From Candidatus Spongiisociaceae bacterium (lineage in GTDB: Bacteria > Actinomycetota > Acidimicrobiia > Spongiisociales > Spongiisociaceae), in the NCBI GenBank assembly GCA_965202665.1, contig OZ241841.1, positions 1,952,001-2,016,000 on the forward strand: DNA of 64,000 bases, read 5' to 3'. Of the stretch, positions 1 to 64,000 are shown piece after piece. The translations under genes were made by a program, and so were the position numbers. The notes under the pieces were generated by a model. That model searched no databases. It worked only from the letters and a program-made list of their open reading frames with translations, and had not been told where the DNA came from. The first letter of the stretch is position 1. Each line of letters begins with the position of its first letter.

Positions 1-2976
1 CAGTTCAACCCGAGCGGGTTGGTGACGCGGGGGCAGATGGCGTCGTTTATCACCCGGGCGTTTGCTCATACCATCGCCCGTCCGTCGGGGGTGTCCATTC
101 AGAGCGAACAGGATATGGTGTTGGGGGCGCAGGGCGTGCCGTTGATTGTGTCGGTGCGGGACGTGAATTTCCAGCCGGTGCAAGACGCGTCGGTGGACGT
201 GTTCCGTTCTACCGATCCGGACAATGCGTTCGGGGACGATGGGGCGTGTGTTTCAGCGAGTGTGGATAAGGTGGCGACGGTGGGGCAGACGGCGTGCGAG
301 GTGGATTTGGGGGACAGCACCACCGACGCGTCGGGGGACCTGACCGATTTGTCCTTGCAGATCACGGATGCGGATGTGTCGGTGTGGGCGTGGACGGGCG
401 ACCGGGGCGACAAGTTCGACTCCGATGACACTACCGCCGCCCAGTTGACCGTCGGGTTCTCCAAGGCGGCCAGCCAGACGTTGGTTACCGACAACTTGGA
501 GGAAGGGCAGGAGAAGTCCAAGTTCGGGGAAACCGTCACGGTAACTATCCAGATCGCCGATGAGGATGACAAAGCGGTGGCCGACAAGGGTAAGCGGATA
601 ACCGTGGCGCAGAGCACTACGGTGGGCGACAATACCACGTCTTCTACTAACAGCATGACGACGGACGCGGACGGGAAGATCGTTTTGGAATTCACCCAAA
701 CCGATCCCGACGCCAACAGCACCGGTCAAACGGCCATGTTGACGTTGAGGTTGAGCGGCGCGCCGGCTGGGTTGCCGTTGCAAAATGAGGACGGAAGCGC
801 CTTCGACATGGACGGCAAGACTTACATTTGGTCGGATGAGACGCCGGTGCCCACCACGTTGACAATGTCGGCTCGGACCAACTTCGGGGCGGCTTCTGAT
901 GAGGGGTCGGGGGCCGGCAACACGGTTACGGCCACTTTGACCGACCAGTTCGGGGAACCGGTGCGGGGCAAGAGGATCAGTTTCCTCTCCGACACTTTTT
1001 GCACGCCCAAGCGGGATGAAACCACCTGCTCTGTGACCGGGATCGGGGTTACGGAAAACGGAGGCGTGGCGACGGAGGAGGATGACGGGGTGCGTGTTTT
1101 GACGGGGACCGCCCGGTTTATGCGCACCACCGGTCGGGACGGCCGGGCCAACCTGAGCTATTCCTACGATTCCACCGACAGCACAATCGAAACCATCTGG
1201 GCCACCTACCCATTCGCCGGGACTGAGGGGGTGCGGGGCTTTGCGGACACCGTCGTTCAGTGCGGCGAGGCCGGGGCGTTGCCGGCGGGGCGTTGCCGCC
1301 CGGCGGATGATATGGCAGATGAAACGGTTCTCCCCGCTGATCGTATCTATCACTACTGGGCGGAGGATCCGGGCGGGGCGCCGTTCACCGGGCGTATCCT
1401 GGTGAAAGACCCGGACAACGACCAGTTGGTGGTGGCGGCGGAAGAGAAGCTGATGTTGGTCAAATACGACGCCAACGACCAGTTCGTCGACTTTGATGGA
1501 CCCACGGTGATGGCCGAGTTTGAGAAGCCTCTGGCGGAAAACGCCGACCCGGCGGCGGCTCATCTGAAAGTGACCACCTACGAGGACGAAGCGGGCAAAG
1601 TCAGCACCTTCACCTTGCAACCGGAATGGCCCACCTTGCAACATCCCGACGGCACGAGAGCCGGAGCCGGAGCCCGATTCGGAAACGCCGTGGCCGCGGA
1701 CAACGGGGTGATAGTGGTCGGGGCATGGTTTGAGACGGTGGATCCGGACACCGGTAGCGGCGATGTGGATTCAGATTCGGATATGACCAACGATGCCTCC
1801 GATGACCTGTCAAGGGCGGGGAGGGTCTACATCTATCCGAACGGGTTTGACACCGACCCGGACGACATCATCAAACTGCAGGAACCCACTCCCGGAGAAA
1901 GATTCCGCTTCGGATACGATGTGGATGTCAGCGGAAACACGGTCGTGGTCGGAACCTTTTGTACACAAAATAACGATTGCGTCGTTGGGAGTAAGAAAGT
2001 CTACGTTTACGAACGTTCCAGCGGAGGAACGTGGTCCACTACTCCCGACGCCACTTTTACCGATGCCAACTACAACCGGGGTTTCGGCGAAGGGGTGGCT
2101 GTCTCCGGAGACGAAAAAACCATCGCGGTGGTGGCTCCGGCCTCGGCGAATGGCGGGGCGGTGATCGTCTATGAAAAAGGCGCCGGTTGGGGTGACGACT
2201 CCGACGCCTCCGACAACGCCCGTTTGAAAGACACCAGCGCCGCGGAGGGGAACGCTTGGAACGGAGAACGGTCCGTAGCCATCTCCAAGGACGGTTCGGT
2301 GATTCTCAGCGGAGCGTGCGGCTGGAATAACAGCCCTCCCCCAGGCGTTGAGAATTGCTATGGGCTGGTCAATTTGTACGAAAGGTCCGGCAACAGCTGG
2401 GGTACGGCTGTCATAGCGGAGGCCGATGTCACCTTCCAGTCCAACGGCGGACAACGTTTGCCGGAGCGTTTCGGCAAGTACGTGGCCATCTCCGAGGACG
2501 GGTCTACCTTTGTCGCCAGCGGGCATTTCCATGCCGACGCCAACAAGCCTGGTTCCGCCTATGTTTTCACCGAACCGGCGGGGGGTTGGTCGACTTTGGA
2601 CACCGACCCGGCCGTGACCGCCCGGTCCATCCAGGGGGCGGAGCTGTCCGTTTCCCGGGGCCGTCCGGCTGATGTGTTCGGACAGTACATTGCGATAACC
2701 AAGGACGGTTCGGAGGTGGCGGCCGGTCGTCATTATCGGCAGGAAGGGGACTTCCGGGGTTCGGTGGTGACCTTCAAACGCCCCTCAGGAGGATGGGCCG
2801 ACGACAGCAGCCCCGACGACGAATATCTTGGTCCCTGGGTTAACGCCCATCTGGGCTGGGCGACCACCTATGACAAGACGACCGGCGACCTGTACACCGG
2901 GCTGCGCGACGAAGTCACCATCAAGAATCCGCCTTCCGGCCACAAGTTGCTGACCGTTTACAAGATCACCCGTTAA
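1..2976 (+). CDS. S-layer homology (SLH) surface protein with Ig-like region and C-terminal FG-GAP-like beta-propeller (5' end lies outside the window)
   Basis: Frame is open from base 1: QFNPSGLVTRGQMASFITRA is an SLH motif. Thr/Asp-rich beta-strand segments (TVTATLTDQFGEPV). Repeated RFG-x-x-VA...vvvGA...G.VY(I/V)Y blades. Confidence 0.8.
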   Translation, partial: QFNPSGLVTRGQMASFITRAFAHTIARPSGVSIQSEQDMVLGAQGVPLIVSVRDVNFQPVQDASVDVFRSTDPDNAFGDDGACVSASVDKVATVGQTACEVDLGDSTTDASGDLTDLSLQITDADVSVWAWTGDRGDKFDSDDTTAAQLTVGFSKAASQTLVTDNLEEGQEKSKFGETVTVTIQIADEDDKAVADKGKRITVAQSTTVGDNTTSSTNSMTTDADGKIVLEFTQTDPDANSTGQTAMLTLRLSGAPAGLPLQNEDGSAFDMDGKTYIWSDETPVPTTLTMSARTNFGAASDEGSGAGNTVTATLTDQFGEPVRGKRISFLSDTFCTPKRDETTCSVTGIGVTENGGVATEEDDGVRVLTGTARFMRTTGRDGRANLSYSYDSTDSTIETIWATYPFAGTEGVRGFADTVVQCGEAGALPAGRCRPADDMADETVLPADRIYHYWAEDPGGAPFTGRILVKDPDNDQLVVAAEEKLMLVKYDANDQFVDFDGPTVMAEFEKPLAENADPAAAHLKVTTYEDEAGKVSTFTLQPEWPTLQHPDGTRAGAGARFGNAVAADNGVIVVGAWFETVDPDTGSGDVDSDSDMTNDASDDLSRAGRVYIYPNGFDTDPDDIIKLQEPTPGERFRFGYDVDVSGNTVVVGTFCTQNNDCVVGSKKVYVYERSSGGTWSTTPDATFTDANYNRGFGEGVAVSGDEKTIAVVAPASANGGAVIVYEKGAGWGDDSDASDNARLKDTSAAEGNAWNGERSVAISKDGSVILSGACGWNNSPPPGVENCYGLVNLYERSGNSWGTAVIAEADVTFQSNGGQRLPERFGKYVAISEDGSTFVASGHFHADANKPGSAYVFTEPAGGWSTLDTDPAVTARSIQGAELSVSRGRPADVFGQYIAITKDGSEVAAGRHYRQEGDFRGSVVTFKRPSGGWADDSSPDDEYLGPWVNAHLGWATTYDKTTGDLYTGLRDEVTIKNPPSGHKLLTVYKITR

Positions 2977-3000
2977 GCCTTTTCGCGCAACCTAACACGC

Positions 3001-3034
3001 CAGGAGCCTCCCCGCCGAGCGGGGAGGTTTCCTG
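3001..3034. terminator. Intrinsic terminator hairpin after the SLH gene
   Basis: CAGGAGCCTCCCCGC-CGA-GCGGGGAGGTTTCCTG inverted repeat, 25 nt after the stop codon. Confidence 0.7.
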
Positions 3035-3123
3035 TTAAATCCCTATCCGCCTCCCCCGGCGGCGGCGCTCGTCTGTCCGAACGCCGCGTTGTGGTAAGAT
3101 AAAAAGACGGAGAGGAGGAGAAT

Positions 3124-3879
3124 ATGGCGGCCGCGCTGGTAACGGAACGGATGGGGCAAATCCATCAAATATGCCGGGAATATTGGGTGGAGCGGTTGTA
3201 TCTTTTCGGCTCCGCCGCCAACGGTGAAATGCGACCCGATAGCGACGTTGATTTCTTGGTGGAGTTTCAAGAGGGCGCGCAGGAACATTTCGGCCCCGGG
3301 CTTTTAGGGAGCCCCCTTTTGGGGATGGGGGCAAAACTGGACGGGCTGTTCGACCGCGAAGTGGATCTGGTTGAACCACGGCTGATTGCCGATCCGGGGT
3401 TTCTGCAAGAGATTGAGGAAACCAAAGAACTGATATACGAGTTTGGCGACCCGAGCCTGAAACGGTCCCCGCGGCCGCCCCGCTCCCGCCTAGCGAAGGA
3501 GAAAACATTGAATCGGAGAATCCGGAATTATTTGAGCGATATTTACCAAGCCGCGCAGGCCGTCCACCGGTTCGCCGAAGGTAAGACCGAGGAAGATTAT
3601 CTCGCAGATCGGATGCTGCGTAGCGCAATAGAACGCGAGATGACCATCATCTGCGAGGCAATGCGGGAGCTGGACCGTACCGACCCGGAGATAACGGCGC
3701 GGTTCACCGGTTACCGGGACATCATACGGTTCCGCACGTTTTTGGTTCACCTCTACATGGATATAGACGATGAGAAAGTGTGGGGCTTTGCGAAAGACGA
3801 CATCCCGGTTTTGGCGGCGGAGGCGGAGGACCTGCTCAACGAGATGGGATGGCCGCCTGATAGGGGGGCGTCGGATTAG
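3124..3879 (+). CDS. Fused MNT nucleotidyltransferase / HEPN (DUF86, HepT-like) toxin-antitoxin protein
   Basis: FGS..NG...DSDVDFLV (MNT motif) in the N-half; RTFLVHLY (RX4HXY) in the C-half; GGAGGAG RBS; TGGTAAGAT extended -10 upstream. Confidence 0.85.
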   Translation: MAAALVTERMGQIHQICREYWVERLYLFGSAANGEMRPDSDVDFLVEFQEGAQEHFGPGLLGSPLLGMGAKLDGLFDREVDLVEPRLIADPGFLQEIEETKELIYEFGDPSLKRSPRPPRSRLAKEKTLNRRIRNYLSDIYQAAQAVHRFAEGKTEEDYLADRMLRSAIEREMTIICEAMRELDRTDPEITARFTGYRDIIRFRTFLVHLYMDIDDEKVWGFAKDDIPVLAAEAEDLLNEMGWPPDRGASD

Positions 3880-3932
3880 GGGGCGGAACGGGGGACCGCC
3901 TCTCGGGGGCGGCGGCCCGGCGGGCGGGGGGT

Positions 3933-4754
3933 TTAAGAGGAGCGGCGGCGGGCCAGGGCCCACCAGAGGGCGGCGGTTCCCACCGCGGCGGCGGCCAAGG
4001 CGGCCGTCCCTGATGCGGCCGGGGTCGGTTTGGGCAGGGAGGCCAAACGGTGGCGCAGATTCACCGGACGGGAGAATCCGGCCACCGGCCAGCCTTCTTC
4101 TTCGGCCCGGCGGCGCAGATCCTTGTCCGGGTTGACCGCCACCGGGTTGCCCACCGCCTCCAGCATGGGCAGGTCGGAGGCGCTGTCCGAATAGGCGAAG
4201 CATTCCCCCAAGTCCAGTCCCCACTCCTCCGCCAGGCGGCGGACGGCCTCCGCCTTGCCCGGCCCGTCGGCGTAGAAAGCCAGCCGGCCGGTGTAGCGGC
4301 CCTCCTCGTCCACCAGGGAGCGGGTGGCGATCACGTGATCCGCCCCCAGGTAGCGGGCCAGCGGTTCCGCCACCTCCTCCGGGGAGGCGGAGACGATCAC
4401 CACCCGCCGCCCCAGTCGTCGGTGATCGGCGATTAGGGCCAGCGCCTCGGCGTACACCAAAGGGGCGATCACATCGTCCACCGTTTCCCGCACCAGGCGG
4501 CGCACCGCCTGCGCGTCCCATCCTTTGGCGAGGGCCAGCAACCGGTCCCGCACCCGGTCCAGGCGGCGCTGGTCGGCCCCCAACAGCAGGTAGACGGCTT
4601 GGGCGGCCGCCGCCCGCAGCAAGGTGCGCCGCCGCAGGTAACCGGCCCGGCGGAAAGGGCGGGTGTAGGCCAGGGTGGACGACTTGGCGATGACCGTTTT
4701 GTCCAAGTCGAAGAAGGCCGCCGACCTGCTTTTAGGGAAACTTTTCCCGTTCAT
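3933..4754 (-). CDS. HAD-IB (SerB-like) family hydrolase
   Basis: FFDLDKT motif I, VSAS motif II, YSDSASD motif IV; typical position divergent from the actinobacterial ssd-tad cluster. Confidence 0.9.
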   Translation of the reverse strand: MNGKSFPKSRSAAFFDLDKTVIAKSSTLAYTRPFRRAGYLRRRTLLRAAAAQAVYLLLGADQRRLDRVRDRLLALAKGWDAQAVRRLVRETVDDVIAPLVYAEALALIADHRRLGRRVVIVSASPEEVAEPLARYLGADHVIATRSLVDEEGRYTGRLAFYADGPGKAEAVRRLAEEWGLDLGECFAYSDSASDLPMLEAVGNPVAVNPDKDLRRRAEEEGWPVAGFSRPVNLRHRLASLPKPTPAASGTAALAAAAVGTAALWWALARRRSS

Positions 4755-4912
4755 ATTGACATTTTACCGACCCGCCGGGGTTCCCGTTCCCAGGGCGTTT
4801 CGCCTGGTCAAGCAGGCAATTGGGGTTTCGGCGCCGGCGGGGGCGGGGCGTCCTGTTCCAAGGTCGCGAAAAGAGGGGGTTGTCGTCTCTCGAAAAATAC
4901 CTTATGTTGAAT

Positions 4913-4934
4913 ATTGTAAGCAAACATTTACAAT
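4913..4934. promoter_or_regulatory. Candidate operator upstream of the tad operon
   Basis: ATTGTAA-N8-TTACAAT inverted repeat in an AT-rich intergenic segment. Confidence 0.45.
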
Positions 4935-4946
4935 CGGAAAGGTTGG

Positions 4947-5480
4947 TTGACGATGGCTTTGGCCGTTCATACCCGGCACGATGACGTGCTCGGTTTGGTG
5001 GCGCCGGTGCTTCTGGCCGGGGTTCACCCTACGGCCCTGGTGGTGGATTTGGACCCGCGGGGGATTCCCTATCCGGGCCTGCGCACCCTGGCCGACCTGT
5101 GCCGGGACGGTCCCACCTTGGGGGAACTGCGGCCCGGCCGGAGCGGAGTGGCGGTGCTGCCCAACGGCGGCGCGGAGGCGGAGGAGGCCCGGCCGGCGCT
5201 GTCGGCGTTGCTGGAGGCCTGGCCGCAGGTGGTGTTCCGGGTGCGGGAGCGGTTGGACGGGGTTCCGTTGGCCGAAGTCGCTCCCCTGTTGCCCGGGGTG
5301 GAAACCGCCGGCCGCCCCCGGGTGTGGGTGAAAACCGGTTTGGGGCGGGCGGAGCCGGGGCCGGGGCCGGTGGTGGAAGGACCGGGCCGGTCGGCGGCGG
5401 CGGCCGTGCTGGACGGCCGGGTTCCCGCCGGGTGGCGCCTGCGTTCTTGGAGAAAGGTGTGGGAATGGCCTTGGGAGTAG
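4947..5480 (+). CDS. Short, degenerate Ssd/MinD-CpaE-like protein
   Basis: ALVVDLDPRG and GVAVLP segments resemble the MinD/ParA fold; no intact Walker A; first gene of the tad operon. Confidence 0.55.
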   Translation: MTMALAVHTRHDDVLGLVAPVLLAGVHPTALVVDLDPRGIPYPGLRTLADLCRDGPTLGELRPGRSGVAVLPNGGAEAEEARPALSALLEAWPQVVFRVRERLDGVPLAEVAPLLPGVETAGRPRVWVKTGLGRAEPGPGPVVEGPGRSAAAAVLDGRVPAGWRLRSWRKVWEWPWE

Positions 5481-6526
5481 CGGATCGGCTGATGCGCCGG
5501 GTGCTGGAATCCGATGTGGAGTTGACCCGGGAGAAGGCCCGGGCCGAAGCCGAGCGCATACTGGCCACCGAGTCGCCCCTGGCCCCGCCCGGGATCATCG
5601 AAACGGTGGTGGACAACCTGGTCGGCCTGGGGCCGCTGGAACCTTTGTTGCGCGACCCGGCGGTGTCCGATGTGCTGGTGAACGGTCCGGATGAAGTGTG
5701 GGTGGAACGGTCGGGGACGATGGAGCGCGCCGCGGCCTCCTTCGCCGACGAAGGGGCGGTGTTGGCGGCCGTGGAACGCACCATCGCCCCGCTGGGATTG
5801 CGCCTGGACCAGGCCAGCCCGCTGGTGAGCGCCCGCCTGCCCGACGGCAGCCGCCTGCATGCCGTGATCCCGCCGGTGGCCATCGACGGGCCGGTGGTGG
5901 CCATTCGCCGCTTCACCGCCACCGCCCCCGACTTGGACACTTTCGTGGAATGGGGCTCCATGACCTCCGGCCAGCGGGAGTTTTTGGCCGCCGCCATTCG
6001 GGAGCGGAAAAACATCGTGGTCAGCGGGGGCACCGGGGCGGGCAAGACCACCTTGCTCAACGCCATGGCGGCCATGGTGGATCCGTCCGAGCGGTTGGTC
6101 ACCATCGAGGACGCGGCCGAGTTGAGTTTTCCCGGGCACGTGGTGCGTTTGGAGGCCCGGCCCTCCAACGCCGAAGGGCGGGGGGAGGTGGCCCTGGCCG
6201 ACCTGTTGCGCACCGCCCTCCGCTTGCGGCCGGACCGGATCATCGTGGGGGAAGTGCGGGGGGCGGAGGCCTTGGAAATGATTTCGGCCATGAACACCGG
6301 CCACGACGGAAGCCTGTCCACCGTCCACGCCAACGGGCCGGAAGACGCCCTGTGGCGTTTGGAAACTTTGGCTTTGACGGCCGACAACGCCGGGGAGACG
6401 GCGGTGCGGCGCCAGCTTCGGTCGGCCGTTCACTTGGTGGCCCATCTGTCCCGCCGGGGGACGCGCCGCCGCTTGGAGGTGATAGCCGAAGTGGGCCCTG
6501 ACGGGTGCCGGGAGGCGGAGTTCTGA
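5465..6526 (+). CDS. tadA: Tad pilus assembly ATPase CpaF/TadA
   Basis: GGTGAGKTT Walker A, IEDAAEL Asp box, RLRPDRIIVGEVRG, MNTGHDGSLSTVHA. Confidence 0.95.
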   Translation: MALGVADRLMRRVLESDVELTREKARAEAERILATESPLAPPGIIETVVDNLVGLGPLEPLLRDPAVSDVLVNGPDEVWVERSGTMERAAASFADEGAVLAAVERTIAPLGLRLDQASPLVSARLPDGSRLHAVIPPVAIDGPVVAIRRFTATAPDLDTFVEWGSMTSGQREFLAAAIRERKNIVVSGGTGAGKTTLLNAMAAMVDPSERLVTIEDAAELSFPGHVVRLEARPSNAEGRGEVALADLLRTALRLRPDRIIVGEVRGAEALEMISAMNTGHDGSLSTVHANGPEDALWRLETLALTADNAGETAVRRQLRSAVHLVAHLSRRGTRRRLEVIAEVGPDGCREAEF

Positions 6527-7206
6527 TGCCGGGGGTTCCCATGTTCTTGTTGTTGGCGGTCGGTTTGGCTTGGGAGCCCCGTCGCTGGGCGGACGCGGCC
6601 GGGCTGGCGGCGGCGGCGATCCTGCCCTGGTGGATAACGGTCCCGGTCCTGGCCGGGTTGGCGATGCGCCGGATGATGCGCCGGGCGGACCCGCAGGAGG
6701 AGGTGGCTTTTCTGCAGGCGGTGGCCGCCGAGTTGCGAGCCGGGCGCAGCCTGAGGCACGCCCTGGTTCGGGGATGCGACCGGGCTCCCGGTTTGGACTT
6801 GGCGCAGATGACCCGCATGGCCGAAGCGGGGCGGCCGATGGAGGAAGTGGCGGCTGCCGCTGCCCTGGGGTTGCCCGGAACCGGGCGGCTGGCGGAGGCG
6901 GCGGTGCGCATCGGGGCCGAATGCGGGGGGATGGTGGCCCCCGTTTTCACCACCTTGGCCGGGATTCAGGCGGACCGGATCGAGTTGGGACGGGAGGCCG
7001 CCTCCGCCACCGCCGCCGCCCGGGCTTCCATGATGGTGTTGGCGGCTATCCCGTTGGGCGGGTTGGCGGTCACGCTGGCCTCCGGGCGGTGGGGGGCCCT
7101 TTTCGCCATGGGCGGCCCCGGATTGGCTTTAGCGGGAATGGGGACGGCGTTGCTGTTGGCCGGGGCGGGATGCGTGCTGTGGTTGGGGCGGGGCGCCGGG
7201 CGATGA
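6526..7206 (+). CDS. tadB: TadB-like type II secretion F-family membrane protein
   Basis: AELRAGRS motif, membrane helices, stop/start overlap with tadA. Confidence 0.8.
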   Translation: MPGVPMFLLLAVGLAWEPRRWADAAGLAAAAILPWWITVPVLAGLAMRRMMRRADPQEEVAFLQAVAAELRAGRSLRHALVRGCDRAPGLDLAQMTRMAEAGRPMEEVAAAAALGLPGTGRLAEAAVRIGAECGGMVAPVFTTLAGIQADRIELGREAASATAAARASMMVLAAIPLGGLAVTLASGRWGALFAMGGPGLALAGMGTALLLAGAGCVLWLGRGAGR

Positions 7207-7853
7207 CTTTTTTCCCTTTGTTTACCGTGTTCGCCGCCGGTTGGACGTTGTGGCTGTTGTCGGAGGCTTGGCCCCCGGCGCGGCGGCGGGCGGCGGTCCT
7301 GGGGGCGGTGATGGTCGCCGCCCATCCCGGGGCGGGTTTGTGCCTGGGGTTTTCCTGTCTGGCTTGGCGGTGGGCCCGCTCCCGGAAACGGAGCCGGGAG
7401 GCGGTAGCCGAAGCCGGGCGGGAAGTGGAGTTGCTGGCCCGGTCGCTTTTGGTGGCGCTGTCCGGGGGTTTGTCGCCCGACGCCGCTTTGCGCACCGCCC
7501 GCCGCTCCTTGCGCTCCGAGTTGGGCGGGGAAGTGGACCGGATCTTGCGCGAGTCGGCCCGCTCCGGATTGGCGTCCGCCCTCCTCGCCGCCGGAGGCGC
7601 CGGGGGGCGGCTCTTCCGGCAGTTGGGGGCGGCCCACCTGTCCGGGGCTCCGATGATCGTGACGCTCACCGCCCTGGCCCGCGACCTGCACGATTCGGCC
7701 CGGGCCGAAGCGGTGCAACGGGCCCGCAAACTGCCGGTGAAGATGGTGATACCGCTCTCCTTGCTGATGCTTCCCGGTTTCCTGATGTTGATGGCCGGCC
7801 CGGCGGTTCTGCCCTCCTTCGGCAGGCTGCTGGGCCCGATGGTTGGTTCCTGA
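7203..7853 (+). CDS. tadC: TadC-like type II secretion F-family membrane protein
   Basis: ATGA overlap with tadB; C-terminal ARKLPVKMVIPLSLLMLPG. Confidence 0.8.
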   Translation: MTFFPLFTVFAAGWTLWLLSEAWPPARRRAAVLGAVMVAAHPGAGLCLGFSCLAWRWARSRKRSREAVAEAGREVELLARSLLVALSGGLSPDAALRTARRSLRSELGGEVDRILRESARSGLASALLAAGGAGGRLFRQLGAAHLSGAPMIVTLTALARDLHDSARAEAVQRARKLPVKMVIPLSLLMLPGFLMLMAGPAVLPSFGRLLGPMVGS

Positions 7854-7916
7854 TGTCGCTTCCCCCCGTACCGGCCGGCCGCCGGATTCCCGCTCGGCGG
7901 GAGAAAGGAGAAAGAA

Positions 7917-8093
7917 ATGGCCCGTTTGTTGGCCCTGATGCGCAACGAGGAGGGTCAGGTGACCCTGGAGTACGTTCTGGTCGCCCTGGCGGCGGCCGGA
8001 CTGGCCACGGTGCTGATCACCTGGATCGGACGGTCCAAGGTGGTCACGGGGTTCTTCAGCTCCGTGTTCAAGACCGTCACCGGCATGTTCTAA
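7917..8093 (+). CDS. flp: Flp family pilin, 58 aa (absent from the ORF track)
   Basis: MARLLALMRNEEG|QVTLEYVLVALAAAGLATVL...: prepilin G|xxxxEY motif followed by a hydrophobic helix; AAGGAG RBS. Confidence 0.9.
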   Translation: MARLLALMRNEEGQVTLEYVLVALAAAGLATVLITWIGRSKVVTGFFSSVFKTVTGMF

Positions 8094-8452
8094 GAGCCGA
8101 GCGGGGCTCTGCGACCATGGAATTCGTGTTCATCATTCCCCTGGTGGCTTTGTTGCTGGCGGGAGTGGTGGAAGCGGCGGCGGCCGCCCGCACCTCGTTG
8201 CACCTGATGTCCGCCGCCCGGGAAGGGGCGCGGGCGGCTGCGGTCGCCCCCGACCCGGGCCGGGCGATAGAAGCCACCCGCCGCGCCCTGGGCGAAGACC
8301 TGGGGCGCCGGGTGCGGATTACGGTGGAACGTCCGTCGGTGGCGGGCCGTCCGGCGACGGTGACGGTAAGGCTCGACTACCGGGTCTTATCAGCCTTGGG
8401 CGGTTTCACGACGCCCATGCAATTCACCTCCACTATGCGAGTGGAGAAGTGA
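8090..8452 (+). CDS. tadE: TadE-like pseudopilin (start uncertain: CTA at 8090 or ATG at 8117)
   Basis: RAERG|SATMEFVFIIPL and AAREGARAAA motifs. Confidence 0.8.
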   Translation, partial: LRAERGSATMEFVFIIPLVALLLAGVVEAAAAARTSLHLMSAAREGARAAAVAPDPGRAIEATRRALGEDLGRRVRITVERPSVAGRPATVTVRLDYRVLSALGGFTTPMQFTSTMRVEK

Positions 8453-8835
8453 GAAAGGAGCGCGGTTCGGTTACGGTGGCCGTCTTGGGGGTGGCCGCCG
8501 TGGCCATCGCGTTGACGGTGGGCCTGGCCGGGATCGGGCAGGCGCTGGCCGCCCGGGCCGCGGTAGCGACCGCCGCCGAAGCGGCCGCTTTGGCCGCCGC
8601 TCCGGTTACCTTCCGCCCTTTCGGAGCGAAGGGGGGCCCGTGGGAGGAGGCGGCCCGTTACGCCCGGGCCAACGGAGCGGAGTTGGTGGAATGCCGGTGC
8701 CCGCCCGACCCCGGCTATCGCCCCCGCACGGCCGTGGTCCGGGTGAGGGCGGTGACGAAGGTGTTGGGGGTGGGGAGGCTGACGGTGGAGGCGGAGGCGG
8801 CCGCCGAGTTCCGCCCGTTGGCCCTGTTCCATTGA
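8449..8835 (+). CDS. Rv3654c-like TadE/G family protein
   Basis: ERG|SVT prepilin leader, AAEAAALAAA, ARANGAELVEC. Confidence 0.8.
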   Translation: MRKERGSVTVAVLGVAAVAIALTVGLAGIGQALAARAAVATAAEAAALAAAPVTFRPFGAKGGPWEEAARYARANGAELVECRCPPDPGYRPRTAVVRVRAVTKVLGVGRLTVEAEAAAEFRPLALFH

Positions 8836-8867
8836 GGCCGGGACTTGGGGCAGCGGGTTCGGGTGGG

Positions 8868-9308
8868 TCAGGCGCAGAGCCGGCAACGGCCCTCCACCTC
8901 CAGGGTGTGGCCGGTCAGGGCGTAGCCTCCGGTCCCGGCGATGCGGGCCGCCACCTGCTCGATGGAGGCTTCCATCTCGGAGGACAGTTCCACGTCGTCC
9001 ACAGATCCGCAGTCGACGCACACCAGATGGTGGTGATGGCCGATCAGCCATTCGGCCGGTTCGTAGCGGGTTACGCCCGTTGGCCCATGGTGGGGGGACA
9101 GAATCCCCGCTTCGGCCATCACCGCCAGGGAGCGGTAGAGGGAGGACAGGGGGAGGGGGGGCTGCATTTCCCGATGCAACTCCACCGCCGCCCGGGGTCC
9201 GTCGGCCCGGATGAGGGCCTCTAGCACCTGTTGCCGGCCGCGGGTGTATCTGATGCCGCGTTCCCCCAGGCGGAGGCGCGCCAACTGTTCAATCTGGGTG
9301 ACGGTCAT
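8868..9308 (-). CDS. zur: Fur-family regulator, probably Zur
   Basis: SSLYRSL, HHHHLVCVDCG, EVEGRCRLC; divergent from zinc ABC genes. Confidence 0.85.
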   Translation of the reverse strand: MTVTQIEQLARLRLGERGIRYTRGRQQVLEALIRADGPRAAVELHREMQPPLPLSSLYRSLAVMAEAGILSPHHGPTGVTRYEPAEWLIGHHHHLVCVDCGSVDDVELSSEMEASIEQVAARIAGTGGYALTGHTLEVEGRCRLCA

Positions 9309-9322
9309 CGCAATTTGACTCC

Positions 9323-9345
9323 ATAATGATATTGGTTATCATTAT
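9323..9345. promoter_or_regulatory. Zur/Fur box
   Basis: ATAATGATA-TTGGT-TATCATTAT perfect 9-bp inverted repeat between zur and the zinc-binding protein gene. Confidence 0.8.
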
Positions 9346-9393
9346 AGAAAATACCCGATAAGTTGGCAACCACGGGAAGTAAGGAGGAAGCAC

Positions 9394-10431
9394 ATGAGAG
9401 GCGGATTGCGCGGATTGGCCTTGCTGGCGGCGGCTGTTTTGGGAGCGGCGGCTTGCGGGGGCGGGGATGGTCCGGTGTACGAAGAAAACGTCCCGGTCAC
9501 CGCCGAAAGCGAGACCGTGATCTTGGCCACCACCTCCATCTTGGGCGACATCGTCCGCAACGTGGCGGGGGAGCGGGCGCGGGTGGATGTGCTGATGCCG
9601 TCCGGAATTGACCCCCATGAATTTGAACCCTCCATCGAGCAGGTGAACTCCCTGTACAGGGTGAACCTGGTGGTGTCTAATGGGATGAGATTAGAAGAGG
9701 GGATGACGGAAGTGTTGGACATTGCGATGAGTGAAGGGGTGAACCTGTTTGAGTTGGGAACGACGGCGGTCGGCGCAGGCGGGCTGACAGGGGAAGATCT
9801 CGAAGAAGGGGAGCACGAGGAACACGAGGGTGAGGCAGGTCATGATGAGGGTGAGCACGATCATGAGGGTGAGGCGGGTCAGGCCCATGCGCATGATCAT
9901 GGGGGAGTGGACCCGCATTTTTGGCTGGATCCCATCTTGGTAGCGGAGGGGGCGTTGGCCTTGGGGGAGAGGTTGACGCCCTTTGACGGGTCGGAGGAAT
10001 GGCGGGCGCAGGCGCAGGCCTACGCCGATCAAATGACCGCCCTGGATGCGGAAATCAGAGAAATATTGGCGGTCGTCCCCCCCTCGCAACGCAAACTGAT
10101 CACCAACCACGACGCCTTCGGCTACTTCGCGCAGCGTTACGGGTTCCAAGTGCTGGCTACGGTCATTCCTTCCACCAGCTCTTTGGCCGAACCGAGTTCG
10201 GCTCATTTGGCGGAGTTGGTGGAGATGATCGTCGAACAGGGCGTGCCGGCCATCTTCGTGGAAAACGACGCGGCGGAGGGTGTGGCGGAAGCGGTGGCCG
10301 CCGAGGTAGGAGCCGAAGTGCAGGTGGTGGAGTTGTACGCCCCATGGTTGGGCGAACCCGGTTCCGGGGCGGACACTTTGGCGGGAATGTTGCGGGTCAA
10401 CGCGCAAAGAATCGCGGAGGCCCTCGCATAG
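9394..10431 (+). CDS. Zinc ABC transporter substrate-binding lipoprotein (AztC/ZnuA-like) with His/Glu-rich loop
   Basis: Lipobox AAAC; DPHEFEP, DPHFWLDP, NHDAFGYF; HEEHEGEAGHDEGEHDH loop. Confidence 0.92.
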   Translation: MRGGLRGLALLAAAVLGAAACGGGDGPVYEENVPVTAESETVILATTSILGDIVRNVAGERARVDVLMPSGIDPHEFEPSIEQVNSLYRVNLVVSNGMRLEEGMTEVLDIAMSEGVNLFELGTTAVGAGGLTGEDLEEGEHEEHEGEAGHDEGEHDHEGEAGQAHAHDHGGVDPHFWLDPILVAEGALALGERLTPFDGSEEWRAQAQAYADQMTALDAEIREILAVVPPSQRKLITNHDAFGYFAQRYGFQVLATVIPSTSSLAEPSSAHLAELVEMIVEQGVPAIFVENDAAEGVAEAVAAEVGAEVQVVELYAPWLGEPGSGADTLAGMLRVNAQRIAEALA

Positions 10432-10495
10432 TCCCCGCTAGAGACGCGCCCGCCGCGGCTGTCTGGTCGGCGGGCGCTGTCGCCGGGGATGGCTG

Positions 10496-11320
10496 ATGGA
10501 GTGGCTTACCGAACCCTTTGCGTACGGGTTTCAACAACGGGCGTTGCTGGGGGGAATTTTGGCGGCCGTCCTCAGTTCGTTGGTGGGGACCTGGGTGGTA
10601 ATTCGGGGGATGGCTTTTCTGGGCGATGCCTTGGTGCACGGGGTGATTCCGGGAATCGCCTTGGCCGTTCTGTTGGACTGGAACGTTTTACTGGGGGCGT
10701 CGTTGGCGGCCTTGGTGATGATCGGGGGGATAAACCTGGTCCACCGCCAGACCGTTTTCTCCGAAGACACCGGGATCGGCCTGCTGTTCGCCGGGATGCT
10801 GGGGTTGGGGGTGATACTCATCTCCCGCACCCCCTCCTATTCGTCGCAGCTGGCCGATGTGCTGTTCGGGAATGTGCTGGGCGTCACCGGGGGCGACATA
10901 GCCGCCTTGGCCGCGGTGCTGGCGACGGTGACCGTCGCCTCGGGGCTGTTCTACCGGGCGTTTCTGGTCCTGGCCTTCAACGAGCGGCAGGCCCGTTTAC
11001 TGGGAATGCGGCCGGCGTTGGCCAACGCGGTGTTGCTGGGGATGATTACCCTGTCCATAGTGGGGGCTTTCCGGACGGTGGGGACTTTGCTGGTTTTCGG
11101 GTTGTTCGTCGGCCCGCCCGCCACCGCCGCCCTCTTGGTGAGAAGGGTGCCGGCCATGATGGCGACGGGTGCCCTGATCGGGGTGGTGAGCGTGACTGTG
11201 GGCCTCATTATCAGCTACCACGCCGGCACTGCCGGTTCCGCCACCATGGCCGTGGTTCCGGTGTTGCTGTTTTTCATAACCTTGACGGTAGTCAACCTGC
11301 GGGCGCAACGCACCCATTGA
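10496..11320 (+). CDS. Zinc ABC transporter permease (AztB-like)
   Basis: RGMAFLGDALVHGVIPGIA, SEDTGIG, GPPATA. Confidence 0.92.
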   Translation: MEWLTEPFAYGFQQRALLGGILAAVLSSLVGTWVVIRGMAFLGDALVHGVIPGIALAVLLDWNVLLGASLAALVMIGGINLVHRQTVFSEDTGIGLLFAGMLGLGVILISRTPSYSSQLADVLFGNVLGVTGGDIAALAAVLATVTVASGLFYRAFLVLAFNERQARLLGMRPALANAVLLGMITLSIVGAFRTVGTLLVFGLFVGPPATAALLVRRVPAMMATGALIGVVSVTVGLIISYHAGTAGSATMAVVPVLLFFITLTVVNLRAQRTH

Positions 11321-11351
11321 AAGGGGAATTGCGCCCGGCCCGCGGAGGAGG

Positions 11352-13631
11352 TCAGGCGGGGTGCAGGGCGGCGTTCAGCAGTCGGACCGCCCCCTTTTTG
11401 GAAAGGGGTTCGTTCCAGTTGCCGCATTTGGGCGACTGCACGCAGGAGGGGCAGCCGGAGGCGCACGGACATCGGCGCAGGGCGGACAGGGCGGCTTCCA
11501 TCAGATCCAAGCGCACCCGGTAGGCCGCCGGGGCTATGCCCGCCCCGCCCGGATAGCCGTCGTAGATGAAAATGGAGCTGCGGTTGGTGTCCGGATGCAA
11601 GGGGGTGGACAGGCCGCCGATGTCGGAGCGGTCGCAGATGGCGAACAGGGGCATCATGGCGATCAGGGTATGTTCGGCGGCGTGCAACGCTCCGGGCAGA
11701 ACCTGGTGAACGCCCGCCCGCTCAATCAAACGGTGGGGGAAGGTGAACCAGAAAGCCTGGGTTTCCAACCGGTTCTCCGGCAGATCCAAGGGAACGTACT
11801 CCGTCCGCGGGCCCCGTTTCCGTTTCGGATATTGGCGCCGAAACCCTTTCACCTGGCTGCTGACCACCACTTTCCCCAGGTGAAATCCCATCTCCCCCGG
11901 CCCGGCGGGGGCGGACTCTTCCGTCACGTCCAGGTAATCGTCCACCTTCGGTTCGGTGTGAAAATCCACCGTCGCCCGCCGAACTCCGATTTCCCCTTTC
12001 TCCAAGTCCAGTTTCTCCACTAGGTAGTCATCCCCCTGGTGCAGGTAAATCGCCCCTTGGTGGGCGTCCCGGAAGGCCCGTTCCCGTTCCATGTTTCCCA
12101 TCGGCCGGGAAGACTCCAGGTCGTAAATGGTGAAAATCCGGTCCCCGGCGGTGCGCAGGCTCATCAAATGGGCGGGGGATTTTCCGTTCACCCAGTGGAT
12201 GCGGTTTTCGGTTTGCCGCAGTTTCCCCTCCCCGACCAGGCTCCGCACCGACTCCTCCAACCCTTCCCCCAGGTATCGGCGGTCGGACAGGCGCAGGGGC
12301 AGTTCGTAGGCGGCGCACCCGGCGTGGGCGTTGAGGACCGTGGGATTTTCAGGATTGACCACCGCCGCCTCCGGGGGGCGGGTGAACAGTTCCTGCGGAT
12401 GATGCATGAAATACTGGTCCAAGGCGTCGTTTCCGCCCACCAGGGTTACCAGGGACGCCCCCCGGTTGCGGCCCGCCCGTCCCGCCTGCTGGCGAAAAGA
12501 GGAGAGCGTTCCGGGAAACGAGCTGATCAGGGCCGCGTCCAGCCCGCCCACGTCGATGCCCAGCTCCAAAGCGTTGGTGGTGGTGATCCCCAGCAGGTTC
12601 CCGGAGAACAGGTTTTCCTCGATGCGGCGCCGGTCGGCCGCCGTGTAACCGGCCCGGTAGGAGGCGATGCGGCGGCCCAGGGGGCCCAGGCGGCGGGAAG
12701 CCCAGCGAAAGACCAGTTCCGCCCCTTTGCGACTGCGGGCGAAGGCGATGGTGTTCACCCGCCGTCCCACCAAATCCACCAGCAAGTCGGTGGTTTCGGC
12801 CTGCGCCGAGCGGCGCTCCCCCGACTCCGGATCCTCCAAAGGCGGATTCCACAGGGCGAAAACCCGCTCTCCGGAGGGGGAGTCGTCCTCCTGCAGGGCC
12901 GCCACATCCAGGCCGGACAGCCGGCGGGCCAACTCCTGCGGGTTGCCGATGGTGGCCGACGTGAAAACAAAAGTGGGGGAGGCCCGGTAATGGTCGGCCA
13001 GGCGGCGCAAGCGGCGCAGGACCAGGGCGGTGTGGCTGCCGAACATTCCCTTCAGATAATGCATTTCGTCCACTACCACGTAGGAGAGCCGGGATAGGAA
13101 CCGGCTCCATTTCCGATGGTGGGGGAGGATGCTGTAGTGGAGCATGTCGGGGTTGGTCAGAACCGCGTTGGCCCGGTTGCGCACCCGGGGGCGGTCGGGG
13201 GGAGGGAGATCCCCGTCGTAAGTGGCGACTACCAGGCCGGGAACGTCCCATTCCCGCAACGACCGGGCCTGATCCTGGGCCAGGGCCTTGGTAGGGAAAA
13301 TAAGCAGGGCGGTGCGGGACGGGTCTTCCAAGATCGCTTCGGCGATGGGCAGTTGATAGCACAAACTTTTGCCGGAGGCGGTGCCCGCCGCCACCGCCAG
13401 ATGCCCGCCGCGGCGGATGAGGTTGACGGCTTTGGCCTGATGACGGTAGAGGCGCTCCACGCCGCGGGCGGCCAGCCGTTCCTCCAACTCCCCGGGGAGG
13501 GCGGGGCTCAGCTGGCCGAAGCGGGCCCGGCGGCCCTCCTCCACCCGGTGATAGACCAGTTCGCCCCCCAGTTCCGGGTTGTCGCGCCAGTCCCGGAGGA
13601 CGGCTTGGAAGTCGGTGCGGGGGGAATCCAT
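11352..13631 (-). CDS. DEAD/DEAH-box helicase with DUF1998 (SftH/Hrq1/MrfA family)
   Basis: GTASGKS, PTKALAQDQ, DEMH, ALELGIDVG, QQAGRAGR; C-terminal CPC..GCPSC. Confidence 0.92.
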   Translation of the reverse strand: MDSPRTDFQAVLRDWRDNPELGGELVYHRVEEGRRARFGQLSPALPGELEERLAARGVERLYRHQAKAVNLIRRGGHLAVAAGTASGKSLCYQLPIAEAILEDPSRTALLIFPTKALAQDQARSLREWDVPGLVVATYDGDLPPPDRPRVRNRANAVLTNPDMLHYSILPHHRKWSRFLSRLSYVVVDEMHYLKGMFGSHTALVLRRLRRLADHYRASPTFVFTSATIGNPQELARRLSGLDVAALQEDDSPSGERVFALWNPPLEDPESGERRSAQAETTDLLVDLVGRRVNTIAFARSRKGAELVFRWASRRLGPLGRRIASYRAGYTAADRRRIEENLFSGNLLGITTTNALELGIDVGGLDAALISSFPGTLSSFRQQAGRAGRNRGASLVTLVGGNDALDQYFMHHPQELFTRPPEAAVVNPENPTVLNAHAGCAAYELPLRLSDRRYLGEGLEESVRSLVGEGKLRQTENRIHWVNGKSPAHLMSLRTAGDRIFTIYDLESSRPMGNMERERAFRDAHQGAIYLHQGDDYLVEKLDLEKGEIGVRRATVDFHTEPKVDDYLDVTEESAPAGPGEMGFHLGKVVVSSQVKGFRRQYPKRKRGPRTEYVPLDLPENRLETQAFWFTFPHRLIERAGVHQVLPGALHAAEHTLIAMMPLFAICDRSDIGGLSTPLHPDTNRSSIFIYDGYPGGAGIAPAAYRVRLDLMEAALSALRRCPCASGCPSCVQSPKCGNWNEPLSKKGAVRLLNAALHPA

Positions 13632-13712
13632 TTTCCCATTATCGACTGCGGGCGGGACATTTTCCGGCAAAGGCGGCGGCGGGGGGTTGCGGCGCCCCTA
13701 TTCTGGGGGGCG

Positions 13713-13997
13713 ATGCCCGCCAGTCGGGAGGCGGTGACGGTCTTGCCCACCGCCGCCCTCAGCCTCACCTTCCTTAACTTCGCAGCCACCGGCCGTCCCT
13801 CCTGGCTGATCACCCCTGCTGGACCGGGTCGGCTGGGACGCGGCGGCGGAATGGTTGCGGCCGCCATTGCGGGCTGGACGGTTCTGGGGTATATGTCCCT
13901 GCGCTCCCGTACCGTGTGGCGGGGGGCGGGTTTGCGCATCGCGGTGGCCATGATCATGGATCTTTCGGCGCCGGCCCGGGGGGGAGTGTTGCGGTGA
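13713..13997 (+). pseudogene. Possible decayed fragment of a CPBP/Abi-family membrane protease
   Basis: LGYMSLRSRTVWRGAGLRIAVAMIMD resembles the CPBP C-terminal helix but lacks the catalytic His; GTGA overlap with the next gene. Confidence 0.3.
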
Positions 13998-14707
13998 AGA
14001 CGGCCCGGCGGGCGGGGGAAGGGTTGGCGGCGGCCGGGGCCGGGGCGGCGCTGGCCTGGCTGTTCCTGTCCGGGGTGGGGCCGCTCCCCCCCGGGGCGGG
14101 GGCGGCCGGGGCGGCGGTCGCCGGGCTGAACGGGGCGCTTTCCGGGGCGGCCGGAATTTACGACTGGCGGAGGTTGCGGGGGTGGGCCGGGTTCGCAGCC
14201 GATTCCACCTGGGGCCTGCTGGGGACCGTCTTGGGCCTGGCCTTGCATGGGGCCGGCCTTATCGCCTCCCGCCCCGGATGGACGGCGGACCTCAGCCGGC
14301 GCCGCAACCGGCACGTCTACGAGCGGGGGTGGACGGTACGGCGGGGGTTCGCCCTGTCGTTGGGGAACGTGGTGACGGGCGGGGGCGGGTCGGCGGGGCT
14401 GTCCGGGGAAACGGAGGCGTCGCTCCGCCGCCGGAAACTGGTGGAAGTACACGAGCAGACGCATATTTTTCAGAGCAGGGTGTTCGGTCCCCTGTACACG
14501 CTCGGCTACGGGTTGTGGATGGCGGTGGGGGCCTTGGCTGGTTTGGCGACGGCCCTGGTAACGGACCGGGGCCGGATTTGGTCGGTGGTGGAAACCTTCG
14601 CCTACTACGACAATCCTTTTGAATACTGGGCCTACCGCAAAGACCGGTATTGGCCTCCGCGCGGCGCCCATCCCCGCTTCGTCTGGCCTCCCCGCCCTAA
14701 AAATTAA
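13994..14707 (+). CDS. Hypothetical membrane protein with HExxH motif
   Basis: Hydrophobic Gly-rich helices; VHEQTHIFQSRVFGPLY and NPFEYWAY. Confidence 0.7.
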   Translation: MKTARRAGEGLAAAGAGAALAWLFLSGVGPLPPGAGAAGAAVAGLNGALSGAAGIYDWRRLRGWAGFAADSTWGLLGTVLGLALHGAGLIASRPGWTADLSRRRNRHVYERGWTVRRGFALSLGNVVTGGGGSAGLSGETEASLRRRKLVEVHEQTHIFQSRVFGPLYTLGYGLWMAVGALAGLATALVTDRGRIWSVVETFAYYDNPFEYWAYRKDRYWPPRGAHPRFVWPPRPKN

Positions 14708-14754
14708 TTTAGGGGTAACGTCATCGGGCGGGTTTGGCCTGTTATAATGCCGAC

Positions 14755-15972
14755 ATGCGACGCATTATTACTCTCATATCAGCGCTGGCGGTCGGAATGG
14801 CCTTATTCGCCGGGGGGGCCTACGCCCAAACCTCGGACATGGGGTTTTCCGATGTCCCCGACGATCATCCGCGTAAGGCGGACATCGATTACGCGGTGGA
14901 ACGGGGATGGTTCCAAGGATACGACGACGGAACCTTCAAACCGGATCAGACGGTCGCCGCCGCCGAAATAACCACCTTGGCGAGCCGGGTGTTCGGCGCC
15001 GTCTCCGAAGCGGGGGTGAGCCGGCTGGATACGGCTTTGTTCCTGCAACACGGCAACCAAGCTTTGACCGCTCCGCTCCCCGCCTCCGTCACCGCCCCCG
15101 TCTTCAGCGATTGGCCGCCCGCCGACGACGAGGGGCATGAAGAGGCGAACGCATCGGTCGGCTACGTCGCCGCCCGTGGCTGGTTCCAGGGTTATCCCGA
15201 CGGGACTTTCCGTCCCGAACGCACCATCACCTCCCGCCAAGTGGCGGCCGTGATAGGCCGGGCTTTCCCGGAGGGGATCAGCCGGGCCGAGTTGGCCGCT
15301 TTTCTCCGGCACGGCAACCGGGCGGTCATCGCCCACGAGGCTTCCAACGCTTGGGATGAGGTTGGAGACCGGGCCCTAGTGGCCCAAGATGGTTGGAAAA
15401 CGGTGTGTGAAGATGTTGAGAGCAGGCAGGACTTCTCAACCTACCTGCAAGACATTATGAAGGCGATTGGGGCTGAAATTGCGGCGGAGGACGCGGTGGT
15501 CGCCGGATGGCGGGCGGACATCGCCTTCTGGGAAACCATCGCCGATCGCGACGAGGCTGAGGAAAAGGCTTTGTCCACCGCCCGCGCCGCCGCCATGGCT
15601 TGGTCCGCCGCGGCGGACGCCGAGCGGGCGGTTCTGGCCTCCTGGCAAGGCGACCTGACAACGGAAGAAGGACGCCAGGCCTCCTCCGACGCCACATGGG
15701 CCTCCCGGAGGGCTGAAACAGCGGCTTGGGACTCGGCCCAGGAGGCCGTCAAAGCGGCGGCGGATGCCGAATCCAGGGCCGAAGCGGCGGTGGCGTCTGC
15801 TTGGTCCGAAGCGTCCGACAAGGCGGCCGCCGTCGTCGCCACCTGGAAGTCCTTTCCGCCGTTAACCACCCTGGTCGCCGCCTGCGGAGACTGGCTCGAC
15901 GCGTGGGAGGAATGGGAGGAATGGGCTTCGGCGATGTCGGTGGCCAACGACGCCTTGGCCGCGGTTGCCTGA
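14755..15972 (+). CDS. Secreted SLH-domain protein with Ala/Trp-rich helical C-terminus (paralog 1)
   Basis: Signal peptide AYA|Q; two SLH motifs (GWFQGYDDGTFKPD, GWFQGYPDGTFRPE); TATAAT 6 nt before the ATG. Confidence 0.85.
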   Translation: MRRIITLISALAVGMALFAGGAYAQTSDMGFSDVPDDHPRKADIDYAVERGWFQGYDDGTFKPDQTVAAAEITTLASRVFGAVSEAGVSRLDTALFLQHGNQALTAPLPASVTAPVFSDWPPADDEGHEEANASVGYVAARGWFQGYPDGTFRPERTITSRQVAAVIGRAFPEGISRAELAAFLRHGNRAVIAHEASNAWDEVGDRALVAQDGWKTVCEDVESRQDFSTYLQDIMKAIGAEIAAEDAVVAGWRADIAFWETIADRDEAEEKALSTARAAAMAWSAAADAERAVLASWQGDLTTEEGRQASSDATWASRRAETAAWDSAQEAVKAAADAESRAEAAVASAWSEASDKAAAVVATWKSFPPLTTLVAACGDWLDAWEEWEEWASAMSVANDALAAVA

Positions 15973-16047
15973 CGCCGGCTTGGGGATCGGGGCGGCGGGC
16001 GGGCGCAATTGCCGACCCATCGCCGTCAAGTCGTATAAGATAGGGGC

Positions 16048-17283
16048 ATGAGGCGCGCGATTGCCCTTGTCATTGCGGTCGGACTGGCGGCGGGGGGGGC
16101 CGTTGCGTCCGCGCAAACCCCGGGGGGGTTTCCCGATGTTCCCGATGACCATCCGCGCAAGGCGGACATTGACTATGCGGTGGCCCGGGGATGGTTCCAA
16201 GGTTACGGCAACGGAACGTTCCAACCCGATCGGATCATCACCCCCTCGCAAATAGCCATCGTGGTAAGCCGGGTGTTCGCCCAGATATCCGAGGAGGGGG
16301 TCAGCCGGTTGGATATGGCTTTGTTTATGCGATACGGCAACCGAGTTTTGGACAACCCGGCGCCCCCTCTCTTTACGGCGCCCGACTTCACCGACTGGCC
16401 GCCTGAGGAAGAAGACCGCGTTAATGAGGAGGTGGCCGAATCGGTGGCTTACGGCGCCATCCGGGGATGGTTCAAAGGTTATCCCGACGGCACTTTCCGT
16501 TCGGAAGAGACAATTACCGCCGGACAAATGGCCAAGGTCATAACCCGGGCTTTCCCAAGAGGGATCAGCCGGGCGGAGATGGCCGACTTTATTCGGCATG
16601 GCAACGGGGCGGTGGTTTCCCATGAGGCTTCCCGCGCCTGGGACCGGGTGGAGGCGGCTTATGTGACCACTCAAGTCGCCTGGCGCGACGCTTGCGACGC
16701 GTGGATCAGCTATCGGCCGGTCGTTGAGTTGGCGGAGTTGGCTTGGGACGCGGAGACGGCGGCTTTCACCGCCACCGCCGTCGCCTGGCGGGCGGATGTC
16801 GACTTCTGGGAAACGGTGGACAACCGTCGTCGAATCGAAAACGAAGCCCTGAGTTCCGCCATGGCCGCGGCTGATGCCTGGGATGCGGCGGCGGCCGCCA
16901 AAAAACCTTGGGAGGAGACCGGGTACGAGGGATTCGACTCTCTGCGCCAAGTTTTGGACGACGCCTTGGCCGTGTCCACGCCCGACCGGAAAGCGGAAAG
17001 GGTGGCTTGGGACACTTCCCAAGCCGCCGTGCGCGCCACCGATTTGGCCGAGCAGGACCGCGCCTCCCTCCTTTTGACCGAAGCCGAACAAGCCGCGGCC
17101 CGGGCCTGGGACGGCGCGGTGGAGGCGGTGAACGATGCGGTGGCGGTCTGGGATGATTTCGCGGTGGTGAGCGAGCGCCTCCCCAGGGAAACCTGCGAGG
17201 ACTGGGATAACGCGTGGAACATCTGGGAGGATTGGGCGGCGGCCATGGCGGTGGCCAACGACGCCCTGGTGGTCGGAGCCTGA
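16048..17283 (+). CDS. Secreted SLH-domain protein with Ala/Trp-rich helical C-terminus (paralog 2)
   Basis: Same architecture; shares DVPDDHPRKADIDYAV and C-terminal VANDAL with paralog 1. Confidence 0.85.
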   Translation: MRRAIALVIAVGLAAGGAVASAQTPGGFPDVPDDHPRKADIDYAVARGWFQGYGNGTFQPDRIITPSQIAIVVSRVFAQISEEGVSRLDMALFMRYGNRVLDNPAPPLFTAPDFTDWPPEEEDRVNEEVAESVAYGAIRGWFKGYPDGTFRSEETITAGQMAKVITRAFPRGISRAEMADFIRHGNGAVVSHEASRAWDRVEAAYVTTQVAWRDACDAWISYRPVVELAELAWDAETAAFTATAVAWRADVDFWETVDNRRRIENEALSSAMAAADAWDAAAAAKKPWEETGYEGFDSLRQVLDDALAVSTPDRKAERVAWDTSQAAVRATDLAEQDRASLLLTEAEQAAARAWDGAVEAVNDAVAVWDDFAVVSERLPRETCEDWDNAWNIWEDWAAAMAVANDALVVGA

Positions 17284-17323
17284 ACCGCTCTTTCCGGTAA
17301 CGGCGGGGGCTAAAGTTGGCCGG

Positions 17324-18541
17324 ATGGGAATGTTGCAAACCTTGCGCTCGGTGGCGCGGTTTCGCTCGCGGGAGCGGGACCCGGATTTGCGGCGCATACG
17401 GTCGGCGGCCAACTTGGACGACCTGCGGGCAATCGCCCGGCGGCGGTTGCCGGGCGGGGTGTTCGACTATGTGGACGGGGGGGCGGAGGACGAAGCAACC
17501 TACCGCCGCAATCAAACCGACTTGGGCGACTGGGAGTTCGTCCCCTCCGTGTTGCGGGACGTGTCCTCCATCGACACCTCCGCCGTTCTGCTGGGCGCCC
17601 CCCTTCCCCTGCCGTTGGTGTTGGCCCCCACCGGTTTCACCCGCATCGTGGATCCGCCGGGGGAGTTGGCGGTGGCCCGGGTTGCGGCCCGTAAAAACAT
17701 CCCCTATTCCCTGTCTACGCTCAGCACCCGTTCCATAGAAGAAGTGGCGGAGGTTTCCGGGGGACGAAAGTGGTTTCAGGTGTACGTGTGGAAAGACCGG
17801 GGGTTGGTGAAGAACATGATTGAACGGGCCGGGGAGAACGGGTACGAGGCGTTGTGCATTACCGCCGACTTGGCCGTGCCCGGCCGCCGGGAGCGGGATG
17901 TGCGCCGGGGTTTCTCCTTGCCTCCCAAACTGGGATGGGAAATGGTTTTGGAAGGGATGGCGCGTCCCTCTTGGACCTGGCGTTTTCTCCGTTCGGATCC
18001 GATCAGTTTCTCCAACGTGGTCGGGTTGAGCGAGCATGACGGGAGCACCGCCGTGGAACTGGCGGAGCTGGTCAAGGATCAGTTCGACCCTTCCCTGTCC
18101 TGGGGGGACATTGAATGGTTCCGGGCCATCTGGCCCGGCCCGATGATCATCAAAGGCATCCAGTCGGCGGCCGACGCCCGGCTGGCGGCGGAGCACGGGG
18201 TGGAAGCCATCGCCGTCTCCAACCACGGAGGGCGGCAACTGGACTACGCCCCCACTCCGGCCAACCTGATGGAACCGATCGCGGAGGCGGTGGGCGACTC
18301 CTTGGAGATCATTTTCGACGGCGGGGTGCGCCGCGGGTCGGACATCATCAAAGCCCTGGCCCTGGGGGCGAGGGCGGTGATGGTGGGACGGCCCTACCTG
18401 TACGGGTTGGGGGCGGCGGGGGAGAAAGGGGTAGAGTGGGTGATCGACTTCTTCGCCGAGGGGATGGCCCGTTCCATGGCCTTGGCCGGCGTGCGCTCGG
18501 TGGCGGAGGTGGATCGGGGGTTGCTGAACAGGCGTTCCTGA
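17324..18541 (+). CDS. lldD: FMN-dependent alpha-hydroxy acid dehydrogenase (L-lactate dehydrogenase-like)
   Basis: FDYVDGGAEDE, SNHGGRQLD, DGGVRRGSD, GRPYLYGL. Confidence 0.9.
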   Translation: MGMLQTLRSVARFRSRERDPDLRRIRSAANLDDLRAIARRRLPGGVFDYVDGGAEDEATYRRNQTDLGDWEFVPSVLRDVSSIDTSAVLLGAPLPLPLVLAPTGFTRIVDPPGELAVARVAARKNIPYSLSTLSTRSIEEVAEVSGGRKWFQVYVWKDRGLVKNMIERAGENGYEALCITADLAVPGRRERDVRRGFSLPPKLGWEMVLEGMARPSWTWRFLRSDPISFSNVVGLSEHDGSTAVELAELVKDQFDPSLSWGDIEWFRAIWPGPMIIKGIQSAADARLAAEHGVEAIAVSNHGGRQLDYAPTPANLMEPIAEAVGDSLEIIFDGGVRRGSDIIKALALGARAVMVGRPYLYGLGAAGEKGVEWVIDFFAEGMARSMALAGVRSVAEVDRGLLNRRS

Positions 18542-18625
18542 CTCCGGGGCCGGGCGGGCAAGACCTCCGCCCGGCGCGCAGTCGGCATATAATCCAATCG
18601 TTCCGAACAGGGAGAATCCCAACCT

Positions 18626-20686
18626 ATGTCCGAAAACGCGGTATTGACGATCGCCCTCCTGGCGGGGGCGGCGGCCTTGGTTTTGGCCGCGGTGTACGCC
18701 CGGGCGGTGCTGGCCGCCCATCCCGGCAACCAACGCATGAGGGAAATTTCGGCGGCCATTCGCGAGGGTGCCGACGCTTTTATGCGCCGCGAATACACCT
18801 GGGTGGCGGTGTTCGTGGCCGCCTTGGCCATCCTCATCTCCATCATTCTCCCCTGGGCGCGGCCGTGGGGCTCCATCGCTTACATTTTCGGAGCGGTCCT
18901 GTCGGCCGGGGCTGGGTTCGCCGGAATGCGGATCGCCACCGCCGCCAACTCCCGCACCGCCGAAGCGGCCCGGGCCGGGGGGGTGCGCCGGGCCCTGCCG
19001 GTAGCCTTCCGGGGCGGGGCGGTGATGGGGTTCGCAGTGGCCGGTCTGGGACTCTTGGGCGTGGCTTTGGGCTACCTGGTCTTCGCCAACTGGCTGAACC
19101 TCGATGACCGGTTCAACGTCATCGCCGCCATCGGACTGGGCGGCTCCTCCATCGCCCTGTTCGCCCGGGTGGGGGGAGGCATCTACACCAAGGCGGCGGA
19201 TGTGGGGGCCGACTTGGTGGGCAAGGTGGAGGCGGGGATACCGGAGGACGACCCCCGCAACCCGGCGGTAATCGCCGACAACGTGGGGGACAACGTGGGG
19301 GATGTGGCCGGAATGGGGGCTGACCTGTTCGAGTCCTACGTGGGGGCGTTGGTGGCCCCCATCGTCTACGCGTCCATTGTGTTCGCTTACCGCCCTTTCG
19401 CAATCGAGGCCATCATCTATCCCTTGGCAGTGGCGGCCATCGGAATGTTTTCCGCCATCATCGGGTCCTTTTTCGTGCGGGTGGGCGGCGGCAAGCTGGC
19501 TTCCGCCCTGCATCGGGGCAACAACGTGGCCGCCGGGCTGACCGCCATCGGGGTTCTGATCCTCACCTTGGTCATCTTCGATTCCGGGAGCGGGGTGCGC
19601 AATCCCCTGGGAGTGTTCCTGGCGGTGCTGGCGGGGTTGGCGGTGGGGTTGGCGGTGGGCAAACTGTCGGAGATTTTCACCTCCGACCATTACCGGACGG
19701 TGAAGGAAATCGCCCGCCAGTCGGAGACTGGCCCGGCCACGGTGGTGCTGGCCGGAGTGGCGGAGGGTATGCGCTCGGCCGCTTTTTCGGTGATCGCGGT
19801 GGTAGCCGGCATCTATGGCGCCTATGCCGCCGGGGAATGGGCTATGGGGTCCGACGGAGGCATCTACGGGGTGGCCATCGCCGCCATCGGGGTGCTGTCC
19901 ACTTTGGGGATCACGGTGGCGGTGGACGCCTACGGGCCCATTGCCGACAACGCGGGCGGGATCGCGGAGATGGCCGGCCTCCCCCCTGAAGTGCGGGAAG
20001 CCACCGACGAGTTGGACGCTTTGGGAAACACCACCGCCGCCTTGGGCAAAGGGTTCGCCATCGGCTCGGCGGCGGTGACCGCCCTGGCCCTGTTCTCCGC
20101 CTTCACGCAGGCGGTGGGGTTGAAAACCATCGACATCATCAACGTGGAGACCACCATCGGCCTGTTCTTGGGCGGGATGTTCCCCTTCCTGTTCGCCGCC
20201 CTCACCATCAAGGCGGTGGGGCGGGCCGCCTTTCGCATGATCGAAGAGGTGCGCCGCCAGTTCCGAGAAATTCCCGGACTGTTGGAAGGCGGCCCGCAGG
20301 CCAAACCGGAATACTCCAAGGCGGTTAGCATTGCCACCGGGGCCGCCCTGCGGGAAATGGTGATACCGGGGGCGCTGGCGGTGGTGCTTCCCTTGCTGGT
20401 TGGGTTCATCTTTGGCGCGGAGGCACTGGGGGGCTTGCTGGCCGGGGCGTTGGTGACCGGGTTCCTGTTGGCCATCTTCATGGCCAACGCCGGCGGGGCG
20501 TGGGACAACGCCAAAAAGATGATCGAAGCCGGGGCTTTCGGCGGCAAAGGCTCCGAGCAGCACAAGGCGGCGGTGATCGGGGACACGGTGGGGGACCCGT
20601 TCAAGGACACTTCCGGCCCGGCGATGAACATCGTCATCAAAGTGATGACCATCGTCTCCCTCATCTTCGCTACGGCCTTTGTTTAG
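18626..20686 (+). CDS. hppA: Membrane-bound ion-translocating pyrophosphatase, K+-dependent type
   Basis: DVGADLVGKVE, EDDPRNP, GDTVGDPFKDTSGP; GNTTAA has Ala at the K+-dependence position. Confidence 0.96.
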   Translation: MSENAVLTIALLAGAAALVLAAVYARAVLAAHPGNQRMREISAAIREGADAFMRREYTWVAVFVAALAILISIILPWARPWGSIAYIFGAVLSAGAGFAGMRIATAANSRTAEAARAGGVRRALPVAFRGGAVMGFAVAGLGLLGVALGYLVFANWLNLDDRFNVIAAIGLGGSSIALFARVGGGIYTKAADVGADLVGKVEAGIPEDDPRNPAVIADNVGDNVGDVAGMGADLFESYVGALVAPIVYASIVFAYRPFAIEAIIYPLAVAAIGMFSAIIGSFFVRVGGGKLASALHRGNNVAAGLTAIGVLILTLVIFDSGSGVRNPLGVFLAVLAGLAVGLAVGKLSEIFTSDHYRTVKEIARQSETGPATVVLAGVAEGMRSAAFSVIAVVAGIYGAYAAGEWAMGSDGGIYGVAIAAIGVLSTLGITVAVDAYGPIADNAGGIAEMAGLPPEVREATDELDALGNTTAALGKGFAIGSAAVTALALFSAFTQAVGLKTIDIINVETTIGLFLGGMFPFLFAALTIKAVGRAAFRMIEEVRRQFREIPGLLEGGPQAKPEYSKAVSIATGAALREMVIPGALAVVLPLLVGFIFGAEALGGLLAGALVTGFLLAIFMANAGGAWDNAKKMIEAGAFGGKGSEQHKAAVIGDTVGDPFKDTSGPAMNIVIKVMTIVSLIFATAFV

Positions 20687-20704
20687 GCCGCAGCCCCCGG
20701 TTTC

Positions 20705-22006
20705 GTGACCCGCTCCCGCCGGGATCCCGGCTGGGCGGCCGTTCTGCCCAAAGAAGCCTCCGACGGCGGGCTGTCCGGCGCCCGGCGCATAACTTTCGTC
20801 CGCCACGGCCAGTCCGAGGCCAACCAAGCCGGAATCTGGCAGGGCTCCGGTTCCAGCCCGCTCACCGGGGAGGGCCGCGTCCAGGCCGCCCGGGTGGGAG
20901 CCCGCCTGGCCCGGCGGGAGTTCGACATCGTGCAGTCCTCCGACCTGGAAAGGTGCCGGGACACGGCCGCTGAAGCCGGTTTCACCCCCGAATTGGATTC
21001 CCGGTGGCGGGAAGGCGATTTGGGTGAATGGGAAGGCCTTTCCAGGAAGAAAGTTTGGGAGGAGCACGGCGATTACTTGCGCCGCATCCACTCCGGCGAG
21101 GATCTGCCTTTGGGTTACACCGGGGAGACGGCGGCCGAGGTGGCGGAGCGGGCGGTGTCGGCCATCGATTCCCTTCTCTTCGCCCGGTTGGAGGAGGGGG
21201 GGGAAGCCCTGGTTTTCACCCATGGGGGGCTGATCACCGGGATGGTGCGCCGTCTGCTGGGGATGCCCGTTGAAGGCCGCAATTTGGCGGTGCCCGCCAA
21301 CACCGCCCTCTGCCAGATGGCTTTCCTAGGGGAGCGCGTCGCGCTGACGGCCTACAACGACTCCTCCCACTTGGGTCCGCTCACTCCCTGGGTGGAATGG
21401 GCTCGACGAGAGGGGGCGGCGGTTCTGGAACTGGTGCGGCACGGGGTGACCATCGCCAACCTGGCCCGGCGGGTGCAGGGGCAGAGCGACTGGGGGTTGC
21501 ACGAGGAGGGGCGGCGGCAGGCGGAGGCCCTGGGGCGCTGGATCGGCCCGGTGGATTATTTGTACACTTCGCCCTTGGAGCGGGCCCGGGACACGGCCGG
21601 GATAGCCTTCCAACAGGAGGCGCAACCCCTGGACGATCTGATGGAGATAAACATGGGGGAATGGGAGGGGGAATACTGGGCGGAGTTGGCGGCCGCCGGC
21701 CAGCTGGACGGGCACCGGGCGGGCCGCGACTTGCCCCGGGGCGGGACCGGGGAAACCTGGGCCGAATTGCAGAGGCGGGCGGCCAAAACCATCAACGGAC
21801 TGGCGGTCGCGCATTCCGGATGCCGGGTGGCGGTCGCATCCCACGGCGGAACCATCCGGGCCTACGTAGCGGGGGTGCTGGGATTCGGGTACGGGGAGTT
21901 GGGGCGGCTGGGGGCGTTGGGAAACACTTCGGTCAGCCAAGTTACCGCGGCCGGCGAGCGGGTCACGCTCGTCTCCTACAACGTGACCGGCCACTTGGAG
22001 GACTGA
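20705..22006 (+). CDS. Tandem two-domain histidine phosphatase (phosphoglycerate mutase family)
   Basis: Two RHG motifs (VRHGQS, VRHGVT), each with a later (T/S)HGG. Confidence 0.88.
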   Translation: MTRSRRDPGWAAVLPKEASDGGLSGARRITFVRHGQSEANQAGIWQGSGSSPLTGEGRVQAARVGARLARREFDIVQSSDLERCRDTAAEAGFTPELDSRWREGDLGEWEGLSRKKVWEEHGDYLRRIHSGEDLPLGYTGETAAEVAERAVSAIDSLLFARLEEGGEALVFTHGGLITGMVRRLLGMPVEGRNLAVPANTALCQMAFLGERVALTAYNDSSHLGPLTPWVEWARREGAAVLELVRHGVTIANLARRVQGQSDWGLHEEGRRQAEALGRWIGPVDYLYTSPLERARDTAGIAFQQEAQPLDDLMEINMGEWEGEYWAELAAAGQLDGHRAGRDLPRGGTGETWAELQRRAAKTINGLAVAHSGCRVAVASHGGTIRAYVAGVLGFGYGELGRLGALGNTSVSQVTAAGERVTLVSYNVTGHLED

Positions 22007-22025
22007 GACGGGAGCCGGCGGGCCT

Positions 22026-23108
22026 ATGCGGGTTCTTCTGATAACCAACGATTATCCGCCCCGTCCGGGGGGAATACAGCAGTATCTGGCCAACCTGGTG
22101 GCTCATTCCCGGGCTGAATTCCGAGTGTTGGCCCCCGCCTGCCCGCAGGCCCCCGCCGCTCCCGGCGTGGTGCGGGGCGGGCGGCGTTTCATGTGGCCCA
22201 CCCGCTCCGTCCGCCGATGGGCGGAGGGGCATGTGGAGGAGTTCGCCCCCGATGCGGTCCTCTTCGGGGCGCCTCATCCTTTGGCCTGGCTGGGGCCGGG
22301 CCTGACCGAGCGGTTCGGGGCGCCGTATGCGGTGATGGCGCACGGGGGGGAGGTGACATTGCCCGCCGCCCTGCCCGGGGCGCGGCAGGTTCTGAGGCGG
22401 ATTTTCGGGGGGGCGGCGGCGGTGTTCACGGTGTCGGAGTTCACCGCCCGCCGGGTGCGCAAACTGGCCGGAAAGAACGTCGAGGCGCTGGGGGCGGGGG
22501 TGGATCTGGAAGCCTTTCATCCGGGGGCGGAAACCGAGGAGGGGAAAGGGAGCTTGACATTGGGATGCATCTCCCGGTTCGTGCCCCGCAAAGGGCATCT
22601 GCGGGTGATACGGGCCGCGGAGCGGCTGAAATCCGCCGGGCGGTCGGTGGAAGTGCTGCTGGCGGGGGAGGGCCGTTTGGAGTCCCGTATACGCCGCAGG
22701 GCGGCTCGTTCGGCGGCGGAGGTGCGGGTGGTTTCGGGGGCTCCCTGGGAGGAGTTGCCCGATTTGTACCGGCAATGCGACATTTTCGTAATGCCCTCCC
22801 GCACCCGTTGGCTGGGCCTGGAGGCGGAAGGCCTGGGGATCGTCTACCTGGAGGCGGCCGCCTGCGGGAAGCCGGTGGTGGCAGGAACTTCCGGAGGGGC
22901 CCCGGAGACGGTGGTTCCGGGAGTCACCGGCCTGGTGGCCTCCTCGGCGGCCCGCATCGCGGAGGCGGTGGAGATCATCGCCCCGCGGCGGGGGGAGATG
23001 GGCCGGGCCGCCCGTCGCCGGGCCGAGCAGAGGTTCTCCTGGGAGGATACGTCCCGTCGCTTGGACGCCGGTTTGGAAAAGGCGGTCGGCGGCCGGGAGG
23101 AAGGTTAG
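22026..23108 (+). CDS. GT4 glycosyltransferase, PimB'-like phosphatidylinositol mannosyltransferase
   Basis: TNDYPPRPGGIQ, RFVPRKG, EGLGIVYLEA. Confidence 0.85.
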   Translation: MRVLLITNDYPPRPGGIQQYLANLVAHSRAEFRVLAPACPQAPAAPGVVRGGRRFMWPTRSVRRWAEGHVEEFAPDAVLFGAPHPLAWLGPGLTERFGAPYAVMAHGGEVTLPAALPGARQVLRRIFGGAAAVFTVSEFTARRVRKLAGKNVEALGAGVDLEAFHPGAETEEGKGSLTLGCISRFVPRKGHLRVIRAAERLKSAGRSVEVLLAGEGRLESRIRRRAARSAAEVRVVSGAPWEELPDLYRQCDIFVMPSRTRWLGLEAEGLGIVYLEAAACGKPVVAGTSGGAPETVVPGVTGLVASSAARIAEAVEIIAPRRGEMGRAARRRAEQRFSWEDTSRRLDAGLEKAVGGREEG

Positions 23109-23115
23109 GGGCCGG

Positions 23116-25734
23116 TTACCGCTTGCGGGGGGAGCGCGGTTTGGGCGGCCATTTGCCGTCGTCTTTGAGTTTTTGCCGGCGGGCGGCCAACAACTCGGCG
23201 GCCCGCTCCAAGGTCAGCCCCTCCACCGTGTCGCCTTTCCGCAGGCTGGCGTTGACCACCCCGTCCGACACGTACAACCCGTAACGGCCGTCCTTTACCG
23301 TCACCGCCCCGCCCGACTCCGGGTCGTTCCCCAACTCTTTGAGCGGAGGGGCGGAGCCGCGGCCTCTCCGATCCGGTTTGGGCTGGTTGAACTTGGCCGT
23401 CGCTTCCTCCAGGGTGATTTCCAAGATCTGCCGTTCCGAGTCCAAGTCGCGGGTTTCGAAACCCATCTTCAGATAGGGTCCGTACCGTCCATTGCTGGCC
23501 ATGATCGCCTCCCCGGTGCCGGGGTGGCGGCCCACCTCCCGGGGGATGGACAGCAGGCGCAGGGCGTCGTCCAAGCTGAGCGCGTCCAGTTCCATGTCTT
23601 TGAACAGGGAAGCCCGTTTCGGTTTGCTCTTGGCGCCGCCCTCCCCCAGTTGCACGTACGGGCCGTAGCGTCCGGTCAGCCCCAGCACCACCAGGCCGCT
23701 GTCCGGATCGGTGCCCAGAATCTTCTGGTCGGGCGGTTCCGAGGCGGCCTCCAGCAACGCGGCCGCCCGTTCCAAGGTGAGCTCGTCGGGCGGCAGGTCG
23801 GGGGGTATGGAAGCCCGGCTTTCCCCCCTGACCAGATAAGGCCCGTAGCGGCCCGACCGGGCGTGCACCGACCGGCCCAGTTCGTCGTCGCCGATGTGAA
23901 GGTCCAGTTTCTCGTAGTCGATGCTCCCGATGTTATCGGAGGAAATCATCTTTTGCAGTCCCGGGGCGCCGTTGCCGTAGAAGAAACGGCGCAGCCAGGG
24001 GGCGCGTTCCTGTTCTCCCCGGGCGATGCGGTCCAAATCGTCCTCCATGCGGGCGGTGAAACCGAAATCCACCAGTTCCTCGAAGTAGTTCTCCAGCAGG
24101 GCCACGGTGGTGAAAGCCGTTACGGAGGGGACCAGGGCCGGGCCCTTTTTCCAGACGTATTCGCGTTCGATGATGCGGCTCATGATGCTGGCGTAGGTGG
24201 AAGGGCGCCCGATGCCCTGTTCCTCCAGTTCCTTCACCAACGACGCTTCCGTGAAACGGGCGGGGGGTTTGGTTTGATGATGCTTGGCGTTCACCTCCCG
24301 GGCGGTGGTCGGGTCGTCCGCCGCCAAGTCGGGCAACAGCCGTTCCCGATCCTCCAGTTCCGCTTCTGGGTCGTCGGAGCCCGCCACGTACACCCGCAGG
24401 AAACCGGGGAAGGTGATGGTTTTGCCGGAGGCGGTGAACTCCAGCTCCGTTCCCGCGGCCGTCTCCCCGCCCAGCACCACCTTGGTGAGGGAGCCGCGGG
24501 CGGGGGCCATCTGCGAGGCCAGGGTGCGGTTCCAAATCAGTTCGTACAGGGCCTGCTGATCTTTGTCGTTCACTTGCGCCGCCACCTGCCGGGGGTCGCG
24601 CCACGAATCACCGGCGGGCCGGATGGCCTCGTGGGCCTCCTGGGCGTTTTTGACCTTGCCGGCGTAACGTCTCGGTTTTGCCGACAGGTATTCGGAACCG
24701 AACCTTTCTTGGATGATGCGACGAGCCTGGTCCACCGCGCTCTGGGCGAGGGAGGTGCTGTCGGTGCGCATATAGGTTATGTACCCGCTTTCGTACAGGC
24801 CCTGGGCGGCCCGCATGGTGCGGGAGGCGTTGAACCGGCGCTTGCGGGAGGCTTCCTGTTGCAGGGTGGAGGTGCGGAAAGGAGGGTAGGGGTTGTTGGT
24901 GTAAGGCTTGTTGTCCACGGAGCGGACCGGGAAGGAGCCGCCCTGCGCTTCCCCGGCCAAGGCCGCCGCCCGAGCCTGATCCAAAAGAACCGCCCGTTGG
25001 TTGGTCAGCTCCCCCTGTTGGTTGAAATCCTTGCCGTTGGCCGGGGCGGTTCCGTCGATGGCGGACAGGCGGGCGGTGAACGACTCGTCGGAGCGGGTGA
25101 CGAACACCCCTTCCAAGTCCCACCACTCCGCCGAACGGTGGGCCATCCGCTCCCGTTCCCGTTGCACCACCATCCGCACCGCCACGCTCTGCACCCGCCC
25201 CGCCGACAGGCCGGATTTCACCTTGGCCCACAGCACCGGCGACAGCCCCCACCCCACCAGGCGGTCCAGGGCGCGGCGCGCCTCCTGGGCGTCCACCAGG
25301 TCCTGGTTGATGTCGCGGGGGTTCTCCAAGGCGGCCGCGATGGCTTCGCGGGTGATCTCGTGAAACACCATGCGACGCACCGGCACCTGCGGGTTCAGCA
25401 CCTCCTTCAGATGCCAGGCGATGGCCTCCCCTTCGCGGTCCTCATCGGTGGCCAGAAACAGCTGGGAGACGCCGCGGAGCTTGCCTTTCAGATCGTTGAT
25501 GATTTTCCGGGCTCTGGCCGACACCACGTACAGCGGTTGGAAATCATCCTCTACGTTGATGCCCCAGTCCTTGGCCCACTGCTGGTCGCGGTAACCCTTC
25601 GGGATGTCCTTTTGGGAGCCGGGCAGGTCGCGTATGTGCCCCACCGAAGACTCCACCTGGTACTCCGGGCCCAGGAAGGCTTTGATGGTGCGGGCCTTGG
25701 TAGGCGACTCGACGATTAGCAGTGATTTGGCCAT
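23116..25734 (-). CDS. topA: DNA topoisomerase I, actinobacterial type with C-terminal repeats
   Basis: IVESPTKA, ATDEDREGE, SAGRVQS, GYITYMRTD; repeated GRYGPY. Confidence 0.97.
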   Translation of the reverse strand: MAKSLLIVESPTKARTIKAFLGPEYQVESSVGHIRDLPGSQKDIPKGYRDQQWAKDWGINVEDDFQPLYVVSARARKIINDLKGKLRGVSQLFLATDEDREGEAIAWHLKEVLNPQVPVRRMVFHEITREAIAAALENPRDINQDLVDAQEARRALDRLVGWGLSPVLWAKVKSGLSAGRVQSVAVRMVVQRERERMAHRSAEWWDLEGVFVTRSDESFTARLSAIDGTAPANGKDFNQQGELTNQRAVLLDQARAAALAGEAQGGSFPVRSVDNKPYTNNPYPPFRTSTLQQEASRKRRFNASRTMRAAQGLYESGYITYMRTDSTSLAQSAVDQARRIIQERFGSEYLSAKPRRYAGKVKNAQEAHEAIRPAGDSWRDPRQVAAQVNDKDQQALYELIWNRTLASQMAPARGSLTKVVLGGETAAGTELEFTASGKTITFPGFLRVYVAGSDDPEAELEDRERLLPDLAADDPTTAREVNAKHHQTKPPARFTEASLVKELEEQGIGRPSTYASIMSRIIEREYVWKKGPALVPSVTAFTTVALLENYFEELVDFGFTARMEDDLDRIARGEQERAPWLRRFFYGNGAPGLQKMISSDNIGSIDYEKLDLHIGDDELGRSVHARSGRYGPYLVRGESRASIPPDLPPDELTLERAAALLEAASEPPDQKILGTDPDSGLVVLGLTGRYGPYVQLGEGGAKSKPKRASLFKDMELDALSLDDALRLLSIPREVGRHPGTGEAIMASNGRYGPYLKMGFETRDLDSERQILEITLEEATAKFNQPKPDRRGRGSAPPLKELGNDPESGGAVTVKDGRYGLYVSDGVVNASLRKGDTVEGLTLERAAELLAARRQKLKDDGKWPPKPRSPRKR

Positions 25735-25818
25735 AGGATTCCTATAGATACCCCACCGGTGCGACATTTGTCAAACGGGGGAAAATCATACTAGCCGGTT
25801 TCCTGGTAGTTTTAGCGG

Positions 25819-27186
25819 GTCGCCGACCCCGGAGGGCCCCTGTTACGCCGTGGACCATTCGCCAGACTGTGGTGGGCCAGCGCCGCCTCATCCTGGGGGG
25901 ACTGGATCACCTTCTTCGCCACTTTGGTGTTGGCCAACCGCATCGGCGGCAACAGCGCGGTGCTGGTGCCGCTCATCAGCCGCATCGTACCCGGGCTGGC
26001 CCTGGGGTCGCTGGCCGGGGTGGTGGCCGACCGTTACGACCGCAAGTTCCTGATGCTGGTTTCGGATTTCGGACGGGGGGCGGTGGTGTTGCTGTTTTTG
26101 TTCGCCCAAAACTTGGTGATGCTGGCGGTCATCTCCGCCCTGCTGGAGGTGCTGACCATGATCCGCCAGCCGGCCCGGGAGGCGGCCATACCCACCTTGG
26201 TTCCGCAAAAGAAGTTGATGCAGGCCAACAGCCTGTCGCTGGCCGCCGCCTACGGGACCGCCCCGCTGGGGGCGGCCGCTTGGTCGGGATTGGCCGCCCT
26301 GTTCGCGCTGGCGGGGGCGATGGGCCCCATAGACCGGGGGCCCGATCTGGCTTTTGCGGTGGATTCAATCACCTTCTTCATCTCCGGGGCGCTGGTGTGG
26401 AGCATCCCCATACCCAAGCCGGAACTGGCGGAGCGGTTGCCCGCCGAGCGCATCCGCTTCGACTGGCGGCAGCCGATCCGGGATCTGGTGGACGGGTTTG
26501 CGTTCGTGATCGGCACCAAGTCGGTGCGGCGGGTGGTGCTGGGGATGGCGGTGGCCCTCTTCGGAGGCGGGGCTCTGCTTCCTTTGGGACAGTCGTTCGC
26601 CCGGGACGTGCTGGGGGCGGGGGAGACCGGTTTCGGTTTTCTGGTCACCGCCCTGGGGGTGGGGGTGGGGGTGGGGATGTTGGGGGTGGCCCTTTTCGGC
26701 AGCCGGGGGGCCCGGCACGATCTGGCCTACGCCCTGGGGCTGTGCGCCGCCGGGGTGGCGGTGGGGCTGATGTCCTTCGCCGAAACCATTTGGGGGGCTT
26801 CGGGGTGGAGCATCGTGGCCGGGGCGGGCACCGGATTCGCCTATGTGATGGGATTCACCCATCTGCATCACATAGTGGACGACACCCTCCGGGGACGCAC
26901 CTTCGCCGCCCTGTTCACTTTGGTGCGCAGCGCCATGCTGGTGTCGTTCACCGTGGCGGTGCTGGTGGCTTCCGGGTTGGACGGTCGCTTCCCCGCTCCT
27001 TTCGACAACGGGATTCGCAACGTGTTCGCCATAGCCGGGGGGCTGATCGTGATCACGGGGGCGGTGTCGGTGTTGAGCATCCGTTCCGGCCTGCGCCCCT
27101 CCCTGTCGGCGGAGATGCGGGAATCCTTGGAGGACGCCTCCCACGCCTTGGGCGGGGTGAAAGGCAAACGCAAGGAAAGCCGATGA
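25819..27186 (+). CDS. MFS transporter; true start probably upstream of the TTG at 25924
   Basis: In-frame LRRGPFARLWWASAASSWGDW (MFS helix 1) precedes 25924; GVVADRYDRK motif A. Confidence 0.85.
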   Translation, partial: VADPGGPLLRRGPFARLWWASAASSWGDWITFFATLVLANRIGGNSAVLVPLISRIVPGLALGSLAGVVADRYDRKFLMLVSDFGRGAVVLLFLFAQNLVMLAVISALLEVLTMIRQPAREAAIPTLVPQKKLMQANSLSLAAAYGTAPLGAAAWSGLAALFALAGAMGPIDRGPDLAFAVDSITFFISGALVWSIPIPKPELAERLPAERIRFDWRQPIRDLVDGFAFVIGTKSVRRVVLGMAVALFGGGALLPLGQSFARDVLGAGETGFGFLVTALGVGVGVGMLGVALFGSRGARHDLAYALGLCAAGVAVGLMSFAETIWGASGWSIVAGAGTGFAYVMGFTHLHHIVDDTLRGRTFAALFTLVRSAMLVSFTVAVLVASGLDGRFPAPFDNGIRNVFAIAGGLIVITGAVSVLSIRSGLRPSLSAEMRESLEDASHALGGVKGKRKESR

Positions 27187-27866
27187 GCTTCTACATAGCC
27201 TTGGAGGGCATCGACGGAGCGGGCAAAACCAGTTGCCAGGCGGAACTGGCGCGATGGTTGCGGGGGCAGGGGCAGGAGGTGGTATGCGTACGGGAACCGG
27301 GCTACACGGACATTGGCAAGTTCATACGCCAGTACATATTAAGACGGTCCGTTGATATTTCGCTTTGGGGGGAAGCCGCGATGTTCGCAGCGGACCGGGC
27401 TGAGCTGGTTGCCAAAACGATACTTCCCGCCCTGGATCGGGGCGAGTGGGTGTTGAGCGATCGGTCGGTTTATTCTTCCTTGGCCTACCAAGGTTTGGCG
27501 CAAGACTTGGGCTTGGATGCGGTCCGACGTGTGAATGAGGAGGTGATGGACGGTGTTTGGCCCCACCTCGTCGTGTTATTGGAAGTAGAAACGGGGCTAG
27601 GTTTATCCCGTCAGGAGGACGCTGATCGTATTGGGGGGAAAGATCGATGCTTCATGTCCTTAGTGTCGTACGCCTATGATCAGTTGGCGGAGCGGGAGCC
27701 TGAATTATTTGTGCGGGTTGAAGCCCGAAGCCCTGTCGAATTGGTCGTTCAGCAGGTGGCAAGGCGGATCAGGGAATCGCAAAACCTCACTTTATGGACC
27801 GGAGAATGGGTGCATGAGGAGGATCCTTCATCATTTGAACCAGTCCTTCAATACGGGGATGGATAG
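27183..27866 (+). CDS. tmk: Thymidylate kinase
   Basis: EGIDGAGKT, REPG, SDRSVYSSLAYQG; ATGA overlap with the MFS gene. Confidence 0.93.
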   Translation: MSFYIALEGIDGAGKTSCQAELARWLRGQGQEVVCVREPGYTDIGKFIRQYILRRSVDISLWGEAAMFAADRAELVAKTILPALDRGEWVLSDRSVYSSLAYQGLAQDLGLDAVRRVNEEVMDGVWPHLVVLLEVETGLGLSRQEDADRIGGKDRCFMSLVSYAYDQLAEREPELFVRVEARSPVELVVQQVARRIRESQNLTLWTGEWVHEEDPSSFEPVLQYGDG

Positions 27867-27874
27867 GTTACGTT

Positions 27875-28933
27875 GTGATATTTGAGGGCGTCATCGGACA
27901 TGGGGCGGTTTGCGAACAGCTGGAGAAGGAGGCGCAGTCGCCCGGTCATGCCTATCTGTTTGCGGGCCCGCCCAACTTGGGCAAGGCCTTCGTCGCTTTG
28001 GAGTTCGCCGCCCGGTTGGTGGGGGCGCGGGGAGCGGATCGGGAACGGGTGCGGCGGCGCAGCCATCCGGATGTGGCGGTGCTGGGCCCGGAAGGGAAAA
28101 CCGGACTGGGGGTGGAGCAGGCCCGGGCCGCCATCGCCGCCGCCGGACTGCAACCGGTGGAAAGCGACCGCAAGGTTTTCATCTTCGACGACGGTTCCAT
28201 GATGACCGAAGCGGCGGCCAACGCCCTGCTCAAAACTTTGGAGGAGCCGTCGGCCAGCACCGTAATGATCATCGTGGCGGATGCGGAGGAAGACCTGCCG
28301 GCCACGGTGGCCAGCCGTTGCCGCACCCTTCGTTTCGGGCGGGTGCCGGACAGGGAACTAGCCCGGGCCCTGACCGAATGGGGCCTCAGCGAAGAGCGGG
28401 CCGGGGAGACGGCACGCATCGCCATGGGACGTCCCGGTTTGGCCCTCACCTTCGTGGACCGCCCGGAGGTGGGTGAGTTCCGCCGCCGCTGGCTGTCGGT
28501 CCCCGGCCGGGTGACCTCCCGACCCGGCGACGCTTTCCGATTGGCGGACGAGATGCTGGAGGCATCCGCCCCGTTGCTGGCGGCTTTGGATGAGAGCCAA
28601 AGCAGGGAGGCGGAGGAGGAGCGGGCGCGGGGGGCCGAGGTTCCCCGATCCGTTTTGGACAGCCGCGAACGGGCCCGCCAACGGGCCGGTTCTTCGCTGA
28701 CCGCGGCCGGGTTGGAAATGTTGGCTTCCTGGTACGTGGACGCCATCGCCGCCCAGCACGGGGCGCCGGTGCGCAACCCGGATCTGCCAGCGGCCGAGCT
28801 GGCCAAAATCAGGCCCCGCCGGGCGGTGCGCTCGGCGGAGCTGACCTTGCAGGCCGCGGCCCGACTTCGCATCTATCAGCGCCCCCGGTTGGTCCTGGCT
28901 TGGTTGTTCGCCGGACTTGGCGCCGATACCTAG
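27875..28933 (+). CDS. holB: DNA polymerase III subunit delta'
   Basis: HAYLFAGP, HPDV, AANALLKTLEEP, TVASRC; follows tmk. Confidence 0.93.
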   Translation: MIFEGVIGHGAVCEQLEKEAQSPGHAYLFAGPPNLGKAFVALEFAARLVGARGADRERVRRRSHPDVAVLGPEGKTGLGVEQARAAIAAAGLQPVESDRKVFIFDDGSMMTEAAANALLKTLEEPSASTVMIIVADAEEDLPATVASRCRTLRFGRVPDRELARALTEWGLSEERAGETARIAMGRPGLALTFVDRPEVGEFRRRWLSVPGRVTSRPGDAFRLADEMLEASAPLLAALDESQSREAEEERARGAEVPRSVLDSRERARQRAGSSLTAAGLEMLASWYVDAIAAQHGAPVRNPDLPAAELAKIRPRRAVRSAELTLQAAARLRIYQRPRLVLAWLFAGLGADT

Positions 28934-29558
28934 CTTCGGCCGGGGGCGGCGGGCGCTGTGGCGGCTCAGTTGGCCGGCGGCGCGGGCGGCGGCGGCGGCG
29001 GCGCCGTTGACGGTGGAGCGGCGGGGGCCCATTCCCCGGGGGGCGATGGTGGCGGCCGTCAATCATTTTTCCTTTCTGGATCCGCTGATGGCGGGGCTGG
29101 CCCTGCGTCGTCCGGTGCGATTTTTGGCTTTGGATGAACTGTGGGGGCAAAGCCGTTTGCTGGACGGCGCCCTGGCTTCCTTCGGGGCCATTCCCCTGCC
29201 CCGCGAGAACCGCGTTCCGTTGCGGGCTTTGCGGGCCGCGATCGGTCATCTGCGCGAGGGCGGGGCGGCGGGGGTGTTTCCCGAAGGGCGGCGAACGGCG
29301 GCGTGGGGGGAATCCCCTTTCCGTCCGGGGGCGGCTTGGCTGGCGTTGCGCACCGGGGCCCCGGTAGTTCCGGTTGCGTTGTGGGGAACCCAAAATGTCA
29401 TGCCCCTTTCCGGGTGGGTGCGACGGGGGCCGGTGCGGGCGGTAGTTTGTCCGGCGGTTCATCCCGCCCATTACCTGGATCATCCACAACCGCGCTCCGC
29501 CCTCACCGAGGCGGTGCGGGCGGCCATAGAGGCCGAGCTTCGCCGCTTCTCCGGCTGA
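28917..29558 (+). CDS. Lysophospholipid acyltransferase (PlsC family)
   Basis: NHFSFLD and VFPEGRR motifs. Confidence 0.88.
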   Translation: MAPIPSFGRGRRALWRLSWPAARAAAAAAPLTVERRGPIPRGAMVAAVNHFSFLDPLMAGLALRRPVRFLALDELWGQSRLLDGALASFGAIPLPRENRVPLRALRAAIGHLREGGAAGVFPEGRRTAAWGESPFRPGAAWLALRTGAPVVPVALWGTQNVMPLSGWVRRGPVRAVVCPAVHPAHYLDHPQPRSALTEAVRAAIEAELRRFSG

Positions 29559-29619
29559 CGGAGGACGCGCCCGGCGGCGGTTGGTTTTGGCGGGCGGTTG
29601 GGTTATGATGGAGCATTCC

Positions 29620-29692
29620 GCCGGGGTAGCTCAGTCGGCAGAGCGGCTCACTCGTAATGAGCAGGTCAGGGGTTCGATTCCCCTCCTCGGCT
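29620..29692 (+). tRNA. tRNA-Thr (anticodon CGT)
   Basis: GCCGGGG/CCTCGGC acceptor stem, GCTCA-CTCGTAA-TGAGC anticodon arm, GGTTCGATTCC T arm; TATGAT upstream. Confidence 0.97.
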
Positions 29693-29840
29693 CCCAGACC
29701 GAGCCGGCAAGGCGCGGTCGTGCAAACCAACCCGATCGGGATATCGGCAGTTGAACGCGGTATCTTTGCTGAAAGCGGTCATCGGTTTGGGTCAAGTCAC
29801 GGTGGCCCGAGCGGCAACGGGAAAGGAGACGGAGAGCCTA

Positions 29841-30422
29841 ATGGCGGACAGGGAAAACTTCGAGCGGGACGCGTTTCCCTACGCGCACGCCCTTTATTCC
29901 TACGCCCTGCGCATGGCGTCCAGCCCACAGGACGCCGAAGACTTGGTGCAGGAGACGTTCCTGAAGGCCTACCGCTCCTATGACCAGTTCACCGAGGGCA
30001 CCAACCTGCGGGCCTGGCTGTACCGCATCCTCACCAACACCTATTTTAAGCAGTACCGCCAACGTCAGACCCGGCCCCGGGAACTGCAACTGGACGGGGT
30101 GGATGATTTCTACCTGTTCCACAAAATGCTCCCGGCGGAGGTGGACGACCCCTCTTTAATTTCGGTGGAGGCTAAAGTGGTGGAGTCAATGTTGGCCGAA
30201 GATGTGCGCCGGGCCATAGATCGGCTCCCGGAGCAATATCGCGTGCCTATACTATTGGCGGACCTGGAGGGCTTCTCCTACAAGGAAATCGCCTCAATGT
30301 TGGAAATCCCGATAGGGACGGTCATGTCGCGGCTGTCCCGGGGACGAAAAGGGTTGCAGCAGGCGTTGTGGGAGGTAGCCGAAAAACAAGGGCTGGTGAC
30401 GGAGGGAAACGATGGCCCTTAA
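29841..30422 (+). CDS. sigH: ECF sigma factor, SigH/SigR-like
   Basis: [35 protein letters not shown]; adjacent zinc anti-sigma. Confidence 0.88.
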
Positions 30423-30639
30423 CAAGCGTTGCGCGCATGTAGCCGCGCTGGTAGAAAGATATATCGACGGTGAGTTGCGCCGGTTGCGTCGGACGCAGGT
30501 GCGCCTCCATCTCCGCAACTGCCCCTTTTGCGAGAAGGCCATGCAATTCCAAAGGAACCTGCGTGTTTCCATCCGGCGCAAAGTACATCTGAACGCCCCT
30601 CCCGAATTGTTAGAACGCATCCGCCGCACCCTCAGCTGA
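30412..30639 (+). CDS. Zinc-binding anti-sigma factor (RsrA/RshA-like)
   Basis: N-terminal Cys, [14 protein letters not shown] (HxxxCxxC). Confidence 0.85.
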
Positions 30640-30663
30640 CTCTCCCTCCTCATTACCCAACCC

Positions 30664-31605
30664 ATGGCCCCCCTCCCACCGGCCCAACCGCTGGACGGAC
30701 TGCGGAGGCGGGTGGCCGCCTCCGCCACCAGCCCCTTCGGGCATGTGGACTATCCCCTGTCTGACACGTTGCGTTACCGGGGCGATCCGGGAATGTGCGG
30801 TCCCGGGTCTGTTTCCTGGAAGGTGATTGGCGACGTCGCCGCTTTCGCGGGCGGCATCCGGGCGTTGCTGGTCCAGTCCGCCCATCCGGAGGTGGCGGCG
30901 GGCGTGGCCCAGCATTCCCGGTATCAGGATGATCCGCTGGGCCGTCTGTCCCGCACCTCCGCCTATGTGACCGCTACCACTTTCGGGGCCCGCCCGGAGG
31001 CGGAGGCGGCCGTGCAACGGGTGCGGGACGCCCACCGGACGGTGCGGGGGATTTCCCACCGGGGACTGCCTTACGCGGCCGACGACCCCCCACTTTTGGC
31101 CTGGGTGCACAATGTGCTCACCGAGTCGTTTTTGGCCGCCAACCAGTTGTACGGGAGGGCGCCGCTCACCGCCGCCGAGGAGGACCGGTTCGTATCCGAG
31201 CAGGCCGTCATCGGGCGGCGGATGGGGGCCGACCCGGCGCCCGACCGGGCCGGTCGGTTGCGCCGATGGGTGGCTCGTCATCCCGACTTGGGCCCTTCGC
31301 CGGGGATGCGGCAGGCTTTGGATTTCCTGGCCGACCCGCCGTTGCCGCCGGCGCAGAAGGCCGGTTACCGGTTGCTTTACATGGGGGCGGCGGCTTCCCT
31401 GCCCGCGGAGATCCGCCGGGTGCTGGGGGTGCGGACCCGTCCGGGCGGGGTTTTCCTGGGCCGCCGGGCGGTTTCGTTTTTGCGGTGGGCGCTCGGGTCT
31501 TCCCCATCCTGGAATCTGGCTTTGCTCCGCACCGGTTCCCCAGTGCCCGCCGGCCTTTTCCGGCAACCGCTCCCCGAATCCTCTGCCTCAGGCGAAGGCC
31601 TTTGA
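30664..31605 (+). CDS. Oxygenase MpaB family (DUF2236) protein
   Basis: GIRALLVQSAHPEVAAGVAQHS, RLSRT, LLAWVH. Confidence 0.85.
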   Translation: MAPLPPAQPLDGLRRRVAASATSPFGHVDYPLSDTLRYRGDPGMCGPGSVSWKVIGDVAAFAGGIRALLVQSAHPEVAAGVAQHSRYQDDPLGRLSRTSAYVTATTFGARPEAEAAVQRVRDAHRTVRGISHRGLPYAADDPPLLAWVHNVLTESFLAANQLYGRAPLTAAEEDRFVSEQAVIGRRMGADPAPDRAGRLRRWVARHPDLGPSPGMRQALDFLADPPLPPAQKAGYRLLYMGAAASLPAEIRRVLGVRTRPGGVFLGRRAVSFLRWALGSSPSWNLALLRTGSPVPAGLFRQPLPESSASGEGL

Positions 31606-31615
31606 TCTCCAGAGC

Positions 31616-31700
31616 CGAAAAGAACGAACCCCGCGGCCGCGGGGTTCGTTGGCCCCGGGATATTGACACTCCCGGGGGTGGCATTTTGTTGTAACAACAG
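31616..31700 (-). ncRNA. Candidate small RNA A1 (~80 nt), NYN-associated
   Basis: Minus-strand TTGACA (31736-31731), 19 nt, TGc-TATACT (31711-31706); hairpin with 9-nt loop; 28-bp palindromic terminator (31623-31650) followed by CUUUU. Confidence 0.65.
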
Positions 31701-31851
31701 AAGTCAGTATAGCACAGGCTGGAGGCGATCTGTCAAATCGGTTCGCGGCGCGGTTCAAGAATTTGGAATTCTCGCGGGCGGGCCCGGGGCGGAGCCGTTC
31801 CGCCCTTGCTCCCCCTGGGGCTGCAGGTGTGAATATTCCTTCGGCTCGGTT

Positions 31852-31937
31852 CGAAAAAGAACGAACCCCGCGGCCGCGGGGTTCGTTGGGCCCGGGATAT
31901 TGACACTCCCGGGGGTGGCTTTGTGTTGCAACAACAG
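31852..31937 (-). ncRNA. Candidate small RNA A2 (~80 nt), NYN-associated; repeat of A1
   Basis: Minus-strand TTGACA (31972-31967), 18 nt, TATATT (31948-31943); same hairpin; identical terminator palindrome (31860-31887) followed by CUUUUU. Confidence 0.65.
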
Positions 31938-31976
31938 CGGTAAATATAACTTGGGGGTGGGGCTATTGTCAAGCCG

Positions 31977-32597
31977 ATGACGCAAAGATCGCAACGGGTG
32001 GCCGTCTATGTGGACGGTCTCAACCTTCACAACGGGTTGCTTAAGTCAGGGCTCCCCAGGTGGCTTGATCCGGTTGCGTTAGGCCGGGAGGTATTGCAGT
32101 CCGGCCAGAGGCTGGTCGGGGTGCGATATTTCACTTCACTGTTGGTCAAGAGCAGGCGTGGACGGCATCAACAGGATCTATACCTGCAAGCTTTGGAGGC
32201 GCAGGGTGCGGAAATTGTGCTGGGGCGGTTTTATGTTTACCCGGTGCGATGCCCCCGGTGCGGGCGAGAGCGGATGGAAGCGGAGGAGAAGCAAACCGAT
32301 GTCAACATAGCGGTGCGGTTGCTGGCCGACGCCCATCAGGATCTGTATGACCGGGCGGTTCTGGTTTCGGCGGACAGCGACCTGTTGCCGCCGATGTTGG
32401 AAATTCCGCGCTTGTTTCCCGGCAAAAAGGCAGTGGTGGGGTTTCCGCCCGGGTTAATGTCTAAGGAGTTACGCCATAAAGTTTCAAACTTCCGGTTGAG
32501 CGCCGCTCACATCCGGCGGTCGCTGGCTCCCTCTCCCGTGGTCACGTCGGCGGGGCGTAAGATCGTCGCTCCGCGGGGATGGTTGCCGGGAAAGTAG
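31977..32597 (+). CDS. NYN domain (LabA/DUF88, PIN-like) putative ribonuclease with CxxC insert
   Basis: VYVDGLNL, EEKQTDVNIA, VSADSDL acidic motifs; RCPRC; TATTGT 7 nt before the ATG (leaderless). Confidence 0.9.
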   Translation: MTQRSQRVAVYVDGLNLHNGLLKSGLPRWLDPVALGREVLQSGQRLVGVRYFTSLLVKSRRGRHQQDLYLQALEAQGAEIVLGRFYVYPVRCPRCGRERMEAEEKQTDVNIAVRLLADAHQDLYDRAVLVSADSDLLPPMLEIPRLFPGKKAVVGFPPGLMSKELRHKVSNFRLSAAHIRRSLAPSPVVTSAGRKIVAPRGWLPGK

Positions 32598-32648
32598 ACT
32601 GGGGCTTGGATCGGTACCGGAACGGACCGCAACCAGGGAGAAAAACTA

Positions 32649-33461
32649 ATGCGCATCGTCGTCGTGGGGCCCGGACGGGCCGGAGGATCGTTGGCGGCGG
32701 CGGCCGCGGCCGCCGGTCACCGGATAGCCGCCCTGGTAACCCGTCGCCCGGACGACCGGGAGGTGGCCCGCTGGTTGGGGGCCGAAACCCGCTTGATCGG
32801 AGAACCTTTGCCGGAGGCCGAACTGTTGGCGGTGGCGGTGCGCGATCAGGTCCTGTCCGAAGTGGCCGCCGCCTTGGCCCCGCAGGCGGGAAACTTTGCG
32901 GGGGCGGTTCATCTTTCCGGGCTGGCCCCGGTTGCGGTCCTGCAACCGTTGGCGGCGGCCGGGGCGGAAATCGGATCCTTTCACCCTTTGCAAACCTTGC
33001 CCGATTGGCGGAGGGGATCCCGTTCCCTGGCCGGGGCCTGCGCCGCCCTCACCGCTCCGCCCGGCCTGGCCGGGCTGTTGGAGGAACTGGCCGAATCGCT
33101 GGGGATGGCCTCCATCCGGCTGGCCGAAGAACAAAAGCCCCTCTATCACGCGGCGGCGGCCGCCGCCTCCAACTATGTGGTAACCGCCCTGCATGTTGCG
33201 CAAACCCTGTTCGCCGCCGCCGAAGTGGACTACCGGGTCGCCCGTCCGCTGGTGGAAACGGCGGTCGCCAACGTTTTTGAAGAAGGGGCGCGGGCCGCCC
33301 TGACCGGCCCCATCGCCCGGGGCGACTTGGAAACCGCGGCCGGCCAGGTGCGGGCGGTGGAGCGGGCCGTCCCCCACTTGGCCGGCGCCTTTCGGGATTT
33401 CGGACGGGCGGCTGCCGACTTGGCCGGGACTACCGGGCGGATGGCCGAGGTCCTGCGATGA
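32649..33461 (+). CDS. Rossmann-like + DUF2520 protein (PanG-like)
   Basis: VGPGRAG, HLSG, FHPLQT, YHAAA, LTGPIARGD; upstream of panC. Confidence 0.88.
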   Translation: MRIVVVGPGRAGGSLAAAAAAAGHRIAALVTRRPDDREVARWLGAETRLIGEPLPEAELLAVAVRDQVLSEVAAALAPQAGNFAGAVHLSGLAPVAVLQPLAAAGAEIGSFHPLQTLPDWRRGSRSLAGACAALTAPPGLAGLLEELAESLGMASIRLAEEQKPLYHAAAAAASNYVVTALHVAQTLFAAAEVDYRVARPLVETAVANVFEEGARAALTGPIARGDLETAAGQVRAVERAVPHLAGAFRDFGRAAADLAGTTGRMAEVLR

Positions 33462-34354
33462 AAGTGGTGAACACGTTGGCGCAGGCCCGCTCTTTGGCCC
33501 GGGGGCGGGTGGGGTTGGTCCCCACTATGGGGTTTTTCCACGAAGGCCATCTGTCGTTGATGAAACGGTCGGCCGCGGAATGCGATCAGACGGTGGTGAC
33601 ACTGTATGTGAACCCGTTGCAGTTCGAGGACGCCGACGACTTGGCCCGTTATCCGACCGACCGCGACCGGGACTTGGAGTTGGCGGAGGAGGCGGGGGCG
33701 GACATTACCGCGCTGTGTTCCACCGAGGATATGTTCCCCGTCCCGCCGCTGACCAAGGTGTCGGTGTCCGGTTTGGGAGATACTTTGGAAGGGGAACACC
33801 GGCCCGGCCATCTGACCGGGGTGGCCACAGTGGTGGCCAAGTTGTTCGCCGGAGTCCGGCCCGACCGTGCTTACTTCGGCCGCAAGGACGCCCAGCAGTT
33901 GGCGGTGGTGTCCCGTATGGCGCGGGATTTGGATTTCCCGGTTCGGGTGGCGGGATGCCCCCTGATCAGGGAGGCGGACGGGCTGGCCCTGTCCTCCCGC
34001 AACGTGTTCCTGGGGGAGGATCGTCCGGCCGCGTTGGGTTTGTGGCGGGGACTGTCGGCGGCCGCCGACGCGATGGAGGCCGGGGAGCGCAACCCCCGGC
34101 GGGCGGAAGATTTGGTGCGGGAGACGGTCCGCGGCTTGGAGTTGGAATACGCGGCGGCGGTGGACGCCGCAACCTTCCGGCCGGCGGACCGCTTGCAGGG
34201 GGAGGTGGTGTTGGCGGCGGCCGCCCGGGCGGGGCCGGTTCGGTTAATCGACAACATCCGGTTGGCGGTGAACGGGAGGGAGGCGACGGCCGACCGGGGG
34301 ACGGCCCTGACCGAACCCAGCATCCTGTACGAGGCCGGGAAGGGGGGCGGCTGA
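33458..34354 (+). CDS. panC: Pantoate--beta-alanine ligase
   Basis: VPTMGFFHEGH, VNPLQF, FGRKDAQQ, GLALSSRN. Confidence 0.95.
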   Translation: MKVVNTLAQARSLARGRVGLVPTMGFFHEGHLSLMKRSAAECDQTVVTLYVNPLQFEDADDLARYPTDRDRDLELAEEAGADITALCSTEDMFPVPPLTKVSVSGLGDTLEGEHRPGHLTGVATVVAKLFAGVRPDRAYFGRKDAQQLAVVSRMARDLDFPVRVAGCPLIREADGLALSSRNVFLGEDRPAALGLWRGLSAAADAMEAGERNPRRAEDLVRETVRGLELEYAAAVDAATFRPADRLQGEVVLAAAARAGPVRLIDNIRLAVNGREATADRGTALTEPSILYEAGKGGG

Positions 34355-35115
34355 TGTTGCTGGCGGTGGATGTGGGCAACACGCAGACCATGCTCGGCGT
34401 GTTGGACGGGGAGCGGATCGTGCGCAAGTGGCGCATTTCCAGCGGGCGGGATTACACCACCGACGAGTTCGTGATCATGTTGCGCGGCCTGTTGGAACCG
34501 GCCGGCTACCTTTCCGGCCACTTTGCGGGGGCGGCCATGTCGTCGGTGGTGCCCGCCGCGGCGGCCGCCCTGCCCGCCGCCTTGGAGGAGGTGACGGGCC
34601 GAGTCCCCCTGGTGGTGGGGCCGGGCGTTAAAACCGGCATGGCGATCCGCATCGACAGCCCGCGCGAGGTGGGAGCGGACAGGGTGGTCAACTCGGTGGC
34701 GGCCCGGGAACGTTACGGCTCGCCGGTGGTGGCTTTGGATTTCGGGACCGCTACCACCTTTGACGCGGTGGACGAGGCCGGCGACTACATCGGGGGGGTG
34801 ATCGCCCCCGGGTTGGAGGTGTCCATGGAGGCCCTGGTTTCCGCCACCTCCGCCCTGCGCCGGGTGGATCTGACCGAGCCCCGGTCGGTGATCGGCAAAG
34901 GGACGGTGGAGGCCATCCAAAGCGGGTTGCTGTACGGGTACGGGGGCTTGGTGGACGGCATCCTGGCCCGCATCGCCGCCGAGACCGGAACCGAACGGGT
35001 GGTGGCCACCGGCGGGCTGGCCCCGGTCATCGTCCCCCTGTGCCGGCGGGTGTCCGAAATTAACGATTCCCTAACCTTGGAGGGCCTGCGCCTCATCTGG
35101 GAGCGCAACCGGTGA
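34354..35115 (+). CDS. coaX: Type III pantothenate kinase
   Basis: DVGNT, VGADR, DFGTATT, ATGG. Confidence 0.95.
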   Translation: MLLAVDVGNTQTMLGVLDGERIVRKWRISSGRDYTTDEFVIMLRGLLEPAGYLSGHFAGAAMSSVVPAAAAALPAALEEVTGRVPLVVGPGVKTGMAIRIDSPREVGADRVVNSVAARERYGSPVVALDFGTATTFDAVDEAGDYIGGVIAPGLEVSMEALVSATSALRRVDLTEPRSVIGKGTVEAIQSGLLYGYGGLVDGILARIAAETGTERVVATGGLAPVIVPLCRRVSEINDSLTLEGLRLIWERNR

Positions 35116-35151
35116 CCGGCCGTCCTCCCGGGGTCGGTTAACCTGCGGACT

Positions 35152-36702
35152 ATGAACGAGAATCAACCGCCCGCCCCGCCCGACTCCGGCGACGATTACC
35201 ACCCGGCGGACGGCGGCTTGGAAGACCATCCGCTGACCGCCGCCCGGTTGGAGAAACTGGAACGATTGCGGGAGGGGGGGATCGACCCCTATCCGGCTTA
35301 TGAGCCGCAACTTCACTCCCGCACCCACCACGCGGCCGCCCTGCGCGACCGGTTCGCCGATCTCCCCCCCGATTCGGCTACCGGCGAACGGGTGCGGGTG
35401 GCGGGCCGGTTGATGAACACCCGGTCGTTCGGCAAGTTGCTGTTCGGGGTCTGCCAGGACCATTCGGGGCGCATCCAGTTGTTCGTAGACGAGAGAAGGC
35501 TGGGCGCCGAGGGGTTCGCCGCCTTCCGGGAACTGGACCATGGGGACTGGGTGGGGGCCCGGGGGGAGGTGGTCACCACCCGCCGGGGGGAGTTGAGCGT
35601 CAAAGTGGAAGAGTTCGTCCTGTTGGCCAAAGCCTTGCGCCCCCTGCCGGAGAAGTGGCACGGCCTGCGGGACAAAGAACAGCGCTTCCGGCGCCGGGAG
35701 TTGGACTGGCTGGTAAACCCCCGGGCGCGGGAGATCGCCGTCGTCCGGTCGCGGGTGACGGCCGAGTTGCGCCGGGAGTTCGCCGAACGGGGGTTTATGG
35801 AAGTGGAAACCCCGGTGTTGCAGACCCAGCCGGGGGGGGCCCTGGCCCGTCCCTTCCGGACCCGTCACAATGCGCTGGACTTGGACATGTACCTGCGCAT
35901 CGCCACCGAAATTCACCTTAAACTGATGGTGGTGGGCGGATTTGAGAAAATATTCGAGTTGGGCCGGGTGTTCCGCAACGAGGGAATCGACGCCCGCCAC
36001 AACACCGAGTTCACCACCTTGGAGGCCTACCAGGCGCTGGCCGACTACCGGGATTTGATGACGTTGCTGGAGGAGATCATTCCGGCCGTGGCCGGCCGGG
36101 TGTCCGCCTCCCCCCTCGTTTTTCAGGGCCGTCCGGTGGATATGCGGGTTCCGTTCCGGAGGGTTCCGATGTTGGAGCTGGTGGGGGAGGCGCTGGGGGC
36201 CGAGATTGCGGCCGATACCGAACCGGCGGAGCTGGCGCGGCTGGCGGAACGGGCCGGGGTGGAAGTGAATCCCGAATGGGGTTTCGGGAAAATGGCGCAG
36301 GAAGTGTTCGACGAACGGGCGCAGCGCCATCTGTGGGATCCCACTTTTGTGACGGACCATCCGGTGGAGATTTCCCCCCTGGCCCGCCGCCACCGCCGCC
36401 AACCGGGGCTGGTGGAGCGGTTTGAGTTGTTCATCGGCGGGGAGGAGATCGCCGACTCTTTCACCGAGTTGAACGACCCTGTGGAGCAGCGCCGCCGCTT
36501 CGCCGCCCAGGCCCGGGCCCGGGAAGCGGGGGATGAGGAGGCGCATCCTTTCGACGAGGAGTTTCTGCGCGGGTTGGAGGCGGGCATGCCCCCCACCGGC
36601 GGGTTGGGGATAGGGGTGGATCGGTTGGTGATGCTGCTCACCGACCAACGCCATCTGCGGGAGGTTTTGCTCTTTCCGCATGTCCGTCCGCAGAACCGCT
36701 GA
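35152..36702 (+). CDS. lysS: Lysine--tRNA ligase (class II)
   Basis: EVETPVL, FRNEGID, GMPPTGGLGIGVDRL. Confidence 0.97.
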   Translation: MNENQPPAPPDSGDDYHPADGGLEDHPLTAARLEKLERLREGGIDPYPAYEPQLHSRTHHAAALRDRFADLPPDSATGERVRVAGRLMNTRSFGKLLFGVCQDHSGRIQLFVDERRLGAEGFAAFRELDHGDWVGARGEVVTTRRGELSVKVEEFVLLAKALRPLPEKWHGLRDKEQRFRRRELDWLVNPRAREIAVVRSRVTAELRREFAERGFMEVETPVLQTQPGGALARPFRTRHNALDLDMYLRIATEIHLKLMVVGGFEKIFELGRVFRNEGIDARHNTEFTTLEAYQALADYRDLMTLLEEIIPAVAGRVSASPLVFQGRPVDMRVPFRRVPMLELVGEALGAEIAADTEPAELARLAERAGVEVNPEWGFGKMAQEVFDERAQRHLWDPTFVTDHPVEISPLARRHRRQPGLVERFELFIGGEEIADSFTELNDPVEQRRRFAAQARAREAGDEEAHPFDEEFLRGLEAGMPPTGGLGIGVDRLVMLLTDQRHLREVLLFPHVRPQNR

Positions 36703-36721
36703 GACCGGGGCGAATCTGATC

Positions 36722-37717
36722 TTAGGGGCGGGCGGCGTCCACCCGGTCCACTAGGAATCCGCCGATGTCCGTCAGCACCCGGCGGGCCCCGATGTCGGGC
36801 AGGGCGGCCAAGGCGGAACGGACCGATCGCAATCGTTGCCCGCATTCGTCCAAGGTGCGGTCGATGTGCCCTCCCTCCCGCACCAGTCCGATCACCTCTT
36901 GCACCGTCTCCTCGGAGAAGGGGACGCCCTCCTTTAGCAAAGCGCCGATGCGGGGGCCGCTCCCGCCGCGCAGGGCGCGCAACACCGGCAGGGTGAACAC
37001 CCCCTGATGTATGTCGGAACCGGCCGGTTTGCCCAGTTCCTGTTCGGTGGCCACCAGATCCAGCGCGTCGTCGGTTATTTGGAACACCATGCCCAACTCC
37101 CACGCCGCGGCGGACGCCGCCTCCGCATATTCAGGGGGGGCGTCGGCCGCCATCGCCCCCAGCCGGGCGGAGGTGCGAATCAGGCTGGCGGTTTTGCCGC
37201 CGATCACCCGGTAGTAATCGTCGGGGCCGTGCTCCAAGTCGCCGGTCAGCCGCAGTTCCAAGGTTTGCCCCTCCACCAGTTCGGCGTAGGTGCGGGCCAG
37301 CAGCCGCACCGCCTCCTGGCCGAGGGTGGCGGCCGCCACCTCCGAGGCCCGGGCCATCAGGAAATCCCCGGCCAGTATGGCCACCGTGTTGCTCCAGTTG
37401 GCGTTCACCGAGGCCGCCCCCCGTCGCACCTGCGCCTCGTCGATCACATCATCGTGGTAGAGCGACCCGATGTGGATCAGCTCCACGGCCGCCCCGGCGT
37501 CGATCAGGCGGTGGTCGCGGGAAGGACCGAACTCTCCGGCCAGCTGGGCCAGAATGGGACGGAAACGTTTGCCGCCCGCCGCCAACAGATGCTGGGCGAT
37601 CTCGGTGAGAAACGGGTATTCGGAGGCGGAAGCGGTAAACAATCGTTCCTCCACCCGCGCCACCCGCTCCCACAGGCCGGGGAGGTCGATGAGTTCTTTC
37701 AGTTCCGGGGTTTCCAA
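36722..37717 (-). CDS. Polyprenyl diphosphate synthase
   Basis: GGKRFRP, LYHDDVID, KTA, FQITDD. Confidence 0.92.
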   Translation of the reverse strand: METPELKELIDLPGLWERVARVEERLFTASASEYPFLTEIAQHLLAAGGKRFRPILAQLAGEFGPSRDHRLIDAGAAVELIHIGSLYHDDVIDEAQVRRGAASVNANWSNTVAILAGDFLMARASEVAAATLGQEAVRLLARTYAELVEGQTLELRLTGDLEHGPDDYYRVIGGKTASLIRTSARLGAMAADAPPEYAEAASAAAWELGMVFQITDDALDLVATEQELGKPAGSDIHQGVFTLPVLRALRGGSGPRIGALLKEGVPFSEETVQEVIGLVREGGHIDRTLDECGQRLRSVRSALAALPDIGARRVLTDIGGFLVDRVDAARP

Positions 37718-37872
37718 TTTTGGCCCGTCCGTTCGCCGGTCTTGATCCTGCTATCGTAGTTTGCCGGCGGGTCCCGGCGCGCCGGGCGGGCCGTTTCCCG
37801 CTACTTTGTCCGTCGCCGCGGTTATAATGGAAGCAGCGCTGGATCCGACAAGTTGAAGCGGAGGTGATGATC

Positions 37873-40359
<2,487 letters not shown>

Positions 40360-40501
40360 ATTCGGCGCCGGGCGGCTTCGCCGGTTGGCATAGTTTCGGC
40401 GGGCGGGTAACCTGTTTGCGGTAAGAACAAACCCTGGGCTGTCAGATTTGAGCGAGAAGAAAAGGCCCCATCCAGGGGGGCTAGCCACTAGGAGGCTAAA
40501 A

Positions 40502-42649
40502 ATGTTGAAGTACAAGAAGTTGGCGGCGGTGCTAATCGCCTTGACTTTGCTGGCCGCGGCCTGCGGCGGCGATGACGCCACCACCACAACCACTACCGCC
40601 GCTCCCACCGCAACCACTTCGGATGCGGGCGATTCCGCGGACACCAGCGCCGCGCCTGCTGAGCCGATGACGGACGTTCGGGTGGGTTTGGCCTATGACA
40701 TCGGCGGACGGGGCGACGGTTCTTTCAACGACGCGGCTGCGGCCGGCCTGGACCGGGCGGCGGCGGAGTTGGGCGTGGAGACTGCGGAGTCGTCGGCCAA
40801 TGAGGACGGCACCAACCGCGAAGAAATGCTGGCCCTGCACTCCGAAGAGGGGGCGGATTTGGTAATCGGCGTCGGGTTCCTGTTCGACGAGCCTATGAAC
40901 GTGGTGGCGTCCGAATACCCGGAAACCAATTTCGCAATTGTGGATTCAGTGGTGGATCAACCCAACGTGGCCGGGTTGATTTTCGCCGAGGAGCAGGGGT
41001 CGTTTCTGGTGGGGGTGGCGGCCGCTCTGAAAACGGGCACCAACAGAATAGGTTTCCTGGGCGGGGTGGACATCCCGTTGATTCACGCTTTCGAGGCCGG
41101 TTTCCAAGCGGGGGTGGCGGCGGTGGATCCGTCCATCGTAATTGATTCCCAGTATTTGACCCAGTCTCCGGACTTCAGCGGGTTCAACGACCCGGCTGCG
41201 GGCAGGGTCGCCTCCCAATCCATGTACGAGGACGGAGCGGACATCATTTATCACGCCGCCGGCGGGAGCGGCAACGGCACCTTCCAAGCGGCCAAGGAGT
41301 ATTCGGAGAGCACCGGCGGCAAAGTGTGGGCCATCGGGGTGGACTCCGATCAGTACAACACCGCCGACGAGGAACTCAGGGACTACATTCTGACCTCCAT
41401 GCTGAAGCGGGTGGATGTGGCGGTTTACAACACCATCAAGGCGGTGCAGGACGGGATGTTCTCCAGCGGCCCGCAGAGATTCGACCTGTCGGTGGACGGG
41501 GTGGGCTACTCCACCAGCGGCGGCTTCATCGACGACATCGTTCCGCAGTTGGAAGAGTGGAAGTCGCGCATCGTCTCCGGCGAGATAGTGGTCAGCCGCG
41601 AGCGCGGCGAGGGCCTGACCGTCGTACCCGTTAGCGATACCCCGGGCGAAGGGGTCAGTTTGACGATGGCCCGGGCCAACTGGTCCACCGGTTATTTCCA
41701 GGCCGCTTTGTACCGGGCGTTGTTGCAACAGTTGGGATACGAGGTGAGCGATCCGGCTGATTTGGAGTTGGGTCCCAGCTTGGCGTATCTGGCCATGGCC
41801 GAAGGGGACGCCGACTTCTGGGTGAACAGCTGGTATCCGGGCCATAACAGTTGGCTGGAGAACCAGTTGCCGGACGGTTCCAAAGTGGGCGATCATCTTG
41901 CGGTGGTGGGCCAGGAGATGCCCGCGGGCGGTTTGCAGGGTTATCTGATCACCAAGAGCTTCGCCGAGGAATACGGGATCGCCACGCTGGATGATTTGAA
42001 CGGCAATCCGGATGCGATCGCCGCGTACGACGCCCAGGATGCCACGCCGGGCAACGGGATAGCGGAGATTTACGGTTGTCCGGAGTCGTGGACCTGCGAT
42101 GACATCATCCAGAGCCAGATCGCGTTTTCGGAGTGGGAGAACATCGATCAGATTTTGGCCGGGTACGACGCCATGTTCGCTGAGGCGGTGGCTAAGGCCA
42201 ACGAGGGGGCTCCGATGGTGGCGTACACTTGGACGCCCAGTTCCTACATCACCCAGTTGCGGCCGGGGGACAACGTGCTGTGGGTGGGGGTGGAGGATGT
42301 GCTCGATGATTCCAATCCGTTGGGTCGGGAAGGGGGCGAGGAATGGGATCAGCGGCCGGGTACGGCGGCTTTGGGCCCTGATTCCTGCCCGGATGCGGCG
42401 GAGCGCGACATCTGTCAGTTGGGGTGGGTGGCAGCGGACATTTTGGTGACCGCCCGCAACGACCTGTTGGCGGATCATCCGGCGGCGGCCAAGTTGCTGG
42501 AGGTGGTCGAGCTGAACGTAGTGGACGTGTCGTTGCAAGTGGTGGCTCAGGACGGCGGAGAGGATCCGGTGGATCTGGCCGAGCAGTGGATAGCGAACAA
42601 CCAGGCGAAGGTGGACGACTGGCTGTCCCAGGCCCGAGCCGCCGCCTAA
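40502..42649 (+). CDS. Lipoprotein fusing a BMP-family substrate-binding domain to a ProX/glycine-betaine-type substrate-binding domain
   Basis: Lipobox LAAAC; GGRGDGSFND, WAIGVDSDQ, LTSMLKRVD (BMP); ANWSTGYFQ, YGCPESWTCD, YTWTPS (ProX-like). Confidence 0.88.
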   Translation: MLKYKKLAAVLIALTLLAAACGGDDATTTTTTAAPTATTSDAGDSADTSAAPAEPMTDVRVGLAYDIGGRGDGSFNDAAAAGLDRAAAELGVETAESSANEDGTNREEMLALHSEEGADLVIGVGFLFDEPMNVVASEYPETNFAIVDSVVDQPNVAGLIFAEEQGSFLVGVAAALKTGTNRIGFLGGVDIPLIHAFEAGFQAGVAAVDPSIVIDSQYLTQSPDFSGFNDPAAGRVASQSMYEDGADIIYHAAGGSGNGTFQAAKEYSESTGGKVWAIGVDSDQYNTADEELRDYILTSMLKRVDVAVYNTIKAVQDGMFSSGPQRFDLSVDGVGYSTSGGFIDDIVPQLEEWKSRIVSGEIVVSRERGEGLTVVPVSDTPGEGVSLTMARANWSTGYFQAALYRALLQQLGYEVSDPADLELGPSLAYLAMAEGDADFWVNSWYPGHNSWLENQLPDGSKVGDHLAVVGQEMPAGGLQGYLITKSFAEEYGIATLDDLNGNPDAIAAYDAQDATPGNGIAEIYGCPESWTCDDIIQSQIAFSEWENIDQILAGYDAMFAEAVAKANEGAPMVAYTWTPSSYITQLRPGDNVLWVGVEDVLDDSNPLGREGGEEWDQRPGTAALGPDSCPDAAERDICQLGWVAADILVTARNDLLADHPAAAKLLEVVELNVVDVSLQVVAQDGGEDPVDLAEQWIANNQAKVDDWLSQARAAA

Positions 42650-42670
42650 ATATTTCCGCCAGTTGGCAAA

Positions 42671-42706
42671 ATGGAGGAGGGCGTCCCGCGGGACGCCCTC
42701 CTCCAT
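42671..42706. terminator. Perfect 17-bp inverted repeat between the two binding-protein genes
   Basis: ATGGAGGAGGGCGTCCC-GC-GGGACGCCCTCCTCCAT. Confidence 0.75.
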
Positions 42707-42777
42707 CGTTAAACGGTTCGACGGAAAAATCAAATTTTTCGGCGGTTTAGTTTTTAAGGTGTGTAGACTGCGATTTG

Positions 42778-42795
42778 GAAACCCAACATGGTTTC
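42778..42795. promoter_or_regulatory. Candidate operator
   Basis: GAAACC-N6-GGTTTC just upstream of the AAGGAGG RBS. Confidence 0.35.
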
Positions 42796-42814
42796 ATTGT
42801 AAGGAGGTGTGCAA

Positions 42815-45082
42815 ATGTTCAGATCTAGTAAGTGGCTGGCGGCGTTGGCCGTTTTGATGTTGGTCGCGGCCGCCTGCGGCGGCGGCGACGATGATGCGAC
42901 GCCCGCTCCCGAGACCCCTACCACCGTCGCGTCCGCCGGCGCGGACACCACGGAAACCACAGCCGCAACGGAGTCCCCGGATGCTGCGGAAACCCCGACC
43001 ACAACCGCGGCGGCCCCTGACGCTCCCGCCCAGCCGGAGGAGGGAATGGCCCTCCCCGGCGAAGGGGTGAGTTTGACGATGGCCCAGGCCAACTGGTCCA
43101 CCGGTTATTTCCAGGCGGCTTTGTACCGGTCGTTGTTGCAACGGTTGGGGTATGAGGTGAGCGATCCGGCTGATTTGGAGTTGGGTCCCAGCTTGGCTTA
43201 TCTGGCCATGGCGGAGGGGGATGCCGACTTTTGGGTGAACAGTTGGTTTCCGATTCACAACAGTTGGTTGGCCAACGAGTTGCCGGACGGCTCCCGGGTG
43301 GGGGATCACCTTTCTGTGATCGGTTCCGAGATGCCCGCCGGGGGTTTGCAGGGTTATCTGATTACTAAGAGTTTCGCTGAGAAGCACGGCATTGTCACTT
43401 TGGATGATTTGAATGACAATCCGGACGCGATCGCCGAGTACGACGCCCAAGATACCAATCCCGGGAACGGGGTGGCGGAGATTTACGGTTGCCCGGAGTC
43501 GTGGACCTGCGATGACATTATCCAAAGCCAGATCGCCTTTTCGGGGTGGGAGAACATTGATCAGGTGCTGGCTGGGTACGACGCCATGTTCGCCGAGGCG
43601 GTGGCTAAGGCCAACGAGGGGGCTCCGATGGTGGCGTACACTTGGACGCCTAGTTCTTATATCACCCAGTTGCGGCCGGGGGACAATGTGGTGTGGCTGG
43701 GGGTGGATAGAATTTTGGATAGTTCCAATCCGCTTGACCGGGAGGGGGGCGAAGGGTGGGATCAAACCCCGGGAACGGCGGCTATCGGCGCCGATTCTTG
43801 CCCGGACGCGGCGGAGCGGGGCATCTGCCAGTTGGGGTGGGCGGCGGCGGATATTTTGGTGACCGCCCGCAATGACTTGATTCGGAACCATCCGGCGGCG
43901 GCTAGTCTGCTGGCCAATGTGGCGTTGAACGTGGTGGATGTGTCGTTGCAGGTGGTGGCCCAGGAGGGCGGGGAGAGTCCGGTGGATCTGGCCGAGCAGT
44001 GGATCGCCAACAACCAGGACAAGGTGAATGCGTGGCTGGAAAGGGCCACCGCCGCCCATAACCGCACCGGGGAGCCGGGCGAGGGGGTGAGTTTGACGAT
44101 GGCCCAGGCCAACTGGTCCACAGGTTATTTCCAGGCGGCTTTGTACCGGGACCTGTTGCAAAGGTTGGGGTATGAGGTGAGCGATCCGGCTGATTTGGAG
44201 TTGGGTCCCAGCTTGGCGTATCTGGCCATGGCTGAGGGTGACGCCGACTTCTGGGTGAACAGCTGGTATCCGATTCACAACAGTTGGTTGGCCAACGAGT
44301 TGCCGGACGGCTCCTTAGTGGGCGATCATCTTACGGTGGTGGGCGAGGAGATGCCCGCGGGCGGTTTGCAGGGTTTCCTGATCACGAAGAGCTTCGCCGA
44401 GGAATACGGGATAACGACGCTTGATGATCTGAACGGCAATCCGGATGCGATCGCCGCGTACGACGCCCAGGATGCCACGCCGGGCAACGGGGTGGCGGAG
44501 ATTTACGGTTGTCCGGAGTCGTGGACCTGCGATGACATCATTGAAAGCCAGATCGCGTTTTCGGGCTGGGATAACATCGGCCAGGTGTTGGCCGGGTACG
44601 ACGCCATGTTCGCGGAGGCGTCGGCGAAGGCCAGCGAGGGGGCTCCGATGGTGGCCTACACTTGGACGCCGAGTTCCTACATCACCCAGTTGCGGCCGGG
44701 GGACAACGTAGTGTGGGTGGGGGTGGAGGATGTGCTCGATGATTCCAACCCGTTGGATCGGGAAGGGGGCGAGGAATGGGATCAGCGGCCGGGTACGGCG
44801 ACTCTGAGTTCGGAGTCCTGCCCGGATGCGGTAGAGCGCGGCACCTGCCAGTTGGGGTGGCTGGCGGCGGACATTTTGGTGACCGCCCGCAACGACCTGT
44901 TGGAAAACCATCCGGCGGCGGCCAAGCTGCTGGAGCTGGTCGAGCTGAACGTGGTGGACGTGTCGTTGCAGGTGGTGGCTCAGGACGGCGGAGAAACTCC
45001 GAAGGATCTGGCTACGCAGTGGATCGCCAACAACCAGAGCAAGGTTGACTCCTGGTTGGCGGTGGCCCGCGCCTCCGCCTGA
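42815..45082 (+). CDS. Lipoprotein with two tandem ProX/glycine-betaine-type substrate-binding domains
   Basis: Lipobox VAAAC, Thr/Ala/Pro linker, two copies of the PGEGVSLTMAQANWSTGYFQ...QWIANNQ domain. Confidence 0.9.
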   Translation: MFRSSKWLAALAVLMLVAAACGGGDDDATPAPETPTTVASAGADTTETTAATESPDAAETPTTTAAAPDAPAQPEEGMALPGEGVSLTMAQANWSTGYFQAALYRSLLQRLGYEVSDPADLELGPSLAYLAMAEGDADFWVNSWFPIHNSWLANELPDGSRVGDHLSVIGSEMPAGGLQGYLITKSFAEKHGIVTLDDLNDNPDAIAEYDAQDTNPGNGVAEIYGCPESWTCDDIIQSQIAFSGWENIDQVLAGYDAMFAEAVAKANEGAPMVAYTWTPSSYITQLRPGDNVVWLGVDRILDSSNPLDREGGEGWDQTPGTAAIGADSCPDAAERGICQLGWAAADILVTARNDLIRNHPAAASLLANVALNVVDVSLQVVAQEGGESPVDLAEQWIANNQDKVNAWLERATAAHNRTGEPGEGVSLTMAQANWSTGYFQAALYRDLLQRLGYEVSDPADLELGPSLAYLAMAEGDADFWVNSWYPIHNSWLANELPDGSLVGDHLTVVGEEMPAGGLQGFLITKSFAEEYGITTLDDLNGNPDAIAAYDAQDATPGNGVAEIYGCPESWTCDDIIESQIAFSGWDNIGQVLAGYDAMFAEASAKASEGAPMVAYTWTPSSYITQLRPGDNVVWVGVEDVLDDSNPLDREGGEEWDQRPGTATLSSESCPDAVERGTCQLGWLAADILVTARNDLLENHPAAAKLLELVELNVVDVSLQVVAQDGGETPKDLATQWIANNQSKVDSWLAVARASA

Positions 45083-45102
45083 CGCTGGTTCCTCCGTTTT
45101 AA

Positions 45103-45262
45103 CGGAAAGGGCGCCCCGCAAGCGGGGCGCCCTTCCTTATGGATTCGCCGACCATCGTGACCATAATCCAGGTGGCCGGCGAGCCCGCGCGGCGGTTCGC
45201 GGAACTCGAAGGGAACCCAGTTCCCGGCGGAACTGGGGGAGTCCGCAGAACCTGCGCTGGCA
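45103..45262 (-). ncRNA. Candidate structured small RNA C (~160 nt)
   Basis: TTGACA (45298-45293), 18 nt, TGg-TATGTT (45274-45269); several hairpins; ends at the 45107-45134 terminator. Confidence 0.5.
45107..45134. terminator. Bidirectional intrinsic terminator
   Basis: AAGGGCGCCCCGC-AA-GCGGGGCGCCCTT. Confidence 0.75.
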
Positions 45263-45365
45263 CCCCCAAACATACCATGCCGGTGGGAATATTGTCAAAT
45301 GCCCGTAAGGCGGATGCGGGTTTATCCGACAAGGCGGCGAACGAAGCGCCGTCCTGTGGAAGTCC

Positions 45366-45440
45366 TTAAAAAGACCCGGCCCCAACAGGGCCGGGTGGTC
45401 AAGTGTTTCAAGGGCCTAACGGCCTTGAAACGTAGCGCTA
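45366..45440 (-). ncRNA. Candidate small RNA B1 (~70 nt), orphan copy
   Basis: TTGACA (45475-45470), 18 nt, TATAAT (45451-45446); GUUUCAAGG-N9-CCUUGAAAC hairpin; ACCCGGCCC-N5-GGGCCGGGU-CUUUUU terminator. Confidence 0.65.
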
Positions 45441-45493
45441 GCGTCATTATACACATTTGTCTTTCGGGTTGTCAAGCCGTCCGCCGAATTTCT

Positions 45494-45585
45494 TCATCAT
45501 CTCCTGGGCCGGTGGATCGACACTGTTGCCTCGGGGTAGCTGGCGGGGCCATGCTCGTTCCGTATGACCACCGGCCACTGGGGCG
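45494..45585 (-). pseudogene. 3' remnant of a second copy of the NYN gene
   Basis: Reads RQLP/EATVSIHRPRR** with a 1-nt insertion, against [16 protein letters not shown] at the end of the intact NYN gene; same position relative to the sRNA promoter. Confidence 0.65.
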
Positions 45586-45938
45586 CTAGGCGTACTTGGC
45601 CAGGACGTTGGTGACGGTTTGGTTGTTGCATAAGTGAGGACGATCAGCCGCATCCTCCGCCGCCACGGGATGTTGCGTCTGTGGGAATGCGACCCGCTGA
45701 CCGGCGAACCGCTCAAAATCTCTCCCGGGCCGGTGGTGCGGTATGAACGTGAACGGCTTGGTGAGTTGCTGCATATGGATGTTAAGAAGCTTTCTTCCAT
45801 ACCGCCCGGCGGTGGATGGAAGACCCACGGCCGGGGCAACGCCCCCGCCGGAGGGGCGGGGTGGACTTTTGTGCACTCTGTCGGAGGAACACTACCAACC
45901 AGCAGACTGTAACCAACCTACCGGCCATGTACATCTAG
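45586..45938 (+). mobile_element. Internally deleted IS481-family element (MITE-like, 353 bp)
   Basis: Transposase fragment TISRILRRHG...VRYERERLGELLHMDVKKL..IP.GGGW; 30-bp imperfect terminal inverted repeats (45586-45615 and 45909-45938, 23/30 by hand), both ending in CTAG. Confidence 0.8.
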
Positions 45939-46032
45939 GAACAAAGACCTCCCACTGGTCTCTGGCGGCAATCAACCTGTTTCGCGGAGGCGGGTTTGCG
46001 CGGCGGGGCGACGCGCGGTCTTTTGAGAGCGG

Positions 46033-46107
46033 TTAAGAAGACCCGGCCCTAACAGGGCCGGGTGAGTAACTGTTTCAAGGACCTAACGGCCTTGAAACGT
46101 AGCGCTG
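46033..46107 (-). ncRNA. Candidate small RNA B2 (~70 nt), directly downstream of the NYN gene
   Basis: TTGACA (46142-46137), 18 nt, TATAAT (46118-46113), starting 20 nt after the NYN stop; same two hairpins as B1. Confidence 0.68.
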
Positions 46108-46162
46108 GCGTCATTATACATATTTGTCTTTCGGGTTGTCAAGTCGTCTGCCGATTTTTTCT

Positions 46163-46900
46163 TCACCATCCCCGGGGTCGGTGGACGGACCCCACTGCCT
46201 CGGGTAGTTGGCAAGATGTGAAATCCGCTTTTGACAGTTGGTACCACCAATGTCCGCCCCTGCCATCCGTCGGCTTGCCCCGCAGATCCCCGGCTCTTGG
46301 AGAGGGGCTGGGGTTAACGGTGCCGATTGGGGCCCGTAGGCGACATGCTTGGATGGGCAACCGCAGATCGCTGTCGTTGGAGATGACGATTGCGGCGTCG
46401 ACGCGTCCTTTTAGTACATCCAGTAGCAGATGCGAGGCTACGTTCACGTCTGAGCCTTTTTCTTCGATTCGCAGATAGGAGACCATGAACCGGGCGTTGG
46501 GAACGGCTGCGCCCTGCTCGTTCTGTATAACCACCGGCCACCGGGACGTGACGATCGAAGGACGACCCTCTTGGTCTTTGGTCGCAAGTAGCCCGTTTCT
46601 CACCCTGGTGCTGAAACGGCCTTGTTCCAAGTGGTCGATGGAGCGGTGATCCTGTAACGCTCTAACGTAGGCATCTTGGTCCAGGCGCCCTTGGCGGTTG
46701 TGTTGACCGTCGATGAAGGCGGTGCAGTAGACGATCCGCTCGATTACCGCTCCCTGCTCCGTCCAGTCGCGCCGCCGGTCGATCAATCGTTGGCTCAGCT
46801 GGCGGAGGTCGAGCCATCGCCATTCGGGGATTCCCCGGCCGAACAGGGCCCTGCCCCCGTAGTAGAGGTTGAAGCCGTCAATGTACACGCCCACTTTCAT
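46163..46900 (-). CDS. NYN domain (PIN-like) putative ribonuclease
   Basis: [32 protein letters not shown]; GGAGAGA RBS; lower GC than its flanks. Confidence 0.92.
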
Positions 46901-46966
46901 GTTTCTCTCCCGGTAGCGGATGCTCGGATGACCCGCCCAATATAACCGGCGGGTAGATTTACGGAT

Positions 46967-49699
46967 ATGGGAACCGAACCAGCGGAAATAGGCGGCGGCG
47001 CCGAGGCGGGGGCGGACCCGTTGGAGGTGGTGGACGCCGAACTGCGGGCCGACATCCGGCGGTTGGGCCGGCAATTGGGCGACACGCTGGTCCGCCAGCA
47101 CGGGGAGGACCTGTTGGAGTCGGTGGAGGCGGTCCGCACCCTTTCCCGGCGGTTGCGCCTCGCCGAATCGGAGGTTTCCCGGGAGCTGACCGAACTGCTG
47201 GCCGCCGCCGATCCGGAACGGGCCAGCCTGTTGGTGGGGGCCTTTACCGTCTACTTCCATTTGGCCAATGTGACCGAGCAGGTCCATCGGGTGGAGGATA
47301 TGAACGCCGAGGGGGACACCTCCGAACGGCGTTTTGCGGAAACCTTGCGCGCCCTGGTGGAGGGCGGGGTTGCGGCGGACGAAGTAGCGGCCTTGGTTAA
47401 CCGCACCGCCCTCAAGCCGGTGTTCACCGCCCACCCCACTGAAGCCACACGCCGTTCGGTGTTGGAAAAGTTGGCCGAAATCGCCCAAGCCACCGCCGCC
47501 CGCAATCGCGAGCGGGCCACTCCCTCCGACCGGGCCCGCATCGATCGGCGGATCAACGAACTGTTGGAGGCCGTGTGGCAGACCGACGAGATTCGCGCCC
47601 GCCGCCCCGATCCGATCGACGAGGCCCGGTTTGTCCGTTACTACTTGGATCAGACCATCCGCGAGGCGATGCCCGCCTTGCTGGATTCCATCGCGGCCGG
47701 GATGGGGGCCATCGGAGGGGAGCTGGCCCCCGCCCACTCCCCAATTAGGTTCGGGTCATGGGTGGGCGGCGACCGGGACGGAAATCCCAATGTGACCCCG
47801 GAGATGACCGAAGCGGTGTTGCTCCAGCAACGCCGGGAATCACTGGAAATCCTCCAAGACCAGGTGCGGGAGTTGGCAAGTCAGATGAGCGTCGGTTCGC
47901 AAGTGGCGGGGGCGCCCGCCGAGATGCGCCAGTTCATCGCCCGCCACCAATCCGACTTCGCCGAAGAGTTGGCTGCCGGGGATCCGGATCAGCCCTACCG
48001 CCTGGCCTGCTCCGTCATCTTCCAGCGGTTGCGGGAGGCCCGGGACGGGGGTCGGCGCGGCTACCGCAGTCCGGGGGAGATGCAGGCCGATTTGGCTGCG
48101 CTGGATGCGTCGTTGCGGGCCAACAAAGGTGAGTTGCTGGCCGAGGGACGGTTGGCCCGGTTGCGGCGGACGGTGGATATGATCGGGTTCCACTTGGCCG
48201 CCTTGGACATCCGCCAGCACACCGACAGCCACCACGATGCGGTGGCCGCCCTCGCCGCCCCCCTCGGCGTTGATTACGCCGCCGCCGACCGCGCCGCCCG
48301 TATCGCTTACCTGTCCAAGGAGTTGGACAGCCCCCGCCCGCTGGCCCCGCCCGGCCGGGAAGACGTTCCGGAGGCCCTGGCCCTGTTTGAAACGTTGCGC
48401 CGATGCCTGGATGAGTTGGGCGATGAGGTGGTGGACTCCTACATTATTTCCATGACCGCCGGCCCGGACGATGTGCTGGCCGCGGTGGTTCTGGCCCGGG
48501 AGGTGGGGTTGGTGGACTTGGACCAGGGCGTTGCCCGGCTGGACTTCGTTCCCCTGTTTGAAACCATCGACGACCTGCGTTCCCTGGGCGAAACCCTTAC
48601 CGCCCTGTTTGCCATTCCCGCCTACCGGAGGCTGGTGGAGGCGCGGGGCGGGGTGCAGGAGGTGATGGTCGGCTACTCCGACTCCAACAAAGACGGCGGA
48701 ATAACCACTTCGCAATGGGAGATTTACAAGGCGTTGCAGGCGATTCGGGATGTTTCCGAAGCGACCGGGGTGCGGGTGGAGGTGTTTCACGGCCGGGGCG
48801 GTTCCATCGGCAGGGGGGGCGGTCCCACCCACGCCGCCATTCTCAGCCAGCCGGACGGGGTGTTGGACGGGGTGGTCAAATTCACCGAACAAGGCGAGGT
48901 GATCGCCGACAAATACGGGTTGCCGGAGCTGGCCGTTCAGAACCTGGATTTGGCCCTGTCGGCTTTGGTGGAGGCCTCGGCGGGCGGCTCCGCTCCTCCG
49001 GCCGACCCGGCGGACGCCGGCCGCTGGAGCCAAATAATGGACCTGATGTCGGAGGCCGCCTATCGGGCCTACCGCGACTTCGCGCAGACCCCCGGAATGG
49101 TGGAATATTTCGTTTCTTCCACTCCGGTGGAGGAGTTGGCCAGTCTGAACATCGGCTCCCGTCCCGCCCGCCGGGTGGAAGGCGGGGGGGATGTGGCCGA
49201 CCTGCGGGCCATCCCCTGGGTGTTCGGTTGGACCCAGTCCCGCCAGATCATCCCCGGTTGGTTCGGGGTGGGGGCCGGGTTGGAGGCGGTGCGGGAAGCC
49301 GGATACGGGGAGGAGGCCTCCCGGATGTACCGGGAGTGGCCTTTTTTCCGGATGTTCGTTTCCAATGTGGAGATGACCTTGGTCAAAACCGATCTGGGGA
49401 TCGCCCGCCATTACGTAAACAACCTGACCCCCCCCGAACACCGGGGCTTGCTGGAGGTGATCTCCGCCGAGCATCGTCGCACCGTTTCCGGTTTGACGGC
49501 GGTGACCGGAGCGGAATTGTTGGCCGACCGCCCCCTCCTGCGGCGCACTTTGACCGTGCGGGACGCCTACCTGGATCCCCTGAACGTGCTTCAGGTGGAG
49601 TTGCTGTCGCGCACCCGGGCGGGCGAAGCCGACAAACACCAGCGGGCCCTGTCGCTGACCATCAACGGCATCGCCGCCGGAATGCGCAACACCGGCTGA
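46967..49699 (+). CDS. ppc: Phosphoenolpyruvate carboxylase
   Basis: [55 protein letters not shown]. Confidence 0.97.
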
Positions 49700-49709
49700 C
49701 CCGCGCCGG

Positions 49710-51244
49710 TCAGGTTTTAAAGTAAACCGCCGTCCGCCGGGACCCTTCCATCCGCAGTCGGCCTTGGTCCCGTAACCGCCGTAGCAGGTGGGTGGCTCTG
49801 GTGGGGTCAATCAGGCACAATTCGGCTACTTCGCTCCGAGTTATGGAGCCGTTGGCCTCCACATAGTTCATCACCAGCCGTTCCCGTCTGGCCCACCTGC
49901 TGGCCCGCTGGTTTAAGCCAGTCCCAGATTCAACTGGATGGATTTGGGGCAACGGCGCTGTTGGGCCTTGGAACTGGTATTCATTTCTGGCCTCGTAAAA
50001 TTCCATCAGATCCGACAGGGGAAACCGTTGGCCGTTGCGGCTCCCCTCCCTAAGTTGCCGGACCATTTGCTTGTCGGCCAATCCGGGGGCGACGCGGGCT
50101 ACAACCTGGCGTGGGTCGCTACCGCCGTAATCGGGCGGCGGGCGCCCCAGCAACAGCTGTCCCTCAAAAATACGAGCGATGCCCCGTCCGGTGCGTTCCA
50201 CCAGGCCGGCCCCTTTGAAAGCATCGACCAGCCGGGGATTGCGCGCCCGGGGAGGAGCGATTATTAGATTGGCGAGGGTTATCCCCTCCGGAAAGCCGCC
50301 GGGGTTGGAGACCGTTAGCGCGCCGTCGCTGATCTGCACCAGCGTCATTCCCTGATCCGCGTAGTCGCGATGGATGAGGGCGTTGGCGATCAGTTCGCGG
50401 ATGGTTACTTCGGCGAAATGAGGCAAACCGATGCGCTGGGAATCGAGATCCATTTCTTCTTCGGAGTTGCGGGCCCGCACCCGGTCGGATATTTCCGCCA
50501 TTGCCTTGAGCAACGGGATGCGCCGTATCTCATTGACCCGTACCTGCAGATGATCCAGCTCTTGAAAGCCGACTTCGTAGGCGGGCAGATGTTTGGCGAT
50601 GGCCTTTTCTTTGCCGAATAACAACAAAGCCCCTACCGTGATGTTTTCCTCCGAGTCGGTGAGGTTCAGGGCTTGCAGAAGGTCATGGTCGGAGAGACTG
50701 GTTAGGGTTTTGTCGCCGTCTGATTCCGCCATCTCCCGGAAACGGGAAAATTCGGCATCGGAAAGATCGCTCTTGGTCGCCGCAGATAAAGTTACGCTGG
50801 AAAAATCCAGCACGCCGATGCTGCCCGCTCGCCCCACCACTTATGGGGCCGCATAGGAAGACACTCCGGTTGCCCGTGTATGTCCAGCGTTCGGCGTAGG
50901 AACTTGCCGGACTTGGTGGAAACAACATCCTGTCCAACCGGGACCTTAACGGCGATCACTTCCTTGCCGTTGATGGGTACCACCTGTACGGCGGCATCTA
51001 CCGCTGGTTCGGTGCGGCTGGCGATCAACGCTTGCAGTCGCTCTGGATCTGTGTGCCTGCCGTGACGAGGTTCAGCTCCGGTGATATTTCCTTGGTCGTC
51101 AACCCCGACCAGAAGCCAGCCTCCGCGTCCGTTGGCTAAACAGACCACCGATTCCACTAGATCCTTGTCGTTTGCGCGACTTTTGAACTCGACGTTGAGC
51201 GTCTCGCCTTCGGAAACCAGGCCCTGGAGAGTTGTAGTGTCCAT
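49710..51244 (-). pseudogene. AlbA_2/Schlafen + HATPase_c_4 + winged-helix protein, frameshifted near 50843
   Basis: GETLNVEFKS..LANGRGGWLLVGVDD (AlbA_2); IRELIANALIHRDY, ARNPRL, VERTGRGI; ORFs 50792-51244 and 49710-50840 join as MRPH(E)VVGRAG if one base is restored. Confidence 0.82.
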
Positions 51245-51254
51245 ATGGCTATTA

Positions 51255-51486
51255 TACCACTTTAGGCCAGGTTTTGCGTTTCGGGTTTGTAAGGGGTGTT
51301 GTTAAAGTTTGTATAGCTCTGGTTTTTTTGCGCATTTTTTGGGTTTGCGCTTATAATTTTTGTAAAATGAGGGAACTTTTTTGTTAAAGTTTGTAAAGGC
51401 CCCTGATTTTACGTCATTTTAGAGGCCAGTTTTGCGTAAAATTTTCTGGGGTGCCAAAAACAGGGGATTTTTTACGCGGATGGGTT
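51255..51486. repeat. AT-rich intergenic tract with degenerate direct repeats
   Basis: TTGTTAAAGTTTGTA at 51299 and 51381; AGGCCAG(G)TTTTGCGT at 51264 and 51423; about 32% GC by hand count over 51301-51420. Confidence 0.65.
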
Positions 51487-52611
51487 TTAAAATTTTACGG
51501 GGGTGATGAAAGGGAGGGGGTGGGCGACGGCGGTGCGGGGGAGGCCGTCCGCCTCGGTTTGCAGTCGGGTTTCGGGTTGGGCGCAGGGGCTTTCCACGAA
51601 CACGTAGCCCAGGTTGGTCTCGAAGCGGGGGGAGTAGCAGGCCGACGTCAACACCCCCACCGTCCGTCCTCCGGCGGTTACCGGGCGGTGTTCGGGGAAG
51701 GCCGTTATAGGCGGGCCGTCGATGTAGGCGCCGGTCAGCAGGCGATGGGGCGGGCGCTCCGCCAACTCCTCCAAGGCGGCCCGTCCCACGAAGTCCGTCC
51801 CGGGCGGGAACTCAACCAGCCTCCCGAACCCCAACTCGTAAGGGTTCACCGAATCGTTCATGTCGGTTCCGTAGGAAAGAATGCCCCCCTCCATGCGGCG
51901 AATCTGGTTGGGGGAGCCGGGTTGCGCTCCATAGGGTTCCCCCGCCGCGAACACCCGGTCCCACAGCCGCCCTCCCTCCGCTGCATCGGTCAGGAAAACC
52001 TCGTAGCCGAACTCGCCCGACCAGCCGGTGCGCGACACCAAAAGTTCCATTCCGTCCAGACGGGTCCAGGCCGCCCGGTAGTAGCCCAGGTTGGCGATGT
52101 CCTCCCCGAACAGATCGGTCGCCAAAGCTTTTGATTTGGGTCCCTGGATCTGCAGGGGCGAAACGTCGGGCTCGCGCACTTCCACTGCAAATCCCCGTTC
52201 GGCGGCTATGGCCTGCGCCCACAGCAACACATCCCGGTCGGCCAGCGACAGCCAAAACCGGTCTTCGGCCACTCGCAACAACACCGGATCGTTCACCACG
52301 CCCCCCCGGTGATTGCACAGAAACGTGTAGCGGGCCCGGGCCACCTCCATCCGGGAAACATCCCGGGTGCACAGGTACTGGGTGAGCGCCAAGGCGTCCC
52401 GCCCGCGGATTTCCACCTGCCGCTGGCATCCCACATCCCAGACGGCCACGTCCTCCACCAAGGCCCGGTATTCCTCCAGCGTCCCGGCGAATCGGCTGGG
52501 CAGAATCATATGGTTGTAGACCGTGGCCCCTTTGGCCCCGGCGGCCAAGGCCCGCTCCAAAAAAGGGGAGGGGCGGAGACGGGGGGTGCGTTCCAGGGCC
52601 AGGTCATCCAT
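51487..52611 (-). CDS. GcvT-family THF-dependent aminomethyltransferase, DmdA (DMSP demethylase)-like
   Basis: RLRPSPF..., VYNHMILP, WDVGCQRQVEIRG, NDPVLL, SRTGWSGEFGYE, PNQIRRMEGGILSYG. Confidence 0.8.
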   Translation of the reverse strand: MDDLALERTPRLRPSPFLERALAAGAKGATVYNHMILPSRFAGTLEEYRALVEDVAVWDVGCQRQVEIRGRDALALTQYLCTRDVSRMEVARARYTFLCNHRGGVVNDPVLLRVAEDRFWLSLADRDVLLWAQAIAAERGFAVEVREPDVSPLQIQGPKSKALATDLFGEDIANLGYYRAAWTRLDGMELLVSRTGWSGEFGYEVFLTDAAEGGRLWDRVFAAGEPYGAQPGSPNQIRRMEGGILSYGTDMNDSVNPYELGFGRLVEFPPGTDFVGRAALEELAERPPHRLLTGAYIDGPPITAFPEHRPVTAGGRTVGVLTSACYSPRFETNLGYVFVESPCAQPETRLQTEADGLPRTAVAHPLPFITPVKF

Positions 52612-53821
52612 CAGGTTTCAAATCTCCCGATTCGGAGTCGGCGGGGGCGGAGGATTTCCGGTGGCGGTAGGCCAGCCAGAAGGTAAAGGCCAAAGCCCCG
52701 GTCGCCAGCAGCGAAACCGCTGGCCGCAGGGTGTTGATGCGGTCGAACCACGCTCCTACCAGGGCCACCGTAACCCCGCCGATGGCCGCCGCGGCGGTCA
52801 GTCCCAAGGTTACGGCGCGCAACGCCAACGGCGGGGGCATTTCCCGGTCGGCGGCCAGGCCCATCAATCCCCACACCGGATAGTGGAAGGCCGCGTAGCA
52901 GAGGGCCGTCGCCGCCAAGGCCGCGTATGACCAGAAGTTGGCCGCGGCCAGCAACGCCGCCGTATAGATGGAGGCGGTTACCACTATGGCGCGCACCGGC
53001 CCGGCGCGGTCGGCCAAAGACCCGATGGGGGCGGCCGTCGCCAGAACCGTCAACCCGATCAGCCACCACAGGGCGGCGGCCGCCAACGGTCCCGCCCCCA
53101 ACTCGTCGACGGCCGCCACCGTCAAATAGACCCCCATCGTGAAACCGGTTACCGCGGTGGACACCGAGGTGATGATCACCGTCCGTCCGGCGGTCATCCC
53201 CCACACCGCCCGCAACGAACCCGACCGCTCCGGCGGGGGCCCCACCGGGGGGAGGGGCCGCCTGATCATGATGGGGACCGCCGCCGTCGCTACCGCCGCG
53301 CACCCGGCGGCGAACAGGAAGGCCAGTCGCCAATTCTCCGTTCCGGTCAGGGACCAGATGAAGAAACCGTTCAGGGCGGTCCCGATGCCCGTGCCTGAAG
53401 AGGCCATGCTCATCACCAGCCCCCGCCGTTGCGCGTCCGTCACCCGCCCGGCGGACTGCAGGGTGGAGGCCCAGTTGAGGGGGGCCGACATACCGAGGGT
53501 GACCACGCACAGGGCCAGCACCGGGGCGGAACGGACCGACGACACCAAGAGAAGCCCGGCCCCGGTCAGGGCGTAGGTTCCCATCAACAGCCTCCGCAAA
53601 CCGAAGCGGGCCGCCACCCGGGGGGTCAGGGCCGCCCCCAGGCTGTAGGCGAACATGGCGGCCGACACCGCCAAGCCCAGCGCCCCGTAGCCGGAGTCCA
53701 TGGAACGCGAGATGCGGGGCAACATGGCGGGAATCAAACCCATCCCGAACCCGTGGGTGACCATGATCCCCCAACCGAAGAGAACCCCGGCCGCCGGAGC
53801 TTTGAGACGGGGCCCGGTCAG
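52604..53821 (-). CDS. MFS transporter (YbfB/YjiJ-like); start at ATG 53764 or CTG 53821
   Basis: About 12 hydrophobic helices, GSLADRAG motif; frame stays open to a CTG overlapping the upstream TGA. Confidence 0.8.
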   Translation of the reverse strand: MTGPRLKAPAAGVLFGWGIMVTHGFGMGLIPAMLPRISRSMDSGYGALGLAVSAAMFAYSLGAALTPRVAARFGLRRLLMGTYALTGAGLLLVSSVRSAPVLALCVVTLGMSAPLNWASTLQSAGRVTDAQRRGLVMSMASSGTGIGTALNGFFIWSLTGTENWRLAFLFAAGCAAVATAAVPIMIRRPLPPVGPPPERSGSLRAVWGMTAGRTVIITSVSTAVTGFTMGVYLTVAAVDELGAGPLAAAALWWLIGLTVLATAAPIGSLADRAGPVRAIVVTASIYTAALLAAANFWSYAALAATALCYAAFHYPVWGLMGLAADREMPPPLALRAVTLGLTAAAAIGGVTVALVGAWFDRINTLRPAVSLLATGALAFTFWLAYRHRKSSAPADSESGDLKPDG

Positions 53822-54768
53822 GAGCGGGCCCTCCGCAGAACTTCGTCGATGGGGGTGGATGCCAAGTCGCCCACCTCCTGCACGTATTCATACCCGAACC
53901 GCCCTTTGATGCACAGGTGGCCGGAGGTTATCGCATGGTCCATGGGGGAAGTCACCTTGACGATCCGGTTGTCCTGCACATGCAGTTCCAGGTTGCAGCC
54001 CACCCCGCAGTAGGAGCAGACGGTCCGCGTCACGGTCTGACGTTCCTCCGCCCACATCTCCGCCTCCCGCAGTTCGTGTTCGCTGCGGAACATAAGAGCC
54101 CCGGTGGGGCAAACCCCGATGCAGTTACCGCAGAACACGCAGGCCGAGTCGGTCAGCCCGGTGTCGAATTCGGTGGAAATGCGGGCCTCGAATCCCCGCC
54201 CTGCCACCGCGATGGCGAATGTATTCTGGGCGTCTTCGCCGCAGGCCTCTACGCACTTGTAGCAGAGTATGCACCGGGAATAGTCCCTGATGTACAAGGC
54301 GTTGTCCACTTTTACCGGTTGCCGCACGGTTTCCGCCTCCTGTCCGTTGACGGGGGGATGATGGCCCGCCGTCCGCCGATCGCGGTCCTCGGCGGGGGGA
54401 GCGGGCGGCCCATAACGGCGCGGGTCGCATCCGTACTCTTCCATCCAGCGGCGGGTTTCCCCGTCTACCAGATCCAGGTCCGTGGAGGAGGCCAGAAATT
54501 CCAGCACCATACGCCGGGAAAGACGCACCCGTTCGCTGTCGGTGAAGACCGCCATCCCCTCCTCCGCCGGGCGGCTGCAGGAGGGGATCAGGGTGCGGGA
54601 GCCCTCCACTTCCACCACGCACACCCGGCAGACGTTCACCGGGGTCAAGTTTTCCAGATAGCAGAGGGTGGGTTGACCGAGGCCCGCCGTCCGGCAGGCG
54701 TCCAGAATGGTGTCCCCGGCGGCGACGGTCACCTCCGTTCCGTCGATGGTGATGGTCGTTTCACCCAT
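53818..54768 (-). CDS. Formate dehydrogenase iron-sulfur subunit (2Fe-2S, 2x4Fe-4S, plus the molybdopterin-enzyme 4Fe-4S domain)
   Basis: PTLC...CRVCVVE; CILCYKC...C; CVFCGNCIGVCP; C-terminal TVCSYCGVGC...LCIKGRFG. Confidence 0.9.
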   Translation of the reverse strand: MGETTITIDGTEVTVAAGDTILDACRTAGLGQPTLCYLENLTPVNVCRVCVVEVEGSRTLIPSCSRPAEEGMAVFTDSERVRLSRRMVLEFLASSTDLDLVDGETRRWMEEYGCDPRRYGPPAPPAEDRDRRTAGHHPPVNGQEAETVRQPVKVDNALYIRDYSRCILCYKCVEACGEDAQNTFAIAVAGRGFEARISTEFDTGLTDSACVFCGNCIGVCPTGALMFRSEHELREAEMWAEERQTVTRTVCSYCGVGCNLELHVQDNRIVKVTSPMDHAITSGHLCIKGRFGYEYVQEVGDLASTPIDEVLRRARS

Positions 54769-56575
54769 CGCCCGACTCCAACAGTCCCAGTTCCGCCGCC
54801 GACCGGATGGCGGAGGAGGCGGTGTGCCCCAGTCCGCAGATGGAAGCGTCCGCCATCACCTGCGCCACATCCGAGAACAGATCCCACTCCCACTCCCCTC
54901 CGGCCAGGCGCCGTTCCAGCAGTTCTTCCTGCCGCACCGTTCCCACCCGGCAGGGGACGCACTGCCCGCACGATTCGTCCCGGAAGAAACGGGCGATGCG
55001 GCGCGCGGCGTCTCCAAAGTCGGTTCCGGGCCCGAACGCGCACACCACCCCCGACCCCAGGGTCGCCCCCCGGGCCCGGGCGTCCTCGAAGGTGAGGGGC
55101 ATGTCAAACTGGTCGGGGTCGACGAACACCCCCGCCGCCCCGCCCAGCAGAACCGCCGCCGCCCCGCCCCCGACGGTTCCGCCCGCCTTTTCCAGCAACC
55201 CGCCCAAGGTTTCCCCGAACTCCACCTCGTACAGCCCCGGCCGCCCCACATCCCCCGCTAGGCAGAACAATTTGGTTCCGGTGGAATCGGGGGTTCCCAC
55301 CGCCGCGAAGGCCGCCCCTCCCCGCAATACGATTTCCGGCACGTTGAGCAAGGTTTCCACGTTGTTAATGACCGTGGGCCGCCCGAACAGCCCCGCTACG
55401 GTGGGGAAAGGGGGCTTGTTGCGGGGCTCGCCCCGCTTGCCCTCGATGGAATTCATCAGGGCCGTTTCCTCCCCGCAGATGTAGGCCCCGCCGCCCCGCC
55501 GGATCTCAATGTCAAACGCCCGTCCCGACCCGGCGACGTCGTTTCCCAGCAGGCCGGCCCGCCGCGCCCCGGCTACGGCCTTCTCCATTCTTTCCGTCGC
55601 CAAAGGATACTCGGCCCTTATGTACAGGTATCCGATCTCCGCCCCCACGGCCAGCCCGGCGATGGTCATGGACTCCGTCAGGGCGAACGGGTCGCCTTCC
55701 ATCAAAACCCGGTCTTTGAAGGTGCCCGGCTCGGACTCGTCGGCGTTGCAGATCAGATAACGGGGGCGGTCGGGGGAGCGGGCCACCGCCTCCCATTTGA
55801 TCCCGGCCGGGAAAGCCGCCCCGCCCCGCCCCCGCAACCGGGAGGCCTTGACTTCTTCGATAACCCGCTCCGGGCCGATTTCGATCGCCCGGCGCAGGGC
55901 CGCGTAGCCCCCCGTCCGCCGATAATCATCCAGCGAAAGGGGATCCGCCGTCCCTATTCGGCGCAGCAACCGCAACCCGGCCTCACCCTGTTGGGGAAGG
56001 GGCGGCGGGGCCGGGGGAGGGGGGGCTTCCGAGTCGAGGCAGGCCGCCACATAAGCGGCGTCGGCCCCGGTCGCGGCCAAGTCGCGCCTACCCGCCCGTT
56101 GGATGAAAGCGGCCGGGGCCCGGTCGCACTGGCCCAGGCAGGGGCTGGGATGGACATCGCCCCGCCCCCGCAGCGAAGCCAGAATCTCCGTACCGCCCCT
56201 CCGCCGGCACACTACGTCGTCGCAGATGTGGGCCACCCGGCGGGGACGTTCCGTCAACGACAGCAGAGCGTAGAAACTGGCCACTCCGTAGGCTTCCGCC
56301 GGGGGGACGATCAGCCGCTCGCATATGTAATTGAGGGCCCCCCGGCTGATCCAGCCCACTTGATCGGAAACGGCGTGCAAAGCGGGGAGCAACAGATGTC
56401 GTCGTTCGATCATGCGCCGGTATCCACCCGGGGCGGTGCGCATCATCGGCGAGGGGCCGGCCTCCCCGTTTTCGGCCGGGTTCGCCCCCTCCTCCGTTGC
56501 GGGCGCGCCCAAGAGCCGGTCGACCGCCTCCCGCTCCTCGGCGGTGGGGGCGGCGGACATCAACCGCAGGTCTAT
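54761..56575 (-). CDS. NuoE/NuoF-like fused NAD(H)-binding subunit of formate dehydrogenase
   Basis: YGVASFY, CLGQCDRAP, RGRGGAAFP, CNADESEPGTFKDR, YICGEETAL, ESCGQCVPCRVG. Confidence 0.92.
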   Translation of the reverse strand: MDLRLMSAAPTAEEREAVDRLLGAPATEEGANPAENGEAGPSPMMRTAPGGYRRMIERRHLLLPALHAVSDQVGWISRGALNYICERLIVPPAEAYGVASFYALLSLTERPRRVAHICDDVVCRRRGGTEILASLRGRGDVHPSPCLGQCDRAPAAFIQRAGRRDLAATGADAAYVAACLDSEAPPPPAPPPLPQQGEAGLRLLRRIGTADPLSLDDYRRTGGYAALRRAIEIGPERVIEEVKASRLRGRGGAAFPAGIKWEAVARSPDRPRYLICNADESEPGTFKDRVLMEGDPFALTESMTIAGLAVGAEIGYLYIRAEYPLATERMEKAVAGARRAGLLGNDVAGSGRAFDIEIRRGGGAYICGEETALMNSIEGKRGEPRNKPPFPTVAGLFGRPTVINNVETLLNVPEIVLRGGAAFAAVGTPDSTGTKLFCLAGDVGRPGLYEVEFGETLGGLLEKAGGTVGGGAAAVLLGGAAGVFVDPDQFDMPLTFEDARARGATLGSGVVCAFGPGTDFGDAARRIARFFRDESCGQCVPCRVGTVRQEELLERRLAGGEWEWDLFSDVAQVMADASICGLGHTASSAIRSAAELGLLESGDG

Positions 56576-58472
56576 GGGGAAACTCCGTGCGGGACCGCCC
56601 GCTCAATGCGCACCGCGGTGGCTTTGAACTCGGAGGTGCCCGATTTTGGGTCCCAGGCGTCGGTGGTGAGCAGGTTGACATCCGCTTCGTCCGGGTCGTG
56701 GCAGCTCATAAAAGCCAACCCGCCCGCAACGACCGATGGAAGAACACCGGAACGGCGATGGAACCCCGGCGGGAGATGACATTCACCAGCTCGCCTTCCC
56801 GCAGTCCCATATGCTCCCCGTCCTCGGGGGCGATTTCCACCGCCGCCGCACCCCGCAAGGGAGAGTCGTATCCCGCCGACTGCACCCCGGTGTTGTAGGA
56901 GTCCAAGCGGCGGCCGGTGGTGAGGCGGATCGGGTATTCCCCGGACAGGCCGTCGCGCGGGGGGGCCCAAGGGGCGGGTGTGAAAGAGGCGGGCGGGCGG
57001 GTCAGGGGGCGCTCCCACAGGTCGCCGTGCAGGAACTGCGTGCCGGGATGCTTCTCGTCCGGGCAGGGCCACTGAATGCCCCCGGACGACTCCAACCGGG
57101 TATAGGACATTCCGCGGTGCATGGGGGACAGGCTGCGCACTTCTTCCCACACTTCCTCGGCGGAGGGGAAACCCCACCCGCGGCCCATCCGTTCCGCCAA
57201 CCCGGAGATGATGTCCAGGTCGTCCCGGGCCTGGCCGGGGGGGTGAAGGGCCCGGCGCACCCGTTGCACCCGTCGCTCCGAGTTGGTGACGGTGCCTTCC
57301 GATTCGGCCCATCCGGCGGCGGCCGGCAACACCACATCGGCCATTTGGGCGGTGCGGGTCAGGAAAATGTCCTGCACCACCAGAAAATCCAGGCCTTCCA
57401 TAACTTCCCGGACATGGGCGGCCCGGGCTTCGGACTGGGCCGGGTTTTCCCCGATGATGTACAGGCCGGTCAGTTCCTTGCGTTCCATCGCCTCCAGCAT
57501 GAGGGTGAGGTGCCAGCCGATGCGGGGCGGGACGGGCGCTCCCCAGCGGGTTTGGAACGGGGCGCGGAGGTCCGGGTCCTCCACATCTTGGAAACCGGGC
57601 AGTTTGTTGGGTATGGCTCCCATATCGCCCCCGCCCTGCACGTTGTTCTGCCCCCGCAACGGAACCAGGCCCGAACCGTAACGGCCCACATGCCCGGTGA
57701 GCAGGGCCAAGTTGATCAGGGACAGCACGTTGTCGGTGGCGTTGTGATGTTCGGTGATGCCCAATGTCCAGCAGATCTGGGCTGATTTGGCTGTTGCGTA
57801 ATCGCGGGCCATCTGTTGGATGACGGCCGCCGGGACGCCGGTCACCTGCTCGCCGCGCCGCAAAGTCCACTCGTCCACCGCCGCCGCGTAGCCGTCGAAT
57901 CCGGTGGTGGAGCGGGAAATGAAGTCCGAGTTATGCAGGCCGGCCGCGATTATCTCCCGTCCCACCGCGTTGGCTAAGGCGATGTCCGACCCCACGTCGA
58001 TTCCCAGCCAGGTATCCGCCCACTTGGTGGAGCTGGTGCGACGGGGATCCACCGCGTACATTTTCGCCCCCGCCCGCAAGCCCCGCATCAGGTGGTGAAA
58101 AAAGATGGGGTGCGCCTCGCGGGCGTTGGAACCCCACAACAGAACCAGGTCGGTGGTTTCGATTTCTTGGTAGGAGGAAGTTCCGCCTCCCACTCCCAGC
58201 GCGGTCGCCAGACCGGCGACCGAAGGAGCGTGTCAGGTGCGGTTGCAGGAGTCGATGTTGTTGGACCCCATCACCGCCCGGGCGAACTTCTGCGCCAGGT
58301 AGTTGACCTCGTTGGTGGCCTTGGAGCAGGAAAACATCCCAAAGTCATTACCCCGGTGCCCGGACAGCCCGCGGGCCGCCTCATCCAGGGCTTGTTCCCA
58401 TGAGGCCTCCGTCAACTCCCCGCCGCGTCGCACCAAAGGCGCGGTCAGCCGGACATTGTACGGTTTTGCCAT
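56572..58472 (-). CDS. fdhF: Selenocysteine-containing formate dehydrogenase catalytic subunit (FdhF-like); 1-nt frameshift near 56720
   Basis: DSCNRT-TGA-HAPSVAGL in frame across ORFs 58233-58472 and 56706-58193; PLRGQNNVQG; conserved tail DPKSGTSEFKATAVRI in the adjacent frame. Confidence 0.88.
58190..58232 (-). promoter_or_regulatory. Bacterial SECIS element
   Basis: Hairpin CGGUCGCC-GGUCU-GGCGACCG begins about 11 nt after the UGA at 58235-58233, matching fdhF-type SECIS spacing and loop. Confidence 0.85.
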
Positions 58473-58533
58473 TTTTCACCTCCTTCCCCGGGAAATTTCC
58501 CGCGCCGGATTGGGGATGGGCTCCCCCCGGCTC

Positions 58534-60300
58534 TCAGAACAGGCCGACGATGCGCCCCTCCTCGTCCAGATCCACATCCATGTAGGCGGGTTTGGTTCCC
58601 AGCCCCGGCATAGTGCGGATCTCGCCCAGCAAGGGCACCAGGAAACCGGCCCCCACCGCCGCCCGCACTTCCCGCACCGGTACGGTGAACCCGGAGGGGC
58701 GCCCTTTCAGGGTGGGGTCGTGGGACAGGGAAAGGTGGGTTTTGGCCATGCAAACGGGCAGGTAGCCGAACCCGGTGCGTTCCAAGTCGGCGATCTGCCC
58801 GTTGGCGGCCGGGGAGTACTCCACCCCGGCCGCTCCGTATACGTCGCGGGCCACGGCCTCTATTTTTTCCTTGATGGACAACTCCAGAGGATACAGGAAA
58901 CGGAAATCCCGTTCGCCCTGCGCCGCATCCGCCACCGCCTCCGCCAAGCGCAAAGCCCCCTTCCCCCCCTCGGCCCAGTGGTGGGCGGTGACGGCGGCCG
59001 TCGCCCCCGATTCGAGGGCCGCCCGTTCCACCGCCTCCAACTCGTGCTGCGTGTCGGTGGGGAAGGCGTTCACGGCCGCCACCACCGGCACTCCGAAGCG
59101 CCGGGCGGTCTCAATGTGCGCCGTCAGGTTGCCCAAGCCGGCCTGCAGCAACGGCAGGTTCTCCTGGGTGTAAGCCGAATCCAATCTCCGCCCCGCCACC
59201 ACCCGCGGTCCCCCCCCGTGGGTTTTCAAGGCGCGGACGGTGGCCACCAAAACCACCGCATCCGGCGCCAGCCCCGAAGCCCGGCATTTGATGTTGAAGA
59301 ACTTCTCCATTCCCATATCGGCCCCGAACCCGGATTCGGTTACCACGTATTCTCCCAGATGCAGGGCCAGCCGATCGGCCAGGATGGAGGAGTTGCCGTG
59401 GGCGATGTTGGCGAACGGCCCGGCGTGCACGAAGGCCGCTTGGCCCTCCAGGGTTTGCATGAGCGTGGGATGCAGGGTGTCTTTCATCAAAACCGCCACC
59501 GCCCCCGCCACTCCCACATCGTCCAAGGTGATCGGTTCGCCGGCCTTGTTGCGGCCGATTACCACCCGCCCGCAACGTTCCCGCAGGTTGCGCAGGGCGG
59601 AGGGGTAATCGTTGCCGTCTGCCAAGGCCAAGATGGCCATCAGTTCGGACGCCACCGTGATGTCGTATCCGGTTTCCCGGGGGCGCCCGTCCAGTCGCCC
59701 GCCCAACCCGACCACGACGTTGCGCAGCGAACGGTCGTTTATGTCAACCACCCGCCGCCATTCGGTGCGGAACACGTCGATGTCCAGCCTTTCCAAACCG
59801 ACCGCCTCCAGTTGATCATCGGACATGCGCCGTTCGTGGTACCAGCGGGCGTCGATGGCGGCCGCGGCCAGGTTGTGGGCGGCGCTTATGGCGTGGATGT
59901 CCCCGGTCAGGTGCAGGTTGAACTCGTCCATGGGGACCACTTGGCTGTAGCCGCCCCCGGCCGCCCCCCCTTTGATGCCGAAGGTGGGGCCCATGGAGGG
60001 CTGGCGGATGGCGGCGACGGCCCGTTTGCCCAACGCCCCCAGGCCCTGGGTGAGGCCGATGGTGGTGGTGGTTTTGCCTTCTCCCAGCGGGGTGGGGGTG
60101 ATGGCGGTTACGTCGATGTATTTGCCCGTCGGACGGGAGCCAACTCGTTTCAGGATGTCCAAGTGCACTTTTGCTTTGGCGTGCCCGTAGGGGATCAGCT
60201 CGTCCGGTTCTATGCCCACCGAGTCGGCGACTTCGGTTATCGGACGCACCCGGGCCGCTTGGGCGATGGCCAGGTCGGAGGGTACTTTGGCGTAGGGCAT
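58534..60300 (-). CDS. fhs: Formate--tetrahydrofolate ligase
   Basis: TAITPTPLGEGKTT, GIKGGAAGGGYSQV, HAGPFANIAHG, CMAKTHLSLS. Confidence 0.96.
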   Translation of the reverse strand: MPYAKVPSDLAIAQAARVRPITEVADSVGIEPDELIPYGHAKAKVHLDILKRVGSRPTGKYIDVTAITPTPLGEGKTTTTIGLTQGLGALGKRAVAAIRQPSMGPTFGIKGGAAGGGYSQVVPMDEFNLHLTGDIHAISAAHNLAAAAIDARWYHERRMSDDQLEAVGLERLDIDVFRTEWRRVVDINDRSLRNVVVGLGGRLDGRPRETGYDITVASELMAILALADGNDYPSALRNLRERCGRVVIGRNKAGEPITLDDVGVAGAVAVLMKDTLHPTLMQTLEGQAAFVHAGPFANIAHGNSSILADRLALHLGEYVVTESGFGADMGMEKFFNIKCRASGLAPDAVVLVATVRALKTHGGGPRVVAGRRLDSAYTQENLPLLQAGLGNLTAHIETARRFGVPVVAAVNAFPTDTQHELEAVERAALESGATAAVTAHHWAEGGKGALRLAEAVADAAQGERDFRFLYPLELSIKEKIEAVARDVYGAAGVEYSPAANGQIADLERTGFGYLPVCMAKTHLSLSHDPTLKGRPSGFTVPVREVRAAVGAGFLVPLLGEIRTMPGLGTKPAYMDVDLDEEGRIVGLF

Positions 60301-60343
60301 GGGCTTCCTTGCTGAGGATGCGTTGCGGATGCGAAATTTCATA

Positions 60344-60378
60344 TTACCACGATACGGAACAGTTCCGCATTGCGGTAC
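60344..60378. promoter_or_regulatory. Candidate operator(s) between divergent fhs and proV
   Basis: Near-palindrome ATACGGAAC-A-GTTCCGCAT overlapping GTTCCGCA-T-TGCGGTAC. Confidence 0.45.
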
Positions 60379-60495
60379 GGGCGGGTTTCCCGCCCGCAAA
60401 CGCCTGCAAAAATAAAACCGGGATACTAGGGTGTAGCCAACTGGGCGGTTAGGATGGGCAAGGGGGGCGAACATGCCGCGGGAGAGAGGAGCGGA

Positions 60496-61722
60496 GTGTC
60501 TGAATCTAACGGGGACGCTATCGTCCGCTTGGAGAACGTATATAAGATTTTCGGGCCGCAACCGCACGGTCGGGCTTTTGACCTGACGCGGTCCGGAGTC
60601 GGCAAAGACGAGGTGTTGCGGCAGTCGGGGCATGTGGTGGGCCTCAACGATGTAAACTTTTCAGTTCACCAAGGGGAGATTTTCGTGGTGATGGGTTTGT
60701 CTGGATCGGGCAAATCCACCGCCATCCGCACCGTCAACAAGTTGTTCCACACCACCTACGGACATGTGTGGGTGGACGGAACCGATGTGCAGACTTTGGA
60801 CGGCAAAACCTTGCAATCGTTTCGCCGGGAGAAGATGGGGATGGTGTTTCAGCATTTCGCCCTCTTCCCGCATCGGACGGTCATCTACAACGTGGGCTAC
60901 GGGCTGAAAGTGCAGAAGGTGGACAAAAGGGACCGGGATGCGGCTTCTATGAAAGCGCTGTCCCTGGTGGGGTTGGAGCCCTACGCCGACAACCTGCCCC
61001 GGGAACTGTCGGGGGGCATGCAGCAACGGGTGGGCTTGGCCCGGGCGCTGGCCTCCGACCCTGACATTTTGCTGATGGACGAAGCCTTCTCCGCGTTGGA
61101 TCCGCTTATCCGCCGCCAGATGCAGGACGAGATGATGGAAATCCAGAACGAGTTGCACAAGACCATTCTGTTTATCACCCACGATCTGAACGAGGCCCTG
61201 CGCATCGGGGATCGGGTGTGCATCATGAAAGACGGAGCGGTGGTGCAAATCGGCACCCCCGAGGAAATACTGACCGAACCCGCCACCGGTTACGTGGCCG
61301 AGTTCGTCCAAGATGTGGACCAGGGGCGGGTAATCGAAGTGCGGGAGGTAATGACCCGGCCCGATCCGTTGCAGGCCGGAATGACCCTGACGGAGGCGGT
61401 GTCCCACATCGGGGACCGCACCGGGGCCTTCGTGGTGGATGGGGACGGCCGTCCCGCCAGCCTGCTCACCCTGTCCGACGCGTTGCGGGCCGCCGGGACG
61501 GGATCCTCCGACATGAGCGCCGCCCTGCGCCAGGACTTCGACCAGACCGACGTCCACACCTGCCTGAACTCGGTGTACGCCGCCGCCGGACGGGGGTTGC
61601 CGATAGCGGTGGTGGACGAGTCGGGGGTGTTGGTGGGCAACCTGGATCCCCGGTTGATCATGGAGGAGATGGGACGGGTGGAGCAACTAATCGACGGCTT
61701 TGAACGGGAGACGTTCCTATGA
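60496..61722 (+). CDS. proV: Glycine betaine/proline ABC transporter ATPase with CBS domains
   Basis: MGLSGSGKST, LSGGMQQRVGLARAL, LMDEAFSALDPLIR. Confidence 0.93.
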   Translation: MSESNGDAIVRLENVYKIFGPQPHGRAFDLTRSGVGKDEVLRQSGHVVGLNDVNFSVHQGEIFVVMGLSGSGKSTAIRTVNKLFHTTYGHVWVDGTDVQTLDGKTLQSFRREKMGMVFQHFALFPHRTVIYNVGYGLKVQKVDKRDRDAASMKALSLVGLEPYADNLPRELSGGMQQRVGLARALASDPDILLMDEAFSALDPLIRRQMQDEMMEIQNELHKTILFITHDLNEALRIGDRVCIMKDGAVVQIGTPEEILTEPATGYVAEFVQDVDQGRVIEVREVMTRPDPLQAGMTLTEAVSHIGDRTGAFVVDGDGRPASLLTLSDALRAAGTGSSDMSAALRQDFDQTDVHTCLNSVYAAAGRGLPIAVVDESGVLVGNLDPRLIMEEMGRVEQLIDGFERETFL

Positions 61723-63896
61723 GTTGGATAACCAGGTTCGCCAATTTGCTGGCCCAGGCCGGCGGCGCCGAAGGAGTTGAAGGGGGGGTGGGAATTCGGG
61801 ACAACAAATTGTTGGACGAGTGGCGCATACCTTTTGGCGACTGGGCCGAACAAGCGGTTTTCTGGATGGACAACAACCTGCAGACCCTGCTGGATATCGC
61901 CAACTGGCCTTTTGAAAGGATGATCAGCTTCCTGGTGCGGGACATTCTCAGCAACGTGTCCTGGGTGTGGGTGGTGCTGGTGATGATGATCGTCGCCACC
62001 CTGGTGCGCAACATCAAAGTGGGGGTGTTCGTGGGGGTGTCCCTTTTCATATGCGGAATCTTGGGAGACATTTATTGGCTGGAGACGGCCCGCACTATCG
62101 GGTTCGTAGGGGTGGCGGTGGTGTTGTGCGTGATCGTGGGGATACCGATCGGCATCGCCTGCGGCCGGTTTGACGGCATCTGGAAGGTGGTGCGGCCGGT
62201 TTTGGACGCCATGCAGGTTATCCACTCCTTCGTCTATATGTTGCCGTTTATTTTCTTCTGGGGAATCGGCGAGGTGTCGGCCACGATGGTAACCATGGTG
62301 TTCGCCCTCCCTCCGCTAATCCGCCTCACCAATCTGGGAATCCGCCAAGTGCCCGCCGATGTGGTGGAAGCCTCCCGGGCCTACGGGGCTTCGGAACGGA
62401 GGGTGTTGTTCGATGTTCAGATTCCGCTGGCCCGGCCCGCCATTATGACCGGCATCAACCAAACCTTGTTGCTGTCCATTTCCATGTTGGGAATCGCCGC
62501 CATTATGGGGGCGGGGGGTTTGGGGCGCCTGCTGTTCCAAGCCATCAACAACCAGGACGTATCCCAAGCGGCCGCCGCCGGGTTGGCTTTCTTTTTGGTG
62601 GCGGTGGTGCTGGACCGGATGTCCCAGCGGGAGGAAACCGATTCCGCCAACCTGTTCCGCCGCATCCGCCTGGCTTGGGCGCACCGTCGCGACCCGGAGG
62701 TCCTGCTGGAGAATCAAGAGGCCTCCGCAGTGGTCAAGTTCAAGGAAACCCACCGCTACGCTCCGGTGACGGCCGCCGAGCGCCTGCCGATGGTGCTGGC
62801 CGTGGCGGGCGGCGCCTTGGCTTTGTTGTCGGTGTTTCTGCCTTGGACCGCCGATGCGGGCAAGATGAGCGCTTACGGACGATGGGCGGATCTTTCCACG
62901 GAAGGCGAGATGGCGGGGATGGTGTTCAGCGGTTTGCATTCCTCCGGAGGCAGCTGGTTCGGCATTTCCATTCTGTTTTTCAGCATTTTCGCCATTTTGG
63001 CGGTGATCGTAGGCTGGGCCCGTCCGGGGCGCGGTCCCCGCTGGCTGGCGGCGGATGGAGCGGTGATCGCCTCCTTGGGGATTTTGATTCTGGCCGTCGC
63101 TCATTTGCTGGCCCGGCCCGCCTCCGCGTCCATTCCCAACGCTCTGCATCCCGGTACCGGACTGGGGGTGGTTTTGGCGTTGGCGGGGGGCTTGGCGGCG
63201 GTCGCCGGGTCCATTTGGTGGATGTGGTTAGCCGATCACACCCCGTTGCACCCGCTCCGCTCCGAGGTGGCTTGGGGCAGGTTGATCGGGGCGGGGGTGG
63301 CTATTTTGGTTTTGGTAATAGGAATGTTTTCCGGTTGGAGTTTCGACGAACGGGAACGGGAAATCATCACTCCGGAATTGCAGGCGCAGATCGATCAACT
63401 GATGTGGGAGGCGGAGCAACCGGGGGCCGACTTGGGGGCGATCGCCACTGAGTTGCTGGTGTTGCGGGCGAAGGCCATCCGTTCGGAGCGATTGGTAACG
63501 GACGGGTTGAGCAGCCAAGGACCGGGTTTGGGCCTGTGGGGGCTGATCGTCGGGGCGCTGGGGTTTTTGGCCAGTCTGTTCGCCATCGGCCTATTCGGTT
63601 CCGATGAACGAAGACTCTGGCATTGGAGCACGATTACGGCCGGGTTGGGGATGGGAGCCGCTTTGATCGGATTCGCCTGGGTTTTCACCCATGTCCGGTC
63701 GGCCGACCCCAACTATCTGACCGGAATCGGGGCCTTTTTAACCATGGCCGGCGGAATGTTCCTGGTGGCTTCCAACATGTCGGTGCTGAAAGAGTTCCGA
63801 CGAGCCAAGGTGTACGACGATCCTCAAGTTGAATCAGGGCCGGACGGCCAAGCGGCGGAGCAGACCGCAGAGGAGCGGGCGGAGGCCCTGGTTTGA
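61719..63896 (+). CDS. proW: ProW-type permease with a long extra C-terminal membrane region
   Basis: RPVLDAMQ, PPLIRLTNLGIRQV, EASRAYGA, GINQT, GAGGLG; about 400 additional hydrophobic residues. Confidence 0.88.
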   Translation: MSWITRFANLLAQAGGAEGVEGGVGIRDNKLLDEWRIPFGDWAEQAVFWMDNNLQTLLDIANWPFERMISFLVRDILSNVSWVWVVLVMMIVATLVRNIKVGVFVGVSLFICGILGDIYWLETARTIGFVGVAVVLCVIVGIPIGIACGRFDGIWKVVRPVLDAMQVIHSFVYMLPFIFFWGIGEVSATMVTMVFALPPLIRLTNLGIRQVPADVVEASRAYGASERRVLFDVQIPLARPAIMTGINQTLLLSISMLGIAAIMGAGGLGRLLFQAINNQDVSQAAAAGLAFFLVAVVLDRMSQREETDSANLFRRIRLAWAHRRDPEVLLENQEASAVVKFKETHRYAPVTAAERLPMVLAVAGGALALLSVFLPWTADAGKMSAYGRWADLSTEGEMAGMVFSGLHSSGGSWFGISILFFSIFAILAVIVGWARPGRGPRWLAADGAVIASLGILILAVAHLLARPASASIPNALHPGTGLGVVLALAGGLAAVAGSIWWMWLADHTPLHPLRSEVAWGRLIGAGVAILVLVIGMFSGWSFDEREREIITPELQAQIDQLMWEAEQPGADLGAIATELLVLRAKAIRSERLVTDGLSSQGPGLGLWGLIVGALGFLASLFAIGLFGSDERRLWHWSTITAGLGMGAALIGFAWVFTHVRSADPNYLTGIGAFLTMAGGMFLVASNMSVLKEFRRAKVYDDPQVESGPDGQAAEQTAEERAEALV

Positions 63897-64000
63897 TCCC
63901 CCCGCCCCGCCGGGCTGAGCTACCGGGCGGCGAGCGGGACCGGGTTGCAGTTCGGCTGGAGGGCATTTCCAAACGGTTTCCGGGCGTGGTGGCTAACGAC

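Follow-up and report, generated by a model that had tools for sequence, protein, structure and literature searches.

The window, a 64,000-nt stretch of contig OZ241841.1 from a Candidatus Spongiisociaceae bacterium, contains a gene for an NYN-domain protein, and directly upstream of it are two almost identical copies of a short unit, pointing away from the gene. The question is what these units encode, and what they have to do with the gene next to them.

The A1 and A2 units and the NYN gene

The two units form a direct repeat of 94 nt with 91% identity, at 31618-31711 (A1) and 31855-31948 (A2), with a spacing of 237 bp. Each has one perfect 28-bp palindrome (31623-31650 and 31860-31887), and both contain the hairpin CCCGGGA-N9-TCCCGGG and a 5' hairpin TGTTG-N3-CAACA, just as described in an earlier note on this DNA. 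Read on the minus strand, each unit has the order promoter, 5' mini-hairpin, C-rich leader, P1 hairpin, terminator hairpin and U-tract, and the folding z-scores of this strand are -4.6 and -3.6 for the two units. The small RNA predicted from A1 (31617-31699, minus strand, with start and end placed from the promoter and the U-tract) is about 82 nt long, and consists of the mini-hairpin P0 (31687-31699), the C-rich leader, P1 (31653-31677), the terminator P2 (31623-31650) and the U-tract. The RNA predicted from A2 (31854-31936, minus strand) is also about 82 nt long, with P0 at 31924-31936, P1 at 31891-31913, P2 at 31860-31887 and a U-tract. No third copy scored in searches of the 2.77-Mb genome with blastn and nhmmer, which leaves two only.

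The predicted promoters, on the minus strand, are of the sigma70 type. That of A1 (31706-31736) has TTGACA at 31736-31731, a 19-nt spacer and TATACT at 31711-31706, preceded by TG to give an extended -10. That of A2 (31943-31972) has TTGACA at 31972-31967, an 18-nt spacer and TATATT at 31948-31943; it matches the consensus at 11/12 positions, where shuffled sequences have on average 0.2 sites. A consensus scan with 16-18-nt spacers has no match at the A1 promoter and finds A2 alone, because the A1 spacer is 19 nt. The report of TTGACA and TATA(C/T)T in both copies is thus correct. So is the statement that the transcribed parts are almost identical (79/83 positions), whereas the promoter spacers, said to have diverged fully, are identical at 9/18 positions.

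The same note attributed this pattern to selection on an RNA and on the promoter hexamers. The proposal is strengthened by covariation (below) and by two comparisons. In DNA contigs of a second strain, the A1 RNA has 0/78 changes, compared to 5/24 at non-hexamer promoter positions, and the A1 hexamers are unaltered; A2 is uninformative here because the second strain has no change at all over 31860-32293. Within the genus, the hexamers are preserved in 7/8 copies, the exception being a single TGGACA. The near-identity of A1 and A2 is a weaker argument than it appeared, because in the genus copies the P1 loops are common within one locus and different between genomes, and gene conversion may therefore contribute to it.

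The gene itself (31977-32597, plus strand) codes for a 206-residue NYN protein of the LabA/DUF88 type, a predicted ribonuclease with a PIN-like fold, identified by Pfam (PF01936) and as HEC-09 by PADLOC. The HEC-09 match has E 7e-55 and 183.8 bits, and aligns residues 6-202 with positions 2-202 of the 203 in the profile; the Pfam NYN match exceeds its cut-off, while sequence searches of NCBIfam and the PDB gave no match. D13, N16, E104, K105, D108, D133 and D135, together with C92 and C95, are invariant in an alignment with 38 relatives, and the CxxC hairpin is present in 151/179 family members. The structure model (pLDDT 94) is matched by Foldseek to 2qip (E 4.8e-9) and to the NYN domain of MARF1. 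The protein thus has a PIN-like fold with a conserved acidic active site, and from the fold, and from MARF1 and a Bacteroides fragilis NYN protein, we infer that it is probably an RNase. Its dN/dS against the orthologue in a sister genome is 0.18, and the GC content of the ORF is 59.7%, compared to approximately 71% in the flanks.

A possible weak -10, TATTGT (31964-31969, plus strand), is located 7 nt before the NYN ATG at 31977, and would give a leaderless transcript. It overlaps the A2 -35 (31967-31972), as had been noted; the corresponding NYN -35 matches only 3/6 consensus positions. Local competition between the two promoters is plausible, because TAnnnT occurs 7-9 nt before the start both here and in all three sister-genome copies. 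It does not extend to the family: a -10-like hexamer at leaderless distance is found at 10/84 divergent loci, compared to 12, 10, 9 and 6 in control windows, a comparison that depends on heuristic calls of the start codons. In divergent loci the median distance from the RNA -35 to the NYN start is 14 nt, and few (18/84) have a Shine-Dalgarno motif. The RNA is also found at loci where promoter overlap is impossible.

The module is flanked by two genes that lie outside it, both on the plus strand. One (30664-31605) encodes an MPAB/Lcp catalytic domain, PF09995, which we take to be DUF2236, and the other (32649-33461) a DUF2520/Rossmann-like protein, followed by panC. The position between these genes is as reported, but a clean insertion is not what we find. 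In a relative of the family, about 10 kb separates the two flanking genes, and a tilS-hpt-ftsH-fol block (gene names assigned by eye) lies in this interval. In this genome that block is near 0.99-1.00 Mb, so the module sits at a rearrangement junction. There is no target duplication at the A1/A2 locus, and no clean empty site among the relatives compared.

The RNA across the NYN family

In total 207 loci were gathered, two of the sets being the best 80 of 177 and the best 80 of 570. They were searched with a generic hairpin-plus-terminator descriptor, which was written after the loci had been viewed and which favours pairing. It matches 162 of the 192 loci that passed filters. In the 260 nt upstream, it matches 147/179 distinct NYN loci and 4/104 other genes of the same loci; the controls give 36/300 genes of this genome and 11/364 shuffles. 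These counts are descriptive, because the descriptor followed the viewing of the loci and because kin are not independent. Inspection by eye of the 35 misses indicates that most do carry the unit, in some cases downstream, while a few of these loci are truncated or have no visible unit. The labelled loci cover 16 phyla.

The structure was analysed by covariation in 58 divergent-class units out of 89 selected, none of them from this genus. In the alignment a short leader precedes P1 (8 bp), and a linker of 2 nt separates P1 from the terminator. Double changes are seen at 17/17 pairs, and 95% of cells are paired across the 58 homologues. The covariation score is 0.644, compared to 0.223 for shuffled and at most 0.176 for slid alignments, a value that is inflated by selecting for hairpins. 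Many G-U pairs are located on the promoter-bearing strand, and the promoter hexamers occur at a fixed upstream distance throughout the divergent class. P1 measures approximately 21-24 nt and abuts the terminator; its loop hardly changes within the divergent class (66/89), and its base and loop are conserved in sequence beyond what a terminator needs. The co-directional class has two hairpins of the same size, with a CCC leader and a GGCCCC base. The divergent class has no bidirectional terminator (0/90), an alternative pairing of leader with terminator has little support (69.5% paired, score 0.11), and no pseudoknot was found, the longest complement between the loop and elsewhere being 3-4 nt. 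At the gathering score Rfam matches only tRNA in the window and in 20 related loci, and in the E-value scans the matches at the cassettes are all below threshold.

A model, R1, was built on the 58 units, and so excludes this genus. Within the window, its best matches are A2 (35.6 bits, E 5.4e-8) and A1 (31.9 bits, E 6.7e-7). In the whole genome, where 150 candidates were scored, four matches have E <= 0.002, namely A2 and, at a second NYN locus, three copies, with A1 not separately among the matches listed; all four adjoin NYN genes or remnants. The earlier note would have been wrong if the unit were a dispersed REP or MITE, and the two copies in the genome and the location of the R1 matches at NYN loci indicate that it is not. 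A1 and A2 behave as selected small-RNA genes that are linked to the NYN gene. To this extent the note had the locus right; it did not see how widespread the family is, and it gave the RNA product no role.

Phylum and class scans with R1 outside this genome gave 5 + 2 matches, of which three adjoin an intact NYN gene, two are strong orphans, and two are weak and likely false. Over 96 loci there are 27 matches, most co-directional RNAs being missed, and matches were found in 1/5 distant genomes, so R1 cannot prove absence.

The position of the RNA relative to the gene is variable. R1 scores of 43-56 bits are obtained at divergent (L266), co-directional (L141, L169, L179) and downstream-convergent (L085) loci, none of which was in the training set. 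In the protein tree the orientation changes within supported clades: L085 shares a starred clade with loci of the divergent class, and L141, L169 and L179 form a starred clade surrounded by divergent loci, although enclosing forks are open. Orientation labels on the tree are partly manual (the automatic labels of L130, L182 and L047 were wrong), and only switches confirmed by the model were counted. The RNA behaves as if it were trans-acting, independent of orientation.

The RNA also varies in copy number, and is found without an intact gene. In 29 family genomes there are 23 R1 matches (three of them training sequences): nine by an intact NYN gene, eight by remnants, five orphan and one likely false. 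Strong orphan matches also occur at L260 and L270, so the RNA can be retained where no NYN gene lies close by. At L241 and L242 (G020, G007) an orphan RNA comes right after a tRNA gene; it has no promoter that can be seen, and may be co-transcribed with the tRNA. The sister genome has six units before the orthologous NYN gene, arising by threefold tandem amplification, and at least three units at each of two other NYN loci. The copies closest to the gene in the sister genome have one common P1 loop, and a different one is common to A1 and A2, a pattern that suggests concerted evolution with the cognate protein.

Among 132 flanking ORFs, taken from 72 loci, no protein is conserved as a neighbour. 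Restriction-modification, toxin-antitoxin, defence or mobile neighbours are present at about 19/72 loci, and most neighbours are housekeeping genes rather than defence genes. An integron-type cassette carries NYN and RNA with its own promoter (L031 and L033, two loci in one genome), the NYN gene is also found on a 3.5-kb E. coli plasmid and in a prophage, and the protein matches 409 plasmid records.

Candidate functions of the RNA

The explanation that we favour, and judge to be just on the probable side, is that the RNA is a type III-like antitoxin, which would bind and silence the predicted NYN RNase, by analogy with AbiF and RCd22 (below). At the level of sequence there is linkage of gene and RNA, a covarying structure, a dedicated promoter and terminator, independence of orientation, and a full set of catalytic residues; a cognate ncRNA gene adjoins the nuclease gene, and there is no protein antitoxin, as in type III systems. 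We consider it quite possible, though somewhat short of probable, that HEC-09-type NYN proteins with their two-hairpin RNAs make up a large unreported type III family, present in at least 16 phyla and on plasmids, prophages and integrons, in which the antitoxin is a free-standing gene that can invert, change place and multiply.

In such a system the RNA would be abundant, owing to its strong constitutive promoters, and expression of the NYN gene would be weak. The NYN protein would recognise P1 and its C-rich base, and the bound RNA would act as an antidote that silences the nuclease. If RNA synthesis stopped, through loss of the DNA, phage shut-off of the host or stress, the RNA would decay, and the freed nuclease would cause growth arrest. 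Additional RNA copies would raise the dosage of antidote. The module would be kept chiefly because it is selfish or addicts its host, and it might also serve in defence. Known PIN-fold toxins are VapC types, which are inhibited by proteins, and to our knowledge this would be the first PIN-fold toxin to be held by an RNA. If true, type III systems would gain a further toxin fold, a single-gene NYN family that is very common would acquire a function, and RNA-guided nucleases would have another possible origin, comparable to AbiF.

There is evidence against an antitoxin. The single HEC-09 tested by Payne et al. (bioRxiv 10.1101/2024.01.29.577857), where the family is PADLOC candidate PDLC04163, gave no phage protection; the genes next to the module are mostly housekeeping genes; and orphan RNAs occur. 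In that study candidates were cloned with approximately 150 bp of upstream DNA where possible, and its main text contains no mention that we found of an ncRNA. Such a stretch would normally include the RNA, and if the antitoxin explanation is true the antidote was probably co-cloned, which would explain the inactivity.

Much of the evidence would fit any direct partnership between RNA and protein. An RNA serving as cofactor, scaffold or sensor, which activates or steers the nuclease or holds it back until there is a foreign signal, is compatible with the linkage, the covariation and the orientation data, and also with the conservation of P1 base and loop beyond the needs of a terminator; Cas13 guides, according to a review, derive from AbiF RNAs. 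We nevertheless think this unlikely, since there is no variable segment of guide length (the short P1 runs up to the terminator, and its loop hardly varies), and since survival after gene decay and amplification of copies are easier to understand for an antidote. A little more doubtful still is a cassette with a purely cis effect, which holds down NYN expression through promoter competition at divergent loci and attenuation at co-directional loci, with the RNA incidental or a feedback operator. The median of 14 nt between -35 and NYN start, the low share of divergent loci with a Shine-Dalgarno motif (18/84), and the terminator immediately ahead of the ORF at co-directional loci are all as expected for this, and Clostridioides difficile RCd22 is described as working in cis as well as in trans. 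However, the downstream-convergent units (L085, L088, L103, L267) and the distal A1 are unable to occlude the promoter, the conservation of P1 would be unneeded, and the alternative leader-terminator pairing is poorly supported, as described above.

The units could also be read as DNA rather than RNA. A selfish, DNA-cutting cassette of the homing type, with the hairpins as DNA ends or an expression lock, would explain the many unrelated sites beside conserved genes, the direct repeats of at least 14 nt that flank 19/162 loci, and the gene-end fragments that are duplicated along with cassettes in this genus. We rate it as improbable: the A1/A2 locus lacks a target duplication, the RNase MARF1 NYN is among the closest solved folds, a CRISPR-linked NYN is described as a single-strand RNase, and the promoter, the U-tract and the polarity of the G-U pairs indicate an RNA. 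None of nine longer relatives has a listed intein domain (7,992 candidates scored), which is a weak argument in the same direction. Finally, a REP/MITE, or the chance duplication of a terminator unrelated to NYN, could draw on the hairpin-plus-terminator pattern upstream of 36/300 ordinary genes of this genome and on the tandem duplications that are common in the genus. With two copies only in the genome, R1 matches concentrated at NYN loci, and linkage and covariation across the family, this idea is refuted in substance, and we give it hardly any weight.

Type I antisense action was considered and rejected. The longest complement is 8 nt here, the family mean is 7.17 nt compared to 7.09 nt in the control (n=156), and the predicted RNA and NYN transcripts diverge and do not overlap.

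Known systems and further NYN loci

The closest known relative of the protein is HEC-09 itself, which is likewise a single-gene NYN with a MARF1-like acidic active site, in line with the profile match. The LabA-like NYN.COG1432 group (2qip) shares the fold and the catalytic acids, and the subfamily here adds the CxxC hairpin. NYN.COG1432 is listed as of unknown function (Matelska et al. 2017, PMC5499597), and the B. fragilis CRISPR-linked NYN has been described as a single-strand RNase that trims crRNA (PMC11346440). As far as these two papers were seen to go, neither states an RNA partner gene or a toxin-antitoxin role for NYN. No description of an NYN-linked small RNA was found in the literature searched, including genome-language-model preprints; a prior listing in supplements or subscription journals is possible.

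Among RNA-linked systems, AbiF with its RNA (RF03085) is similar in having an RNase gene next to a short hairpin ncRNA that ends in a terminator. The C. difficile RCd22 (bioRxiv 10.1101/2025.04.15.648962, which also cites PbAbiF) is reported to have two motif copies and to act in cis and also in trans, with direct binding. The AbiF toxin has a HEPN fold, whereas the protein here is PIN/NYN; Pfam finds NYN only, with no HEPN Abi_2 domain. The Rfam scans gave no abiF (RF03085) match, and in our family the RNA is often transcribed from a promoter of its own, divergent or convergent. The locus therefore does not belong to AbiF.

ToxIN, CptIN, TenpIN and AvcID (PMC12283969) also pair a protein nuclease with an RNA partner, and the type III layout of promoter, RNA, terminator and ORF given there is matched by our co-directional class. 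The fold is unrelated to those of the type III families, and the present locus is divergent, not an operon. ToxIN, CptIN and TenpIN are described as having a pseudoknot and processed tandem repeats, under one promoter and terminator upstream of the toxin. Here there is neither pseudoknot nor processed repeat, and promoter and terminator are present separately in each copy, which places the locus outside these three families. The DUF3800, drum and skipping-rope motifs (Weinberg et al. 2017, PMC5737381) are reported as RNAs with a terminator that go with a single protein domain and may lie on each side of it, in both orientations, much as here. They differ in the protein family and in giving no Rfam match, and our RNA consists simply of two hairpins.

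This genome has three NYN loci, with repeated units at each. The second module in the window (45342-46900, minus strand) has its NYN gene at 46163-46900 (HEC-09 E 1.3e-24) and promoter-hairpin-terminator units at 46034-46114 and 45367-45447, on the same strand and downstream of the gene. These belong to a different RNA subtype and have weak R1 scores of 12-15 bits. Between the copies there are a duplicated NYN 3' end and, by eye, an apparent IS481 fragment. The third locus (G000:C1:763200-766400; L101, L235-L237), beside argS by eye, has three divergent RNA units, of which two precede truncated NYN copies, and the RNA promoter -35 falls within the NYN coding start.

With an RNA of approximately 65-80 nt and a protein of 200 residues, and with natural examples on a Thermus plasmid and on a small E. 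coli plasmid, the antitoxin explanation would be quick to test. The RNA of the Thermus oshimai locus (L266) comes nearest to the consensus of the family, which is also present in Thermus thermophilus. On small plasmids of E. coli and E. albertii with 3-4 annotated genes (L265:1-1067, L268:2870-3875), the NYN gene is found behind repeated motifs and a terminator; R1 does not match the RNAs of these two loci. A more distant NYN gene (L232:900-1780, G001) comes after at least five tandem co-directional promoter-hairpin-terminator units. In gill-symbiont-type bacteria (L010, P0063-P0068) there is an in-frame fusion of NYN to D-alanine-D-alanine ligase. Relatives on Xanthomonas plasmids (H33-H37) are annotated as 6-hydroxy-3-succinoylpyridine hydroxylase, probably by carry-over from NicB, whose hydroxylase activity may reside in another domain.

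Two other features of this genome were noted. At 40448-45082 of the window there are two long lipoprotein genes, built from three near-identical domains of the substrate-binding type, and a long palindrome comes after each gene (36 bp at 42671). At G000:C1:1613957-1615499 there are at least 22 palindromes of 20 bp with a spacing of about 72 bp, probably a CRISPR array.
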